A stretch of DNA of 64,000 nucleotides from an uncultured archaeon (GTDB taxonomy: Archaea > Thermoplasmatota > Thermoplasmata > Thermoplasmatales > Thermoplasmataceae), in assembly GCA_000965745.1 (NCBI GenBank), contig CP009479.1, forward strand, positions 736,001 to 800,000, read 5' to 3'. Numbering within the stretch: the stretch's first letter is position 1; each line of letters opens with the position of its first letter. The notes beneath the pieces were generated by a model. That model did no database searches, was not told the DNA's origin, and saw only the letters and a program-made list of their open reading frames with translations. Both the position numbers and the translations under genes were made by a program. Below are positions 1-64,000 of this stretch, piece by piece.

Positions 1-521
1 CCCTGGAGTTTGCAGAAGGAGATTACGTGATATTGATGGACGCAGATGGATCGGTGAGCTTCAAAGACCTGATTGACCATTTTCCACTAATTTATGATCA
101 CGACTTGGTGAATTTTAACCGGTACCTGGATGTAAGTAACTCAATACCACCATATAGGCGTTTCTTCAGCAGAGCATTCAACTTTCTAGTCAAAGGTTTC
201 CTGGGAATCAAGATAATCGATACCCAGTGCGGGTACAAGATAGCAAGAAAGGACAGATTAGTGGGGCTGTTCAGGAAGGTAACCATATCAAACGCATTCT
301 TTGACGTCTTCGTCCACTACTATGCAAAGAGAGAAAACTACATCGTAAAGGAGGTGCCAATCCACTACACGCACGGCGAAGGGAGCACCTTCAACATTGC
401 TGCCCTGATTTTCAGTGGCCTAATCTCCCTGGTAGCCATAATGATAAGAAACTCACCACTCTGGAAATACATTCCGAAGAAGGTGGAAGAGCTTTACTAC
501 GAAAAATTCTCTGAATTCTGA
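1..521 (+). CDS. Family 2 glycosyltransferase (dolichol-phosphate glycosyltransferase-like), 5'-truncated by window edge
   Basis: MDADGS DxD motif, DTQCGYK motif, VKEVPI; frame is open to the window start. Confidence 0.85.
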   Translation, partial: LEFAEGDYVILMDADGSVSFKDLIDHFPLIYDHDLVNFNRYLDVSNSIPPYRRFFSRAFNFLVKGFLGIKIIDTQCGYKIARKDRLVGLFRKVTISNAFFDVFVHYYAKRENYIVKEVPIHYTHGEGSTFNIAALIFSGLISLVAIMIRNSPLWKYIPKKVEELYYEKFSEF

Positions 522-542
522 CCCTGTTCACGTTCAGCCACG

Positions 543-1958
543 TCAGGAATTTTTCTCAATAAGTGTGATATTATACTCATTGTCAACAATGTGATACCGT
601 CCACTGTTTAGCAGAGACTGGAACTCGGATTGGAAGTTGGATATGACGTTTCCGGAAATATGAACACCATCGAAGTAATAGTAGCTGTAAGGATCACTTA
701 AGGCATACTGGGGAAGATCGGTATGGTTGAGCTGATAAGGAAGGATCCAGTGGTATCCGTTGGTGAGCTGAGGCATATTCCCCTGTATAAGGACTGTTGA
801 ACCTTTTGGTATCAGGGAAATCATCTGGTTCAATGCATTATCCTGGTTCGTGACCGTAATCTGGTTGGGTGCGTTGTATCCATCATTGATGCCGGTAGCA
901 ATGTTGCCCAGTGGTGAGAGGAGTGATGCGAGCAGTATATTGATCAAAAGAATAGCCGCGGCGAGATGCTTTGCCTTCAATCTTCTGAAAGACGGGATCT
1001 TTTTGAATTTCCTCATCCCGTAGACCGCCGAAGTGAAAATTATGGGTGCAGTCAATGCAGGATACTGGTAAAACATGGGTGAGTAAAAGGGGTGGTAACT
1101 GTAACTGAAAACGAAGAGTACATACGGTATTATCAGGAGAAGAATTCGTATCTCCAGGAATGAAAGAAACAGCACAGGCAAAAGAAGCCAGAAGAAATAC
1201 TCTGCTTTCAGGGGCAAATCTGCCGATAGAGAGGAGAAAAACCCTGCAGAGAATGGCCTGTTCATCCAGTTATAAATGTATGCAGGACCGAAGTACAGTG
1301 CTATCAAGACCAATACTGCAAATGAAAATAAAAGCGCTACCAGAATATATCTTGTTATCAGAGGATCTCTTTTCCTCTTGGATGGATAGAGCATATAGCA
1401 GACTCCCATGAACAGCATAATAATTGGAACGAGGAGATCTGTCAGGGTCGCTAAGAACATGAAGAGCAGCAAATATCTTTTCCTTTCGTATACGAGAAAC
1501 ATTATTCCAAAGAGGAAGAAAGTCGGGAACAGGGCCATGTAGTGGAAGTCAAACCAGTAAACCCCCCCTAACGGGAAATATACAAGATACGCCAGCGACA
1601 TCGCAACGGACGCGAATTCGTCACCCAATACCTTCTTCCCGATCTTATAAAGAGGAAAAGCACCTATCGAGATCCAGAAACTCTGGAATACTAGGAGCGT
1701 TCTGGGATCAGGGTATAAGTTGTAGAAAGGTGCGATTAGGAGATAGATGAGCTTGTTTACAGCAAGATTGCCTGAAGAGAAATCCGGGTGGAACACACCG
1801 TATAGAAGGCTTGAATTCACCCCCAGGTCAAGCACATCAGCGTTGAATGCATCATACCTCATTACGGATATGAACGACCAGATGGAGGAAAGTGCCAGGA
1901 TAGCACAAAGGATGGTTAATGTGCCGCGTCTGTTATAGGCAACCTCCTTCCAACTCAT
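543..1958 (-). CDS. DUF2079-family polytopic membrane protein (GT-C-like)
   Basis: N-terminal DLGV motif, LLVFQS, FDFH motif, many TM segments; next to GT2. Confidence 0.7.
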   Translation of the reverse strand: MSWKEVAYNRRGTLTILCAILALSSIWSFISVMRYDAFNADVLDLGVNSSLLYGVFHPDFSSGNLAVNKLIYLLIAPFYNLYPDPRTLLVFQSFWISIGAFPLYKIGKKVLGDEFASVAMSLAYLVYFPLGGVYWFDFHYMALFPTFFLFGIMFLVYERKRYLLLFMFLATLTDLLVPIIMLFMGVCYMLYPSKRKRDPLITRYILVALLFSFAVLVLIALYFGPAYIYNWMNRPFSAGFFSSLSADLPLKAEYFFWLLLPVLFLSFLEIRILLLIIPYVLFVFSYSYHPFYSPMFYQYPALTAPIIFTSAVYGMRKFKKIPSFRRLKAKHLAAAILLINILLASLLSPLGNIATGINDGYNAPNQITVTNQDNALNQMISLIPKGSTVLIQGNMPQLTNGYHWILPYQLNHTDLPQYALSDPYSYYYFDGVHISGNVISNFQSEFQSLLNSGRYHIVDNEYNITLIEKNS

Positions 1959-2038
1959 CGGGAATCGTATAGAGGGGATGTATTAATTTATGTGCTGTCG
2001 AATAGGGTCATAAAATCTACAACATAGGTTCTAAATGC

Positions 2039-2959
2039 TCAGATATCCACTACCTTGTCCATCCCCTTAAAAGTAAAGTAGGCTGGTCTGGGGGTATAAT
2101 CACTTTTGAGGAGCCCAAAGGAATGGTCGAAGTCGGGTACCCAGTCCCTGAACTCGTACCAGAATATGTGTTGTATACCGAAAGAAGAGAGCATCGGATA
2201 TACTGCATTTATGTAGGCTACCGGGTCCAGGTCATACGGCATTCCGGTTTCAGTCACCCACATAGCCTCATTGCCGACAATTCTTTTAAGATGGGATATT
2301 GCAGACCGGTAACTCAGTTCAGTAATCTGGGCGTTTGAAATGGTTGAGTAAAGATGTATGGAAACAGCATCACAATAGTGCAGAATGCCCATTGAAACTA
2401 GTGCCTCCACCCATGCCTGGTCAAGAATATTGTTGTCAAGTATTCTTATGCCGCCAAATGCTATCACTTTCATAGAAGAATTAACAGATTTTATGATCTC
2501 ATAAGCTGACTTTACCATTTTATAATACAATGATGCCTTGAAGTTATTCTCCTTGCCCGATGGGATTGAAACCCTCGGCTCGTTGAGTATCTCCCATGCT
2601 GATACGTTTCCGTCATAATTTGTGGCGTATTTTTCCACGGTGCTGTTCCATTTGTCAAGTTGTTTTGGGCTTGTTACGTTCATCTCAATGATCCCGAGCA
2701 CTTTGATTCCAGCTGAACTCGCCATTGAAACAGATTTTCCGAATGTGGGCCAGGTATCCAGCCTTACCCAGGTGAAATTTGCATCAGAAATCATTACAAC
2801 ATCCTTGGCTGTTAGGTTGTGCACTGAAACTCCGGAGATGGCTTCGACTTTAGAGATATTAGGAGGTTCTGAATTGCTACTCAGTTCAGAGGAGATGAGA
2901 ATGACTAAGATAAAAATAATCAGTAAAGCTGATATCATGGTAGAATCTTCCATTCTCAT
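2039..2959 (-). CDS. Membrane-anchored/secreted clan GH-A glycoside hydrolase (GH5/GH39-like)
   Basis: N-terminal hydrophobic helix; WVRLD, WEILNEP (acid/base), WVTETG (nucleophile), C-terminal FGLL..D.TPRPAY. Confidence 0.8.
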   Translation of the reverse strand: MRMEDSTMISALLIIFILVILISSELSSNSEPPNISKVEAISGVSVHNLTAKDVVMISDANFTWVRLDTWPTFGKSVSMASSAGIKVLGIIEMNVTSPKQLDKWNSTVEKYATNYDGNVSAWEILNEPRVSIPSGKENNFKASLYYKMVKSAYEIIKSVNSSMKVIAFGGIRILDNNILDQAWVEALVSMGILHYCDAVSIHLYSTISNAQITELSYRSAISHLKRIVGNEAMWVTETGMPYDLDPVAYINAVYPMLSSFGIQHIFWYEFRDWVPDFDHSFGLLKSDYTPRPAYFTFKGMDKVVDI

Positions 2960-3338
2960 TATTGAATAAATCAGGCAATATTCTTAACCTGAGATTATTA
3001 AAAATAAGGTTTCTTAATCAATAGACGTTAGTGCGATCTTCCCCGTGATTTTGGATGTTTTTGCACATCTTCTACCTATGTTACTACTTCTCTCTTTTTC
3101 ATTTCAAACATCCTTTTGAATGATGAATCAATCAGCGACATCTTCCTGAAATCTCTATGTTTTTTAATTCCTCTGGTGAAAGATTATTTAACATTCGTTA
3201 AAGAGTAAAGAGGATTTCGAATAACATCCCCAATCACTGTAAATGCCGGATCATAATTCCTCAATTTTGTCGGTTTAGAATTCCCCAGGATCGCCGGTTT
3301 AAAATTCCCCATGTGTTTGATAGAGAACGTGGTGAATT

Positions 3339-4535
3339 TTGCTCGGCAGTGAGGGGTGGAGAATGATAAGGAACATGCTGGACAAAGGCTTCAGTATATC
3401 TGAGGTCTCAAGGCAACTGGGAATAGACAGAAAGACGGTGAGGAAGTATGCAAAGAGCGACGGTATTCCCACCACAAAGCCGCGCGTTGGAAGAAGTTCG
3501 AAGCTCGATCCTTACAGGGACAGTATCAGGGAGCTGGTGGACAGATATAACCTGTCCACAGTCAGGATACTCGAGGAGATCCGCAAGCAGGGATACGACG
3601 GAGGAAGGACAATCCTCGGAGATTACTGTTACACACTCCGCAAGGATCGAAGGGTACAGGCTGTGTACCGTTACGAGACAGATCCTGGAAAACAATCACA
3701 AGTGGACTTCGGAGAGTTCGGGCACATCGAGATCGATGCAAAGAGGAAGAAGCTGTACGCATTCAGCATCATCCTGGGATACTCAAGGATGCGCTATGCC
3801 GAGTTCACCACCGATATATCCACGGAGAATGTCATTAAAATGCACATGAATGCCTTCCGCTTCTTTGGAGGATACACTGACACCATCCTCTTCGATAACA
3901 TGAAACAAGTGGTCCTCGAGAGGAGGATAAAGGCCTCCGAATCCGTCTTCAACATGAAGTTCAGGGATTTCTCGGAATACTATGGATTCATCGTGCGGCT
4001 GTGCTTCCCCTATCGTGCCCAGACCAAGGGAAAGATCGAAAACACGATCAAGTATCTGAGATACAATTTCTGGGCCGGTAGAACATTCACATCCCTTGAT
4101 GACATGAATGCACAGTGCCTGCAGTGGCTTAAACGAGTGAATTCCCAGATACATGGCACAACGCACCAGATTCCAATGGACCTCCTTGCAATGGAGAAGC
4201 TAAACCCTGTAGATCGTGCACCGGAATACTTCACCCGCAAAGAAGAAACACGCAAGGTATCCAGGGACTGCTATGTCTCATGGAACGGCAATCGATACAG
4301 CGTGCCCTGGATCTATGCAGGAAGGGAGGCACTGGTGACGGAGGAATCGACCCTGAGGATCCAGGTTGATTCCCATGTCATAGCGGAGCATGACATCCTT
4401 CCTGGATCGGGAAGGATATCCAGAAAGAAGGAACACTTCGAAGGCCTTCTCAAGGCCATAAGGTCTGAGAACCTCACAGCCTTCGAAACGCTTGTGGAGA
4501 AACGCGATCTGTCAAGGTATGAGGAGGTGTCATGA
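3339..4535 (+). CDS. istA: IS21 transposase IstA
   Basis: N-terminal HTH (GIDRKTVRKY), QVDFG, DNMK, TKGKIE DDE motifs, NRYSVP C-terminal domain; GGTGA SD before TTG. Confidence 0.95.
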   Translation: MLGSEGWRMIRNMLDKGFSISEVSRQLGIDRKTVRKYAKSDGIPTTKPRVGRSSKLDPYRDSIRELVDRYNLSTVRILEEIRKQGYDGGRTILGDYCYTLRKDRRVQAVYRYETDPGKQSQVDFGEFGHIEIDAKRKKLYAFSIILGYSRMRYAEFTTDISTENVIKMHMNAFRFFGGYTDTILFDNMKQVVLERRIKASESVFNMKFRDFSEYYGFIVRLCFPYRAQTKGKIENTIKYLRYNFWAGRTFTSLDDMNAQCLQWLKRVNSQIHGTTHQIPMDLLAMEKLNPVDRAPEYFTRKEETRKVSRDCYVSWNGNRYSVPWIYAGREALVTEESTLRIQVDSHVIAEHDILPGSGRISRKKEHFEGLLKAIRSENLTAFETLVEKRDLSRYEEVS

Positions 4536-5293
4536 TGGACTCATACGAAAGAGTTCATGAGCACCTTGCCAGCCTAGGTCTTGACGTCATGGAAAAGACC
4601 ATTGACAACTACCTGGAAAATGCGCATGATAAGAGTGTCCTGGAAGTACTTGACCACCTGCTTTCCGAAGAGGTCAGGAGCAAGCGATCAAAGAGATATG
4701 ATACCAAGCTGAAGTACGCCGGATTCCCGTTCAGAAAAACCATGGATGAATTCGATCTCTCCTTTCAGCCGTCCATAGACAAATCAGTGATCAATGACCT
4801 GATGACCCTGAGGTTCATACACAACAGGGAGAACCTTGTCTTCCTGGGTCCTCCGGGTGTCGGGAAGACCCACCTCTCTGTTGCAATAGGAATGCACGCG
4901 CTGCAATCGGATATTTCTGTGTACTATGTGTCAGCGGTGAAGCTTGTCCAGGCACTGAGGAAGGAATTCATGAAAGACAGCCTGAACACACTGCTCAGGA
5001 AATACGCAAGGTATCCTCTCATGATCATTGATGAGATAGGATACCTCCCGTTGAACAGGGAGGAATCAAATCTCCTGTTCCAGCTGGTATCGTACAGGTA
5101 TGAGAAATGTTCCACCATATTCACCTCGAACAAGTCTTTCTCGGAGTGGGGTGAAGTTCTCGGTGATCAGGTAATGGCATCCGCTGTTCTCGATCGAGTA
5201 TTGCACCACAGCATCGTGGTGAACATAAGAGGAGATTCATACAGGCTTAAGGACCGGAGGAAGGGCAACCCTCCTCCATACAAAAAGGTGTGA
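4532..5293 (+). CDS. istB: IS21 helper AAA+ ATPase IstB
   Basis: GPPGVGKT Walker A, IIDEIGY Walker B, TSN, LDRVLHH, GDSYR. Confidence 0.95.
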   Translation: MMDSYERVHEHLASLGLDVMEKTIDNYLENAHDKSVLEVLDHLLSEEVRSKRSKRYDTKLKYAGFPFRKTMDEFDLSFQPSIDKSVINDLMTLRFIHNRENLVFLGPPGVGKTHLSVAIGMHALQSDISVYYVSAVKLVQALRKEFMKDSLNTLLRKYARYPLMIIDEIGYLPLNREESNLLFQLVSYRYEKCSTIFTSNKSFSEWGEVLGDQVMASAVLDRVLHHSIVVNIRGDSYRLKDRRKGNPPPYKKV

Positions 5294-5372
5294 AAGAAAA
5301 TGAGTGAAATTATAAATATGGGTGGGGAATTTTATTCCGTCATTATTGGTGAAAAATCAACCGGCATTTACA

Positions 5373-5871
5373 AGTACAGGGAAGAGCAGCTCCTCGTCAT
5401 AGAGGATGATGCTTCCAGATACATCGTCGGTTTCGGATCATTCGAATCTGCAACAACGGAGAACAGCCTCATTGTTCTCATGAAGGCAACAGAAGAGCAC
5501 GAAAAACCCAGGGAAGTCATGACAGATCATGGTACACAGTTCTTCTCAAACGGGAAGAACGGCGAGCCCGGAGGTCCAAATGAGTTCCAGAGATTCCTTG
5601 AATCAGAGGGAATAAGGCACATCCTCGCAAGGGTGAAGCATCCCCAGACAAACGGCAAGCTGGAGAGGTTCAACGGTACACTGAAGGGATTGAGGAAGCA
5701 CTTCGGCACCTGGGAGGAAGTTGTGTACTATTACAACAACGAGAGGAGGCACATGTCCCTGAGCGATAAGGAAAGGCCAGTAGTAACACCTGCAATGGCA
5801 TATCAGGAGAAGATGAACAATGGCAAGGAAGAAGAGGCAGTATAAAAAGAAACAATACTCAGGATATCACA
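5373..5871 (+). pseudogene. 5'-truncated IS481-like (rve integrase core) transposase with its right end
   Basis: EDDASRYI, TDHGTQF, HPQTNGKLERF, YYNNERRH; N-terminal HTH and first catalytic Asp absent, cut at the IS21 right end; probable terminal repeat ending GGATATCACA at 5871. Confidence 0.8.
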
Positions 5872-6075
5872 AATATATGTAGACAAAGAATCGGTATTAC
5901 AAAACTATAATGTGGAGAAATTACATACAAAATAGATATAATTCCATTATAGTTTAAATGGCGCTAATTGCTGGAATGAAGTTTTCGTAAAACGAACAAA
6001 TTAGACATTTTTATTGGCTTTAAATGATAACTAACTTAAACAGCAAAGATATTAACTCGAAACTTGAGAGATTAA

Positions 6076-7602
6076 ATGAATGAATCGTCTACACAGAAAT
6101 CCATTGGTTTCGATGCACTATATCAATATGCGGGAGTAAGCGTTCAGGTCATTTCTGGAGCGGTCTTCTACTTAGCCTTGACAAGGTTGTTTACTACTTC
6201 TCAAGTAGGGGCCATCGCACTATTTGTTGCGATCAATGGACTGTTTAATATAGTCTTCCAATTGGGCCTTGGAAGAGGGGCACAACACTTTATCTCCTAC
6301 TATATCGGTAGGCATGATTTACGTTCAGCAAAAAAGGTATTGTTAAAGATAGTATCATACGGATTCATTTTTTCGATTTTAAGCTATATTGCAATTTACT
6401 TATTATCTGGAGACATCTCGCTTCTGTTGCTAAAGGATGAACGCATTCATCTTGCAATTCTCCGTCTTTTAGGCATTGTGGTTTTTGGAAATGTTTTGTT
6501 CGGAGTCCTGAACTCTTCACTACTAGGACTTCAAAAATTCAAATTATCAGCAATTATCAATATAATCGTGTGGACCTGTTACTATCTCATAGCTTTTGTT
6601 TTTGCATTTATTGGAGGATCTCTACTCTATATTATATTGGGGTGGGTTGTTGGAATTCTGGCCGGGGTAGCTATCGAATTTGCATCAATAATAAAAATTA
6701 TTTCTTCCTACGCAGGTGGTGGAAATTCCACTCCGAGTCGTGTTATTTTCTATTATTCTATTCCTGTGTTTCTGTTTTCTATCACGAGTTTTGGTGCCTC
6801 TTACGCTGATCGCTTCATTGTGGCTGGGTTTATGGCATTATCCCAACTTGGCATCTATAACATTGCACTCCTCATTTCAAGCTCGATAAATTTTATCATA
6901 ACGCCTTTTGGAAATATACTTCTTCCAAAATTTTCTGAACTTTATGGATTGGGAAAAAAGGACGCTATTAGAAACAATTTTCGGGTAGCTTCTCTTCTTC
7001 TTTCCTATGTATTTGTCCCTGCCGCTCTTGGGGTGATTTCTATTTCTGGACCTTTGATATCCACTCTAGCGGGAGTTCGGTATGTTGGCGCTATGTGGCC
7101 CCTTGACATCATCATGTTTTCGGCTGCTTTATTTGTAGTTTTCAACATATCCATACAGGCGCTCGCATCGATTCGAAAAACTAGGGTATTAATTTTTACA
7201 AGTTCCTCATCATTCACGATAAACGTTTCCTTATCGCTACTACTGATTCCGTCATTTGGAACAATCGGAGCAGCAGTTGGTTACATTTCAGTATATGTGA
7301 CGAATTTCTTCACGTTGTTTTATTTTGCACATAAGTATGAGGTCTCTTCTATAGACTTTAAAGGATTGACTAAGATATGGATATCCTCTCTTGCTATGTT
7401 CTTTTTTCTCAAAGGGGTAACCTTATTAGCCCCATATCCTCCTTACCTAATCCCAATTTATATACTAGGAGGATTAATTATTTATATTCTTTTAGGAAGC
7501 ATAATGAAGATTTTTGTAGACCAGGATAAAGAGTTAGTTATTTCCCTATTCCCGATCAGAAATTCGAGAATAAGGAGTTTCTTGACTTTACTTTTGAGAT
7601 AA
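6076..7602 (+). CDS. Wzx/RfbX-like oligosaccharide flippase (MOP superfamily)
   Basis: ~12-14 TM helices; ADRFIV..LGIYNIA, LLPKFSEL, LIPSFGTIGAAVG; visibly AT-rich. Confidence 0.85.
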   Translation: MNESSTQKSIGFDALYQYAGVSVQVISGAVFYLALTRLFTTSQVGAIALFVAINGLFNIVFQLGLGRGAQHFISYYIGRHDLRSAKKVLLKIVSYGFIFSILSYIAIYLLSGDISLLLLKDERIHLAILRLLGIVVFGNVLFGVLNSSLLGLQKFKLSAIINIIVWTCYYLIAFVFAFIGGSLLYIILGWVVGILAGVAIEFASIIKIISSYAGGGNSTPSRVIFYYSIPVFLFSITSFGASYADRFIVAGFMALSQLGIYNIALLISSSINFIITPFGNILLPKFSELYGLGKKDAIRNNFRVASLLLSYVFVPAALGVISISGPLISTLAGVRYVGAMWPLDIIMFSAALFVVFNISIQALASIRKTRVLIFTSSSSFTINVSLSLLLIPSFGTIGAAVGYISVYVTNFFTLFYFAHKYEVSSIDFKGLTKIWISSLAMFFFLKGVTLLAPYPPYLIPIYILGGLIIYILLGSIMKIFVDQDKELVISLFPIRNSRIRSFLTLLLR

Positions 7603-7667
7603 CATCACTCTTTGTTTATTCTGATTTCTTTATCATAGTGGATGAATCTAGGAGACTTGACCGAAAA

Positions 7668-8886
7668 CTAGATTATCGTTCGCTTAATAATTAGTCTATT
7701 ATTATATACCATCTTTTCATATCTTATGGATATAAATGGTGTTCAGGAGGAATTTTCCGAAACCGAAGTTCACTGAAGAACAGCTTGCAGATCTTGGAAA
7801 GATAAGGAATTCAAGGAGCGAGGAAAGAAGGCGTGTAATCAGGGCAGGAATAATTCTTGACTACATCGCTGATCTCAGCGACGAAGTCATAGCAAGGAAG
7901 AACCATGTAAATAAGAACACCGTAAAGAACACCCTCTCCAAGTTAAGAGAATTCGGCGTTGATTCTGCTCTTGCTGATCTTCCAAGGCCAGGAAAGCCAC
8001 GCAGGATCACCGACGACGATAAGGCATGGATCCTGAATCTTGCCTGCACAAAACCATCGGAACATGGATATCCCAATGAACTCTGGACATATTCCCTGCT
8101 CACATCCCATGCAAGGATGAGCAGGCCATCATTGAGAGACGTGAGCCGTTCCACAATTCACGATATACTGACACTTGCAGCGATCAGGCCGCACAAGATC
8201 CGGTATTACGTAGAGAACAGGGATGAGGATTTCGAGAACAAGATGGCAACCATTCTTCATGTTTACAAGGAGGTCGAAATTATCAACTCCGGATCTGCAG
8301 AGGATGACCTGAAGGATACCATAACAATATCATTCGACGAGAAGCCTGGAATACAGGCACTGTCACTGAAATCTGAGGAGCTTCCTCCTGTTCCCGGAAA
8401 ATACCCATCTGTAACGAGGGATTATGAATACAGGAGACTGGGCACGTTATCACTTCTTGCAGGATTGAATCTTCACAGTGGAAAGGTTACGGAGATTACC
8501 TCCAGAACACACAATAGCGACGACTTCATAAGATTCCTGAAGAAGCTTGATTCCTCATATCCAAAAGAGATAACCCTGAGGCTGATCCTGGACAACCTCA
8601 GGGTTCACACATCAGAGAAGACAAGGAAGTATCTCGCAACCGTTCCGAACAGGTTCGTGTTTGTGTTCACCCCCAAACATGGATCATGGCTCAACATCGT
8701 TGAAACGCTGTTCAGCAAGATCACAAGGACACTCCTGAAAGAGATAAGAGTGAAGAGATTTGAAGAGCTCAAAGAACGCATAGACCAGTATTTCGATGAG
8801 CTGAACAGGTCACCAGTCATATTCAGGTGGACCTACAAAATGGATGAAACTGTAATAGCATAGAAATTAAGAGAACGCTCATCTAG
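7668..8886 (+). mobile_element. IS630-family insertion sequence, complete
   Basis: Imperfect terminal inverted repeats CTAGATTATCGTTCGCTTAAT (7668) / ATTAAGAGAACGCTCATCTAG (ends 8886); CTAG at both ends, typical of IS630 TA/CTAG targets. Confidence 0.9.
7736..8863 (+). CDS. IS630 transposase, single ORF
   Basis: DLPRPGKP HTH linker, WTYSLL, DDE triad in SFDEKPG / ILDNL / SWLNIVE. Confidence 0.93.
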   Translation: MVFRRNFPKPKFTEEQLADLGKIRNSRSEERRRVIRAGIILDYIADLSDEVIARKNHVNKNTVKNTLSKLREFGVDSALADLPRPGKPRRITDDDKAWILNLACTKPSEHGYPNELWTYSLLTSHARMSRPSLRDVSRSTIHDILTLAAIRPHKIRYYVENRDEDFENKMATILHVYKEVEIINSGSAEDDLKDTITISFDEKPGIQALSLKSEELPPVPGKYPSVTRDYEYRRLGTLSLLAGLNLHSGKVTEITSRTHNSDDFIRFLKKLDSSYPKEITLRLILDNLRVHTSEKTRKYLATVPNRFVFVFTPKHGSWLNIVETLFSKITRTLLKEIRVKRFEELKERIDQYFDELNRSPVIFRWTYKMDETVIA

Positions 8887-9596
8887 TAGTCTATGCCGAC
8901 CCATCCAGACCAAGAAAGGAATGCAAGTAGGGGTGGTTGCTCAGTATTGATATCATAAGATTCTGTATTTCTATCCTTAAATTGATTTGTTTGTCGATGG
9001 GGGCGCATTGGTCCGTTGTTCTGGATGGGGTCGACTGCGGCAGCAATTACACTTTGAATTTGTCTCAATATGATAAGGGAATTGCCTCTCCTGCCTTTTT
9101 ATTTACTATGGGTCGAAGTTCAAGAGCTTCCTCAAATGTACTCGCAAGGAGAAATTTATTTGCCAACGCTTTGTAATTCACAAATGTTCCTGCATATCCA
9201 AGTACTCTCCTTGCATCAGCTATCATTTCCAACTTCTCTTCGGTCCACAAACTAAGAGTTCATTTCCTTAAATAGTTCATGAAACGGCTCTTCACATTTG
9301 TATGTGGAAGATTATATATGTCAGTAAAAGAGGCATTCCTTCCAGTTTTGGACATCAACCTTGTAAGTTTCATCTACTTTTCAACAATATTTTCATGAAG
9401 TTGTACCCTCAATAATTATAGTGTAGACGCATTATCTATTGTTAATGGCTTACAAAACTTGCGCAATATGCGGGAGAAAAGTTTATCCAGGAACCGGTAT
9501 GTTTTACGGTGGTAGGTTAATACATAGAACTTGTAAGGGCGTAGCCATAATCCAACGATTCAAACTTAACAGAAGATGACACAATGTAGGATAGAA

Positions 9597-10142
9597 TCAA
9601 CGCAATAATTCAAATCCCAAACTGGTGTCTGAGTAAACGTCGCAACCGCATGTTTTGATTCTTGCTTCATCTATACCTCGTCGGGCTAGAAACCTAAACT
9701 CGGTCTTAATTCTAGTAAACAGAGAACCAGCATAACCCAAAGCTTCCATTGCTGGTTCTCCGATCAATAGAATGAAGGTAACCTTCACATTGCCTGTCCT
9801 CAATCTGAGATTGGGAAATAGTCTGATGATCTCATTCTCTAGTAACCAAAGGGAACCTTCAGCCTTGTTTTTCACGGTTTCAGGTGAAATGACATTGGCT
9901 ACAAAGTCTGGGTTAGGGTTATTGACATCTCTCAGCTCTATCAAATAAACTTCCGTATTGACGCCGTTTCTACCAATAAAAACCAAATCGCAATGCATAT
10001 TCCCATTGTAGTTCAGCACTTCTGCGTTCAGTACGGCACTTGTTTCAATTTCAGGTAATTTAACTGCGCAAGTTTCCCTCGTGTCATAGTAGTATATCGA
10101 ATCATCATTTCTATAGGTCTTTAGTTTCGGCATTGTTATCAC
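9597..10142 (-). CDS. Hypothetical protein with PD-(D/E)xK-like motif, partner of the adjacent ATPase
   Basis: HCDLVFIG...VYLIELRD resembles the CD..IELK nuclease motif; overlaps the ATPase 3' end. Confidence 0.55.
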   Translation of the reverse strand: MITMPKLKTYRNDDSIYYYDTRETCAVKLPEIETSAVLNAEVLNYNGNMHCDLVFIGRNGVNTEVYLIELRDVNNPNPDFVANVISPETVKNKAEGSLWLLENEIIRLFPNLRLRTGNVKVTFILLIGEPAMEALGYAGSLFTRIKTEFRFLARRGIDEARIKTCGCDVYSDTSLGFELLR

Positions 10143-11961
10143 CCGATGCTTTCTTCCTTTCCTTTGAGGTATTTGATCTTTTTATTAGTTCAGAAACCGT
10201 CCATTTATAAAAGGAATCGACCGTACTGGATATTCCCGGCACACTTTTGTCTAATTCTTCCCTTCCGATTATACGGGATTTTCCATTCTGTTCGATGAAA
10301 CATGAAATTGAGTCTGTACTTCTGTTCATATTAGTTATAGCGCTGGCCAACCAACGAATCTGATGAGATCCTTTGTTTGCAGCTGGCAATAAACTCTTAA
10401 TTAGGGAAATAAGGCTTTCTTCTTCAGGGCGGAGTTCTAATACGTAATGTATCACTAATGCCAACAGATCACTATGTGTCGATATAACTATTTTCAGATT
10501 CTTCTGTGCAGCAATTGCAATTAACAATAACCCCATAAGAATCTGAGTACTAACATGAAGCTGTGCCTCTGGTTCTTCTATTAAAATCAGTTCAGATTCT
10601 GATGCAGAAAGCAGAGGTAGCAATATTCCAGCCAATTCTTCCACCATCGCAGAAGATAACCCAAGGTTGACCCCCTCTCCTTTAGAGTAGTTATAAACCA
10701 ATGCCCCACTTTCTTCTAAGTATGAAATTTTACCTCCAAGAATGGGCTCAAATAAGCCAATAAATTCTTCAGGTGCATTATTTATCAATTTTTTACCTTC
10801 AATTGCCCACTCCAAATAATTGGCAGCTGGAGTAGAATCAATACCTCTCAGAATGTCTATTATCTCATCAGAGTCATAATATGGATTACCAAATGAAAGG
10901 TTTGCTAGTTGCATAACTAAATTCCTTCCATACGGGAAGAACTTAACAGATTTGAAAGAAGTAAGGTTGTAGATCTCGTTACTAACCTCATCGAATGCCA
11001 ATTGCATCACGAAGTCGTGATATTCCTTTGTTATATCTTCTAAAATTTGTGTTGAAGAATAGTTGATAAGGTTCTCTTGATCTTCTGATGTAATTTTCTC
11101 AAGCACGTCGAGGTATCTGTCAAGTGGTACCCTAAGCTCTCGCAGGTAACTATGCCGTTCATACATCAGATTTGCCTTTTCCAAATCAAAGTGTAATGAA
11201 ATTGATACAATCATTCTGACTGAGTTTGTTTCTACTCCTATTATCTTCCCATCAAAATCAAACAAAATTGGAAAGTCATGTCTTAAACGTCGTATTGTGT
11301 AAGCAATAGCTGAATCATTTGAGTTAGAAAACTCTGGGAGAAAAAAATGGTAGTCTCTGCCGGTTATTATATGATCTCTTTCGGGGACTATAGAATTGAT
11401 TGCCCTTTTCAAAACCTGCTGTAAATTAGAATCATTTATCATTATATGATCTATGGCACCACTTCCCACAAATTTGTTGAGTTCCTTTACATACAGCTCG
11501 GATATGTTCTCATATAGCTCCTCCCTTGGTATTCTAATTTCAATCTCCATATCCTTCTGAAATGATTCTATATTCAATTTTTTCAAGGGTCTCTTCCGAC
11601 TTTGCTCACTTTGTTCCTTAGGTTTTTCCAACGAATATTCTTCTTTTAACTGTTTCAAAACTTTGATCAAATAATCAAAAAGTGGCCTCGCAAACTCATT
11701 GAGTTGAAACGAATTTAACTCGGGAGTTTCCAAGCTGTATGCTGTTCCATAGCTCTGCACCAATCTTATCAAGGCTTTCTCATCAAGACTCTGGAGAAAC
11801 CAATAGATGGACCTCAACGAATAAGATTTTCCAGAATTTGGTCTCCCAAGTAGTAAAGATAAATCACGAAGTGGAAGTTCTAGTTTCTTTATAGGTCCAA
11901 TCTCCTTGACAATAACAGTGTTTCCTTTTCTTACAACGTCCTTTTCAAATTTCGCCGTCAT
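10111..11961 (-). CDS. ABC-type ATPase of the AAA_15/AAA_21 (AbiEii/OLD-like) group
   Basis: IGPIKK strand, GRPNSGKS Walker A, LSSAM signature, ILIEEPEAQLH Walker B/D-loop, ISTHSD H-loop, large central insert. Confidence 0.85.
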   Translation of the reverse strand: MTAKFEKDVVRKGNTVIVKEIGPIKKLELPLRDLSLLLGRPNSGKSYSLRSIYWFLQSLDEKALIRLVQSYGTAYSLETPELNSFQLNEFARPLFDYLIKVLKQLKEEYSLEKPKEQSEQSRKRPLKKLNIESFQKDMEIEIRIPREELYENISELYVKELNKFVGSGAIDHIMINDSNLQQVLKRAINSIVPERDHIITGRDYHFFLPEFSNSNDSAIAYTIRRLRHDFPILFDFDGKIIGVETNSVRMIVSISLHFDLEKANLMYERHSYLRELRVPLDRYLDVLEKITSEDQENLINYSSTQILEDITKEYHDFVMQLAFDEVSNEIYNLTSFKSVKFFPYGRNLVMQLANLSFGNPYYDSDEIIDILRGIDSTPAANYLEWAIEGKKLINNAPEEFIGLFEPILGGKISYLEESGALVYNYSKGEGVNLGLSSAMVEELAGILLPLLSASESELILIEEPEAQLHVSTQILMGLLLIAIAAQKNLKIVISTHSDLLALVIHYVLELRPEEESLISLIKSLLPAANKGSHQIRWLASAITNMNRSTDSISCFIEQNGKSRIIGREELDKSVPGISSTVDSFYKWTVSELIKRSNTSKERKKASGDNNAETKDL

Positions 11962-11966
11962 TCATC

Positions 11967-12242
11967 TTACCCCAATAGTTCTTCCAGTTCTTTCAACTTT
12001 TCAGCTACCTTTTTTCCTTTTTCAGTCAAAGAAATCAAGTTCTTTGGTGGATATGAAGAACTCTCAATCCTTGCTTTTATTATACCAAGATCCTTTAACT
12101 TCTCAAGTGCTTTGTATCCTTGGTTTATAGAAACACCAGAATCTGGCCATATTCTTGACAATAAGTATTCGTCCTTGTCTCTGAGAAACAATGTAATTCT
12201 AAGAATACCTGACTGTTTTTCAAGTTCTCCAATTGAAGTCAA
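11967..12242 (-). CDS. Winged-helix transcriptional regulator (MarR/HxlR-like)
   Basis: YKALEKLKDLGII recognition helix and ISLTEKGKKVA wing; first gene of a three-gene operon. Confidence 0.8.
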   Translation of the reverse strand: MTSIGELEKQSGILRITLFLRDKDEYLLSRIWPDSGVSINQGYKALEKLKDLGIIKARIESSSYPPKNLISLTEKGKKVAEKLKELEELLG

Positions 12243-12260
12243 AGCGTATTGTTATATCTT

Positions 12261-12343
12261 ACTTCCAATATAGATTATAGCTTCTATCTTCCAAATCAGA
12301 ATATACTTATATTTGTTTCATATAACTTCTATATTGGAAGTTA
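12261..12343. promoter_or_regulatory. Inverted operator pair in the divergent wHTH/RHH-integrase intergenic region
   Basis: ACTTCCAATATAGA (12261-12274) is the exact reverse complement of TCTATATTGGAAGT (12328-12341); right copy lies within palindrome TAACTTC-N7-GAAGTTA (12323-12343). Confidence 0.65.
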
Positions 12344-12347
12344 GAAT

Positions 12348-12494
12348 ATGAATTCGCAACAGTCTATACCGATCTTGACAAAGAGAGAAACTCATTCTCT
12401 ATTGAAAGAGTTAAAATTTGATTTTAGAGTTGATTCTCTAGACAAAGTCATTAAAATCTTGATTGAAGAACACAGACGGAGGAGTATTTCTTGA
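12348..12494 (+). CDS. 48-aa ribbon-helix-helix-like protein (not in ORF track)
   Basis: MNSQQSIPILTKRETHSLLKELKFDFRVDSLDKVIKILIEEHRRRSIS; strand-helix-helix pattern; stop overlaps the integrase TTG start (TTGA). Confidence 0.7.
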   Translation: MNSQQSIPILTKRETHSLLKELKFDFRVDSLDKVIKILIEEHRRRSIS

Positions 12495-13465
12495 ATGAAA
12501 GGGATTTTCAAAATAAACTCCAGGAATATCGGATTTGGGCAATGACAATGGGGAGATACTCTCCTTCAACTGTAAAACGAGCCTTAAGAAGAATACGAAG
12601 TTTTTCTCGTTTAATTGACTTATTTAATCCAGATCAAGGCAAGATTCTAGATTTTTTTGCCTCTGAAATAGAGAACAGGACAAAGCCGCATACTATTAAC
12701 AATCAGAGGAAAGATCTATCATCGTGGTTCAGATTTCTCGGTTTAGATATAGAATTGCCCAAATTAAAAGAACCTCCGGTTCCAGATCCTTGGATTCCAA
12801 CAAATACTGAAGTAGAGATAATCATACAAGCTGCCGGTCATATGAGTACAAGAAGGGAGGTCAATATCAGAAATTCAATAATTGCGCATATTGCTTTCTT
12901 TGGTGGTGCTCGAATAGGCGAAATTGTACAGATAAACATCTCCGATATCCAGGAAAATGGAATAAGAATCAGATCTGAGAAAGTAGAAGCAGAACGTATC
13001 ATAGGCCTACCTGATAAAATTATGAACGATGTCAGAAAGTATATCAAAGATTACAGGCCAAACACAGATCAAACAGCACTTTTCACAACACCAACAGGAA
13101 GAATGACCTATGACTACATCAGAAAAATCGCCAAAAGGATAGGGGCTTTCACTGGCATCAAAAAATTCCACTGGCACGCTGCGAGGCACTGGTGCGCCAC
13201 ATCCCTTCTAAAAGGGTATCACGGAGCAAAACCACTGGACATTCGCATGGTCCAAATCCATCTCGGACATCGGTCACTTCGGACCACTCAGCGCTACACC
13301 CACTTTTCTCAGTATGAAGTTGCGGAGGTGGTAATATCCCGCCTCAGGGATATATTTCAGGGAAGTGGAAAAATGACGGAATTGGTATCGATGTACGAAT
13401 CTGGTAGTGGACCACATGGGGCTGCCCGGATTTGGACCGGAGTCTCAGGCTCCCAAAGCCCGTAG
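12491..13465 (+). CDS. int: Tyrosine recombinase/integrase
   Basis: Full catalytic set: GARIGE (R), EK (K), HAARH, HLGH, TTQRY (Y); 3' end runs antisense into tRNA-Pro. Confidence 0.93.
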   Translation: MNERDFQNKLQEYRIWAMTMGRYSPSTVKRALRRIRSFSRLIDLFNPDQGKILDFFASEIENRTKPHTINNQRKDLSSWFRFLGLDIELPKLKEPPVPDPWIPTNTEVEIIIQAAGHMSTRREVNIRNSIIAHIAFFGGARIGEIVQINISDIQENGIRIRSEKVEAERIIGLPDKIMNDVRKYIKDYRPNTDQTALFTTPTGRMTYDYIRKIAKRIGAFTGIKKFHWHAARHWCATSLLKGYHGAKPLDIRMVQIHLGHRSLRTTQRYTHFSQYEVAEVVISRLRDIFQGSGKMTELVSMYESGSGPHGAARIWTGVSGSQSP

Positions 13466-13489
13466 GATACCAAGCTACCCCACAGCCCC
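13417..13489 (-). tRNA. tRNA-Pro(TGG), intronless, no encoded CCA; T-loop reads TCCAAAT (C at position 55)
   Basis: GGGGCTG/CAGCCCC acceptor stem, D-loop AGCTTGGTA, anticodon arm CGGGC-TTTGGGA-GCCTG, T-arm TCCGG-TCCAAAT-CCGGG, discriminator A. Confidence 0.93.
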
Positions 13490-13562
13490 TTTGTGATATT
13501 CTGGAAATGCCGTCCGAATAAAAACTTACCGCAATATGATGTATTTACTCCCGCATCAGGAC

Positions 13563-13985
13563 TCACTTGTATTTGAAGGGGAGAAGATCAAGAACGTCGG
13601 ATTTGCGGAGTTTGCCATTGTCGGGATAGATAACCTTGGCAGTTCTGTCATAATCGGAGACCAGTTCACGGCACATTCCGCATGGTGAAACTACTTTCAT
13701 TGACTGATCGGGATTTGATGGGCGCGGATGCTTCACGGCAACTATTGTATCAAACTGGCTGCTTCCATCGTATAATGCTTTGGCCACAGCTATGGCTTCT
13801 GCGCAGACAGCTATTCGTCCAACGCTTGCTTCAATGTGGACAGAAGTGAAGATTTTGCCATCCTTAGTTCTCAAAGCCGCGCCAATAGAGTGCCAATTTT
13901 CCAGGTACCTGTCTACAATGGCCTTTTTTGCCATTTCTACAAGCTCCTCGTCTTCCTTTTTAATCTCATAATCCACGGTCATCAA
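13563..13985 (-). CDS. Cytidine deaminase family, blasticidin-S deaminase (Bsr)-like
   Basis: CAE and PCGMC zinc motifs; VHIEA..GR..VCAEAIA, FDTIVAV.HP and VVSPCGMCREL.SDY match the Bacillus cereus Bsr sequence as I recall it. Confidence 0.85.
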   Translation of the reverse strand: MMTVDYEIKKEDEELVEMAKKAIVDRYLENWHSIGAALRTKDGKIFTSVHIEASVGRIAVCAEAIAVAKALYDGSSQFDTIVAVKHPRPSNPDQSMKVVSPCGMCRELVSDYDRTAKVIYPDNGKLRKSDVLDLLPFKYK

Positions 13986-14071
13986 CCTTTCCCAGTATGC
14001 ACAGTTAGGTTTTATGAATACTTATTCAGGCAAAAAGGAAACGGTGATATATTTCTCAGCAATAATTGATG

Positions 14072-14134
14072 AGCCACTGTGATGAATTCAGCCTTGACTG
14101 AAATTATGATGAAAGACGGGCAGACTGAGTGGTT
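14072..14134 (+). ncRNA. Box C/D 2'-O-methylation guide sRNA
   Basis: C GTGATGA 14079-85, 12-nt guide, D' CTGA 14098-101, C' ATGATGA 14106-12, 12-nt guide, D CTGA 14125-28; terminal stem AGCCAC/GTGGTT; TATA-like ATATATTT ~25 nt upstream. Confidence 0.9.
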
Positions 14135-14248
14135 TACATACATGTGAATTTTGTGGAATGCAGTAATCAAAATGCTCTACATTCACTTAATTTCTGCCAA
14201 ATTTATATTTCAAAATCAAGTTTTTTAGTAATTCTAGAAAAGATTTTT

Positions 14249-14262
14249 TTAGGTTAGCCTAA
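14249..14262. promoter_or_regulatory. DtxR/MntR/SirR-type operator
   Basis: TTAGGTTAGCCTAA palindrome, matching the known DtxR/MntR box, ~70 nt upstream of an NRAMP-family gene. Confidence 0.7.
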
Positions 14263-14333
14263 TATCTGAATTAATGTGCTCCCTAGAATATGATTCGAAA
14301 TTCCCCACTGAAAGGGTGGGGTGAAAAGCGGGC

Positions 14334-15575
14334 ATGTATAATGTATTCAAGCATACCCGAACTGGGAGACACTCCTTCCTGGCTTCCTTTGGGCCTGCGT
14401 GGATCGTAATGATTGCGGATGTCGACGTAGCCAGCATCGTAACAGGAATACAATCAGGCTCGTCATTCGGTTTTCATCTCATCTTCATCGAACTGATGCT
14501 CACAGTTCCCCTTGCAGTCATACAGTTTGTATCAGGCAGCATAGCAATAGCTACTGGGAAGGGGATAGCAGAATCAATCAGGGGAACATGGGGCTCAAAA
14601 TATGCCTATATTTCTGCGATTCCAATGGCGCTCACTGATTTTCTCTCTTATGTCACAGAATACGCCGGAATAGCCATCGGCTTCCTCCTAATTGGCCTAA
14701 ACCCGGCAATAGGGATATTAACAGCATTCATTCTGCACAATGTTCTGGTTATGACCAGACGTTTTGAAACTGTTGAGAAGCCGCTTCTCATCATAAGTTT
14801 TGTACTGGTTGCATCTTTTGTCATAGCTGCAGTTATGTCCTCACCGGATCTGCACAGCCTCGTATTCACCGGACTTAGTCCGATTCAGCCGTACGGAAAT
14901 TCAGATTACACTTACCTGGCGGTCGCGAACATTGGTGCTGTAATAATGCCCTGGATGATATTCTACCAGGCAGGGGCCAGCGTTGAAAAGAAGATTCCAG
15001 CAACATCCATTAAAGGTCAGAAGAGGGAAACTTACATGGGTGCCCTAGTAAGCGAACTAATCATGGTTGCAATAATTATAGCATCTGCAAGAATAAGCTC
15101 TTTCGGAACTTTGGACCTTGGGGACATTTCTGGTGCTTTCTCGTATATGGGGCCAATGGGGCATTTCCTGATGGCAATAGGATTCATTTCAGCGGCTTTC
15201 CTAGCACTTGTCGTAATATCACTCTCGTCTGCGTGGGGGGTATGCGAAGCAGCAGGCATCAAATTCAGGTTCTCCGAGAAAATCTCCCGCCGCAAGGGTT
15301 TCTATTTCATCTTCCTCCTTGAAAGTTTCCCGGCGATGATCCTGAGTATGGTTGCATCCTCAGGCCTCATCTCCTTGATGCTCAACCTGATGGTGATCTA
15401 CGTCATCGTCGACATACCTGTGCTAATTATGGTAGGAATGATTACAATAAAACAGAGAATGGTCCAAAGGGGGACACTCTCAAGGAAAACCATGGCAGCT
15501 TACTGGGCTTTCTTCTTTCTAATAGAGGCTATGGGAATATACAGCCTGCTCACGTCCAGCCTGGCTTTTCTTTGA
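14334..15575 (+). CDS. NRAMP-related divalent metal transporter
   Basis: FGPAWIVMIADVD TM1, ANIGAVIMPWMIFYQ TM6, ~11 TM helices; lacks the canonical DPGN. Confidence 0.85.
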   Translation: MYNVFKHTRTGRHSFLASFGPAWIVMIADVDVASIVTGIQSGSSFGFHLIFIELMLTVPLAVIQFVSGSIAIATGKGIAESIRGTWGSKYAYISAIPMALTDFLSYVTEYAGIAIGFLLIGLNPAIGILTAFILHNVLVMTRRFETVEKPLLIISFVLVASFVIAAVMSSPDLHSLVFTGLSPIQPYGNSDYTYLAVANIGAVIMPWMIFYQAGASVEKKIPATSIKGQKRETYMGALVSELIMVAIIIASARISSFGTLDLGDISGAFSYMGPMGHFLMAIGFISAAFLALVVISLSSAWGVCEAAGIKFRFSEKISRRKGFYFIFLLESFPAMILSMVASSGLISLMLNLMVIYVIVDIPVLIMVGMITIKQRMVQRGTLSRKTMAAYWAFFFLIEAMGIYSLLTSSLAFL

Positions 15576-15610
15576 TACCATTGACGGAGAATGGTATGTT
15601 GGGAAAAACC

Positions 15611-16561
15611 TTATCGTACCCTTTCAAGCGTGAATGATCCGAGATCATAACCAGTTTCGGAGGGATACATCTCTATCCACTCCCTGGATCTTGCATTTCC
15701 TATCCCCTCAATTCTGATGTAATTGTCAGTAAATGTCTTTCTAAGGTGGATCGCACCATCCATGAGGTAGCTCACAGCCTCATACATCCTGTCGTCAAAT
15801 AGCCCGTCCTCTAGTATGTAAAAGGTCAGGGATCCCTCAGTCTTTCTCTTCTGTGAAAACTGCTGCAGAAGCCTGAGAAAAGTCTTCTCGTCGTGCTGAG
15901 TAATAAATGTTGTGAGGGATGTAAGAAGGAATCTGTAGCCTTTGTGTTTCTGGCACACTTCAGAAGTAACCGAATCCACAGTCTTGATCAGCGAACTCAG
16001 GTTGTACGAGTCGACTTGGACAGCATGCTTTGACCCGACTTCCGCCTGGATGGACCTTGAATAAGCGTCAATAAATCTAAGGAGCCCTGACTCTTCGGCT
16101 TTTTCAACATCACCAGCGATCTTTGAAAGCGACTCTTTCATCTGCACAATATCCTTGTCGGCAGAAAGGACAATTACCGGTATCCCGTCTCTCAGAGACT
16201 GTGCAACGAAGTTGTTTGCGATGATAAATTTGCCGCTGAATGGGGGGCCCCTCAGAACTATATTGCTTGGAGGGGCAATTCCACCATAAAGGAGAGAATC
16301 GAGCTTGCCATTGCCCGTTGACATCTTCTGGCCTTTCACATTCTCAGAGACGGCCTTGATGAGGGCCTCCCTGGCAACTGAATCGCTGCTAGTGCTTTTG
16401 CCCTTCGAAGAATTTTCCGGTACACTGAGAGCATCCAGAAGTCTCCGGACCTCCTTCTTTTTCTCGTTCAGCTTATCGATTAGGGCATCCACTTCCCTGC
16501 TTCTCTTCTCCAGTTCGCTGATCGCGCTGGATATCCTTTCTAGATCATCCTCTCCGGTCAC
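15611..16561 (-). CDS. KaiC/RAD55-like RecA-superfamily protein with N-terminal coiled coil
   Basis: STGNGKLDSLLYGGI, GPPFSGK, RFIDAYS, YLMDGAI; GTGA overlap with upstream dehydratase. Confidence 0.8.
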   Translation of the reverse strand: MTGEDDLERISSAISELEKRSREVDALIDKLNEKKKEVRRLLDALSVPENSSKGKSTSSDSVAREALIKAVSENVKGQKMSTGNGKLDSLLYGGIAPPSNIVLRGPPFSGKFIIANNFVAQSLRDGIPVIVLSADKDIVQMKESLSKIAGDVEKAEESGLLRFIDAYSRSIQAEVGSKHAVQVDSYNLSSLIKTVDSVTSEVCQKHKGYRFLLTSLTTFITQHDEKTFLRLLQQFSQKRKTEGSLTFYILEDGLFDDRMYEAVSYLMDGAIHLRKTFTDNYIRIEGIGNARSREWIEMYPSETGYDLGSFTLERVR

Positions 16562-17766
16562 TTACTGCTCTCCTTCTTTGCAAATGTCCCCGAAACAACC
16601 CAGGGGGGCTCCCTTGGATCAAAGGGTTCCATGCCTTCAACTTTGTGATCCTCTTCTATTTTTTGATCGACTTCAATTCCAAGGCCAGGTTTGCCGGAAA
16701 GTTCGAAATAGCCATTATTCAGCTTATATCCCGACTTGACAAGATTCTGCTTCCAGTCCGGCCAGAACTTCTCGAAACTTTCCTGGATCAGGAAATTAGT
16801 CAAGGTGACATCAACATTTAAGGATGCGGCGGTCTGCACAGGCCCGAAGGCATTGTGGAATGCAACAGGAACCCCGAAGGCATCGGCAATGGCGGCAGTC
16901 TTCTTCGCTTCCAGAATTCCAAGCGAGTTTGTCAGATCGGGCTGTATTGTATCGACAAGCCCCTGTGATATCAGCCTGGCAAAGTCTCTCTTGTTCAGTA
17001 CTCTCTCTCCCAGTGCAACCGGCGTGAGCACATATTTCTTAAATTCAGAAAGGCCGACTTCAAGCTCAGGGTGCACCGGCTCCTCCATGAAAAGAGGGGA
17101 AAATTCGTCAAGGGCCATTCCTGCCTTTACCGCTGCAGGAGTGGAAAATCTCCCATGGCACTCTATAAGCAGGTCCACCTTGTCACCCAGCTCCGCCCTA
17201 AGAGTTCCAACTATGTCCCTTGCATTGTCTATTCCCTCCTTGGTTATTGTATCATAATTGTCACCGAAGGGATCGAATTTCATGGCAGTGAATCCCATTT
17301 TCACAACTTCCTTTGCTTTTTTCAGGAAGTCGTCTGCTGTCATGCAATCATCATACCAGCCGTTCGCATAGGCCCTTATTTTGCTGTGGAAAGTTCCTCC
17401 GAGCAGGTCGTACACAGGTGCACCCAACTCCTTGCCAATCAGGTCCCAACTCGCTATCTCAAACGCACTGAGGGCTGAGGTTGCTTCCATTGATCTGGAC
17501 AGATAAAATGAATTTCTGTAGAAATCTCTAATGTTTTTCTCAACATTGAAGGGATTTGCCCCCTTGAATATCCTTTCAACCTCTTTCATGCTTTCCAGGA
17601 CCGGCAGCGTCATGAGGGTTGTAGGAGCTTCACCGTATCCTACAGTCCCGTCCTTTGTCGTGAGCTTCACAAGAAGCATTGTGGAGCTCCAGGGTGACGA
17701 TATCTCCTTCCCTCTGACACCCAGCTCAAGAATTTCAACATCGCTTATCTCAGAATTCATGGACAA
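16558..17766 (-). CDS. gad: Enolase-superfamily D-gluconate/galactonate dehydratase (Entner-Doudoroff)
   Basis: GYGEA, AYANGWY, KFDPFG, IECHGRF, MEEP, GER, QPD, FHNAFGP, KPGLG. Confidence 0.8.
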   Translation of the reverse strand: MSMNSEISDVEILELGVRGKEISSPWSSTMLLVKLTTKDGTVGYGEAPTTLMTLPVLESMKEVERIFKGANPFNVEKNIRDFYRNSFYLSRSMEATSALSAFEIASWDLIGKELGAPVYDLLGGTFHSKIRAYANGWYDDCMTADDFLKKAKEVVKMGFTAMKFDPFGDNYDTITKEGIDNARDIVGTLRAELGDKVDLLIECHGRFSTPAAVKAGMALDEFSPLFMEEPVHPELEVGLSEFKKYVLTPVALGERVLNKRDFARLISQGLVDTIQPDLTNSLGILEAKKTAAIADAFGVPVAFHNAFGPVQTAASLNVDVTLTNFLIQESFEKFWPDWKQNLVKSGYKLNNGYFELSGKPGLGIEVDQKIEEDHKVEGMEPFDPREPPWVVSGTFAKKESSK

Positions 17767-17865
17767 AGATGGAAATCTTCATATTTAATGTTGTTAAACT
17801 TTACTCTTTTCAAGCATCGTTTCGACTCATCAAAACACTAATTAGCCTTAGCTCAATGCCTCTTC

Positions 17866-20565
17866 ATGCCTGATGACTTGAGAATTCTTAAACAGATTGA
17901 AGTATCCGGTAAGGAGTACAATTATTTTTCACTGCCAGACCTTGAAAAGAAAGGTTACAATATATCAAAACTCCCCCGTTCAATTAGAATAGTTCTGGAG
18001 TCCCTGATCAGAAACCTTGACGGAAAAGCCGTCAGGGAAAAGGATGTTCTCAATCTCCTGAACTGGAACTCAAAAGACCCCGGCAAAGAGGAAATTCCAT
18101 TCAAAGTTTCCAGAGTTGTGATGCAGGACTTCACGGGAGTTCCTGCAGTAGTTGATCTTGCCGCATTGAGAGACACTGCTAAAAGGCTGGGCAAAGATCC
18201 GTCAATAATACAGCCGCAGGTTCCAGTGGATCTCGTAATAGACCACTCTGTTCAGGTTGACTTTTACGGAACACCCACGTCCATAGAAATGAACACCGAC
18301 AGGGAATTCGAGAGAAACGGGGAAAGGTACCTCTTCCTTAAATGGGCGCAGAATTCGTTCAAGAACCTCAGAATTGTTCCACCATCGGTTGGCATTGTGC
18401 ACCAGGTCAACCTTGAATATCTCGGTAAAGTTGTTATGGAGGCAGAAAGAGACGGAAAAACATACGCGTTCCCAGATACGCTGGTAGGAACTGATTCGCA
18501 CACAACCATGATAAATGGCCTAGGCGTGGTCGGCTGGGGAGTCGGAGGAATTGAAGCGGAGGCTGCAATGCTCGATCAGCCTGTTACTATACTTACCCCA
18601 GAAGTCGTTGGGGTCAACCTGCATGGAAAGTTGAAACCAGGAGTTACAGCGACCGATCTGGTCCTCACCCTGACGGAACTTCTGAGGAGGAACAGAGTAG
18701 TCGGAAAGTTCGTAGAATTCTATGGTGAAGGTGTAACATCACTACCGCTCCCTGACAGGGCAACCCTGTCCAACATGTGCCCTGAATATGGTGCAACGCT
18801 GGCACTGTTCCCTGTGGACGATGAGACACTCAAGTATCTCAGGACCACTGGGCGAAGCGATGAACACGTAGAGCTCATTGAGAAATACCTGAAGGCTCAG
18901 GGTCTCTATGGCTCTCCTGACAGCCTTGATTACAGCCAGGTGATTGATCTTGACCTTAGCTCTGTCACACCCACAGTTGCCGGCCCCAAGCTTCCCAATC
19001 AGAAAGTGGAAATGGGCCATATCAGTAACAGCTTCCTCAACTACATGGAGGGAAACTCGGACATTCAGATGATGGATAACGGCCAGCGGAGCACAACTGT
19101 ATCCCTGAAGAGTGTCCCTGTATCCGTTAAGGGCGAAGATACAAAACTTTCTGATGGAGATGTTGTAATCGCAGCTATCACAAGCTGCACAAACACTAGC
19201 AATCCGCAGGTAATGGTAGCAGCTGGCCTGCTTGCAAAGAAGGCCGCTGAGAAGGGCCTTACGGTAAGCAAGAAGGTGAAGACAAGCCTCGCACCTGGAT
19301 CACGTGTTGTTACCGACTACCTTGGAAAATCCGGCCTTCAGGAGTACCTGGACAAGCTGGGATTCTATCTTGTAGGGTACGGCTGCACCACGTGCATAGG
19401 GAACAGCGGCCCTCTGGATGAGAACATAGAAAAAGCGATAGTCGACAATAACCTCAGCACTGCGGCGGTACTGTCCGGGAACAGGAATTTCGAAGCTAGG
19501 ATACACAAGAACGTGAGAGCCAATTACCTGATGTCCCCGCCGCTTGTTGTTGCTTTTGCTATCGCGGGGAAAGTCACTATCAACCTAGAGAAAGAGCCGA
19601 TAGGGAAAGACAGGGATGGCAAGGATGTCTTTCTGAAGGAAATATGGCCATCTGACGATGAAATATCTAATGTCATTAACGAGACAATAAACGTGAAGAT
19701 GTTCAGGGAGAAATACAAGAATCTGGACATCTACAATGAGAAATGGTCTAAGCTAAATGCTCCAACGGGAACCACATACGACTGGGAAGATTCAAGCACA
19801 TACATAAGAAACCCACCCTTCTTCGACGACTTCTCACCTGACAAGTCTGTAGAAATGACCGAAGTCTCTGAGGCCCGGCCGCTTCTGATACTAGGGGATT
19901 CAGTTACGACCGACCACATTTCCCCCGCTGGTGCCATATCCAAGAACAGCCCCGCGGGAAAGTATCTAATGGAGAACGGTGTGGAACCTGTAGACTTCAA
20001 TTCATTCGGATCAAGAAGGGGAAACCATGAAGTAATGATGCGCGGAACATTCGGGAATGTCAGGATCAGGAACAAGCTTGTGGACAAGGAAGGTGGATTC
20101 ACCCTTCACCTCCCGGATAAGAAAGAGACCACTGTGTATGACGCTGCTATGCAGTACGTGAAGGAGAAAACACCCCTGCTTGTATTTGCCGGTATAGAGT
20201 ACGGGACAGGAAGCTCAAGGGACTGGGCTGCAAAGGGAACCATGCTTCTTGGGGTGAAGGCCGTAGTTGCAAGAAGCTATGAAAGAATACACAGAAGCAA
20301 CCTGATAGGCATGGGTGTATTGCCTCTCCAGTTCAAGGAAGGGGAAGAATTCGGCAAACTGGATGCAGACTGGAACAAGCCCTTTACAGTTAAGGTACCG
20401 GAAAACCTGGAGCCGGGAACTCAGGCAGAACTAAGCTATACGGATAACTCCGGAAACCGGAAGAAAGTGGCTGTTGGCATAAGGCTTGACACGCCGATCG
20501 AGGTTGAATATTTCAAGAGTGGTGGAATACTTCAGTATGTGTTGAGAAAAATCCTGCAAAACTGA
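17866..20565 (+). CDS. acnA: Aconitate hydratase A
   Basis: MQDFTGVP, DHSVQVD, GTDSHTT, AAITSCTNTSN, GCTTCIGNSG, SGNRNFE, GSSRDWAAKG. Confidence 0.98.
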   Translation: MPDDLRILKQIEVSGKEYNYFSLPDLEKKGYNISKLPRSIRIVLESLIRNLDGKAVREKDVLNLLNWNSKDPGKEEIPFKVSRVVMQDFTGVPAVVDLAALRDTAKRLGKDPSIIQPQVPVDLVIDHSVQVDFYGTPTSIEMNTDREFERNGERYLFLKWAQNSFKNLRIVPPSVGIVHQVNLEYLGKVVMEAERDGKTYAFPDTLVGTDSHTTMINGLGVVGWGVGGIEAEAAMLDQPVTILTPEVVGVNLHGKLKPGVTATDLVLTLTELLRRNRVVGKFVEFYGEGVTSLPLPDRATLSNMCPEYGATLALFPVDDETLKYLRTTGRSDEHVELIEKYLKAQGLYGSPDSLDYSQVIDLDLSSVTPTVAGPKLPNQKVEMGHISNSFLNYMEGNSDIQMMDNGQRSTTVSLKSVPVSVKGEDTKLSDGDVVIAAITSCTNTSNPQVMVAAGLLAKKAAEKGLTVSKKVKTSLAPGSRVVTDYLGKSGLQEYLDKLGFYLVGYGCTTCIGNSGPLDENIEKAIVDNNLSTAAVLSGNRNFEARIHKNVRANYLMSPPLVVAFAIAGKVTINLEKEPIGKDRDGKDVFLKEIWPSDDEISNVINETINVKMFREKYKNLDIYNEKWSKLNAPTGTTYDWEDSSTYIRNPPFFDDFSPDKSVEMTEVSEARPLLILGDSVTTDHISPAGAISKNSPAGKYLMENGVEPVDFNSFGSRRGNHEVMMRGTFGNVRIRNKLVDKEGGFTLHLPDKKETTVYDAAMQYVKEKTPLLVFAGIEYGTGSSRDWAAKGTMLLGVKAVVARSYERIHRSNLIGMGVLPLQFKEGEEFGKLDADWNKPFTVKVPENLEPGTQAELSYTDNSGNRKKVAVGIRLDTPIEVEYFKSGGILQYVLRKILQN

Positions 20566-20639
20566 TTTTTCTTAACATGCGAAATGCGAAATACCACACT
20601 TAAAAATTTAAACAACCAGATTATTATCTGTAACTAGGT

Positions 20640-21947
20640 ATGTATATAAGTGCTCCACCAGGGACGGTGGAACTGGCCAGGCTTATTATTCCGAAAGATG
20701 AATATGAGAGATTGTCGAGCCTTGGCTTTAACTCCTATGGTGAATCTAAGTCAATGACAATCCTGCAGTTTCTGCGTGATCTTGACTGGATATATATTTC
20801 ATATGAAGAGTCCGAAGTGCTTTCGCTCAAGCCTACCCAGCTGGGCCTGGAGGTATTTGAAAGGGGAGTTGCCGCCGACAACAAGGAAGATCTGGACACA
20901 CTTGTAGAACTCATCAGGAAATACCTCTCTGTTTTCCTTAAAGACGGGCAGAATGTTGCTGAGGTTATGCAGGAACTGGCGGAATATTATCTGAAAATTG
21001 GAAATTATACCCGGGCCATAGATCTGGGTTCCGATCTCATTACGCTCGGCAACGAGCACAATGACTCCAAGGTGCTGGGAAAGGCGCATGATATTTACGG
21101 AGTCATAAATCTCTACAGGCAGGATCTCGATTTTGCTCAGAACCACTTCGAGAAATCGGTTTTCTATGGTGGGCTGTGCAACGATCTTGCTACTGTTGCC
21201 AAGGGGCATGTCGGCCTCGGGTCGGTGAACGGCTACAAACAGAAATTCGAAGAAGCGATAACAAATTTTGAAAAAGCTTTCCTTCTGTTCAAGGAGATAG
21301 GGGACGAATCCGGAATAAACCAGGTTAAACTCAACGAGGCATTCACCTACGCCAACATGGGGGACCTGAACGTGTTCTTCAAGATGAACCATGAGGCAAT
21401 AACTTACTTCGAGTCAGTAGGTGACAAGCAAAAACTTGAGTACTGCTATATCAATGAATCAACTGCTCTTCTGAGCATCGGCAAGATAGACGAGGCAATA
21501 GACAGCATTGTAGAAGCTCACGAACTCGCAAAGGAAGTTGGAAACAAGAGAATTCTTCATATGTCTGGATTGAACATCGCCAGGATCTACGTTCTGACAA
21601 ACAGGCCCGGGGACGCCTATGAATACATACTTCAGGCTCATGAGTACTTCAGGAAGAACTTTGACACTAATTCAGTTGGAGCTTGCAATGACCTCCTCGC
21701 TTCTTATTTCGTTGCAATGAAGGACATGGACACAGCGGCAGAACATCTTGAGAAGATGGAGAAGAACTTCCTTATCAAGAACAACAAGAGGGGGATCGTG
21801 GATGGGTTTGCCTATTTTATAAAGACAATGAAAACTTATTCATACGACGATGAAACAGTCAACAGGAAAATCAAGGAACTTGAAGAAAAGGTTCAGGATG
21901 AAAAGTATAAAGAAATATTCAAACAAAGTTTGGATGAAGAATTATAG
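20640..21947 (+). CDS. Tetratricopeptide-repeat protein with possible N-terminal winged-helix
   Basis: Several ~40-aa TPR-like repeats (e.g. GLGSVNGYKQKFEEAITNFEKA); LKPTQLGLEV wing-like motif near N-terminus. Confidence 0.75.
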   Translation: MYISAPPGTVELARLIIPKDEYERLSSLGFNSYGESKSMTILQFLRDLDWIYISYEESEVLSLKPTQLGLEVFERGVAADNKEDLDTLVELIRKYLSVFLKDGQNVAEVMQELAEYYLKIGNYTRAIDLGSDLITLGNEHNDSKVLGKAHDIYGVINLYRQDLDFAQNHFEKSVFYGGLCNDLATVAKGHVGLGSVNGYKQKFEEAITNFEKAFLLFKEIGDESGINQVKLNEAFTYANMGDLNVFFKMNHEAITYFESVGDKQKLEYCYINESTALLSIGKIDEAIDSIVEAHELAKEVGNKRILHMSGLNIARIYVLTNRPGDAYEYILQAHEYFRKNFDTNSVGACNDLLASYFVAMKDMDTAAEHLEKMEKNFLIKNNKRGIVDGFAYFIKTMKTYSYDDETVNRKIKELEEKVQDEKYKEIFKQSLDEEL

Positions 21948-21975
21948 ATTTGTGGTTTAAAAAGATTATTAAATT

Positions 21976-22089
21976 TTACTCTGCGCAGTAAGATCCGCCA
22001 GTCATTACGAACTTCAGCTTCTGCTTTGGTATTTCAATCTCTTCTATCATTTTCAGTTTTCCCTTCATAGCTATCAAATGAGTTACCAT
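21976..22089 (-). CDS. Putative small peptide (37 aa; 30 aa from Met at 22068) ending GG-SYCAE (not in ORF track)
   Basis: MVTHLIAMKGKLKMIEEIEIPKQKLKFVMTGGSYCAE; purine-rich coding-like composition; T-rich tract after stop; convergent with the TPR gene. Confidence 0.5.
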   Translation of the reverse strand: MVTHLIAMKGKLKMIEEIEIPKQKLKFVMTGGSYCAE

Positions 22090-22427
22090 GGCAAAACTAA
22101 AGACCTTTGTGTGACAGGAAATGCAGTCCCGATACTGTTACATAGACAAAACACTTGCATTATGTATGTGCAAATTTTTATCGTAACTTTTCCAAGGTTA
22201 GATTTCAGTCAAGCCAGTTTTTAAGGCATTACACCTGAAGTTGATATTATATTCTCTTTCGAGTTTATATCATTTTTTTGCATACTGTTGTGTAGGTATG
22301 AACTGTCGAGAAAACCGTCGATATATGTTAAATTGGACGGAATGCGAAATATTTCATGCATAACATCCGTCAATGCACCGAATTCAAAAATCGTCATTTG
22401 AGAAACTAAAGTTATATATTACTGGCA

Positions 22428-23777
22428 ATGTTCCACTTTTGCATGGATGAAGGAGTATCATCTGCGCTGAAACAGCTTGAAAAAGATGGAGTTGGATTCT
22501 TACAGTTACAGTTTACCGATATCCTGGGAGCGGTAAAGACTCTCACAATACCAAAAAACCGTTTTGAGAGTGCCCTGACTGAGGGCGTGGTTTTCGACGG
22601 AAGTTCTGTTGCAGGCTATGCACAGATCGAAGAATCAGATATGAGGGCAATACCGGATCTTTCAACATACACGGTGTTCCCTCAGGGAAACGGATTTTCC
22701 AAAACTGCCAGATACATATGCACGATCCACAACCCTGACGGTGAAAGGTTCAACGGAGATCCGAGGTATGTTCTTGAGAGCGTCCTTTCAAAGCTACATG
22801 AGAAGAAAATGGACTTCTACGTCGGTCCGGAGTTCGAGTTTTTCATCTTCAAACGTGATGAAAAGGGAAATCCCACTACCATACCGAGTGACTATGGAGG
22901 CTACTTTGACAACACTCCCCTGGATGCGGCCAGTGAAATAAGGCAGGAAATACTGATGCAGCTCAACAACCTGGGGTACCAGCCGGAGGCAGCACATCAC
23001 GAGGTGGCTTACGGTCAGCATGAAATAGATCTCAGGTATGGGAAAGCGCTTGTAATGGCTGACAGAGTTGCCATGCTGAAGAATATAATCAAGAACGTGT
23101 CACAGAAGCATGGCATGTATGCAACTTTCATGCCAAAGCCGATAAACGGGGTCAACGGCTCCGGAATGCACGTCCATCAGAGCATTATGAACAGCGAGGA
23201 ATCAACCAACCTGTTCTACGATGAAAAATCGAAGTACGGCATCAGCGAACTCGGACTGCATTATCTCGGGGGGATATTGTCCAACATATCCCAGGGTTCA
23301 GCGATCCTTGCTTCCTGGGTTAATTCCTACAAGAGGCTTATACCGGGCTATGAGGCTCCGGTTTACATTTCGTGGGCCAACAAGAACAGGACAGCCCTTG
23401 TCAGAGTTCCCGCGGGTGTAAGGATGAGAAAGAGGATGGAACTCAGATGCCCGGATTCGGCAGGTAACCCATATCTGCAGTTTGCGGTAATGCTTGGGAT
23501 GGGTCTTGACGGAATAAACAGGAAACTTGAGCCGCCTGATCCGGTCGAAAAGGATATATTCCACATGACCAGCGAGGAAAGGAAGGAGCAAAGGATAGAT
23601 TCCATGCCCGAAAGCCTGGGAGAGGCTCTGCACCACTTCAGAAACAGCAAGCTCATGAAAGAAATACTTGGCGAGCACGTCTTCAACAATTTCATAACGG
23701 TGAAACAGAGGGAATGGGACGCATTCAGGTCACACGTGACCGAATGGGAGACAAACAGGTATCTTCCCATCCTCTAA
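22428..23777 (+). CDS. glnA: Glutamine synthetase type I (start may be 22443)
   Basis: QFTDILG, FDGSS, GPEFEFF, HHEVA, ATFMPKP, NGSGMHVHQS, NSYKRL, ELRCPD. Confidence 0.96.
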   Translation: MFHFCMDEGVSSALKQLEKDGVGFLQLQFTDILGAVKTLTIPKNRFESALTEGVVFDGSSVAGYAQIEESDMRAIPDLSTYTVFPQGNGFSKTARYICTIHNPDGERFNGDPRYVLESVLSKLHEKKMDFYVGPEFEFFIFKRDEKGNPTTIPSDYGGYFDNTPLDAASEIRQEILMQLNNLGYQPEAAHHEVAYGQHEIDLRYGKALVMADRVAMLKNIIKNVSQKHGMYATFMPKPINGVNGSGMHVHQSIMNSEESTNLFYDEKSKYGISELGLHYLGGILSNISQGSAILASWVNSYKRLIPGYEAPVYISWANKNRTALVRVPAGVRMRKRMELRCPDSAGNPYLQFAVMLGMGLDGINRKLEPPDPVEKDIFHMTSEERKEQRIDSMPESLGEALHHFRNSKLMKEILGEHVFNNFITVKQREWDAFRSHVTEWETNRYLPIL

Positions 23778-23808
23778 TTTTTATTTTCAAAAAAGAACGC
23801 TGGTCAGA

Positions 23809-24609
23809 CTATTCTGAAAACTCCCTTAGATGCTTTCTTTTTCTTTCTCTCCTCAGGGCATATGCATAGGCACTCAGGAAAGCAATGCCTCCCGGCAGCA
23901 GCACAAAACCGAAGATAGTCATTCCAAGTGCAGCATAACTCGCATCGCCGATGCTAACTGAAAGGTTTACGGGAAGCTCTCCGCTGTTGTTTATCTGGAT
24001 CTTCCATTCTCCCGACACAGGGACAATAATGGTGTCCGAACCGGATGATGCAGAGGAAAGGTGAATGGATGAATGCTGCGCCCCGTCAGGGGATAGAAGC
24101 ATAGCGGTGATGTTTCCAACCTGGTTGGGGGACATAGAATAGACAAGATTGCTCCCCGATGAAACCTTCGGGTCATAGAATCTCGTATAGTTTCCAGGGG
24201 CTATGGGTACGCCTTTGTGCGTAATTGAATCGTAAACCACGCTAATGTTGACATTGTATCCGCCGTCGTTTGCTATTTGCAGAGTCCAGTTTCCGCTCGA
24301 GGGTGCCAGTATTGTGTTAGTCCCGGTCGGAAGCTGGTTGAATGTTATGACCGAATAGCTTGTTCCGTTCTGTGAGATCAGGCTCGCAACAAGATCAAAA
24401 TTCTGATGGAATGAAACCTTGTATGTCAGATCGTCGCCTGCACTTACTCCTGCCTTCGAAAAACTCACTGTTTTGCCCGGGTCAGAATTCACGCTGTATT
24501 CCGAAGTTCCGGCTGATAACAAGTACACAGAGACCGCAAACAGTACGATTGAGGCCACTATCATTATCAGGCCAATCTGTCTCAACCTTCTCTTATTGGA
24601 TCTTATCAT
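23809..24609 (-). CDS. Membrane protein with two tandem extracellular beta-sandwich repeats between two TM helices
   Basis: N- and C-terminal TM helices; repeats ..APSSGNWTLQIAN.. and ..VPVSGEWKIQINN..; several N-x-S/T sequons. Confidence 0.7.
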   Translation of the reverse strand: MIRSNKRRLRQIGLIMIVASIVLFAVSVYLLSAGTSEYSVNSDPGKTVSFSKAGVSAGDDLTYKVSFHQNFDLVASLISQNGTSYSVITFNQLPTGTNTILAPSSGNWTLQIANDGGYNVNISVVYDSITHKGVPIAPGNYTRFYDPKVSSGSNLVYSMSPNQVGNITAMLLSPDGAQHSSIHLSSASSGSDTIIVPVSGEWKIQINNSGELPVNLSVSIGDASYAALGMTIFGFVLLPGGIAFLSAYAYALRRERKRKHLREFSE

Positions 24610-24666
24610 TCGGCACCCTGACTACCTTAAGCCTAACGAAACAGCTGTTTAAGTTTTCTTCGGCTG

Positions 24667-27051
24667 TTACTCCCCCGACTCAACATTAATCTCGTCAGAC
24701 TCTGAAATGCTGATGTTTTCAATCTTCATAAGACTCTTTATGACTTCCTGAAAGCTCATGAGTGTGCTGCTTCTGCCGGAAATGTTCAGGGAATCAAGTT
24801 TCGCTCCCATGGACAGTTTCATTGAAGTTTTGAGGCTCCTTATTTTTCCTATTACTTCAATTACATACTCCATTTCCTTCTCATCCTCCGGAAACATTCT
24901 GTCATCCGAGAACTCAGGCCAGCTCTCAAGGTGAACGCTCTTCTTCATCCGGGAAAATGGTACCATGTGGTATGCTTCTTCAGTTATGAATGGCATGACA
25001 GGCGCATAGAGACACAGCGTCTTCCTGAACGTGGAAAATGCAACTGTGAGTATTTCTTTCTTGAGATCCTCATCCTCCGACGATGAGAGTACCCCCTTTA
25101 TCATTTCCAAATAATTGTCGCAGAACGTGTTCCAGAAGAAATTGTCGAGTGATGCCCTTCCTCTGGAGACATTAAATTTTTCATACTCGGAAGTAACCTC
25201 CATGAGGGTTCGCTCGAATTTTGTAGTTATCCACCTGTTCAGGCTGGACTTCAATTCTAAGGTCTCATCTCCTATATCTGTATCTCCCTTGAGCATAAGG
25301 ATCAGCTTTGCGGCATTATAGATCTTTATTACGGTCCTCCTGCCCCTAACGAAGTCCTGCTCCTTTATCTTGATGTCTTCACCAGGGATGGTTGTGGATG
25401 CCCAGAATCTCAGGGCATCTGCACCATATTCATCTATGACCGTTCTTGGCTCAACCACATTGCCCTTGCTTTTGCTCATTTTGGCCCCGAATGGATCATA
25501 CACGTTCCCGCTGATGAATATAGTCTTCCATGGGACCAGGTCGTCGTGAATCCTTGACCTTACAATTGTGGTGAATGCCCAGAATGAAATGATATCATGG
25601 CCCTGAAACCGTATATCCATGGGATAAAGCTCGTCCAGAAGGCCTAAAGGCATTAGAGCCAGTCTCGGGGAAAGCGAAGAGGTTGCCCAGGTATCCATAA
25701 TGTCTGTTTCAGGCGTAAGATCATCTGAGCCGCAATTCTTGCATTTCCTCGCCGCCATTTCCAGCCTCGGGTCAACAGGAAGCTCATTCTCATCTGCTAC
25801 TACAGTCTCTCCGCAGTTGTCGCAATACCATAGTGGGAAAGGTACTCCGTAAAATCTCTGCCTTGAAATGCACCAGTCCCATTTCAATCCAAGCACCCAG
25901 TTGTCGTACCTGGTTTTCATGTATGGCGGGAGCCAGTCTACACTGGCACCGTTTTTAAGGAAATCATCCTTGAGGTCAAGATATCTCAGGAACCATTGCT
26001 TACTGATGCCTATTTCTATTGGAGTTCCGCACCTTTCATGAGTGTTCACGGAATGCTTTATTCTTTCAGTCCTGCTGATGAGGCCCTCACTCTTCAGGAG
26101 CTTTTTGATGACGCTTCTCGCTTCCTGAACAGTCTTGCCTTCAAGCGGCCCGGATAGTGCATTCATTTTTCCGTTGTCTTCTATAAGGTTCCTCAGATCC
26201 AGGGAATATTTTTTCCATAGCTCCAGATCGTTCTGGTCCCCGAAAGTGCAGATCATCTCAGCCCCTGTTCCCTTCTCGGGGTCCACGTATTCATCCTCTA
26301 TAATCTTCACTTCATGGCCGTAAAGCGGGACTTTAGCAGTTTTCCCAACCAGGCCCCTGTACCTATCATCATCAGGGCTCACGCAAACCGCCACGCAGGC
26401 TCCTATCAGTTCAGGCCTCGTTGTGGCAACTGGCACAGACCCCCCGCCATTAATTGCAAAATCAAGATACACAAAATCTGTGTTCTGCACGACATCCCTC
26501 ATCTCTATCTGCGATATGGCAGTATGGCATACAGGGCATTTTATGGTTGGAGCCTCCTCTCTATAAGCCCTGTCTTTCTTGAGAAGATCAATGAACATCT
26601 TCTGGGATATCGTTCTGGATTCCTCAGACACTGTTCTGTAAGGGTGTCTGAAATCAGCACTCATCCCTATGTCCGACCAGGTCTTGAGGAGTTCCTCCTC
26701 TGATTTGTCTGATGCTTCTTTGCATGCCTCTATAAATTCTTCAAGGGGCATTCTTTCTGCCTTTATTCCAAGAGTCTTTTCAGCATACCTCTCAGTGGGG
26801 AGGCCATTATCATCAAACCCCCATGGGTAGAAAACACCAAAACCCTTCATTCTCTTGTACCTGGCAATAAAATCCTGATGAGGGTATGAAAACGCATGCC
26901 CCATGTGCATTTTGCCGGATATTGTTGGAGGCGGGGTATCAATTACAAAGTACTCTGATCGATCTCCTCCATGATAATTGAACTTGTAAATATCATTGTT
27001 GTCCCAGAATTCTCTCCATTTTGCCTCCATTTCGGGAATATTTAGGTCCAT
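24667..27051 (-). CDS. valS: Valyl-tRNA synthetase
   Basis: DTPPPT, HMGH, GFDDNGLPTE, DWCISRQR, DTWATS, QGHDII, KMSKS. Confidence 0.96.
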   Translation of the reverse strand: MDLNIPEMEAKWREFWDNNDIYKFNYHGGDRSEYFVIDTPPPTISGKMHMGHAFSYPHQDFIARYKRMKGFGVFYPWGFDDNGLPTERYAEKTLGIKAERMPLEEFIEACKEASDKSEEELLKTWSDIGMSADFRHPYRTVSEESRTISQKMFIDLLKKDRAYREEAPTIKCPVCHTAISQIEMRDVVQNTDFVYLDFAINGGGSVPVATTRPELIGACVAVCVSPDDDRYRGLVGKTAKVPLYGHEVKIIEDEYVDPEKGTGAEMICTFGDQNDLELWKKYSLDLRNLIEDNGKMNALSGPLEGKTVQEARSVIKKLLKSEGLISRTERIKHSVNTHERCGTPIEIGISKQWFLRYLDLKDDFLKNGASVDWLPPYMKTRYDNWVLGLKWDWCISRQRFYGVPFPLWYCDNCGETVVADENELPVDPRLEMAARKCKNCGSDDLTPETDIMDTWATSSLSPRLALMPLGLLDELYPMDIRFQGHDIISFWAFTTIVRSRIHDDLVPWKTIFISGNVYDPFGAKMSKSKGNVVEPRTVIDEYGADALRFWASTTIPGEDIKIKEQDFVRGRRTVIKIYNAAKLILMLKGDTDIGDETLELKSSLNRWITTKFERTLMEVTSEYEKFNVSRGRASLDNFFWNTFCDNYLEMIKGVLSSSEDEDLKKEILTVAFSTFRKTLCLYAPVMPFITEEAYHMVPFSRMKKSVHLESWPEFSDDRMFPEDEKEMEYVIEVIGKIRSLKTSMKLSMGAKLDSLNISGRSSTLMSFQEVIKSLMKIENISISESDEINVESGE

Positions 27052-27190
27052 TTCGTTGGTTATGGAGCTTCATGTTAAAACGTTTGCTCATGGGGCATGT
27101 CATATAGCCCTGATCTCAGGCTTATTATGAAAAACAACGTCAGATTTGTCCGGGATAAGATTTTATAAGAATATTGCATGGTTCAATACT

Positions 27191-27652
27191 ATGGTTATGT
27201 CATCTCCGATTGAAGACCTTATTAAAGATGCAATTGAAAAGGAGGACAAGGCCTTCATGGAGTACAAGGAACTTGCAGAAAAGGCTCCCAAGAGCAATAT
27301 AAGGTGGTTTCTTGAATCATTCTCTGATGCCCGCAAAAGGATTAGGGATAAATTAACCAATGTACTCGAAAACAGAGTTGATGATGAATTCGGTTACCCC
27401 GAGGAAAAGATATTGCACATCCAGGCAACCGAACATCTTCACTTCAGCGGAAATGTTGACCAGAACAGCCTTCAGAGCGTTCTCCTGTACATTTCAAAAA
27501 AGGAATCTGAGGACCTGGAGTATTTCAGATCTCTGATAGAGAAATCCGAAAGCCAAGAAGTGGAAAAATTCCTAAAGCCCATTCTGGCAGAAAAGGAAAA
27601 TATACACATTAAAGCTGACAGGCTTTATCACGATCTTATAGAAATCTACTGA
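27191..27652 (+). CDS. Ferritin-like/rubrerythrin-family protein
   Basis: Duplicated AIEKEDKA..Y..LA / ISKKESE...Y..L..E..H four-helix pattern. Confidence 0.65.
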   Translation: MVMSSPIEDLIKDAIEKEDKAFMEYKELAEKAPKSNIRWFLESFSDARKRIRDKLTNVLENRVDDEFGYPEEKILHIQATEHLHFSGNVDQNSLQSVLLYISKKESEDLEYFRSLIEKSESQEVEKFLKPILAEKENIHIKADRLYHDLIEIY

Positions 27653-27724
27653 CCGGCAGGCTCATTTTCAGACCCTTCATGATAGAAAGCAATATTTTGA
27701 GTAATAGTAGCGAATACTGGACAA

Positions 27725-28519
27725 ATGCACCTTATCGTAGCTTCCAGAGCAGATAAAGCAAGCATGTCTATGGAAAAATACATTCTGGAAAATGTTCCGT
27801 TCAGTGAACCTGATTCAGACAATGGCATGTATGAATATGGAAATTACCGCCTGAAACTTATAAATGAAAGGCATCTCAATTATGATCAAATACCGGCAGA
27901 AGAAAAGGGTTTAACACCTGACATTTCAGACGTCACATTTCTCTCCAGCCATTCCTCATCGGCAGAAGTGAAATCTCTTACAGTGCATCCGACGGGTAAT
28001 TTTGCAGAAGCCATTCTGGGTGGAAAAGAAAAGACTCTCTCGGTTAGCTCACCGGAGAAGATGACACCCGCCCTGAGGATGCTCGCGGAAGCATACGAAG
28101 GCAATGGTTTTGAGATCACACTGGAGTCAACGCATCATGGCCCGTACCTGGAGCTGCCAAATTACTACATAGAGATAGGAACAACCGAGAATGAGTGGAA
28201 GGATGAAGCAGCATTGAGAGCAGTAAAAGAGGCAGTTTTCACGGAACCCGACACCGCATCGGAAAACTTTGTTGGAATAGGCGGAGGCCATTATGTTCCC
28301 AAGATAACGAAGTACGTAATGGAAAACTCCGTTAATATAGGCCATCTTATTTCAAAGCACGACCAGGATACTATCACAAGGCAACAGATCGAGGAAGCTG
28401 TTGACAAGACCCCTAAGTGTCGTGGATTCGTCATGGACAGGAAGGGGTGCAGAGGTCCGGTAAGAGCCATTGTGAGGGAAATTTCAGACGATCGTGGTAT
28501 TGAAATAATTAAATTATAA
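27725..28519 (+). CDS. dtdA: D-aminoacyl-tRNA deacylase (archaeal DTD2)
   Basis: FLSSHSS, LTVHPTGN, ESTHHGP, IEIGT, GIGGGHY. Confidence 0.93.
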   Translation: MHLIVASRADKASMSMEKYILENVPFSEPDSDNGMYEYGNYRLKLINERHLNYDQIPAEEKGLTPDISDVTFLSSHSSSAEVKSLTVHPTGNFAEAILGGKEKTLSVSSPEKMTPALRMLAEAYEGNGFEITLESTHHGPYLELPNYYIEIGTTENEWKDEAALRAVKEAVFTEPDTASENFVGIGGGHYVPKITKYVMENSVNIGHLISKHDQDTITRQQIEEAVDKTPKCRGFVMDRKGCRGPVRAIVREISDDRGIEIIKL

Positions 28520-28681
28520 ATTATTAAAAATATCTATATAAAAATAATTAAAATTAGATTTTTAAAAATATGCTATTACAATGGTTCTTCTGACTGTTAT
28601 GGAAGTCGATTTTGAGCATTAATGTTTAAATACTCAATGACTCTAACTTCCAATTAACCAGAACAGATCTGGTGGAAACAG

Positions 28682-29650
28682 ATGGAAGAAGTTGTAAGTG
28701 AAGAAGAACCCCCCGGCGGTACGCCTTTTTTCAAGGCTACCAGGCTAGGAAAACAGCTCAATTTGGACAATCTTTTTGTAAAATTCGAGGGAGCTAACAC
28801 AACTGGAACACAGAAAGACAGGATTTCACGGCTTCATGTAAGGAATGCCATAGAAGGGGGTTTTGATACCGTCTCGGTTGCGACGTGCGGCAATTATGGG
28901 GCATCAATATCTCACTACGCTAGCTTGAATGGTGTCAGGAGTGTAGTGGGTATACCTGAAGGATATTCTAACTCAAGGCTGGATGAGATCAGGCGGAATG
29001 GCTCAGAGATTCTGACGATACCGGGCAGATACGAAGAGGCCGTTGAATACATGTCCCGGTTGGCAGGAGCTGAAGCTTGGTACGACTCCAATCCCGGATC
29101 TCCAAACGCGTCGGCTGATATTTCCGGTTACGAGACAATCGCCTATGAGATCGTGGAGCAGCTCGGCCACCCGCCTGAATTTGTGGCTGTACCCGTGGGA
29201 AACGGCACCACATTGTCTGGAATATTCTCAGGTTTCAGGCGCATGAAGCGTGACGGTGCAATAAGCGATTTGCCCAGAATGGTGGCATCAAGCACGTCCA
29301 ACGGAAATCCTGTAGTTGATTCATGGAACCGGGGTTCCAGAAAGGTTATTGATCTCAACCCGGAAACTATTCATGAGACCGCTGTAAATGAGCCACTGAT
29401 TGCATACAGGGCAATAGACGGGCAGAATGCGCTTGATGCCATATATGAAAGCAGGGGAATGGCCTTTTATGTGAGTGATTTTGACATGGTGCGTTATTCA
29501 AGAATAGCAGAAGATCTCGAAAGCCTGTCAGTTCTTCCAGCCTCTGCATCAACAATTGCGGCAGCCCACAGCAGGCTGGGAAATTGCTGCAGAGGAAGCG
29601 AGATCGTGGTTGTACTCACCGGGAGGAATCAGATATGGACAACGCGGTAG
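28682..29650 (+). CDS. PLP-dependent fold-type II enzyme (threonine-synthase-like, divergent)
   Basis: KFEGANTTGTQKDR (PLP Lys), ATCGNYG, VPVGNGT, PASA, VLTG. Confidence 0.85.
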   Translation: MEEVVSEEEPPGGTPFFKATRLGKQLNLDNLFVKFEGANTTGTQKDRISRLHVRNAIEGGFDTVSVATCGNYGASISHYASLNGVRSVVGIPEGYSNSRLDEIRRNGSEILTIPGRYEEAVEYMSRLAGAEAWYDSNPGSPNASADISGYETIAYEIVEQLGHPPEFVAVPVGNGTTLSGIFSGFRRMKRDGAISDLPRMVASSTSNGNPVVDSWNRGSRKVIDLNPETIHETAVNEPLIAYRAIDGQNALDAIYESRGMAFYVSDFDMVRYSRIAEDLESLSVLPASASTIAAAHSRLGNCCRGSEIVVVLTGRNQIWTTR

Positions 29651-30669
29651 TTCTAGCAGAAGGAGTATTTGGAACAACTTATGGAAAGACTGCCAACGGG
29701 CTCGTCAGATACAGCACAAGATTCCGGATCAAAGCGGTCATAGATTCAAGATTTGAAGGGAAGGATGCGGGAATGATCCTGTCCGGAAAAACAAGTGGGA
29801 TTCCAGTGGTATCTGGAGTTGAACAGGGGCTGTTGCTCGGTGCGGACACGCTTGTCATAGGTGTGGCCACGGATGGGGGTTTCATCCCGGAAACTTACAG
29901 GCAGTTTATCTCCGATGCCCTCAAGAGAGGTATGAATGTTGTCAGCGGCCTTCACGAGTTCATAGGGGATGATCAGGAATTTTCAGAGCTGGCTTTAAGC
30001 TCCGGCTCAAGAATCACAGACGTAAGGAGGTTGTTCAGGGACCTGAAGATACCTTTTACAGGAAAGATCGAGGAGGTCAGGGCCAAGAAAATTGCTATTC
30101 TTGGAACAGACAGTGCCATAGGCAAGAGGACGACCTCTGTTTTTCTCACGAGGGAGATGAACATGGCAGGACACAAATCTGTTATGGTTGGGACAGGCCA
30201 GACTTCATGGATGCAGGGATTCAAGTATACCGTGGTAGTCGATTCAATGATCAATGACTTCGTTCCGGGGGCTCTGGAAGAAATCACTTACCAAGCGTGG
30301 GTTAACGAGAAGCCTGAGTACATATTCATCGAGGGGCAGGGTTCAGTTCTTCATCCTGCGTATCCGGGCAGCTTCGAGATAATCGGGGCTTGCAGGCCGG
30401 ACGGGATAATCCTTCAGCATGCCCCCGCAAGGAAATACTTCGACGGTTTTGGAAAATACAGGATACCCGATTTAGGAAAGTACGTCAGAATACTGGAAGA
30501 GCTCTCGGACAGGCGGGTCATTGCTATTGCGCTCAATACTGAGAACATGACGCGGCATGAAGTCATCAAGGAGAGAAATGCTCTTGAAAGAAGGTTCGGC
30601 ATTCCAGTGTTTGACCCTCTTGGGAAACTCCTGAACGTTACCAGGGAAATCTCAGTAATGAACCTGTGA
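29635..30669 (+). CDS. DUF1611-family protein (DgcN D-glutamate N-acetyltransferase-like)
   Basis: GKTANGLVR, VSGLH, GTDSAIGKRTT, GTGQT, DFVPGALE, IEGQGS.LHPAY; GGAGGA SD before ATG 29635. Confidence 0.88.
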   Translation: MDNAVVLAEGVFGTTYGKTANGLVRYSTRFRIKAVIDSRFEGKDAGMILSGKTSGIPVVSGVEQGLLLGADTLVIGVATDGGFIPETYRQFISDALKRGMNVVSGLHEFIGDDQEFSELALSSGSRITDVRRLFRDLKIPFTGKIEEVRAKKIAILGTDSAIGKRTTSVFLTREMNMAGHKSVMVGTGQTSWMQGFKYTVVVDSMINDFVPGALEEITYQAWVNEKPEYIFIEGQGSVLHPAYPGSFEIIGACRPDGIILQHAPARKYFDGFGKYRIPDLGKYVRILEELSDRRVIAIALNTENMTRHEVIKERNALERRFGIPVFDPLGKLLNVTREISVMNL

Positions 30670-32120
30670 TTATCTTGAAAAACACATACATGAGCAGAGT
30701 TGCCGCATTCAGATCATTCTCGGTTGGAGACATACGGATAAGGAAAAAGCAGATATCGGGCAGAGTTTCTATATCCCACAAGGACGGGATGGAAGAGAAT
30801 TTCAGGCTCATTTTCTCGTATTCCGAGGAAATAGAGGCAGACCTCAACACAGCGGGACTGATGCTTACAATGCCCCTGATCAATTTTACATATTTTTCTG
30901 AGAAACTGATCCTTGATTATCCGGTATCTGGACAGGACAGAATACTACTGGAAAAATTTCTGAAGATCAATGCCAGGGAAGTGTTTGTAAACAAGATATG
31001 CAGGAGAAGATACGAATTCTTCCTTCAGGAGGCAATTCCTTCCAAAAAGGAAATAACCGAAGAAAATGCTGACGGCAGGACTGAGCTGGTCACCACTTCA
31101 ACGTTCGAAGACACTTGTGCTGTAATATCGCATTCGAGCTCTGCGCTCATACTATCTTCAGGCGGAAAAGAGAGCCTCCTGACATTTGGAATGATGAAGG
31201 ATCTGAATCCCAGGACGCATGCATATTTCTTCAACGAATCCGGAGGGCACTGGAGAGCGGCAAAGACTTCGTATGACTATTTCAGGGCAAATTATAAGGG
31301 CGTTTCGAAGGTCTGGTCAAATGTAGACAGGTTCTACAGATTCATGCTGGAGAGGCTGCCTGTTCTGAACATGGAGACTGTGAAAAAAAGGGCCGACACC
31401 TACCCGGTGCAGCTTTTCATCTTTCCGGTATACATATTTGCTGCAATTCCTCTTGTCAGAAAGCACAATATTGGAAATATCCTGATGGGGAACGAGTTTG
31501 ACGATCCCAAGGACATGCCTTTGTACAGGGGAATCAGGCATTATTTCGGTGTGTTTGACCAGAGCAGCGACTTCATGGAGATGATGACCGGGTATTTCCA
31601 GGGAAAAGGAATATCCACAAGGTTATGGTCCGCTGTGTATCCCATATCGGGAACAGTGGTCGAGGACATACTTGTGAAAAGGTACCGGAACCTCTTCCTA
31701 CAGCAAAGATCCTGCCACTCGTGCAGGTACGAGGAAGGGGCAATAAGGCCATGCGGCTCCTGCACAAAATGCCTCGGAGTGGCAATGTTCGTACTTGCAG
31801 CTGGCGGCAGTCCGGAGGAAATTCTGTATGACAGAACCTCAATCTCTGACCTTGAAAGGAACGTGAACGAGTCGAGGATGAGGCTGGATCCGGATGAACT
31901 CAGTTACCTGAAGAACGTTCTCTGGGGACACCCTGATAAGGGAAATGCAGATCACGTCCGGGGCATTCATATTCTTCCCGGTGAGTCGGAACCTTTGCTC
32001 CAGATTCCAGAGGACTTCAGGAGAGGTATCGGATTGATTTATGAACAATACTGCAAAGGCTATTACAGATTGGACGGTGAACACTGGGAAAAGGCGATAA
32101 TTCAGAAATATGAATCCTGA
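30666..32120 (+). CDS. PP-loop adenine-nucleotide alpha-hydrolase, MurL-like
   Basis: LSSGGKESLL PP-loop, MGNEFD, DQS, WSAVYP, SCHSC and CGSCTKC; GTGA overlap with DUF1611 gene. Confidence 0.65.
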   Translation: MIILKNTYMSRVAAFRSFSVGDIRIRKKQISGRVSISHKDGMEENFRLIFSYSEEIEADLNTAGLMLTMPLINFTYFSEKLILDYPVSGQDRILLEKFLKINAREVFVNKICRRRYEFFLQEAIPSKKEITEENADGRTELVTTSTFEDTCAVISHSSSALILSSGGKESLLTFGMMKDLNPRTHAYFFNESGGHWRAAKTSYDYFRANYKGVSKVWSNVDRFYRFMLERLPVLNMETVKKRADTYPVQLFIFPVYIFAAIPLVRKHNIGNILMGNEFDDPKDMPLYRGIRHYFGVFDQSSDFMEMMTGYFQGKGISTRLWSAVYPISGTVVEDILVKRYRNLFLQQRSCHSCRYEEGAIRPCGSCTKCLGVAMFVLAAGGSPEEILYDRTSISDLERNVNESRMRLDPDELSYLKNVLWGHPDKGNADHVRGIHILPGESEPLLQIPEDFRRGIGLIYEQYCKGYYRLDGEHWEKAIIQKYES

Positions 32121-32608
32121 ACTTCTTCAACATCCTTCTGTGTCCTGCATTCTGAATAATCGTTCAGAAGATTCAGGTTCATTTCAAGAAACGTTGGCCC
32201 CCATTTGAACTTGGACATTATTTCGCTTGCCTCGTCCACAAGCCCCATTATGAACAATGCAGACGATACTGCCTCCGAAGAGCTGAGTTTGCCGGGCTTT
32301 CCATAGTTGACGGGATTTGCAGGTACTAACACAGGAAGGAGCCTTTCCTCCTGCCCCCTTATGTCCTTAACCGAGTCAATCCTGTTCCAGGAACCTTCTA
32401 TGATGCAGATCCCCTTTCTCCTGTACAGCTTCACGTCATCTCTGAGAAGGTACCTGTCGGCAAATGGAGTAAGCATAAGTGAACTCTTGCACCTCCTCAA
32501 GTTTACACGTTCCGCCAGGTTGAACCTCTCCAGCTTTTTCATGGTGGATTTCTTGGGATCGTCCTGTCCCATGTAGACGAAGTAAACCTTTCGGGGTCTT
32601 GGAATCAA
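32102..32608 (-). CDS. tsr3: 16S rRNA aminocarboxypropyltransferase Tsr3 (DUF367)
   Basis: QDDPKKST, EGSW, RLLPVLVPANPVNYGKPGKLSSSEA, FKWGPTFL.MN. Confidence 0.93.
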   Translation of the reverse strand: MIPRPRKVYFVYMGQDDPKKSTMKKLERFNLAERVNLRRCKSSLMLTPFADRYLLRDDVKLYRRKGICIIEGSWNRIDSVKDIRGQEERLLPVLVPANPVNYGKPGKLSSSEAVSSALFIMGLVDEASEIMSKFKWGPTFLEMNLNLLNDYSECRTQKDVEEVQDSYF

Positions 32609-32714
32609 ATTATATCATCACAACATGTTCTTGGGATTAATATCAGTACGTTGCTGAACAGGCTGTCAGACAACCTGACCGAAAGTAAAATAAAATGACT
32701 TTTGTTATAGAATA

Positions 32715-34337
32715 ATGCATTATGTTGTGATAACAGGCGGAGTATTGTCAGGCCTGGGGAAGGGAACTATAACATCAAGCTTATCACACCTTTTGAAAAA
32801 CAGCGGCCTTAAAGTCACTGCAATGAAAATTGATCCCTACATAAACTACGATGCCGGGACGATGAATCCATACCAGCACGGAGAGGTATTCGTGCTGGAC
32901 GATGGAAGTGAAGTTGATCTGGACCTTGGAAACTATGAGAGGTTTCTGGATGTTGATTTGACCGGAAACAGCAACATAACTACCGGCAAAGTGTACAGGG
33001 AAGTCATTGAAAAGGAAAGAAGGGGCGAGTATCTTGGAAGCACTGTTCAGATTATACCGCATATTACCAACGAGATAAAGAGAAGAATCAGGGATGTTGC
33101 CAACAAGAGCGGGGCAGATATAGTTCTTATTGAAGTTGGAGGAACAGTGGGAGACATAGAGTCTATGCCTTTCCTGGAAGCCCTAAGGCAGCTGAAAAGG
33201 GAGGAAGGGGACAGATCAGTTCTGTTCGGCCACGTTACCCTTGTGCCTGAGATGGGCGCAGCAGGGGAACAGAAAACAAAGCCCACTCAGCACAGTGTAA
33301 AGGAACTGAGAGAGATCGGTATTCAACCGGACATACTTTTCTGCAGATCAAAATCGCCCCTCACACCAGATACCAAGAGAAGGCTATCACTTTTCACAGA
33401 CGTTCCAGAGGAAGGCATCGTAAGTGTAGTTGATGTAGCAAACGTTTATCTTCTTCCAGAACTGATGCAGTCCCAGGGAATCCTGAGATATGTTATTGAC
33501 CATTTTTCATTGAAGGGCCACAGTTTCAGGGAAGTGTGGAAAGATTACAAGTATAATATCAGGAACCCTTCGGAAAGGGTAACAATTGCAACAGTGGGAA
33601 AATACACCGAGCTTCAGGACGCATATATAAGCCATAAAGAAGCATTTTCACACGTTACAGGGAACAATGGAATCGCTGTTGACATTAAATGGGTCGATTC
33701 GGACACCCTTATTGAGAGTGATGAACTGCTCAAGGATGTGGATGGAATCCTGATCCCGGGAGGCTTCGGCTACAGGGGAGTTGAGGGCAAGATAAAGGCA
33801 GCAAAGTACTCAAGAGAAAATGATATTCCATTCCTTGGAATATGCCTCGGTTTTCAGGTTGCAGTGATTGAGGTTGCCAGAAACCTGCTCAATTACAAGG
33901 ATGCAAACAGCACGGAATTTGACCCTGCGACGGGCAACCCGGTAATAGATATTCTCCCTGAGCAGAAGGGCATAAAAGACATGGGAGGAACAATGAGGCT
34001 CGGCTCAAAAAAAGTACTAATCAAGGAAAACACTCTTGCAAGCAAGATTTATGGGTCCCGGGAGATATGGGAAAGACACAGGCACAGATTTGAAGTAAAC
34101 CCTGATTATATTGATGCGTTGACCAGCAAAGGGGCAGTATTCTCCGGTGTAGATGATGAAGGGATAAGGATGGAGGTGCTTGAATTCAACGACAGGGAAA
34201 ACGCGATAGCAACCCAGTATCATAGCGAATTCAAGTCCAGGCCCCTCTCACCATCAAGGGTGCATACGCACCTTGTAGAGCACGCCCTGCAGTACAAGCT
34301 GAAGAGGATAGGTGGTATTAGTGAAAGAAGTGCTTGA
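32715..34337 (+). CDS. pyrG: CTP synthase
   Basis: [48 protein letters not shown]. Confidence 0.98.
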
Positions 34338-34650
34338 TAATCTTGTTGAAAAAGTAAATAAAAGAATAGCTGATGATGAGAAATACAAGAAAAAGCTGAA
34401 TGATGTCGTAAAGACTGTTCTAGTTCAGTTTGATCAGGACAAGTTCTACAACTTCAAACTCGACAAAGGCCAGATTTCTCCGGTGTCCAAGGGAGAAGTA
34501 GAGGCGGACATAAGGATTCAGGTGCCTTTCGAAACGTTCAACAAGATAATGAACAAAGAGACTGACGCCCTCACCGCATATTTTGAGAAAAAGTTACAGA
34601 TAAAAGCCTCTCTTATGGACAAGCTGCTTCTGCAAGATCTGCTGAAATGA
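34321..34650 (+). CDS. SCP2 sterol/lipid-carrier domain protein
   Basis: [35 protein letters not shown] pattern; GGTGG SD before GTG 34321. Confidence 0.75.
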
Positions 34651-37600
34651 TAACCCTTAAAGACAGGACGGACAAGTATTCGGGTGAACTGGAACGGGAT
34701 GTCAGGGCATGCTATGATCTCGCAAGCAGGGTCCGTTCCCAGGGGAAGGATGTTGTAGACAGGGTGGAGATCCCTCTTGCTACGGATATGGCTGACAGAA
34801 TTGAGGAACTTATCGGGATAAGCGGTGTTGCCGGAAAGATAAGGGAATTGAGCCAGACACTATCCAGGGAAGAAATTTCAATTGATATATCCCGCAAAGT
34901 GGCAGAAATGTACCAGGACAAGGGGAAGATCTTTGCCCTGGACAAAGCTGTGAGGGTTGGCCTGGCCATACTTACAGAAGGAATCCTTGTCGCGCCTCTT
35001 GAGGGAATCTCAAAGGTCGCTATTGAGTACAACAACGACGGGTCTGATTACGTTTCTGTACTGTACGCTGGCCCCATAAGAGGAGCAGGCGGCACAGCCC
35101 AGGCAATGAGCGTACTCATAGCGGACATAGTCAGAAGGGACCTTGGAATTCAGAAATACATTCCAACTGAGGACGAGATTGAAAGGTACATTGAAGAGAT
35201 TCAGGCTTACAACAGGGTAAAGCACCTGCAATATCTCCCGTCACCCGAAGAGATACGCCTGATTATCAGGAATTCCCCTATATGCATTGATGGAGAGGGG
35301 AGCGAAGAGGAAGAAGTTTCAGGACACCGGGACATGGAAAGAGTAAAGACAAACCGAATAAGGGGTGGGATGTGCCTTGTTCTCGGCGAGGGGCTCATCC
35401 AGAAATACAGGAAAATCCTGAAACACACTAAACAGCTCAATCTTACGGACTGGAATTTCCTTGAGGACCTCGACTCAAAAAAAGCATCGGAAGGCAGCGA
35501 AAATAAGGCATCCAACAAGAAATCGGAGAAATTCTTGAATGATCTAGTAGCCGGAAGGCCCGTGTTCAGCCATCCAGGGAGACCAGGGGGGTTCAGGCTG
35601 AGATACGGGCGGTCAAGGGTATCCGGCCTTGCAGCATCTTCTATGAATCCTGCCACAATGTATGTTCTCGGGGGGTTCATCGCCATAGGCTCACAGCTGA
35701 AAATCGAGCTCCCGGGAAAGGCGGCAGCCATCACACCATGCGATCAGATCGAGGGTCCGACCGTACTCCTGAAGGACGGCTCACTTGAGCGGATCGACAC
35801 TGTCGAAAGAGCCAAGGAGGTCGCTGGCCAGATTGACACGATAACGGACGTCGGTGAGATACTCATCTCCTACGGGGATTTTATTGAAAACAACTACAAC
35901 CTGGTCCCATCATCATTCACGGCTGAATGGTGGGTGGAATACCTGAAAGGAAAGCCAGAACTTGAAAAATACTATAATGTGACGCCTGACCAGTTTGAGG
36001 CGGTTGAAATCTCAAGGAAATACGGCTTGCCCCTGCATCCTGATTATGATTACCTTTGGCACGATATTTCTGCCGAGGAGTTCAAGCATCTGCGAGAGGA
36101 AGTTAAAAAAGGATCTGTGTCTGATTCTGGCCTTGAGATAAGGCACACAGAAGAGCTCTCTTCTATACTGGTGAAGCTCGCCAGGCAGTACAGAAAGGAA
36201 AATGATACAGTCGTTATTCGGGATTACTATCCGCTGGTGGCAACCCTTGGTCTTAGGGTGGAAGGTTCATCAGTAATGGGAGAGGACATGGAAATTTCTG
36301 GAGAAGTCATGGATATAATAAACAGAGTTTCCGGAATGATCATAAAACCAAGGGCACCAACGAGGGTTGGTGCAAGGCTCGGGCGGCCGGAAAAAGCTGG
36401 CGACCGGAAAATGAAGCCCAAAGTGCACTCCCTGTTTCCAATTGAAAGCTGGGGCGACGTAAGGAGATCAATTCTTAACGCAGTGAAAAACAAGCCGGAA
36501 TATCAGGTGGAAGTGGCATCAAGGGAATGCCAGACGTGCGGAAGTGAACTCCCTGTTCCGGTATGCCCAAAATGTGGTGGCCATACATTGATGAAAGGGA
36601 CCACCAAAAAGCTGACAGTCAACCTGAAGGCAATACTGAAGAGGGCTGAGGACACAACAGGGCTTCACGCAGACGAATTGAAGGAATTCAAGGGCGTCAA
36701 GAAACTGATGTCACGGAACAAAGTGGCCGAACCTCTCGAAAAGGGAATGTTCAGGTCGCTGCATGATGTATCCACGAACAAGGATGGAACTTGCAGATAC
36801 GATATGACGGATATCCCCGTGACGCATTTCAGGGCAGAGGAGATTGGAGCATCCAGGGAGAAGCTGATCTCACTTGGTTATGACGATAAAGAAATCAACG
36901 AGATCTTTACACAGGACATCATAATCCCAAAAGACTCCGCGGAGTACCTTCTCAACGTTTCAAAATACATAGACGACCTTCTGATGAAGTACTACAATGT
37001 TGAACCATTCTATAAGTGCGAAACTAAGGAAGATCTGATTGGGCACCTCGTAATAGGGCTCGCACCGCACACTTCAGGTGGAATTGTAGGCAGGATCATC
37101 GGATTCTCAGGCGCAAGCGGGTGCTATGCACACCCGTTCTTTCATGCTGCAAAAAGGAGAAACTGTGATGGCGATGAGGACAGCATTATGCTGCTCATGG
37201 ACGGGTTGCTTAACTTCTCAATGGAATACCTTCCCTCCACAACCGGGGGGCTCATGGACGCACCACTCGTCCTCTCCCTGAAGATAAACCCAGAGGAAGT
37301 TGACAAGGAAGCCATGAACCTTGATACTTTGTGGAAATACCCTCTGGAATTCTATGAAGCCACGGAGAAATCCACTCCCGCGTCTGAGCTCGAGGATATG
37401 ATGAAGACGATCAAGGTGAAGATCAAGACCGAGAACACCTACTTGGGTACAGGATTCACCTTTGACACAAAGGACATCAGTGAAGGGGTCCCGGTATCAT
37501 CGTACAAGACAATTGGCTCGATGGAGGAAAAGATTGACACGCAGCTTTCCCTTGCACGGATAATACGGGCGGTTGATCACGACGATGTTGCGGCAAGAGT

Positions 37601-37934
37601 GCTTTCATCGCACTTCCTGCCTGACATGTACGGAAATTTCCGGAAGTTCTTCTCCCAGGAGTTCAGGTGTACGAAGTGCAACACAAAGTACAGGAGAATA
37701 CCACTCTCAGGAAAATGCCAGAAGTGCGGGAAGGAAGGGCTGATATTGACCATCCACAGGGGAAGCATCGTCAAGTACCTCAATTCGACCGTAAAAGTTT
37801 CCAGGGAGTTCGCCCTGCCATGGTACCTTCAGGTCAGGATTGAAAACCTCGTAAACACAATAGAGGGTACATTTGCTGTTAAGGAAGAGGAAAAGAAAGT
37901 TGTGCTTGAATCATATTGGGGTGAGGAAGAATGA
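34647..37934 (+). CDS. polC: DNA polymerase D large subunit DP2, no intein
   Basis: TEGILVAPLEG, GPIRGAGGT, GFRLRYGRSR, RLGRPEK, HAAKRRNCDGDED, C-terminal Zn finger. Confidence 0.97.
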   Translation: MITLKDRTDKYSGELERDVRACYDLASRVRSQGKDVVDRVEIPLATDMADRIEELIGISGVAGKIRELSQTLSREEISIDISRKVAEMYQDKGKIFALDKAVRVGLAILTEGILVAPLEGISKVAIEYNNDGSDYVSVLYAGPIRGAGGTAQAMSVLIADIVRRDLGIQKYIPTEDEIERYIEEIQAYNRVKHLQYLPSPEEIRLIIRNSPICIDGEGSEEEEVSGHRDMERVKTNRIRGGMCLVLGEGLIQKYRKILKHTKQLNLTDWNFLEDLDSKKASEGSENKASNKKSEKFLNDLVAGRPVFSHPGRPGGFRLRYGRSRVSGLAASSMNPATMYVLGGFIAIGSQLKIELPGKAAAITPCDQIEGPTVLLKDGSLERIDTVERAKEVAGQIDTITDVGEILISYGDFIENNYNLVPSSFTAEWWVEYLKGKPELEKYYNVTPDQFEAVEISRKYGLPLHPDYDYLWHDISAEEFKHLREEVKKGSVSDSGLEIRHTEELSSILVKLARQYRKENDTVVIRDYYPLVATLGLRVEGSSVMGEDMEISGEVMDIINRVSGMIIKPRAPTRVGARLGRPEKAGDRKMKPKVHSLFPIESWGDVRRSILNAVKNKPEYQVEVASRECQTCGSELPVPVCPKCGGHTLMKGTTKKLTVNLKAILKRAEDTTGLHADELKEFKGVKKLMSRNKVAEPLEKGMFRSLHDVSTNKDGTCRYDMTDIPVTHFRAEEIGASREKLISLGYDDKEINEIFTQDIIIPKDSAEYLLNVSKYIDDLLMKYYNVEPFYKCETKEDLIGHLVIGLAPHTSGGIVGRIIGFSGASGCYAHPFFHAAKRRNCDGDEDSIMLLMDGLLNFSMEYLPSTTGGLMDAPLVLSLKINPEEVDKEAMNLDTLWKYPLEFYEATEKSTPASELEDMMKTIKVKIKTENTYLGTGFTFDTKDISEGVPVSSYKTIGSMEEKIDTQLSLARIIRAVDHDDVAARVLSSHFLPDMYGNFRKFFSQEFRCTKCNTKYRRIPLSGKCQKCGKEGLILTIHRGSIVKYLNSTVKVSREFALPWYLQVRIENLVNTIEGTFAVKEEEKKVVLESYWGEEE

Positions 37935-38710
37935 TAGGATCACTTTTTGTTACGGGACCCGCAGGAACAGGAAAATCGACCTTTTGCGCATCTATGAAGG
38001 AATGGCTCATAAAGAACGGCTATGACGCCGCAGTATTCAATCTGGACCCTGGTGCCGAATTCATACCATACGAGTCTGAATTTGACATAAGGGAAATGAT
38101 CTCCCTAGAACAGATAATGTCTGAATACAACCTTGGGCCAAATGGGGCGCAGATAGTCGCGGCCGATCTGCTTCTCGAGAACCTTTCAAGGATTGAGTCG
38201 ATAGTAGAGCAGTTTCAGGATTATTACGTAATATTCGACACTCCAGGCCAGATAGAGCTTTTCACCTTCAGGCATGGGGGGCCAATTCTCGTGGACAAGC
38301 TATCATCAGGAAAAGCGATGCTTGCTTTCGTGGCAGATTCTGTCCTGGCATCCTCACCATCAGGATACATATCACAGAAAATGCTCTTTGCATCTGTTAT
38401 GAGCAGGTTCTACAAACCAATGCTTTTTGTCCTGAACAAAACCGATCTGGTACTGGAATCTGACGTAGAGAACATGATCCGGTGGGAAGCTGACACCGAA
38501 CTGCTTAAGGACGCATTCCTTGAGGAGAAGCAGGACATGGTGAAGGACTACTTCTCGTCAATACTGGATGCTTTCAGGGATAGCGACATGCTGACGAGAC
38601 TTTTTCCGGTCTCATCCAGGGACCTCACAGGATTTGAGGACATTTACTCGGAAATGTCCATGTTCTTCAAGGGCGGGGAAGACGTCGATACAGCCTACAG
38701 AGACGACTGA
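37931..38710 (+). CDS. GPN-loop GTPase
   Basis: GPAGTGKST, NLDPG, LGPNGA, DTPGQIE, NKTD. Confidence 0.93.
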   Translation: MIGSLFVTGPAGTGKSTFCASMKEWLIKNGYDAAVFNLDPGAEFIPYESEFDIREMISLEQIMSEYNLGPNGAQIVAADLLLENLSRIESIVEQFQDYYVIFDTPGQIELFTFRHGGPILVDKLSSGKAMLAFVADSVLASSPSGYISQKMLFASVMSRFYKPMLFVLNKTDLVLESDVENMIRWEADTELLKDAFLEEKQDMVKDYFSSILDAFRDSDMLTRLFPVSSRDLTGFEDIYSEMSMFFKGGEDVDTAYRDD

Positions 38711-38871
38711 ATCATCTATGAAATCCGTATTCATAATATTCTATGCACATTAAAAAAAAGAGGCTAACCCCATTCATATTCTTCCTTTTAAAGCTGTCAC
38801 AGGTTATATTTAAAACAGTGTCAGCCAGCTTGTCTGCTCCAAAAAACGTTTTAATAGAGCCCCGATGAGAG

Positions 38872-39087
38872 TTGCACATGACAGCCAAACACCACTGCTT
38901 AATTTGCACATCCCTGATTTATTCTGGCATGTATTGCTCAGGCTGTTATAGGGAGATACTCCGCACCAGAACAATAGATGACGAAAGCTTCGAGGAATGG
39001 CTCTCCAGGAAAAGGGAGTTCCGGATAAGCTTTGAGAGAATGTCTGTTTCCAACAACAGCCAGCTGGAAGATTTCTTCAAAGCCTGA
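38872..39087 (+). CDS. Small CxxC..CxxC zinc-finger-like protein
   Basis: CLIC-x8-CSGC; fills the gap upstream of sod. Confidence 0.55.
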   Translation: MHMTAKHHCLICTSLIYSGMYCSGCYREILRTRTIDDESFEEWLSRKREFRISFERMSVSNNSQLEDFFKA

Positions 39088-39164
39088 ATTGCACACGGAA
39101 CCCGATTTTATCGCATTTTGACAAAATATTTAAACCAGAAGTTAATAATCTAACAGGTGAAAAA

Positions 39165-39779
39165 ATGGCAGAAGACTGGCAAGCAAAAGACAAGTTGAAA
39201 CCAAAAGGACTCGACGGAATTTCTGACCAGCAGGTTGAGTACCATTTTGAGACACACTATAAGGGCTATGTTAAGAAGCTGAACGAAATCTGGGAGAAGC
39301 TCCCTGGAGCAGACAGGAGCAAGGCAAACCAGAATTACAGCGAATTCAGGGCACTTAAGCTTGAAGAGACCTTCAATTACGACGGCGCACTTCTTCATGA
39401 GATCTACTTCGGAAACCTTACCAGTGAGCACACACAGGTTCCGGAATCACTTAAGAAGCAGATAGAGAAGGATTTCGGCTCCTATGAGAATTGGGTGGAA
39501 GATTTCAAGGCAACCGGAACTGCTTTCAGGGGCTGGGCTCTCCTCGTTTTCGATCTCAACACTGGTAAGCTCAGGAACATAGGGGCAGATATCCACAACA
39601 CAAACGGAATCTGGAATGCCATAGTGATCATGGCGCTGGATGTCTACGAGCATGCCTACTACGTTGACTATGGGCCCAAGAGAGCACCATATCTCGATGC
39701 CTTCCTCAAGAACGTAAACTGGAAGGACGCAGAAAAAATGCTTGAAAAAGCTCACAAGATGTACGAGATTTTCAAGTAA
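39165..39779 (+). CDS. sod: Fe superoxide dismutase
   Basis: HFETHYKGY, LHEIYF, DVYEHAYY. Confidence 0.96.
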   Translation: MAEDWQAKDKLKPKGLDGISDQQVEYHFETHYKGYVKKLNEIWEKLPGADRSKANQNYSEFRALKLEETFNYDGALLHEIYFGNLTSEHTQVPESLKKQIEKDFGSYENWVEDFKATGTAFRGWALLVFDLNTGKLRNIGADIHNTNGIWNAIVIMALDVYEHAYYVDYGPKRAPYLDAFLKNVNWKDAEKMLEKAHKMYEIFK

Positions 39780-39787
39780 ACCCACCA

Positions 39788-39804
39788 ATTTTTTTTCTTT
39801 TTTT
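39788..39804 (+). terminator. Oligo-T archaeal terminator after sod
   Basis: Long T-run immediately 3' of the stop codon. Confidence 0.5.
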
Positions 39805-39837
39805 GCTGTCTGAATATATTTTTAAGCTGCTGCCAGG

Positions 39838-40218
39838 TCAGTTCCCGTCCGGAGACCATATTATTCCAAGAACGCCGCCGACCAGGCCGAGTATCAGCCC
39901 TATGAAGAAGCCCCCAAGTGAACCGAATATGCTTATGAGTGAAAACACAAGCACAAGTGTTCCCCAGAGTGCGTGCTGCTGCGGCCTGTTGTAGATCATT
40001 ATGGCACTGATTATTATGATGATTCCCCATAGTACCCCGAAAGTACCGAATATTCCACCTATTCCTCCTATATGGAGTGTAACAACTGCACCGGCAAGCG
40101 CTATGATGAATCCTACCAGAAGTATGATTATTCCTGCTATAAGTGAGAAAACGAACGAGGCTACGGGCCTGGGGACGCTGTACGCCATATTGATATACCC
40201 CATCAGCGTATTTATCAT
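39838..40218 (-). CDS. Small Gly-rich 4-TM membrane protein (DUF6114-like)
   Basis: FVFSLIAGIIILL..., GGFFIGLILGLVGGVLGIIW. Confidence 0.7.
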   Translation of the reverse strand: MINTLMGYINMAYSVPRPVASFVFSLIAGIIILLVGFIIALAGAVVTLHIGGIGGIFGTFGVLWGIIIIISAIMIYNRPQQHALWGTLVLVFSLISIFGSLGGFFIGLILGLVGGVLGIIWSPDGN

Positions 40219-40360
40219 TTATCCGTGGATGTTAACCCGCCAATGAGGCGGAATTCCGGAATAAGTTTTCAGAACATGAAAAATGGAGCCTGTGAAATAA
40301 TCGGTGTGATGTTGCAGAACTTCTATATACGTCGTGGTATATATTAACACGGGTGCTATT

Positions 40361-41395
40361 TTGAGAGCAGTCAGGCTGGAAGATTATGGTAAGAATGTTG
40401 TCGTCAGGGAAGTGCCCGAACCGGCTGTGGAACGGAATGACGATGTAGTCGTAAAAGTACAGGCAGCGGGTGTCTGCAGGACAGATCTCCACATCATCGG
40501 CGGAATGATGAAAGAAGCAACGGGCAATCCCGGGCTTCCGTTCACATTGGGGCATGAGAATGTGGGAACGGTCCATGCCAGGGGCAGCGGAGTAAGCGGG
40601 CTGGAACTTGGGGACCAGGTCATTTTGCATCCCCAGATCAGCTGTGGAATATGCCTCCCCTGCAGAAACGGAGACGACATGCATTGCGTGCATTCCAGAT
40701 CCCCGGGGCTGGATGGAACAGATGGAGGCTTCGCGGAGTATGTGAAGGCTTCGGAAAGATCGGTTGTCAAGCTCAAGAAAGGCACTGATCCGGTTGAAGT
40801 CGCACCACTAGCAGATGCAGGAGTGACAGTTTATCATGCAGTACGGAAAATACTTCCTTATGCCAGGCCGGATTCATATATAGCAGTCATAGGCCTGGGG
40901 GCGCTGGGCCAGATTGCGGTCCAGCTCCTGAAGAACATGACGAATTCAAACATAATAGGGATTGACAAATCGGAACAAAAGCTTGGAATGGCTGAAAAAC
41001 TGGGGGCGAACTGGGTTTTCCCTTCAGGCGATGATGGTGGCGTGAAAGAAGCGTTGAAGGTGACAGGCGCAAAAGGTGCAGACATTGTAATGGATTTTGT
41101 GGGTGAGAACAACACACCAGCGAGTGCTTTATCCATGATCGGCAGAGGGGGAATATATTCAGTAGTTGGCTATGGGGGCGAAATCAACCTCAAGACCCTT
41201 CAACTCGTTGGAATGGAGCTTTCTGTGCTGGGAAACCTCGTGGGAACATACAGGGACTTGGTAGACCTCATGTCCCTATATTATCAGGGTAAGGTGAAAA
41301 TCGAGACCAGAACATTCTCCCTTGATGATGCATCAACGGCACTTTCCGAACTCTCTAGGGGAGAAATAAGAGGCAGGGCTGTCCTTTTGCCCTGA
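40361..41395 (+). CDS. Zinc-dependent NAD(P) alcohol dehydrogenase (MDR)
   Basis: GVCRTD, GHE, CGICLPC..C structural Zn, GLGALG; probable TTG start 40361. Confidence 0.92.
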   Translation: MRAVRLEDYGKNVVVREVPEPAVERNDDVVVKVQAAGVCRTDLHIIGGMMKEATGNPGLPFTLGHENVGTVHARGSGVSGLELGDQVILHPQISCGICLPCRNGDDMHCVHSRSPGLDGTDGGFAEYVKASERSVVKLKKGTDPVEVAPLADAGVTVYHAVRKILPYARPDSYIAVIGLGALGQIAVQLLKNMTNSNIIGIDKSEQKLGMAEKLGANWVFPSGDDGGVKEALKVTGAKGADIVMDFVGENNTPASALSMIGRGGIYSVVGYGGEINLKTLQLVGMELSVLGNLVGTYRDLVDLMSLYYQGKVKIETRTFSLDDASTALSELSRGEIRGRAVLLP

Positions 41396-41443
41396 AGTTT
41401 CTGGCTAAAACGCATAGAATAGGAGGCGGTTGTCGCAGAAAGG

Positions 41444-42931
41444 CTACTGCGGTTTGAGGTAACCGCACCTTTTTGCAAGGTAATCTGCCAGAATGTCTGC
41501 CATTGCGTAGATAGTCAGCGAAGGATTGGCGTCTATGATCGAGGGAAACACGCTGGCATCACAGGCAAAGAGCCTGCCCACGTCATGAGATTCAAGGTTT
41601 GAGTCCACAACAGATTTGTTCCGGTCTTCTCCCGCAGCACACGTTCCCTGTGGATGGTGTGATATGTATATTGCGCCGTATGTCTCTTCAGCACCTGCTG
41701 CGTAAAATGCCTCATCCACAAGTTTTCGTGCTCTTGAGAACTTGTCCCGGTCACTGCCGGTCACTGGTTTGTGGTACTTTACATTCCCGCCTTCATCAAT
41801 GAATATCCTGCCATCATTGTGATCGTGTATGGCAATAAGGACCCCTGCCATATTCTTGTAATGCTTGAGTGCATTGGTCAGCTCTTTCCCAATCATTGGC
41901 CTTGAATCATTGTCCAGAATCACCTCGGAAAAACCAAGAGGTCCATCCATGATTTCTGACATTTCAAGTATGAAACCGCCGTTCTTTTCGAGCGAGAATT
42001 CAGTTACGTGTGCAGATAAGGGATGAATAAGCCAGTTGTTCAATGTCTCTTTGAACTTGCCGAAGACGAAAGTATTGGTATTTACTGCCATGTTCTCCCC
42101 TATCCTCATTGAACTCCCAGAATAGTCCGCCAGCTCCCTTATTTTGGATTTTAGAAGTAGCTGCGGTGTCTGGAGGGCGCCGGCACTCACAATAACGATC
42201 TTAGCCGTGATCTGTTTGATCTCACCATTGTTGCTGTATTTTACGCCATACGCCTCTAATGGCTTTCCAGAGCTGCTCTTTCGAATAAGAACCTCTTCAA
42301 CAAAGGAGTTTTGGTATAGTGTAAGCCCGTCATAGATTCCCGGGATGATGTATGAAAGAAGGCTTCCTTTCTTTGACCCCGTGGGACATCCAAAGATGCA
42401 GCCATTGTGATCACAATTCTGGTCTATGTATGCATTCACTGCCTCGATTTCAATTCCAAGCTTTGAATACCCTTCCTTGAGCCTCTGCACTCCAAGGTCC
42501 CAGTCCGTGTATTTCCTTACTCCAGTCTCACCTTCGACTCTATCGTAGTGACTCTCGACATCCCTGTATGAAAAAGGCTCGGAATTTTCATTCTTCAATC
42601 CCGTGGCATTTGACCAGTCGTCGAAGTTCTCGTTTGGAGCCCTGTGCGCCACGGCGGTGAATATAGTTGTGCCTCCGCCAACTACTCTCCCTCCACCGAG
42701 ATTTATCTCATCAACACTTTTGCCCCCATTCAGCTCGAAGTTTGTTGTCCATTGTGGTTTCCACCAGAGTTTCCTTATGGCATCGAGTTCGAATCTGTTG
42801 AACTGGTCACTGTTGTACGCACTTCCAGTGTCAAGGAGCGCAACTTTTAGCCCTGCCTTTGTCAATTTATATGCGACAGATCCTCCGCCTGCGCCTGATC
42901 CAACAACAATTACATCATAATCATAACTCAA
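41444..42931 (-). CDS. GMC-family FAD oxidoreductase
   Basis: GSGAGG, VGGGT, C..NGCIFGCP, AGALQTPQLL, HPQGT, DASVFP, NPSLT. Confidence 0.92.
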   Translation of the reverse strand: MSYDYDVIVVGSGAGGGSVAYKLTKAGLKVALLDTGSAYNSDQFNRFELDAIRKLWWKPQWTTNFELNGGKSVDEINLGGGRVVGGGTTIFTAVAHRAPNENFDDWSNATGLKNENSEPFSYRDVESHYDRVEGETGVRKYTDWDLGVQRLKEGYSKLGIEIEAVNAYIDQNCDHNGCIFGCPTGSKKGSLLSYIIPGIYDGLTLYQNSFVEEVLIRKSSSGKPLEAYGVKYSNNGEIKQITAKIVIVSAGALQTPQLLLKSKIRELADYSGSSMRIGENMAVNTNTFVFGKFKETLNNWLIHPLSAHVTEFSLEKNGGFILEMSEIMDGPLGFSEVILDNDSRPMIGKELTNALKHYKNMAGVLIAIHDHNDGRIFIDEGGNVKYHKPVTGSDRDKFSRARKLVDEAFYAAGAEETYGAIYISHHPQGTCAAGEDRNKSVVDSNLESHDVGRLFACDASVFPSIIDANPSLTIYAMADILADYLAKRCGYLKPQ

Positions 42932-42946
42932 GGCAACATCACACTC

Positions 42947-43459
42947 CTACACCTTTTCCTTACTATCTGAGTAAATTCTTAGAAAGCTCCAGTCCTTGTC
43001 CAATTCAGATATCCTCGGCCCACCGAACTCAAGGAGTTTCCAGGCAGTAACCCCGTTATAATCAGGGTCATGGTAGTCTGAGTAGAAGCCTTCAAGGCAC
43101 AATGACCTGAGAAATATATAGGCATCCTTGGTCTTTCCGCGGTCAAATAGCCCATTAAGCAGAAGATGTTTCTTTTCTGCGGAGAGCTCCCTGAAATCCA
43201 CAGCCCCTTGACGCCTTGTCTCTGATCTTATCGCGGAAAGAACATCTCGCAGCATTTTCATCTCTGCATCTTCAGCGTCAAGCAGAACGGAATCTATGTA
43301 ATTTATCGTTCCGACTTCCCTGGAGCCAGGCTCTTCATCCGGGTTGTCTCCTGATGGAACAATGGCTTCGGCAATATCAGAAATTAATTCATAATCTTCC
43401 TTATTAAGCAGAAATGGTGCCCCATCTTTATTTTCTTTCATTGTAACCATGCGTGGCAC
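42947..43459 (-). CDS. Gluconate 2-dehydrogenase subunit 3-like small subunit
   Basis: AEAIVP..PGS.E.G..YID, F.EL...., EGFYSD....N...W..L.F.G; directly upstream of the GMC gene. Confidence 0.8.
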   Translation of the reverse strand: MPRMVTMKENKDGAPFLLNKEDYELISDIAEAIVPSGDNPDEEPGSREVGTINYIDSVLLDAEDAEMKMLRDVLSAIRSETRRQGAVDFRELSAEKKHLLLNGLFDRGKTKDAYIFLRSLCLEGFYSDYHDPDYNGVTAWKLLEFGGPRISELDKDWSFLRIYSDSKEKV

Positions 43460-43643
43460 GAAGTTTCGAAATATATATTTTTCTATTCCACAGTTTAGTA
43501 GATGATAAATGTATATATCTGATAAGATATTAGCTTCATTATAGTCATGCGCACTATGTCAGTGTGATAAAGATGAGCGGTAAGCATATTGATTCACAAA
43601 TAAAATTAGAAAGTCCAATTGCCCCACTACATGGAGGCACAAG

Positions 43644-44663
43644 ATGAAAGCTGCGCAACTTGTATCTTATAGAAAACCTCTGGAGATTAGGGAAGTAGAT
43701 ACACCAGAACCGTCAGGAGAACAGGTTCTGGTAAGGATTGCAGGTGCAGGTGTATGCCACAGTGATCTTCATCTCATCGAAGGAATGTTTCCACTTCCGT
43801 TCCTCCCACTCACTCTGGGCCATGAAAATACCGGGTATGTCGAGAATATCGGAAGCAGAGTAACCGGATTCGAACAGGGCGCTCCAGTCGCCGTTTACGG
43901 CGCTTGGAACAGGAGAAGTGATCGGTTCAGCTGGAAAGGTGAAGGCAATCTTTCCAACGTCAACGACTGGGTTGGAGTAGGGCATAATGGCGGTTACGCT
44001 GAGTATCTGCTGGTTCCCACCTACAAATATCTGCTTCCCCTTAACGAGATAGATCCTGTCCGCGCGACGCCTCTAGTTGACGCTGGTCTCACTTCATACA
44101 GGGCTATTAACAAGCTCAGATCAAATGTCTACCCCGGGAGCACCGTAGTGTTAATAGGGATAGGCGGGCAAGGGCAGTATGCAGTGCAATATTCAAAGCT
44201 GATGCTGCCTCAGGTGAAAACAGTGGCAATTGACATAGACGACAGCAAACTTGCAGCAGCCAGGAAACTGGGGGCAGACGAGATTATAAACAGCGCTTGC
44301 GACAACCCGCTGAAGATCATCAAGGATATTACCAACGACGAAGGATGCCAGGGAGTGGTAGATTTCGTCGGGTCCTCGGAAACAATGAATATGGCCTACT
44401 CACTTCTCGGGAGACAGGGGAAGATGGTAATAGTCGGCTTGAATGGGGGGAAACTGGAGATTGTGCCTGACATGTTGGTCAATGAAGCCGAAGTTACAAC
44501 CAGCAACTGGGGGACCATGCTCGAGTTGAGTGAAGTAATATCTCTTGCAGAAAGCGGAAAACTGAAAATCCAGTTTGAAAAAATGGGACTGGACAGTGTG
44601 AATGAAGCTCTTGAAAAACTTTCCTCCGGCTCGGTGAATGGCAGGATGATACTTACTCCGTGA
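43644..44663 (+). CDS. Zinc-dependent alcohol dehydrogenase (MDR) lacking the structural-Zn cysteines
   Basis: GVCHSD, GHE, DAGLT, GIGGQG; CxxCxxC loop replaced by NRRSDRFSWK. Confidence 0.9.
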   Translation: MKAAQLVSYRKPLEIREVDTPEPSGEQVLVRIAGAGVCHSDLHLIEGMFPLPFLPLTLGHENTGYVENIGSRVTGFEQGAPVAVYGAWNRRSDRFSWKGEGNLSNVNDWVGVGHNGGYAEYLLVPTYKYLLPLNEIDPVRATPLVDAGLTSYRAINKLRSNVYPGSTVVLIGIGGQGQYAVQYSKLMLPQVKTVAIDIDDSKLAAARKLGADEIINSACDNPLKIIKDITNDEGCQGVVDFVGSSETMNMAYSLLGRQGKMVIVGLNGGKLEIVPDMLVNEAEVTTSNWGTMLELSEVISLAESGKLKIQFEKMGLDSVNEALEKLSSGSVNGRMILTP

Positions 44664-44891
44664 TAAAGCATTAGCTATTGCTTTACACAGTCCAAAAACT
44701 CCCATTTTTATAGGCCGCATTGCGCATAGGAGCTTGTGAACCTGCACCTCTCTGTACTAATCTTATTGTTACTATATCGAAAAGGACGTTCTGCAGTAAG
44801 TAAAAGCTTTGCGATCCTCCAATATTAGTGTTTCAGAGAACAAAATTCCCTAATAACAAAACTTAAATATTTAATTGAAGTAGAATAGGTA

Positions 44892-46328
44892 ATGGTTAAC
44901 ACGTCACTAACTAAATCCACAGTTGGCATGCCTTTTCTCCTGGCACAAAGCATAGCCAGTGTGGCACCGATGGGAGCGGCTCTGGGAACATTGCTGGGAA
45001 CAGCTGCTTATGCGGGTGCAGCATTCCCTCTGTCAATGATTGTAGGGTTGCTGATAACTCTGTTATGGGTAAACACACCGTATCAGTTCTCAAAGAAGAT
45101 TGTAGGGGCAGGTGGATTCTATCATTTTGCAAGCGAAGGCGTATCGCCTACCTTTGGATCTTTCGACGGATGGTACTACATCGCCAATTATGTGATGTTC
45201 ATAGCACCAGGCGGACTACTTATATTCGGTGTAGTACTGCCGGGCATACTGCCAATACTAGGGATAACCTGGTATCCAACCATTCTCTGGATTCCTCTGA
45301 GTATAGTATTCATAATAATTGCATCGGCGCTCGCCTATTACGGAATCAAGCCTTCACTGAAATTCAGCCTGGTTGCTTCAATATTGGAAATAGGATTCCT
45401 TCTTATTCTGAGCATAGTCATAATAACGTCAAGCCATACAACCAACACTCTTGCGGTATACTCTCCAGTTCTTTCCCCAGACGGTTTCAGTGGAATATTC
45501 CTGGGAGCAATATTTGCCCTTACTGCTGTGGGCGGGGTCAGCTCTGCGGTTTATCTAGGGGAAGAAGCAAGAGCTCCATTGAAGAACGTGAAGATAGCAG
45601 TGATAGTGGCCTATCTTGTTAATGCACTCACCTTTGTACTGTTCTCATATGCAGCCACAGTTGGTTGGGGAATAAGCAACATGGGTGCATTTGCAAACTC
45701 AGGCGTGCCTGGAATTATCCTGGCCCAGCAGTATATGGGGGAAGCAGGATTGATCATAATCAGCCTGCTTATTGTCAACAGTGTTTTTGCAGCAATACTC
45801 GCACCTATAAACGCAACATCTCGCCTTATACATTCGATGGCCAGGGACAAAGTTCTCCCTGAATGGCTCTCTGTTCTGCATCCAAAGAGGAACACTCCGT
45901 CAAGGCCGATACTTATCCTGGGGGTGGCAGCTATTTTCATCTCAACCGTATTGGGACTTATAATGGGACCACTTAATGCGTTCATATTCATATTCCTGCT
46001 GGCGGGTACATCTGCCCTCGTAGCACATGTAATGGGTTCAGCCGCACTTCCAAAATTCTATTCAAAAATAAAGGCACTGAATCCGCTTTATCATGTTATT
46101 GGACCCATACTTTTCATAATTTCAGCGATAGGGATAGGATACAGTCTCTTTGTTCCATTTGTCTTTCCAGTGTACTATGCTCCTCTGTTCATAATAGCCT
46201 GGTCTCTTTTCGGAGGCCTGATATTCTTCAGCGCGAGAAAGAGGCTATCCACCTGGAATGAAGTCGGCAAGTCAAAATGGACAGAGACACCGGAAGTGCC
46301 CATTATACCAGAACCTGAAGAAGAGTGA
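44892..46328 (+). CDS. APC-family amino acid/amine permease
   Basis: 12 TM helices; AGGFY, LGEEARAP, SRLIHSMARD..LP, H...TP. Confidence 0.9.
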   Translation: MVNTSLTKSTVGMPFLLAQSIASVAPMGAALGTLLGTAAYAGAAFPLSMIVGLLITLLWVNTPYQFSKKIVGAGGFYHFASEGVSPTFGSFDGWYYIANYVMFIAPGGLLIFGVVLPGILPILGITWYPTILWIPLSIVFIIIASALAYYGIKPSLKFSLVASILEIGFLLILSIVIITSSHTTNTLAVYSPVLSPDGFSGIFLGAIFALTAVGGVSSAVYLGEEARAPLKNVKIAVIVAYLVNALTFVLFSYAATVGWGISNMGAFANSGVPGIILAQQYMGEAGLIIISLLIVNSVFAAILAPINATSRLIHSMARDKVLPEWLSVLHPKRNTPSRPILILGVAAIFISTVLGLIMGPLNAFIFIFLLAGTSALVAHVMGSAALPKFYSKIKALNPLYHVIGPILFIISAIGIGYSLFVPFVFPVYYAPLFIIAWSLFGGLIFFSARKRLSTWNEVGKSKWTETPEVPIIPEPEEE

Positions 46329-46465
46329 ATACAAACATTCTTTTTCACCATATATTTTTATTCACGCCCCATGGTTTTCCACCTTTTTTGAATGGCCACC
46401 CAATCCAGCTTAAGGATTATTTACGATAACAATATCTCACCATAGTAAAGAGGTGAAACAGGTAA

Positions 46466-47089
46466 TTGCCCATTCTTGAAGATGTTACAAGGCTAATGAA
46501 TTCCGATATCTCAAGGATAATCGACTCTAAGGCAAATGAGTTTCAGGAAATGGGGAAAAGGGGAAAGGAAGAGATATTCGGCGAGCTGTGCTTCTGCCTG
46601 CTGACAGCCAACACCTCGGCTGAAATGGGGATAAGGACGCAGAACCTCATTGGGCTGGAAGGATTCATAACCTACGACCAGAACTTTCTCAGTGAGGAAC
46701 TCAAGAGGATAAAATACAGATTCTACAATGTGAGGAGCAATTTTATAGTGCAAGCAAGGTGGATCATCGATGAACTGCCCGGTCTTCTCAGATCAAACAA
46801 AAGAGACGAAGTCAGGGAATATCTTGTTGAGAACGTAAAGGGAATCGGATACAAAGAGGCCTCACATTTTCTGAGGAATGTCGGAATCTTCAATTTTGCA
46901 ATACTCGACAAGCACATCATGCGAATGCTGTCTGAGGAGTATAAGTTCCAGGTGCCCAAGGCAGTTCTGAGGAAGGACTATTACAAGAACGAGAAGATAG
47001 TTGCGGCCCTTTCAGAAAAGGTGAGCCTTGAGCCAGGGATATTCGACCTTTACATGTGGAAAATTGCGACTGGAAAGATAATCAAGTAA
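46466..47089 (+). CDS. ogg: 8-oxoguanine DNA glycosylase/AP lyase (OGG2)
   Basis: ELCFCLLTAN, YRFYN, VKGIGYKEASHFLRNVG, AILDKH, DLYMW. Confidence 0.95.
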   Translation: MPILEDVTRLMNSDISRIIDSKANEFQEMGKRGKEEIFGELCFCLLTANTSAEMGIRTQNLIGLEGFITYDQNFLSEELKRIKYRFYNVRSNFIVQARWIIDELPGLLRSNKRDEVREYLVENVKGIGYKEASHFLRNVGIFNFAILDKHIMRMLSEEYKFQVPKAVLRKDYYKNEKIVAALSEKVSLEPGIFDLYMWKIATGKIIK

Positions 47090-47138
47090 TTGTCTCTGTA
47101 CATACGGCAACCTTTTTTCAAACAGTGGCACTTTCATC

Positions 47139-48542
47139 ATGATGATGGACTACCTGGATGTGAAGAGAGACGATATCAACTATATGCATCTCTACGGGGA
47201 CGCGACTAAGCTCATGGAAAATGCGGCCAGGCAGTTGAGCGACTTTGTTAGAAAGACATTCGTCCCAGGGTCCAGGATATGTGCAGTCTGCGGCACAGGA
47301 AATAATGCAGGTGACGGGATAGCAGCACTCGAAAACCTCAGAGGTGATTATGATGTGTCAGCAGTACTTGTGAAGGGCAAAGGGTCGCTAAAGACGGACG
47401 AGGCAAAGTGGGCAATCAAGAGATACAAGGGCAGGGTTTCAGGCATAAGATCGCTCAAGCAGGAGCTTGCAGGCTCAGACATCATTCTTGACTGCATGTT
47501 TGGTGTAGGGATATCGGGAGAGCCCAGGGAGCCCTATGCCAAAGCTATTGAGCAAATCAACAAATCAGGAAAAAAGATTGTATCTATTGACGTCCCATCC
47601 GGCCTTGGGACAAAAAGATCTGTAATGCCGGATTACACGGTAACCTTCACCGACGTTAAAAAAGGAATGGCACCTGAAAACAGTGGGGACATAACTGTAT
47701 GCGACATAGGCATCCCTGAATCCGTGAGGAAATATGCAGGTCCGGGAGACATGGTTTACTACACCAGGCCCGACCCCTCATCACACAAAGGCATGAACGG
47801 ATCACTTTCAATAATTGGTGGCTGGGAATACTACGGCTCCTCAGTTATAGCGGCCCTTGGGGCGAATGCCATGGCCATAGACCTGGTCAAGATTTACACG
47901 ACTCCGCTGAATTATGAAATAATTGCGACTTACAGCCCTTTCATAATCGTTAGAAATATTGCGAAGCTTGGAAATAATTGGAAAGAGGACGCCCTTAGAG
48001 GTACTGCGCTGCTTATAGGGCCGGGGCTGGGCATTTCGGATGAAGCACAGAAAGATGTAAAGCAGATGTTAGGAAAAGCCAAGATGCCGATAATAGTGGA
48101 TGCTGACGGCATCAAGCTCATGTCGGATAAAATTTCATGGACAAGGGGCAGGAACATGATATTCACACCCCATCGAAGGGAATTCGAGATCCTCACAGGC
48201 TTGGATGCAAACGAGGAAAATGCAGTAAAGTTTGCAGAAAAGCACTCGGTGGTCATCGTGCTGAAAGGGGTCAGGGACATAGTTACAGACGGTTCCAGGA
48301 CAATATACGTTGAAGGTGGTAACGTAAGAATGACGATGGGTGGAACGGGAGATCTGCTGGCTGGCCTTATTTCTGCAATGGCTTCCAGGAACATTGACCC
48401 CTTCCGATCGGCCGTTATGGGCGCCTACATAAACAAGAAAATTGCAGAACGTGCTTTTTCTTCCAAATCGTACTGGTACAGCATCGATGACATGATTGAT
48501 GCAGTACCCGGATTCATGAAAGAATCAGCCAACTGGGCTTGA
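47139..48542 (+). CDS. nnr: Bifunctional NAD(P)H-hydrate epimerase/dehydratase (NnrE-NnrD)
   Basis: LMENA, GTGNNAGDG, DVPSG, SHKG, IGPGLG, DAD, TPHRREF, GGTGD. Confidence 0.95.
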   Translation: MMMDYLDVKRDDINYMHLYGDATKLMENAARQLSDFVRKTFVPGSRICAVCGTGNNAGDGIAALENLRGDYDVSAVLVKGKGSLKTDEAKWAIKRYKGRVSGIRSLKQELAGSDIILDCMFGVGISGEPREPYAKAIEQINKSGKKIVSIDVPSGLGTKRSVMPDYTVTFTDVKKGMAPENSGDITVCDIGIPESVRKYAGPGDMVYYTRPDPSSHKGMNGSLSIIGGWEYYGSSVIAALGANAMAIDLVKIYTTPLNYEIIATYSPFIIVRNIAKLGNNWKEDALRGTALLIGPGLGISDEAQKDVKQMLGKAKMPIIVDADGIKLMSDKISWTRGRNMIFTPHRREFEILTGLDANEENAVKFAEKHSVVIVLKGVRDIVTDGSRTIYVEGGNVRMTMGGTGDLLAGLISAMASRNIDPFRSAVMGAYINKKIAERAFSSKSYWYSIDDMIDAVPGFMKESANWA

Positions 48543-48611
48543 ACCATCCTATGGCGAATCAAATTTCACATTCCCGAAAAACTTTATTATCGCATTGCGA
48601 GTTCGTAATCC

Positions 48612-50279
48612 GTGCCGGAAAAGTCAAAGGATCAGTCTTCCCGCGAATCAGCTATGGATTCAGGAATCGCTGCAGATACAAAGTCACTGTACTCAATGCT
48701 GAAAGAAACAGCAGAAAAGAACAGAAGCATGCCGGCTTTTATATTCTGGAAACGCAGATTTACATACGATGCACTTCTTAAAATGGTTGACTCACTCGCT
48801 GAATCCCTTCGGTCAAGGTTCTCCATACCTAAGGGTGCAAGGTTGGGGTTGCTCTTGCCAAATTCCCCTCCGCTTGTTGTATCGCTCTATGCAATCTCAA
48901 AGATTTCTGCAGTGGGCGTCCCAATAAATCCAAAGAGCAGCCTGAGAGAAATAGAGAATGTTGTTAGGCACAGTGGAATGCGCTGCCTGATCACCACGGA
49001 TACCAACCTGGAGAAAGTTAAGGGCCTGGCATCAGAGGACTTGATAATAATAGTCGCAAGGATGCAGGACTTCATTTCATTCGGGTCTGCCATCCGTCGT
49101 TCATTCCGCCATGGCCTCAAATACCTCGATCAGGAAGAGCTCAGTGAAGGTGTGGCCAAATTTTCCGACCTCATATACACGGGAGATAACGGGGCAGAAG
49201 AAGACTACTCCCCTTCGGAAGTTGCTCTGCTTGCCTACTCGGGAAGCACATCACTGTCGCCTAAGGCGGCCAGCCTGACCCACAACAATCTTTACGTTAA
49301 CATCAAGAACCTTGCAGAGTGGTTTCCGAAAATAGAGAGAAGGACGATTACGATAGCTGCGGTACCGTTCCACCATATGTTCAGCCTTCTGATTGCATTG
49401 CTTGTACCAATTTCATCAGGCTCAACAATAGTTCTCATCGAAGACTACCGGAACGTAGATGATATTCTGAATTCAATAACAGAGTATCTGTGCGACTACT
49501 TTGTAGGGAACCCCTCTGTATTCAAGGAACTGCTGGAAAGAAAGGACCTCCTGAAATACAGGATAGGGACTGTCAAGGTCTTCATAGCCGGTGGGGACAC
49601 GGTAACTGAGGAGTTTGCCAGGCATTTCGAGGAAATCACAGGGTCCAGCATTGTAACAACATACGGGACCAAGGAGGTCACCGGAGTCTCGCACATTAAC
49701 CCGCTTGACAAGAGAAGGAGAAAATACAGCTCAATAGGAAGGCTGGTAAATAACACAGAAGCCAGGATAGTTGACGATGAGACCGGGGAGGAAGCAGCGG
49801 AAGGTTCAGTTGGCCTTCTCTGGATTAGAGGGCCTCAAGTGATGAAGGAATATTGGAAGAACAAAGAAGCGACAGAGGAGGTTCTGAAGGATGGGTGGTT
49901 CCTGACAGGCGATATGGCACGCATCGACTCGGACGGCTTCTATTTCCTGTATCAGAGAAAAAGGGAGGCGATTGTGTCAGACAGTTCAATGGTTTATGCG
50001 GTGGAAGTGGAGGAAGTCCTGAAGCAGAACCCAAGCGTGGACGAAGTAGCGGTTATAGGGCTTCCGGATGAAAAGCGCGGTGAAATCATAAAGGCATACA
50101 TTATCGCGAAAGAAGGCGAGAAGATTTCAGAAAAGGAGCTGAGAGAGCTATGCGACTCACAGCTTTCAGAGTACAAGAGGCCAACCATTTATGAATTCAG
50201 GTCTGAACTTCCAAAGAACATGGAAGGCCAGGTGATAAAGAGAATTCTGAGGGAGGAATCCCTCAAGGAAGGAGAATAA
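48612..50279 (+). CDS. Long-chain acyl-CoA ligase-like (ANL family) with degenerate catalytic motifs
   Basis: Overall FadD layout (GPQVMKEYW, GWFLTGD); P-loop and A10 Lys altered. Confidence 0.85.
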   Translation: MPEKSKDQSSRESAMDSGIAADTKSLYSMLKETAEKNRSMPAFIFWKRRFTYDALLKMVDSLAESLRSRFSIPKGARLGLLLPNSPPLVVSLYAISKISAVGVPINPKSSLREIENVVRHSGMRCLITTDTNLEKVKGLASEDLIIIVARMQDFISFGSAIRRSFRHGLKYLDQEELSEGVAKFSDLIYTGDNGAEEDYSPSEVALLAYSGSTSLSPKAASLTHNNLYVNIKNLAEWFPKIERRTITIAAVPFHHMFSLLIALLVPISSGSTIVLIEDYRNVDDILNSITEYLCDYFVGNPSVFKELLERKDLLKYRIGTVKVFIAGGDTVTEEFARHFEEITGSSIVTTYGTKEVTGVSHINPLDKRRRKYSSIGRLVNNTEARIVDDETGEEAAEGSVGLLWIRGPQVMKEYWKNKEATEEVLKDGWFLTGDMARIDSDGFYFLYQRKREAIVSDSSMVYAVEVEEVLKQNPSVDEVAVIGLPDEKRGEIIKAYIIAKEGEKISEKELRELCDSQLSEYKRPTIYEFRSELPKNMEGQVIKRILREESLKEGE

Positions 50280-50501
50280 CTTCTCCAGACTCTATTTCCC
50301 AAGTGGCGGGTGAAATGTGCGCATAAACCATGCGGAATATCAATCGTCAATGATCGTTTTCCGGCAATTACAATCCATAAATATTACTCTCTGAAACTTC
50401 GCCAGAAATTAATCCTTTTTAAATGAAGCCTTATATTTCGCGGATGCGTTATAAATATATATTAACGATTTTGGCATTACCATACCGAAGGTGTTATTAT
50501 T

Positions 50502-51656
50502 ATGTCTGACGAAAGTATTCAGGAAACTCAATTTTCAAGAGGCCTGGAGGGAATTATTGCTGCTGAAACAAAAATTGGTTATGTCGACGGTCTTAATGGC
50601 AAGCTTGTTTATCGCGGATATGACATAAACGTTCTCGCTGAGCAATCAAATTACGAAGAAGTGTCTTACCTGCTTTTGAAGGGCCATCTCCCATCCAAGG
50701 ATGAGTATGATCAGTACGTTGCAGGGTTGAAGAAGTCCATGGACTTGGAGAAGGACGAGTACGACCTTATATCACAGGTCTCAAAAACCTCGCATCCCAT
50801 GTCTACCCTTCGAACTATGGTTTCATATATAGGCGGGAAAGACTCAGGCAGTGTGGAACCAGATCTGGAAAAGCAGGAGGACATAAGTGTTAATCTCATT
50901 GCAAAACTTCCCACAATAGTGGCTGCGATCAACAGGGCAACACAGGGAAGGGAATTTGTTAAGCCGGATCCAGATCTCTCATATTCATCAAACTTCTTCT
51001 ATATGTCAACAGGCAGGAAGCCTGACACTGTTGAAGCCAGGATGCTTGACACAGCTCTGATGCTTCATGCAGATCATGGAATGAACGCCTCAACCTTTGC
51101 AGCCATGCTGACGATCTCGACACTATCCGACATGTATTCTGCTGTAACTTCTGCTGTATCAACCCTTAAGGGACCGCTTCACGGAGGTGCAAACGAGAGG
51201 GCACTTGCATTGATCAGAAAGGTTGGAACCCCTGAAAATGCGGACAAGGTAATCGGTGACATGATAGAAAAAAAGGAAAAGATCATGGGATTCGGGCACA
51301 GGGTGTACAAGGTATATGACCCCAGGGCCAAAATTCTCAAGGAATATGCGAAATATGTTGCTGAGAAGAATAACAAGCCTGAGCTGTTCCATACAGCAGA
51401 GAAGATAGAAGAAGTCATGATAAACAAGCTTGGCAGCAAGGGAATTTTCCCAAATGTCGACTTCTATTCGGGAATGATCTATTATTCCATGGGCTTTGAG
51501 CCTGAGATATTCACACCGATATTTGCAGTAGGAAGAATATCTGGCTGGGTATCCAGGGCACTTGAGTACCTCTCAGACAACAGGCTTTTCAGGCCAAAGG
51601 CGAGGTATATCGGGGAATCTGAGCTCAGGAAATACACGCCTATAAACGAACGCTGA
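50502..51656 (+). CDS. gltA: Citrate synthase
   Basis: GLEG, YRGY, DHGMNAST, GPLHGGANE, GFGHRVY, PNVDFYSG. Confidence 0.97.
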   Translation: MSDESIQETQFSRGLEGIIAAETKIGYVDGLNGKLVYRGYDINVLAEQSNYEEVSYLLLKGHLPSKDEYDQYVAGLKKSMDLEKDEYDLISQVSKTSHPMSTLRTMVSYIGGKDSGSVEPDLEKQEDISVNLIAKLPTIVAAINRATQGREFVKPDPDLSYSSNFFYMSTGRKPDTVEARMLDTALMLHADHGMNASTFAAMLTISTLSDMYSAVTSAVSTLKGPLHGGANERALALIRKVGTPENADKVIGDMIEKKEKIMGFGHRVYKVYDPRAKILKEYAKYVAEKNNKPELFHTAEKIEEVMINKLGSKGIFPNVDFYSGMIYYSMGFEPEIFTPIFAVGRISGWVSRALEYLSDNRLFRPKARYIGESELRKYTPINER

Positions 51657-51769
51657 TTGAATCGATCAGCGCCTTTCATATTTTTTTGAAACAAGACTGG
51701 AAAAAGCTGTTAAAGCAACCTCATATGCGAAATTCTAAAAATTTATCTTTATCCCCGATATAAATTTTC

Positions 51770-52231
51770 ATGGTCTATTTTGAGCCATTCAAGGAAGATG
51801 AATTTAAGCAATACTGGAATTATTCTGTGAACTCCTGGAAAAAAGACATGGTAAGGGCGGGACTAATAGACGAAAGAGTAACATTTAAAGAAGCAGAAGA
51901 ACAGATTAAAAGATTTGTCCCTAATGGCCTGAAAACTCCGAACCACTATTTCATGCACATAGTATCCGAAGGCCAGAAAATCGGCAATTTATGGTTGGAG
52001 ATCAGGAAAAGAGGAGCCACTGAAGCTTACCTTTGGGACATACTCATCAACGAAGATCAAAGAGGGAAAGGTTACGGAAAGTCTACCACGGCAAAAATAC
52101 ATCAGTTTGCAAAGGAGAAGGGTGCTGCAAAAATCTCACTGAATGTTTTTGCTTACAATGGTGTTGCCAGGAACCTCTACGAAACGCTTGGATATCACGA
52201 AGCAGCCATAACGATGATCAAATTTCTCTGA
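51770..52231 (+). CDS. GNAT-family N-acetyltransferase
   Basis: QRGKGYG acetyl-CoA motif, LNVFAYN..A..LYE.LGY. Confidence 0.9.
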   Translation: MVYFEPFKEDEFKQYWNYSVNSWKKDMVRAGLIDERVTFKEAEEQIKRFVPNGLKTPNHYFMHIVSEGQKIGNLWLEIRKRGATEAYLWDILINEDQRGKGYGKSTTAKIHQFAKEKGAAKISLNVFAYNGVARNLYETLGYHEAAITMIKFL

Positions 52232-52283
52232 CTTCCTGCTACAGTAACCTCAGGCAGACAGCACACCCCCTCTTGTACAGATC

Positions 52284-53255
52284 TCATTCTGTCAAAGTCC
52301 TGGTGATAAGGGACCTTATATCTTCAACTCTTCTTGGAGCTTCAGTGGTGGACCTGTTAAGAAGGTCGCACAATGCCACTAGATCCTGCAGTTTAGCGAG
52401 CATTCTCCAGTTCGGATCGAGAAAGCATCCTCCCTCCCTGTAGCCTTTGATGAAATGCCTCTCAAAGGCAGATCCCTCCTCCTCATAACGGAGCAAGTTC
52501 CCAATATCGGCATATCTGCTTCCTGAGAAAGCAAACTCCCAGTCAAGAACTGCAGAAACAGATACATCCGGTGTGTCACCTTCTATCAGAATATTAAGGC
52601 CATTGTAGTCAGAGTGAACCAGGGCAGGTTCCTCTTCGTTTTCCATCAATGCGTAGCTGTTCTTTATGCAGAATTTCCACAGGCTGTCTCTGATCGTATG
52701 TCCCAGAAATTCTCCACACCTCTCATTCAAAAATTTCCCGGTAAGTTGAAGAAAATGCGTCTCGTCTAGTCTGAATGGGGTCACAACTTCAAGGCTTGGC
52801 CCTAAGAATCCATGCTCACTGAATTTATACTTGTGTATCTCTGCCAGAGTCCTCCCTACCGGGTTTGCATATGAAGCTATATCGGAGGAGTCTCCAATTT
52901 TCATCAACTCTGACAATGCAGTACCGGGTTTCCACTCCAAGATTGCCCAAGGAATATCCAAAAGTCTGGAGCTAGTATCGACATGGATGTAATCTGCTGT
53001 AGGCACAGTCTTTCTTACTAGTCTTGAAATGCTCATTTCCTTCCCGGCGGTGTCTTTGCCTCCTTTATAGAGGCGAAGAACCAAAGGCTCAGAAAAATCT
53101 TCAAGAAATATCATGTAATTGGAATTTCTAAATCCTGTGCCCAGAAGATTGAATGAATCTACCTTACTGTTTTTGAAAACAGATTCTATGACTCTTGAAA
53201 TCTGGTCAAGTCCGAGTGGGTAGTATTTTTCATGCCTTTCCCAGTTGTCTTTCAT
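52284..53255 (-). CDS. Aminoglycoside phosphotransferase (APH)/choline kinase-like protein
   Basis: G..NSNY, VLRLY, LAEIH, HSDYNGLNIL (Brenner motif), LDWEFA. Confidence 0.88.
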   Translation of the reverse strand: MKDNWERHEKYYPLGLDQISRVIESVFKNSKVDSFNLLGTGFRNSNYMIFLEDFSEPLVLRLYKGGKDTAGKEMSISRLVRKTVPTADYIHVDTSSRLLDIPWAILEWKPGTALSELMKIGDSSDIASYANPVGRTLAEIHKYKFSEHGFLGPSLEVVTPFRLDETHFLQLTGKFLNERCGEFLGHTIRDSLWKFCIKNSYALMENEEEPALVHSDYNGLNILIEGDTPDVSVSAVLDWEFAFSGSRYADIGNLLRYEEEGSAFERHFIKGYREGGCFLDPNWRMLAKLQDLVALCDLLNRSTTEAPRRVEDIRSLITRTLTE

Positions 53256-53373
53256 TCTTCATTCATCCTTTATCCTTGGACAGTAAGTTAGCCTAAGGAT
53301 AGTTCATTATGTTTTCACTGGAATTTTTGCCGAGCGCAATGCTTAATTTATGCGCCCGCTTTTCAATTCAGTA

Positions 53374-53859
53374 ATGAGCTACGTTCTGGACACATCGGCC
53401 ATTATATCGAGGAGATTCAACTTAGCAGGTCCTGATGTATTGATCCCGGATTCTGTTATCGAAGAGATCAGGAAGGGAAAACTCAAATCAATGCTCGATG
53501 CAATGGATGAAACGATCAAGGTAATGTCACCTTCACGCGAATCAATCAAAGCTGTAAGAGAGAAGGCACGCATCTCTGGTGACCTGGACGAGCTAAGCGA
53601 TACCGACATTGACGTTATTGCACTTGCCTATGAAACCAAGTCGAAGATCATATCGGACGATTTTGCCATTCAGAATGTGGCATCGCTCCTGTCTATCGAT
53701 TTCATGGGTGCGGATATCTCAGAAATTAGGCAGCAGGTAATCTGGAATTACAGGTGCACCGGCTGTAGGAAGTTTTTTACAACGCCCATAGGGCTATGCC
53801 CTGTCTGCGGGCACGAGGTTGTTAGGTCTAGAGCGGTCTCCAGAAAGAAGAAGAAATAA
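53374..53859 (+). CDS. nob1: Nob1-family PIN endoribonuclease with Zn ribbon
   Basis: VLDTSA, LSDTD, SDDFAIQN, C..C...CPVCG. Confidence 0.92.
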   Translation: MSYVLDTSAIISRRFNLAGPDVLIPDSVIEEIRKGKLKSMLDAMDETIKVMSPSRESIKAVREKARISGDLDELSDTDIDVIALAYETKSKIISDDFAIQNVASLLSIDFMGADISEIRQQVIWNYRCTGCRKFFTTPIGLCPVCGHEVVRSRAVSRKKKK

Positions 53860-53896
53860 AGGAAATATTAAAGATTCAATAGAGCAATACTAAATC

Positions 53897-54487
53897 ATGA
53901 TCGACATAAGCCTTCCCCTGAACAGGGATCTTATAACCTACCCCGGAGACGCAAAGTATGAAGAGTACGAGTACTACACCCATGAGAAGAACCATGTCCA
54001 TATTATGCGGATCCTGATGGAAACCCACAGTGGAACCCATTTTGACGCACCATACCACATGATCCCGGATGGAATGAAGGCAGATGAGATCGACCTGGAC
54101 AGATTCATTGGGAAAGCAACAATTGTAAAGGTTGATGGAAACTCAATTGATGCGGAAGACATACCGGATTCCCATAACGAGATCGTCCTTTTCAAGACAA
54201 GAAACTCGGAAATGTATGATCGCTTCGACACAACTTTCACCTATCTTTCTCCAGAGGGTGCTGACAAGCTAGTTGACCATAATGTGAAACTGGTTGGTAT
54301 TGATTACCTGTCAATAGAAAAATTCGGCAGCCATGAGCCAGTAGTGCACAGAAAACTGCTCGGCAATGACGTTGTTATCATCGAAGGGTTGAACATGAAG
54401 GATGTCATTCCGGGAGACTACGAATTCATATGCCTGCCTCTGAGGATGTCAGAAGACGGTGCACCCTGCAGAGCCGTCCTGAGGTAG
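53897..54487 (+). CDS. Cyclase family / kynurenine formamidase-like
   Basis: HSGTHFDAPYH, GIDYLS, H..LL, IIEGL, DGAPCRAV. Confidence 0.9.
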   Translation: MIDISLPLNRDLITYPGDAKYEEYEYYTHEKNHVHIMRILMETHSGTHFDAPYHMIPDGMKADEIDLDRFIGKATIVKVDGNSIDAEDIPDSHNEIVLFKTRNSEMYDRFDTTFTYLSPEGADKLVDHNVKLVGIDYLSIEKFGSHEPVVHRKLLGNDVVIIEGLNMKDVIPGDYEFICLPLRMSEDGAPCRAVLR

Positions 54488-54580
54488 CCTGCAGGATGCC
54501 GGAGAGGAATTATGCGGGACTTACTATTTTTTCGCACTCTCCCTATAATATTTAATAAAGTAAGCAGTTACTCTCAGTGA

Positions 54581-55219
54581 ATGAGCTTCCTCCCCTTCTC
54601 ACTTTCCAGCCTTGAGTACTACCTGTATCACTGGGCGTACTTCCCAAGCATATTTCCGCATCCGTACTCTCTCATTTCTCTTCTTGTCCTTTTCACCATA
54701 GGATTGGCCCTCATGTTTAAGGGAAACTATTCATGGAACGTTATTTTCGGAGCTCTTGGAGCCTATTTCGGCTTCATCATGGGCCATTACATCACCACAG
54801 TAGTCCCAATTGCCCCATTTCCGTCCCTTCTGGCTTATGTTGCAGGAGCAGTTCTGGGGGCAATATTGCTCATATTTCTTGTTAGGGTATTCCTGTCACT
54901 GGGCATTTCCTACCTTGCGTACATGGCAGTCCAGACACTCTTTCCGGGGCACATCGTTACAGGAGGGATCGTCCTTCTCGCGGTATTTCTTGTTGCTTTC
55001 ATACTTTACAGGAAAATAGTGACAGGGATAGCAGCCGTCATAGGCGCATTCATTGTCTGGTTTACGGTCATGAATTTCGGTGTCCCCACACTGACTGCTC
55101 AGGTCTTAGCAGCAATCATGTTCGCGCTGGGGCTGTTTATCCAGATCAATGGCAAAAGCTCATCAAGAGAGAAAAGAAAGGGAATTCGGCCCTTCGATCA
55201 GGACACAAAATGGGAGTGA
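54581..55219 (+). CDS. DUF4203-like membrane protein
   Basis: 6-7 Gly-rich TM helices, GLALMFKG, terminal LFIQ. Confidence 0.6.
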   Translation: MSFLPFSLSSLEYYLYHWAYFPSIFPHPYSLISLLVLFTIGLALMFKGNYSWNVIFGALGAYFGFIMGHYITTVVPIAPFPSLLAYVAGAVLGAILLIFLVRVFLSLGISYLAYMAVQTLFPGHIVTGGIVLLAVFLVAFILYRKIVTGIAAVIGAFIVWFTVMNFGVPTLTAQVLAAIMFALGLFIQINGKSSSREKRKGIRPFDQDTKWE

Positions 55220-55238
55220 TTCATCGGCCATTGTATTC

Positions 55239-56978
55239 TCAGGCATTCTGCTGCTTAGCAAGGTAATCGTTGAACCTTGAAACGAACTCATTTGCATCCG
55301 CTATGATGCCGAAGTCAGCATACCTGAATATCGGGGCCTTGCTGTCCGTATTTATGGCAATAATCTTGCCCGCATACCTTATTCCAACGACATGATTGTC
55401 CTGGCCAGATACTCCAAGGGAAATGTACGTCTTCGGTGAAATTGATACCCCCGTCAGCCCTATCTGCTGTTGCCTGGGCATCCATCTCATATCAACTATA
55501 GGTCTCGTCCCTCCAACGCTTGCAGAGAGTCTTGATGCAAGCTCCATCACAGGGGCAAGATTGTTCCTGCTCTTCAGTCCTCTTCCTGCACCTATCACCG
55601 TATCGGAGTAGCCAAGAGGCTTGAAGTCGGAAGACACAGGCTCAAAATTCAGCTTTTCAATGGAACTTCTGGCTGTTACCGCAAACTCTTCAACCGCAAA
55701 CTCCTTTTTTCCTTTCACGAGCTTGAACATGCCAGGCCTTGCAGTAGCCATCCGTGGTGAAGTCTTTGAGGTTATTGAGGCAACTATGCCGCCACCAAAG
55801 GCAGGTTTGTACTGAATAAGCTCCTCACCTTTTATTGTCACGTCTATACAGTCTGCGGTGAGCCCAAGGCCAAGTTTTGCAGCAATCATTGCTGACACCT
55901 CCCTCCCTTTGACAGTGGAGGGAAATATGACGTGCTTCGGGTTGAGTTTCTTGATGAGCTCGGCTATTTCGGCAGCCAAGACATCACTTTCCCCTGCATT
56001 GAGGTAGTAGTATTTGTGGCACAACATCCCCTTGATCAGATCAGCCCTGATATTTCCGACCATTACTGCGTTAAGGCCGTTTTCTTCTGCAAGATTTGAG
56101 ATTTTGGAAGCAATCTCGAGAGACACTTCAGCATCGTCCAGGGCGATACCCCAGATGGATTTCCTGCTCTCTTCGAAGTCATCAAGTGCAACCTGTTCCA
56201 TTTCATTTTCTTCTGAAGCTTCCCTGTTTATGATTCTTAAAATTCTGTCAAACAGATTGTCGTCGTAATCGAGATATTCGACACTCCTGCCACTTTCTAT
56301 ACTTTCCGTGCCTGTTACAACTGTGGGAGAGTCCCTGCTTCCGACAATATCCAGGCCGAGTCTTTCAGCGTTCAGAGTTTGTATTCTTTCATACATCGGG
56401 GGAACATCTTCTTTTATTGCCCTGGCTCTGTTTATCTTCTCACTCACTGAAAATACGGCGGGGAACTTCACCCTGTAATCGGCCAGGCCCGACTCATTCT
56501 CGTGCTGCACGATACAGGATTCTGAATCTTCTTCAATCTGAATCTTTGAAATTGATGACTTGAAGTTATAGCCTGACAGTACCGCAACTTCCGGGGGAAC
56601 CTGTGAAGTCTCACCGTCAAGTGAATACTTGCCCATCAGGACAATATCCGGCTTTACGAGATCTACCACATTTGCAAGGATTCTTGATGTTACAAGTGTG
56701 TCAGATCCTCCAAAAACCCTGTCGGTAACAAGGAAGGCTTTGTCTATTCCCATCCTAAGAGAGTCGTTAAGGATCTCCTTGGACTGCGGAGGCCCCATTG
56801 TCGCAACAAAGGTCTCACAACCGTGGTTTTCTTTTAGGCGTATGGCCTCCTCTACTGCTTTCTTGTCAAAAGAGTTGATCAGCAAGGGAACATTCTCCCT
56901 TACTATTCGTTTAGTCTCAGGGTCGAAGGAAATCTGATTAACGTCCGGGATCTGCTTGGCAAAGACGAGAACCTTCAT
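55239..56978 (-). CDS. Fused electron transfer flavoprotein beta-alpha
   Basis: Beta: KQIPD, TMGP, GSDTLVT, DGETSQV; alpha: GLTADC, KPAFGG, GAGRG, GGTRP, QIGLTG, GVSGQ..H, AINTD..APIF. Confidence 0.93.
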   Translation of the reverse strand: MKVLVFAKQIPDVNQISFDPETKRIVRENVPLLINSFDKKAVEEAIRLKENHGCETFVATMGPPQSKEILNDSLRMGIDKAFLVTDRVFGGSDTLVTSRILANVVDLVKPDIVLMGKYSLDGETSQVPPEVAVLSGYNFKSSISKIQIEEDSESCIVQHENESGLADYRVKFPAVFSVSEKINRARAIKEDVPPMYERIQTLNAERLGLDIVGSRDSPTVVTGTESIESGRSVEYLDYDDNLFDRILRIINREASEENEMEQVALDDFEESRKSIWGIALDDAEVSLEIASKISNLAEENGLNAVMVGNIRADLIKGMLCHKYYYLNAGESDVLAAEIAELIKKLNPKHVIFPSTVKGREVSAMIAAKLGLGLTADCIDVTIKGEELIQYKPAFGGGIVASITSKTSPRMATARPGMFKLVKGKKEFAVEEFAVTARSSIEKLNFEPVSSDFKPLGYSDTVIGAGRGLKSRNNLAPVMELASRLSASVGGTRPIVDMRWMPRQQQIGLTGVSISPKTYISLGVSGQDNHVVGIRYAGKIIAINTDSKAPIFRYADFGIIADANEFVSRFNDYLAKQQNA

Positions 56979-57295
56979 TCCACATCTACCATGACTTCTC
57001 CGTTCTCCACCTTGGTCTCGTACGATTTGAGGGGAGAGATGTCGCCGGAACCTTCCGGTGGGCTTTTAACGGAGCCGTCAGCAGGGTTGAATGTAGCGAA
57101 ATGATTCGGGCAGATTAGATCGCCATCATCCAGGAACGCTTCAGACAGGTCATACTCTTCATGCGTGCAGTAGGATGAGGTGGCAAAGTATTTTCCCTTA
57201 TCTTTTATTACCAGAATCTCAACATCATTAACAGTGCCCTTGAAGAGGTCACCATCTTTCATAACATCGTCCTTGACTAGTTTGTACCATGCCAT
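56975..57295 (-). CDS. Rieske [2Fe-2S] ferredoxin
   Basis: CTHE...CPNH motif; ATGA overlap with ETF. Confidence 0.92.
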   Translation of the reverse strand: MAWYKLVKDDVMKDGDLFKGTVNDVEILVIKDKGKYFATSSYCTHEEYDLSEAFLDDGDLICPNHFATFNPADGSVKSPPEGSGDISPLKSYETKVENGEVMVDVE

Positions 57296-57460
57296 AGTTC
57301 GTTATATTAACCAATTTATTATATTTTATCTTGCACAAAAAGCCACATTAATGAAACCATTTGAAGCTCTTTTTCACAAGTATGTTCGGAATGAACAGGG
57401 CGGCTTCATGACCTAATCAATTAGGTTTCTGGTATTTATCTGAATGTAAGTTAAAAAAAT

Positions 57461-57742
57461 ATGGACGAAACATCAAAGCTTGCACTCGCGATAAGCATTC
57501 CCCTCTGGGCATCCCTTGCAGCCATGGTTGCATTTGCGGCTTACTACACTGGGCTGGCTGGAGTTGGTATTATGTTCGTAATAGTGATTGTTGCCACATT
57601 CTATTGGTTTAAGGCCCTTGAAAATTTTACCACCCGAACTCAGGCAGGAAAGGAACAGGAGATTGTATCCCGTTCTGAGGAAAACAGGCTGAACGACATT
57701 GAGGCAAAGCTGGAGGAAATATCGCGGAAGATGAAGCCGTAA
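57461..57742 (+). CDS. Small 2-TM membrane protein with C-terminal coiled coil
   Basis: Two hydrophobic helices, then RLNDIEAKLEEISRKM. Confidence 0.65.
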   Translation: MDETSKLALAISIPLWASLAAMVAFAAYYTGLAGVGIMFVIVIVATFYWFKALENFTTRTQAGKEQEIVSRSEENRLNDIEAKLEEISRKMKP

Positions 57743-57878
57743 TGCTGCGTATCTGTTCAGAAAAGCAGGAAAAGTTTGCCTTATAGCTTGTATGAGGAAA
57801 CTGCAATTCAAGTAATTGCACGATCCAGATGCAATTAGAAGCCCTGAGGAATAATTAATTAAATTATCTCAATACACA

Positions 57879-58775
57879 ATGGTCACAGAAGGTATGCCAA
57901 AAATGGACGCAGAGGTTAAGCACAGTTATCTGAAAGCAGGAGAGATCGGAAGGAAAGCACTGGAGTACGCGGTAAGCATGATTGAACCTGGGGCGACGTT
58001 CTATGACGTGGCAGAAAAAGCCGAGCAGTTTATACGCGATGAAGGGGCAAAGCCCTCTTTCCCGCTCAATCTCTCTGTAAACAATGAGGCTGCACACTAC
58101 ACTCCCTCCGAGGGTGATAAAAAGAAATTCCGCAGGGGGGACCTCGTGAAGGTGGACCTGGGTGCAGAAGTGGACGGGTACCCCTCAGATAATGCAATGA
58201 CAATTGAAGTCGGTGAAACGGGAAAATACTCAGATCTGATTGACGCTTCAAGAGAAGCCCTGAATGCCGCCATCAAGAGGATGAGGCCAATGCTGCAGGC
58301 ACGCCAGATAGGGGCAGAGATAGAACGCCAGATAACAAACAGGGGGTTCAAGCCCATAAAGAACCTGGGTGGGCACGGAATAAACCGTTATGATCTCCAC
58401 TCTTCAATATTCATCCCGAATTACGATGACGGAAATGCAGCTTTGATCAAGCCGGACACTGTGATTGCAATCGAGCCTTTTGCGAGCACTGGAATAGGCA
58501 TGGTTCACAACGGCCAGAACGGCAACATCTACATACTCAGCGGAACCAAGAAGGAAGAGGACGAGATAATCTACAAAAACTTCAGCACCCTTCCATTTGC
58601 TGAGAGGTGGCTGGCCAAGGTCAGGCCAGACTACAAGAACTACTTGAGATCCATGGCATCGAGGAGCCAAGTGTCTGCTTTTCCTGTGTTGAAGGAACAC
58701 TCATCCGCAAGGATCTCGCAGGCAGAGCATACCCTGCTCATACTGTCTGATGAAATAATTGTTACAACAAAATAG
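57879..58775 (+). CDS. map: Methionine aminopeptidase type II
   Basis: AAHYTP, KVDLG..DG..SD, NLGGHG, AIEPF, QAEHT. Confidence 0.96.
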   Translation: MVTEGMPKMDAEVKHSYLKAGEIGRKALEYAVSMIEPGATFYDVAEKAEQFIRDEGAKPSFPLNLSVNNEAAHYTPSEGDKKKFRRGDLVKVDLGAEVDGYPSDNAMTIEVGETGKYSDLIDASREALNAAIKRMRPMLQARQIGAEIERQITNRGFKPIKNLGGHGINRYDLHSSIFIPNYDDGNAALIKPDTVIAIEPFASTGIGMVHNGQNGNIYILSGTKKEEDEIIYKNFSTLPFAERWLAKVRPDYKNYLRSMASRSQVSAFPVLKEHSSARISQAEHTLLILSDEIIVTTK

Positions 58776-58780
58776 GATTC

Positions 58781-59377
58781 TTAACACAATTTCTTCACTA
58801 TATATTCTAAAGCATTTTCAGCAACTTCTTCCATATCCCCGGTACTGTCCAGGAAGAGTGTGTTCCGGTCAAGCACTATTCTGTAATACTCCCTGACTTT
58901 TGACAGGTAGGCCGCATTTTCAAACCCGGAATATTTCCCCCTGTTTCCTATCCTCTTCAACGCAGTTTCCGGTTCAATATCCAGGTAAATTGTAATGTCG
59001 GGCAGCACCTCTATGATCCTTGAAACCTGCAGCATCCATTCAACAGTCTCCTGGGGGCTGCCGAAGACAGGCTCTATAAGGACTCCCTGGTATGCAAGGG
59101 AAGAAGCAATGTATCTGTCGGTCAGGACTATATTTCCAATTTCCAGATTCTCCCGTATGGAGGCCTGGTGGTGGAAACGGTCTTCTGTAAATCTGAAAAA
59201 CAGCTCAATCGCTGTCTGGACATCATGCCTGGTGCTTTCATCATCAGACATCCTGAATCTCTCAGTAGGCTCCCTTGTGAGGTGGACTTTGTGGCCACCT
59301 TTGGAAAGCCTGTCGCCTATCAGCCTGGTAAGGGTTGTTTTGCCGCTTCCATCAATCCCTTCTACTGCGATGAACAC
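58781..59377 (-). CDS. tmk: Thymidylate kinase
   Basis: FIAVEGIDGSGKTT, TREP, DRYIASSLAYQG. Confidence 0.96.
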   Translation of the reverse strand: MFIAVEGIDGSGKTTLTRLIGDRLSKGGHKVHLTREPTERFRMSDDESTRHDVQTAIELFFRFTEDRFHHQASIRENLEIGNIVLTDRYIASSLAYQGVLIEPVFGSPQETVEWMLQVSRIIEVLPDITIYLDIEPETALKRIGNRGKYSGFENAAYLSKVREYYRIVLDRNTLFLDSTGDMEEVAENALEYIVKKLC

Positions 59378-59440
59378 AGAAGATTATTACTCAGTTTCAT
59401 TAAAACAGTTTCCTGCCATGGATTTTCCACCATACTTTAT

Positions 59441-60649
59441 ATGAACAAAGACATTGATGACATTGTGTCATCAGAGAGCAGGGCCAAAGGATTCAACACC
59501 ATTGCGACCCATTCGGGAGAATTCAAGGACGCCAGATTCGGCAATGTTACCACACCAATATTCCAGACCTCCACTTTTGTTTTCCCAAATTATGATGAGA
59601 ACGCATATCTGGATCACACCAGAAATGAGCCATATATATACAGCAGGTGGGGTAACCCAACGCTTGAGGCTCTGGAGAAGAAATATTCATCACTCGAAGG
59701 CACGGAATTCGGCCTCTCATTCTCATCAGGAATGGCAGCAATAGTCGCCGCCCTGACCACCCTCGCAGGAAAAGGTGGAAGAATACTCTCAATAAAGGAG
59801 CTTTACGGCCAGACATCATCACTAATGTCCGGTCTGTTCAGCAAGTGGGGGATTGAAGTTGATTTCATGCCAACAGCCCATCTAAACCAGGCCGAAGGAA
59901 TAGGGAAGAACTATGATCTTGTATACACGGAGTCAGTCAGCAACCCTACCCTACAGGTATCCGATATACGGCACATATCCGATATAGCATCCGAAAAGGG
60001 CATACCGGTAGTGGTAGATGCAACCTTTGCTTCTCCGTACAACCAGAAGCCCCTGGACCTGGGAGCATCAGTGTCAGTCCATAGCGGAACGAAATATATT
60101 GCTGGACACAGCGATGTTATCATAGGCGTGCTTGCCACAGGCGAAGAACTCTTCAACAGGATCCAGGCAACAAGAAAGGCTCTGGGAGGAACTCCCGATC
60201 CCTTGCAGGCTTTCCTTGCGAGCAGAGGGTTAAAGACACTCGGCCTCCGGATGGAGAAACATAACAGGAACGGGATGGAAGTCGCCAGATTTCTGGATCA
60301 GCACAACAAGGTGAAGAAGGTGTTTTACCCAGGACTTGAAAGTTTTGAAACGCACAATGTTGCAAAAAAGGTCCTTAAAGGCTACGGAGGAATGATCTCT
60401 TTTGAGGTGCCAGGAGGAACAGATGCGGCAAGGAAGTTCATGAAGAACCTCACAATAGCAGCTCCGGCACCGAGCCTTGGCGGTGTCGAAAGCCTGGTTA
60501 CACTCCCGGTCGATACGAGCCATTCCACTATTCCAAAGGAAATCAGGAAAGAGATGGGCATAGGGGACGGCCTGATTAGATTCTCACTCGGTATCGAGGA
60601 TCACGAGGACATAATCGAGGACATTCAGAGCGCGTTGGGGCAGCTTTGA
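59441..60649 (+). CDS. Cys/Met-metabolism PLP enzyme (cystathionine gamma-synthase / methionine gamma-lyase family)
   Basis: PIFQTSTF, YSRWGNPT, FSSGMAA, DATFASP, HSGTKYIAGHSD, SLGGVESL; the longer 59168 ORF start overlaps tmk. Confidence 0.93.
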   Translation: MNKDIDDIVSSESRAKGFNTIATHSGEFKDARFGNVTTPIFQTSTFVFPNYDENAYLDHTRNEPYIYSRWGNPTLEALEKKYSSLEGTEFGLSFSSGMAAIVAALTTLAGKGGRILSIKELYGQTSSLMSGLFSKWGIEVDFMPTAHLNQAEGIGKNYDLVYTESVSNPTLQVSDIRHISDIASEKGIPVVVDATFASPYNQKPLDLGASVSVHSGTKYIAGHSDVIIGVLATGEELFNRIQATRKALGGTPDPLQAFLASRGLKTLGLRMEKHNRNGMEVARFLDQHNKVKKVFYPGLESFETHNVAKKVLKGYGGMISFEVPGGTDAARKFMKNLTIAAPAPSLGGVESLVTLPVDTSHSTIPKEIRKEMGIGDGLIRFSLGIEDHEDIIEDIQSALGQL

Positions 60650-61006
60650 TCACAGGAGCTTGAAGTTGCTTGTTATCGGATCTATAACGTCTTCCTCTGC
60701 AGGACCCAGGCCGAGGCATGTTACAGTACCGGGCGCAATCTGCGTGAGTCCGGCATCGGTTATCAGGGAGGTCACCACTCCGGCTCTTTCAGCCATATCC
60801 TTCAGCCTGTAGATGGTCTCAAGATTCTCGATCTTGACAACTATCTTCTTCTGCCCGGTTCTTATCCATTCCTTGAAAACCTTCTTGTCATCCTTCTCGG
60901 ACTTCAGGGCACACGAGACTGCAGCGTGGGCAACCTGGGCTGCCATCTTTCCCTTGCCCAGATCCACGTCTTTCCTGACTGCTATGATCATCTTTACTTC
61001 TACCAT
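60650..61006 (-). CDS. pth2: Peptidyl-tRNA hydrolase Pth2
   Basis: GKGKMAAQVAHA, GQKKIVVK, DAGLTQIAPGT.T.LG.GP. Confidence 0.96.
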   Translation of the reverse strand: MVEVKMIIAVRKDVDLGKGKMAAQVAHAAVSCALKSEKDDKKVFKEWIRTGQKKIVVKIENLETIYRLKDMAERAGVVTSLITDAGLTQIAPGTVTCLGLGPAEEDVIDPITSNFKLL

Positions 61007-61563
61007 GGAACATCCTTCTTGTTAAGCTTGTACCCAATCACATTTATGGCCCTGTGGAGCGGGGGCGTTATGAAAAGTATAGCAAGCGCCCCTACTATGT
61101 TTCCGTAGTAATTCATGAAGAATTCCGTGGCAAATATGTAGACAAGCAGAAACGAAACCAGTGCAAATGGCCATTGGTCAAGTAGGAATCCCTTATCCCC
61201 GCTCTTAAGCCCCAGCCTTCTCTTGACGAAAGAACCTGCCATGTCCCCCAGCAGGGACCCGAAAGACATCGGTATCACTACAACCAGTGTTGCAGCCACT
61301 GAAGGCCCAAACGTCCCAAAATAGCCCAGAGGCGGTATACTCGTTATGAAGAACAGGATTACCCCAACTGCAACGCCTATGAGTGAACCACCGAAAAAAC
61401 CGCTCCAGGTTTTCCCGTCTCCGAAAATTCTCCTCCCGTCTATGAAATTTCTTCCAAAATCCACTTTTCCGTACCCACCGGTCACGACTGCACCAGGGTT
61501 TGCGGTGAAAGCAGGCAGGAACAGAATGAACGCATCAATGATGTCTTTGGCAAGATTAAGCAT
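61000..61563 (-). CDS. carS: CDP-archaeol synthase
   Basis: PAFTANP, DFG...DG.RIFGDGKTW.G, GD..GSFVKRR, LDQ, K..PW. Confidence 0.95.
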   Translation of the reverse strand: MLNLAKDIIDAFILFLPAFTANPGAVVTGGYGKVDFGRNFIDGRRIFGDGKTWSGFFGGSLIGVAVGVILFFITSIPPLGYFGTFGPSVAATLVVVIPMSFGSLLGDMAGSFVKRRLGLKSGDKGFLLDQWPFALVSFLLVYIFATEFFMNYYGNIVGALAILFITPPLHRAINVIGYKLNKKDVPW

Positions 61564-62134
61564 ATTCTTCTACGGCCTTGAGTATGTCAGCCTTAGTTAT
61601 TATTCCTTTCAGGTCTCCGCTTTCGACAATCAAAACCGCATTGGAAAACTTCAGTATCGGATAAATCATTGAAATCGGGCTGGTCTTGTCAACCTGTGGA
61701 AGAGTTGGGCCCATGACCTTCTTGACGGTGAATCCCCTTAGGGAATCTATCGATGCCCCTTTTATGAGGAGCTCGTTGACATCGGTTTCCGTGATTGTCC
61801 CGAGAACCTTCTTTTCAGGGGTTACAACAGGAAGCTGCGAGTATCCCTTCTCTCTCATGAGATTCAGGGCAGAGATAACGGAATCGGTGGGGGAACAGGT
61901 CACGACCTTGATACTCATAATGCTCTCACAGGTCAGATCTATGTTCCCCGCCCTCTGGCCGGATTTATTTAGGTATTCAAAAATTCTCCTGACTTTGTCA
62001 TAGGTTGGGTTCAGGCTCCCTTTCTCGAGCCTTGCGATATAAGACTGGCTGACCCCGCTTATGTTAGCCAGCTCTTTCTGGCTTATCCCGAGGTTCTTCC
62101 TCATTTTTCTCAGCTCTTCTATGGACGGCAGCAT
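61556..62134 (-). CDS. XRE-HTH + CBS-pair transcriptional regulator
   Basis: RKNLGISQKELA..GVSQSYIARLE; two CBS motifs (YSQLPV, GIITKADIL). Confidence 0.92.
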   Translation of the reverse strand: MLPSIEELRKMRKNLGISQKELANISGVSQSYIARLEKGSLNPTYDKVRRIFEYLNKSGQRAGNIDLTCESIMSIKVVTCSPTDSVISALNLMREKGYSQLPVVTPEKKVLGTITETDVNELLIKGASIDSLRGFTVKKVMGPTLPQVDKTSPISMIYPILKFSNAVLIVESGDLKGIITKADILKAVEEYA

Positions 62135-62264
62135 AATTCTTTAGTGATAATCATTTCCGATATTAATTATTGTTGCTCATCGATTTGCATAATTTTAGCA
62201 CTTTCAGTAATAGGCATTACATTCCAAGGCAAAAGAGATTAACCAACAAACACTATGGGCATGA

Positions 62265-63050
62265 ATGAACGGGCGTTCCGAAAGCTCTGTCAGGAAGTTC
62301 CTGATTGATCACAATTCAATATTCGTCCTTGTAATATCAATACTCATAGGAGTGCTGATAACATACCTTGCCTATGATATTCTCCAGACTCTCGACATAA
62401 TATTCCTGCTTCCAATCGTGTCATTTGCGGTTATGCACTTCCTGAAACTGAAGGGCATAAAGCAGAGGCTTCTCGCAGGGCTGATCATATTTCTTGTTGT
62501 AGGGATCGTTTCAGCGGGGCTGACTTCTGCCACGTACTACAAGGAAGACCACCCAATATCGTACAGCCTTTCGAATGGTGCACAGGCAACCCTTAAGGTG
62601 AGCCCGTTCGGAGGAAACAACCAGAATTATAACTTCTCACTCTATCTGACCGACTGGCCCTCCAGCTCCGCTTTCTCCACCTCGCTTAACGTATCTGCAA
62701 GCCCTACCTCATCAGTCCTCTACAACTTTGACAAACTGAGCTATGTTCCAATGGGGAACGGTACGATTCTAGTCTACAAGAACATAAATGACCTCTCTCA
62801 GGGGATCTACAGTTTCAACTTCAATATTGCAAACGGGACTTCTTCGCCGATCATAGTCGGATCTACAGGTCCAGTCAATGCTGGCTCATCATCGCTCTTT
62901 GCCTTCATTCTTCCGGGATTTGTGATCCTGTACCTGATCCCGATGGAAATAATTCTTCTGGCAATAGTGTTCCTCGCGAGAAGTTTTGACAGAACAAGAT
63001 CCTTCCGGAGACCCCCTCCACCGGAACATGGTGACTCTAAACAGCAATAG
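62265..63050 (+). CDS. Hypothetical membrane protein with glycosylatable extracellular domain
   Basis: Three N-terminal TM helices, Ser/Asn-rich loop with N-x-S/T sequons, C-terminal TM. Confidence 0.65.
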   Translation: MNGRSESSVRKFLIDHNSIFVLVISILIGVLITYLAYDILQTLDIIFLLPIVSFAVMHFLKLKGIKQRLLAGLIIFLVVGIVSAGLTSATYYKEDHPISYSLSNGAQATLKVSPFGGNNQNYNFSLYLTDWPSSSAFSTSLNVSASPTSSVLYNFDKLSYVPMGNGTILVYKNINDLSQGIYSFNFNIANGTSSPIIVGSTGPVNAGSSSLFAFILPGFVILYLIPMEIILLAIVFLARSFDRTRSFRRPPPPEHGDSKQQ

Positions 63051-63094
63051 CGCCTTGAATATAAATATATAGATGTTTTCGATTTCTATATATC

Positions 63095-64000
63095 ATGGCC
63101 ACCATAAGAAAGATCCAGTTAACCGGAGGTTCCACGTATATCGTTTCTCTCCCTTCCAAATGGATAAAGAGGAACAAGCTCTCCAAAGGGAGTGAGGTCG
63201 AACTCGATGAAATCAACGGAGATTTGCTGATCTCAGGAATGAATTCTTCAAAGAAAACTGAAATAATACGTACAGTGAACCTTACGGAAAAAGTTGACAA
63301 GGGAAACCTGATCAGAGTCCTCACGTCGATATACATAGCCAATTTCGACACTCTGGTGATCAAGAGCAAGGAATACATAAGCCCGAAAATACGGGAGGAG
63401 ATCAAGAAATTCTCCAAGGTTGTCATGGGAGTGGAGATCTTTGAAGAATCGTCCCGGTCAATGGTTCTCCAGAACGTTCTCAACTCTGAATCCTTCCCCA
63501 TCTCAAACGCGGTGAGGAGGATGTCCCTGAATGTTGAAACAATGCTGGAAGATACAATCAACGGGATTGCCAACAACGACATTGAACTCCTCGACAGTGT
63601 TATCCACAGGGACGATGATGTTGACAGGTACCAGTGGTACATATACAGGGAAGCCAGGGTAAGAAGCAGCCAAGCGGAGAAGAACGTATATTACCTGATT
63701 CTTTCACGGATACTTGAGAGGATAGCAGATCACTCGTCAAACATCTGCGGCCTCTGGAAAGCCGTGAAGAAGCCTGAGGACATGCCAATCGAAATCCTGG
63801 AAGAGAATCTCTCGCATTCAATGGAAATGTACAAATCAGCAGTGGAGGCTTTCTATTCCAACAATTTCGGAATATTGAACAGCCTGATAGACATGAAAGC
63901 TGAAGTAATATCAAGGAAGCAGAAGCTTATAGGGGAATCACGAGGAAAGGCAGGGATTTCGACAATCTCATCTATGTCAGAGGAGTCATCAAGAATCGGC
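63095..64000 (+). CDS. phoU: AbrB-PhoU phosphate uptake regulator, 3'-truncated by window edge (absent from ORF track)
   Basis: MATIRKIQLTGGSTYIVSLPSKW; RDDDVDR and ILERIADHS PhoU motifs; frame open to the window end. Confidence 0.9.
   Translation, partial: MATIRKIQLTGGSTYIVSLPSKWIKRNKLSKGSEVELDEINGDLLISGMNSSKKTEIIRTVNLTEKVDKGNLIRVLTSIYIANFDTLVIKSKEYISPKIREEIKKFSKVVMGVEIFEESSRSMVLQNVLNSESFPISNAVRRMSLNVETMLEDTINGIANNDIELLDSVIHRDDDVDRYQWYIYREARVRSSQAEKNVYYLILSRILERIADHSSNICGLWKAVKKPEDMPIEILEENLSHSMEMYKSAVEAFYSNNFGILNSLIDMKAEVISRKQKLIGESRGKAGISTISSMSEESSRIG

Follow-up and report, generated by a model that had tools for sequence, protein, structure and literature searches.

In the Rap proteins, conserved Asn residues contact the backbone of the bound peptide. 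Among the SHP peptides, one group is encoded convergently with its rgg gene, and these propeptides carry no Sec signal. The small proteins sP26, IF7, and IF17 act on glutamine synthetase (GS). TPR regulators that sense peptides and are paired with a dedicated micropeptide gene next to their own have been described from the Firmicutes and their mobile elements (PMC10075063), and our literature search found no paper describing such a TPR/micropeptide system in archaea. The small archaeal protein sP26 of Methanosarcina mazei (23 aa) is conserved, was at first unannotated, and binds and modulates a larger protein (bioRxiv 10.1101/2020.05.06.080432). Within the window, i.e., the whole 64-kb stretch of DNA that was analysed, from an uncultured member of the Thermoplasmataceae, a TPR protein gene and a micropeptide gene probably encode a receptor and its ligand, both the fold and the mode of binding being predicted. 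Four of the five elements of the published RRNPP signature (PMC10075063) are found at this locus, namely a peptide of 10-100 aa, a receptor of 250-500 aa, TPRs (with predicted peptide recognition), and direct neighbourhood of the two genes; the fifth, secretion, is not.

The TPR protein gene occupies positions 20640..21947 on the plus strand and encodes 435 aa; from its Pfam match and AF2 model, the product is a candidate receptor/regulator. The micropeptide gene (21976..22068, minus strand; 30 codons plus stop, with the protein at 21979-22068) lies tail-to-tail with it, and the stop codons are exactly 28 nt apart. The layout agrees with the preliminary description, which had placed an ORF of 435 aa on the plus strand and one of 37 aa on the minus strand (21976-22089), separated by a 28-nt gap. 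The AT-rich spacer between the stop codons (21948..21975) contains a T5 run on the minus strand directly after the peptide stop codon, which is a candidate terminator. Among four species of the genus, the spacer varies from 28 to 60 nt and displays no visible likeness. Being convergent, the two genes are not co-transcribed. Around each checkable copy of the peptide gene in a clade of five genera, the gene order is aconitase, TPR, peptide, glnA, and glnA is divergent from the peptide gene across a common intergenic region of about 340 nt (21 loci, wherever the flank was on the contig). In five genera that have no TPR gene, no glnA follows the aconitase gene within the 1.5 kb read.

The identification of the 435-aa product as a TPR protein is upheld by its match to Pfam TPR_12 (E value 1.2e-17). 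Its orthologues share 42-90% identity in five genera, are 430-437 aa long, and are annotated publicly only as hypothetical or TPR proteins. The AF2 model (pLDDT 91.7, pTM 0.86) comprises a winged-helix-like N-terminal domain followed by about eight TPRs. The latter form a superhelix of about 17 helices (residues 85-435; 20892..21944, plus strand), delimited by the model and by fold matches. Three Asn-containing helix motifs recur at N232, N272, and N312, as had been noticed earlier, and N232 and N272 are invariant; the other invariant residues of the groove are K119, G192, S195, G198, and Y199. Using VIA-align, the TPR domain was matched to APPBP2 (Z 27.5), RapF-PhrF (Z 26.6), phi3T Rap (Z 26), and NprR (Z 23.5), while the best Foldseek matches were to LGN/Pins (E value 1.6e-7). 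Judged from the model, peptide-bound Rap proteins (Z about 26) resemble the domain as closely as does any TPR protein of solved structure. The Z values to Rap, NprR, PlcR, and AimR (20-26.6) tie, however, with those to APC/C subunits, APPBP2, and LGN, and because unrelated eukaryotic TPR proteins such as the APC/C subunits and APPBP2 score equally, a high Z to Rap does not establish homology. No RRNPP chain was present among the sequence-profile matches in the PDB.

The N-terminal domain (residues 1-76; 20640..20867, plus strand) was assigned from DSSP of the AF2 model. It includes helices at residues 7-14, 19-28, and 35-47, a short helix at 30-33, a two-strand wing, and a final helix. The resulting H-H-H-beta-beta-H topology has a pLDDT of 79-93 in the full model and of 70 when the domain is folded alone. 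The top fold matches, which are weak (Z 4-5; Foldseek E values of at least 0.13), are all to wHTH regulators (MarR, PadR, HxlR, and Sso10a). The alignment of the domain contains 24 invariant columns, and its profile retrieved only five matching clusters among 1.84 billion representatives. The claim of an N-terminal HTH thus stands in part: a winged-helix topology is predicted, at weak fold scores only (Z about 5, E value 0.13), and no Pfam HTH family matches the 435-aa protein.

The small ORF itself exists as claimed, but not at the proposed length of 37 aa from position 22089, as the second ATG (22068) is the conserved start and yields 30 aa; the seven codons upstream are not conserved. Chance by itself could yield an ORF of 37 codons, and it is conservation beyond chance that marks this one as real. 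Within the genus, the numbers of variable columns at codon positions 1, 2, and 3 of the 93-nt CDS are 1, 4, and 12, and the Gly-Ser codon pair is written in four different ways. Since the variation is biased toward the third codon position, selection acts on the protein sequence, and the comparison of coding sequences indicates that the small ORF is a true gene. A profile of 31 positions gave one match per genome in 25 genomes of five genera (E values 1e-19 to 3e-8). No match better than E 0.001 was obtained in the other genera among 169 genomes of the order, and those weak matches that were located fall inside long unrelated ORFs. The peptide-bearing genera (g1, g7, g8, g11, and g16) are exactly those with close TPR orthologues, the two genes adjoin convergently in 23 of 23 checkable loci, and where a genus of the family has no TPR gene, the peptide is absent as well. 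Conservation of the small ORF beside TPR orthologues, the first check proposed for it, was therefore borne out in five genera at one copy per genome. As the five genera possibly form a single lineage, their co-occurrence of the two genes may equal only one or two evolutionary events.

The tail codons of the present peptide (G-G-S-Y-C-A-E; 21979..21999, minus strand) were delimited by an alignment of 24 peptides, which gives G, x, [YF], [CS], [VAC], [DE], and a free C-terminus as the pattern of the family. Conservation peaks in the tail, which is nearly identical across the five genera, and extends to the N-terminal 20 residues. Charged residues (six Lys/Arg and four Asp/Glu) are spread along the length of the peptide. 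A protein atlas search gave no usable match for it. An Rfam scan of 21800-22500 yielded a single match at chance level (E value 0.41), so that the conserved stretch does not correspond to any known RNA. Mimicry of the tail by other proteins was considered and dismissed, since the one real protein in the genome with a similar four-residue ending, an amidohydrolase, equals chance expectation. The cultivated Cuniculiplasma divulgatum carries the pair as well, and its record (CP133595.1) has no gene called at the peptide site.

A distant clade of the TPR family, comprising three genera with TPR identities of 21-30%, shows homology across residues 39-435 (hhalign probability 100, E value 1e-47). 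An MFS transporter gene is always beside the pair in this sister clade, and on the far side, where examined, genes for DUF929 and ribosomal S3Ae were found and no glnA was seen. All 13 of the loci examined contain a convergent mini-ORF ending in G-G-[ST]-[YWPF]-[VIS]-[WF], with tails that differ within one genus (S-P-I-F versus S-Y-I-W; T-Y-V-W versus S-Y-S-F). A conserved ribosome-binding site, G-G-A-G-G-T-G, precedes an internal ATG, which suggests a product of 11-14 aa for which processing would be unnecessary. As the pair is retained in the sister clade among other neighbours, the peptide travels with the TPR gene and not with glnA, and a link of the peptide to glnA alone was rejected on the same grounds. 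The two genes are direct neighbours in all checkable loci of the eight genera, and on this genomic comparison they are a conserved pair, adjacent and co-occurring in two clades.

The context of glnA nevertheless raises the question of whether a neighbouring enzyme, such as GS or aconitase, is the target of the small protein, whose adjacency to the TPR gene would then be incidental synteny. The divergent position of the peptide gene relative to glnA in the 21 loci agrees with such a role, as does the precedent of sP26, a 23-aa archaeal protein that binds GS (bioRxiv 10.1101/2020.05.06.080432), and no partner has been assigned to the N-terminal part of the peptide, which is conserved and amphipathic. 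We regard this reading as very unlikely, given that the sister clade retains the TPR gene and mini-ORF with other genes in place of glnA where examined, that genera without the TPR gene are also without the peptide, that the model of the TPR complex (see below) is strong and specific relative to its controls, and that sP26 is dissimilar and is not encoded beside glnA. Action on an enzyme and a role as TPR ligand are not mutually exclusive.

A complex of the TPR protein with the peptide was modelled from unpaired alignments and gave ipSAE values of 0.80, 0.81, and 0.79, the best of three controls reaching 0.01; ipSAE expresses model confidence, generic TPR-peptide complexes are present in the training data, and the calibration, in which 58 of 80 solved complexes and 2 of 110 mismatched pairs attained the ipSAE mark, applies only roughly to alignments of this kind. 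The runs have at least 49% of contacts in common, with a peptide pLDDT of only 50-52. Binding in the groove, which the preliminary description had put forward as a check, is what the model predicts (0.80 versus 0.01): the C-terminal 12 residues of the peptide (19-30) lie in the TPR groove on the invariant N232 and N272. The lowest-error contacts are those of C28, Y27, S26, and G25 with TPR residues 268, 232, 272, 195, and 199, and all seven invariant groove residues are among the predicted contacts. The 18 residues of the lowest-error pairs vary less than do random sets (p about 0.03); taken over the entire interface, conservation does not significantly exceed background (p 0.14). The model does not account for the N-terminal two thirds of the peptide, which are also conserved. 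In the five-genus clade, the invariant K119 together with the acidic last residue of the peptide suggests recognition of the end group. Moreover, Cys28 is replaced by Ser in only two genomes, and these same two alone carry Ser in place of Tyr/Phe/Trp at TPR position 268, the top-ranked predicted contact of Cys28; this covariation is probably a single event.

Could the micropeptide be a real small protein unrelated to the function of its neighbour, with gene order simply inherited and the complex a false positive of modelling? That convergent genes are not transcribed together, that five genera may amount to a single lineage, and that a few mismatched pairs reach the mark under a rough calibration would all be compatible with this. 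Against it, the arrangement is kept in the second clade at 21-30% TPR identity with different neighbours, all three controls are at or below 0.01, and position 268 covaries with Cys28, so that we consider an absence of any functional tie to be rather improbable.

The peptide had also been proposed to carry a double-glycine leader. The segment E-I-P-x3-L-x2-V-x2-G-G followed by S-Y-C-A-E is indeed present, but GG occurs in only 7 of the 24 aligned orthologues and is otherwise AG, TG, LG, TT, or GA. The expectation of a conserved leader with a variable tail was reversed among the orthologues, in which conservation is highest in the tail, and the putative cleavage site falls within the epitope predicted to be bound. 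In the closed, 99.4%-complete genome, there was no match to Peptidase_C39 (PF03412), a search that as a control gave matches in 7 of 14 reference genomes, nor to YcaO (PF02624) or SPASM (PF13186); the genome search suggested for C39 and SPASM genes was accordingly negative. The leader was rejected on the variability of GG, the constancy of the tail, and the lack of C39, and the YcaO and SPASM routes to a RiPP on the lack of such genes in the genome.

These results bear on a further alternative, in which the peptide is the precursor of a RiPP or a modifier, subject to cleavage at the Gly-rich site, to chemistry on Cys, Ser, or Tyr, or to exposure of a C-terminal Gly-Gly, with the TPR protein as recognition factor or scaffold. 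Shortness and the conserved Cys/Ser and Tyr beside glycines would suit a precursor; TPR proteins occur in some RiPP clusters, and there are NCBIfam matches far below cut-off (HaaT, 13.6 bits versus 1125; FxSxx-system TPR, 19.5 versus 300). In addition to the missing YcaO, SPASM, and C39 genes and the unconserved GG, a maturase gene is found next to the pair in neither clade, the neighbours being aconitase and glnA or, in the sister clade, the MFS transporter. Because Ser can replace Cys with a compensating change in the groove, recognition fits better than chemistry, and we attach very little probability to a precursor role.

Several elements are conserved upstream of the peptide gene. Alignments place the ribosome-binding site at 22069..22078 (minus strand); in other genera, T-T-G-A-G-G-T stands 7-9 nt before the peptide ATG, and the present genus has a degenerate version. 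Near-invariant columns in 19 upstream regions define a T-G-T-C-A block followed by a TATA-like element (22109..22118, minus strand), about 50 nt upstream of the peptide start, which is a candidate promoter or operator. Further upstream, a conserved motif with the core C-A-C-C-T-A-C-A-T-A-A (22152..22171, minus strand) is a candidate operator; it is an inverted repeat of 9 bp, perfect in two sister species but imperfect at this locus. RNAalifold found no consensus RNA structure in the 19 regions, and the blocks are thus interpreted as DNA elements rather than as a riboswitch-like leader. An upstream 12-mer recurs inside the aconitase gene (19796-19807), where it encodes the conserved S-T-Y-I-R. 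Since coding accounts for its conservation, this copy was taken as coincidence and rejected as a regulatory site.

We consider it fairly probable that the products of the two genes are a cognate ligand and receptor with RRNPP-like logic, in which occupancy of the groove switches the N-terminal domain. The receptor/peptide pair first envisaged is favoured in silico by the conserved pairing and the predicted groove binding, whereas its RiPP counterpart is unsupported. None of the outcomes that the preliminary description had named as refuting it was encountered. In the proposed mechanism, a separate promoter and ribosome-binding site, located in the intergenic region common with glnA, would direct synthesis of the 30-aa peptide. 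Its tail (Gly, a small residue, Tyr/Phe, Cys/Ser, Val/Ala, and an acidic residue with free carboxylate) would enter the concave TPR groove in extended form, where it would be held by the ladder of invariant Asn232 and Asn272, with the aromatic residue in a pocket lined by Gly, Ser, and Tyr. Occupancy may then switch the winged-helix domain, which would bind DNA, in a direction that we can only infer, and thereby alter nearby transcription, the putative targets being the peptide gene and probably glnA or aconitase, or the MFS transporter in the sister clade.

Whether such a peptide would leave the cell is the point on which RRNPP-type quorum sensing differs, in that the peptide or its tail would be exported, accumulate in the medium, be re-imported by an oligopeptide transporter, and be bound by the cytoplasmic TPR regulator. 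Four of the five signature elements agree with this, the predicted ligand consists of C-terminal residues as in Phr, PapR, SHP, and AimP, and in the sister clade the constant MFS neighbour, the pherotype-like variation of tails within one genus, and the internal ATG with its suggested short product point in the same direction. However, no signal peptide or hydrophobic h-region was detected in 29 peptides (longest hydrophobic run 2-4 residues), and the GRAVY of the present peptide is -0.28. In the five-genus clade, the pair has no gene for an exporter or protease next to it; the 64-kb window contains no exporter, and the genome no C39 peptidase gene. Furthermore, the tail hardly changes over five genera, and the conservation of the N-terminal 20 residues is not what a disposable leader would show. 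As secretion signal, exporter, and processing enzyme were undetected in the five-genus clade and all 30 residues are conserved, an intracellular peptide is more likely than a secreted pheromone, the cellular location being itself inferred. We therefore hold quorum sensing to be unlikely, and it is similarly doubtful that the locus represents the first archaeal RRNPP-like pheromone system, with release possibly through the MFS transporter and a regulator that evolved independently of the Firmicutes receptors.

The occurrence of the pair in eight genera of acidophilic Thermoplasmatales, including the cultivated C. divulgatum, makes the proposal of a ligand-receptor pair concrete and testable. 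If binding is confirmed, a micropeptide-controlled transcription factor would be added to archaeal regulation, and an independent origin of RRNPP-like logic outside bacteria could be examined. The position of the locus between aconitase and glutamine synthetase possibly touches the balance of carbon and nitrogen. The locus also illustrates that real genes of 11-31 codons are hidden in archaeal intergenic spacers.

Among known systems, LGN/Pins (GPSM2) provides the best PDB sequence-profile matches (E value 2e-7) in addition to the best Foldseek matches, and with its NuMA, Inscuteable, and Frmpd peptides it offers an eight-repeat superhelix that holds an extended peptide on an Asn-rich inner surface. 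LGN is, however, a eukaryotic scaffold without a DNA-binding domain, and its ligands are segments of large proteins rather than a dedicated micropeptide. APPBP2, a C-degron receptor and the top VIA-align match (356 residues aligned, degron-bound), belongs with the carboxylate clamps of the Hop/PEX5 type to the readers of C-terminal tails, and here too it is the very C-terminal end that is predicted as ligand; the roles of those proteins are in ubiquitin ligation, chaperone docking, and import rather than in the control of transcription, and no ligase or chaperone context is found at the present locus. With sP26, the micropeptide has in common that it is a tiny archaeal protein linked to nitrogen metabolism, its gene being divergent from glnA. 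Unlike it, sP26 targets GS, is leaderless, is encoded beside the ACS operon, and has neither sequence likeness nor a TPR partner.

The Rap-Phr systems are similar in fold, RapF-PhrF (4i9c) being aligned over 329 residues and phi3T Rap being matched in complex with its pheromone, and in the predicted position of an extended peptide inside the superhelix. The sequence identity between Rap and the present TPR protein is only 9-14%, the N-terminal domain of Rap is a three-helix domain that binds proteins rather than DNA, and Phr, which bears a Sec signal, is encoded downstream of rap on a common transcript. The streptococcal Rgg/SHP and ComR/ComS systems differ from the archaeal pair in having an XRE-type HTH where the present N-terminal domain is winged-helix-like, a hydrophobic peptide where the present one is charged and amphipathic, and export and processing partners (PptAB, Eep) of which no counterpart is evident here; the host is an archaeon, and there is no detectable sequence homology. 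At the level of organization, by contrast, the likeness extends to each component: a cytoplasmic regulator of about 300-450 aa that joins a DNA-binding domain (predicted here) to TPRs, an adjoining, separately transcribed peptide gene of about 20-30 aa which is usually missed by annotation, and a ligand formed by the C-terminal residues in the concave face of the TPR domain, as is likewise predicted for the pair described here.

The 435-aa TPR protein of the window is encoded on the plus strand (20640-21947), between an upstream aconitase (17866-20565, +) and a downstream glutamine synthetase (glnA; 22428-23777, +), and only 28 nt separate its stop codon from that of a small minus-strand ORF (21976-22089; 37 aa from the first ATG). 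The source genome is closed (2.23 Mb, completeness 99.4%). The expectation of the preliminary description that the small ORF accompanies TPR orthologues was borne out by tblastn and ORF listing, which placed a convergent counterpart directly after the TPR gene in seven other genomes (TPR identity 46-90%). The start is conserved at the second ATG (22068), giving a peptide of 30 aa, or 31 aa in other genera, and one orthologue begins exactly at this ATG, immediately behind a stop codon. Among four species of the genus, the variable columns of the 93-nt coding sequence number 1, 4 and 12 at codon positions 1, 2 and 3, and four alternative codon pairs encode Gly-Ser; the adjoining spacer has no visible likeness between these species. 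A search for known RNA families or conserved RNA structure that could account for the conservation returned none. Judged by its sequence, the small ORF is a real gene.

A 31-position peptide profile searched against 169 genomes of the order matched 25 genomes from five genera (E value 1.8e-19 to 3e-8), once in each, with a second, cut fragment in a single genome. The other genera gave nothing better than E 0.001, and those weak matches that were located lay within long ORFs. The five genera are those possessing close TPR orthologues. The TPR gene adjoins the peptide in all 23 loci that hold the flank, and glnA lies on the other side in 21 of them. In public databases, relatives of the 435-aa protein carry the labels Cuniculiplasma divulgatum, Thermoplasmataceae archaeon or Thermoplasmatota archaeon and are annotated solely as hypothetical or TPR proteins; the C. 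divulgatum record has no annotated gene separating the TPR gene from glnA. The peptide-glnA intergenic region of the window also holds a 58-codon ORF (22221-22397, -); in sister species it is not kept beyond a few similar residues at its start, and it is unlikely to be a gene. In one genome of genus g8 (G010; loci L008 and L041), an in-frame TAA breaks the TPR orthologue after about 362-364 codons next to an intact peptide gene; the receptor may be split or in decay there, or the assembly may be wrong. A 50% complete genome of genus g9 (G011; locus L009) has a TPR homologue 32% identical and keeps the order aconitase, TPR, glnA; its 267-nt gap contains no recognisable peptide ORF, and includes a 41-codon minus-strand ORF with an internal G-G-V-F-D-A-C.

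The 24 aligned peptides end in [YF], [CS], [VAC], [DE] behind a nearly invariant Gly, and the N-terminal two thirds are conserved too, as an alternating Lys/hydrophobic/acidic pattern. A double-glycine leader releasing the pentapeptide SYCAE had been suggested, with a RiPP precursor as the alternative. The Gly-Gly pair is not fixed, being AG, TG, LG, TT or GA in many of the 24 peptides, and because the predicted bound epitope (see below) runs through the Gly-rich segment, this segment looks like part of a ligand rather than a cleavage site. Neither processing route found support in the genome: the Peptidase_C39, YcaO and SPASM profiles had no match there, the controls giving signals in reference genomes, and matches between the TPR protein and the NCBIfam RiPP-associated TPR proteins fell far under the cut-off. 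Only one full-size protein in the genome fits the four-residue tail pattern, as many as expected by chance; it is a 522-aa amidohydrolase (L107; G000:C1:1744936-1746504, -) with the C-terminus I-Y-S-A-E.

In the AF2 model of the 435-aa protein, built with 32 homologues (pLDDT 91.7, pTM 0.86), residues 1-76 make up an N-domain in which a strand and helices are followed by a two-strand wing and a closing helix, and residues 85-435 a TPR superhelix of about 17 helices. Folded alone, the N-domain is modelled at lower confidence (pLDDT 70). Its best matches are all winged-helix regulators, i.e., HxlR-type YtfH, MarR, Sso10a and PadR (Z 4-5; Foldseek E at least 0.13), and the predicted winged-helix assignment is a fold-level lead to a possible DNA-binding role. 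The N-domain profile matches just 5 clusters among 1.84 billion representatives and is therefore lineage-restricted. The TPR part is closest to LGN/Pins by sequence profile and Foldseek, and by VIA-align to the C-degron receptor APPBP2 (Z 27.5) and APC/C subunits. Peptide-bound RapF (Z 26.6; 329 residues, rmsd 4.4) and phage Rap proteins (Z ~26) score essentially level with these, so that the scores give no basis for claiming homology with RRNPP receptors, and are followed by NprR (23.5), PlcR (20.8) and AimR (20.0). The majority of these best matches are TPR proteins whose structures include a bound peptide, degron or partner chain. At codon 181 (21181-21183), the window has CTG (Leu) where the six closest aligned relatives and the database representative of the protein's own 90% cluster have Gln (CAG-type), a single-residue strain difference.

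Modelled with both alignments, the complex of TPR protein and peptide scored 0.80, 0.81 and 0.79, against 0.01 for the best of three controls, from a prediction model to which TPR-peptide complexes in general are known. Of 80 solved complexes 58 attained this mark, as did 2 of 110 mismatched pairs, a calibration valid only approximately for user-supplied alignments. At least 49% of the contacts are common to the runs (partner pLDDT 50-52), and peptide residues 19-30 line the modelled TPR groove. The lowest-error pairs join Cys28 to TPR residues 268, 232 and 228, Tyr27 to 195, 199, 192, 198 and 235, and Ser26/Gly25 to Asn272. Residues K119, G192, S195, G198, Y199, N232 and N272 are invariant in 24 TPR orthologues. 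Variability is lower than in random sets for the 18 TPR residues that the best pairs name (p ~0.03), but not for the 35-residue interface as a whole (p 0.14). Position 268, the top-ranked contact of Cys28, is Tyr, Phe or Trp in all but two genomes; those two have Ser there, and in their peptide Ser likewise replaces Cys28. The covariation is probably one evolutionary event. A dedicated ligand-receptor pair, in which a probable winged-helix transcription factor would receive the C-terminal tail of the peptide in its predicted TPR groove, is the best-supported reading.

Blocks conserved across genera sit within 130 nt upstream of the peptide gene and are candidate promoter and operator elements. 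They include a TATA-like element (~-40), a T-G-T-C-A block (~-50) and the motif C-A-C-C-T-A-C-A-T-A-A (~-100; 22152-22171 in the window), which in two species of the window's genus is a perfect 9-bp inverted repeat. A C-G-G-A-A direct repeat occurs upstream in two genera, and genera outside that of the window have the ribosome-binding site T-T-G-A-G-G-T 7-9 nt ahead of the peptide ATG. The 12-mer G-C-A-C-A-T-A-C-A-T-A-A has exactly two copies in the whole 2.2-Mb genome. They lie on opposite strands at a distance of 2.4 kb, one within the conserved upstream motif (22160-22171, -) and one inside the aconitase gene (19796-19807, +), where it encodes a conserved S-T-Y-I-R. As coding accounts for the conservation of the aconitase copy in other genera, the recurrence is probably a coincidence.

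Distant TPR homologues occur in three further genera (search identity 22-30%; hhalign probability 100, E value 1e-47, residues 39-435 covered). In this second clade the TPR gene comes after an MFS transporter gene, and a convergent ORF abuts or overlaps its stop in all 13 loci examined, ending in G-G (or G-N-G), [ST], [YWPF], [VIS], [WF]. The far-side neighbours vary (DUF929, ribosomal S3Ae), and glnA was not observed among them. From the second clade it follows that the peptide accompanies the TPR gene rather than glnA, and that a short C-terminal tail is the common denominator. Inside the annotatable ORF of 27-37 codons, an (A/G)-G-G-A-G-G-T-G element (G-G-A-G-G-G-G-G-T-G in one locus) lies ~8-10 nt ahead of an internal in-frame ATG in 12 of the 13 loci. 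Its conservation as DNA extends over genera with protein identities of <30%, so that the translated peptide may comprise no more than 11-14 aa. Ahead of the first ATG, at ~22 nt, a TATA-like T-T-T-A-A-T-A-A box makes a leaderless form of 27-37 aa possible as well, and two products from one locus, the long leaderless and the SD-led 11-14 aa, are conceivable. Tails vary among species of one genus. This diversity and the MFS neighbour would suit a secreted peptide acting as a pheromone, which we nevertheless consider unlikely; none of the peptides checked has a hydrophobic run of more than 4 residues, and for the first clade an intracellular role is favoured.

We found no paper describing such a TPR/micropeptide pair in archaea. 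Among known systems, the proposed ligand-receptor pair shares four of the five characteristics of the published RRNPP signature (PMC10075063), the exception being secretion. Because common descent with the RRNPP receptors is not demonstrable, we do not file the pair as a member of that family. In function it would act like an RRNPP system, the receptor being a probable winged-helix transcription factor whose TPR groove is predicted to take up the micropeptide tail.
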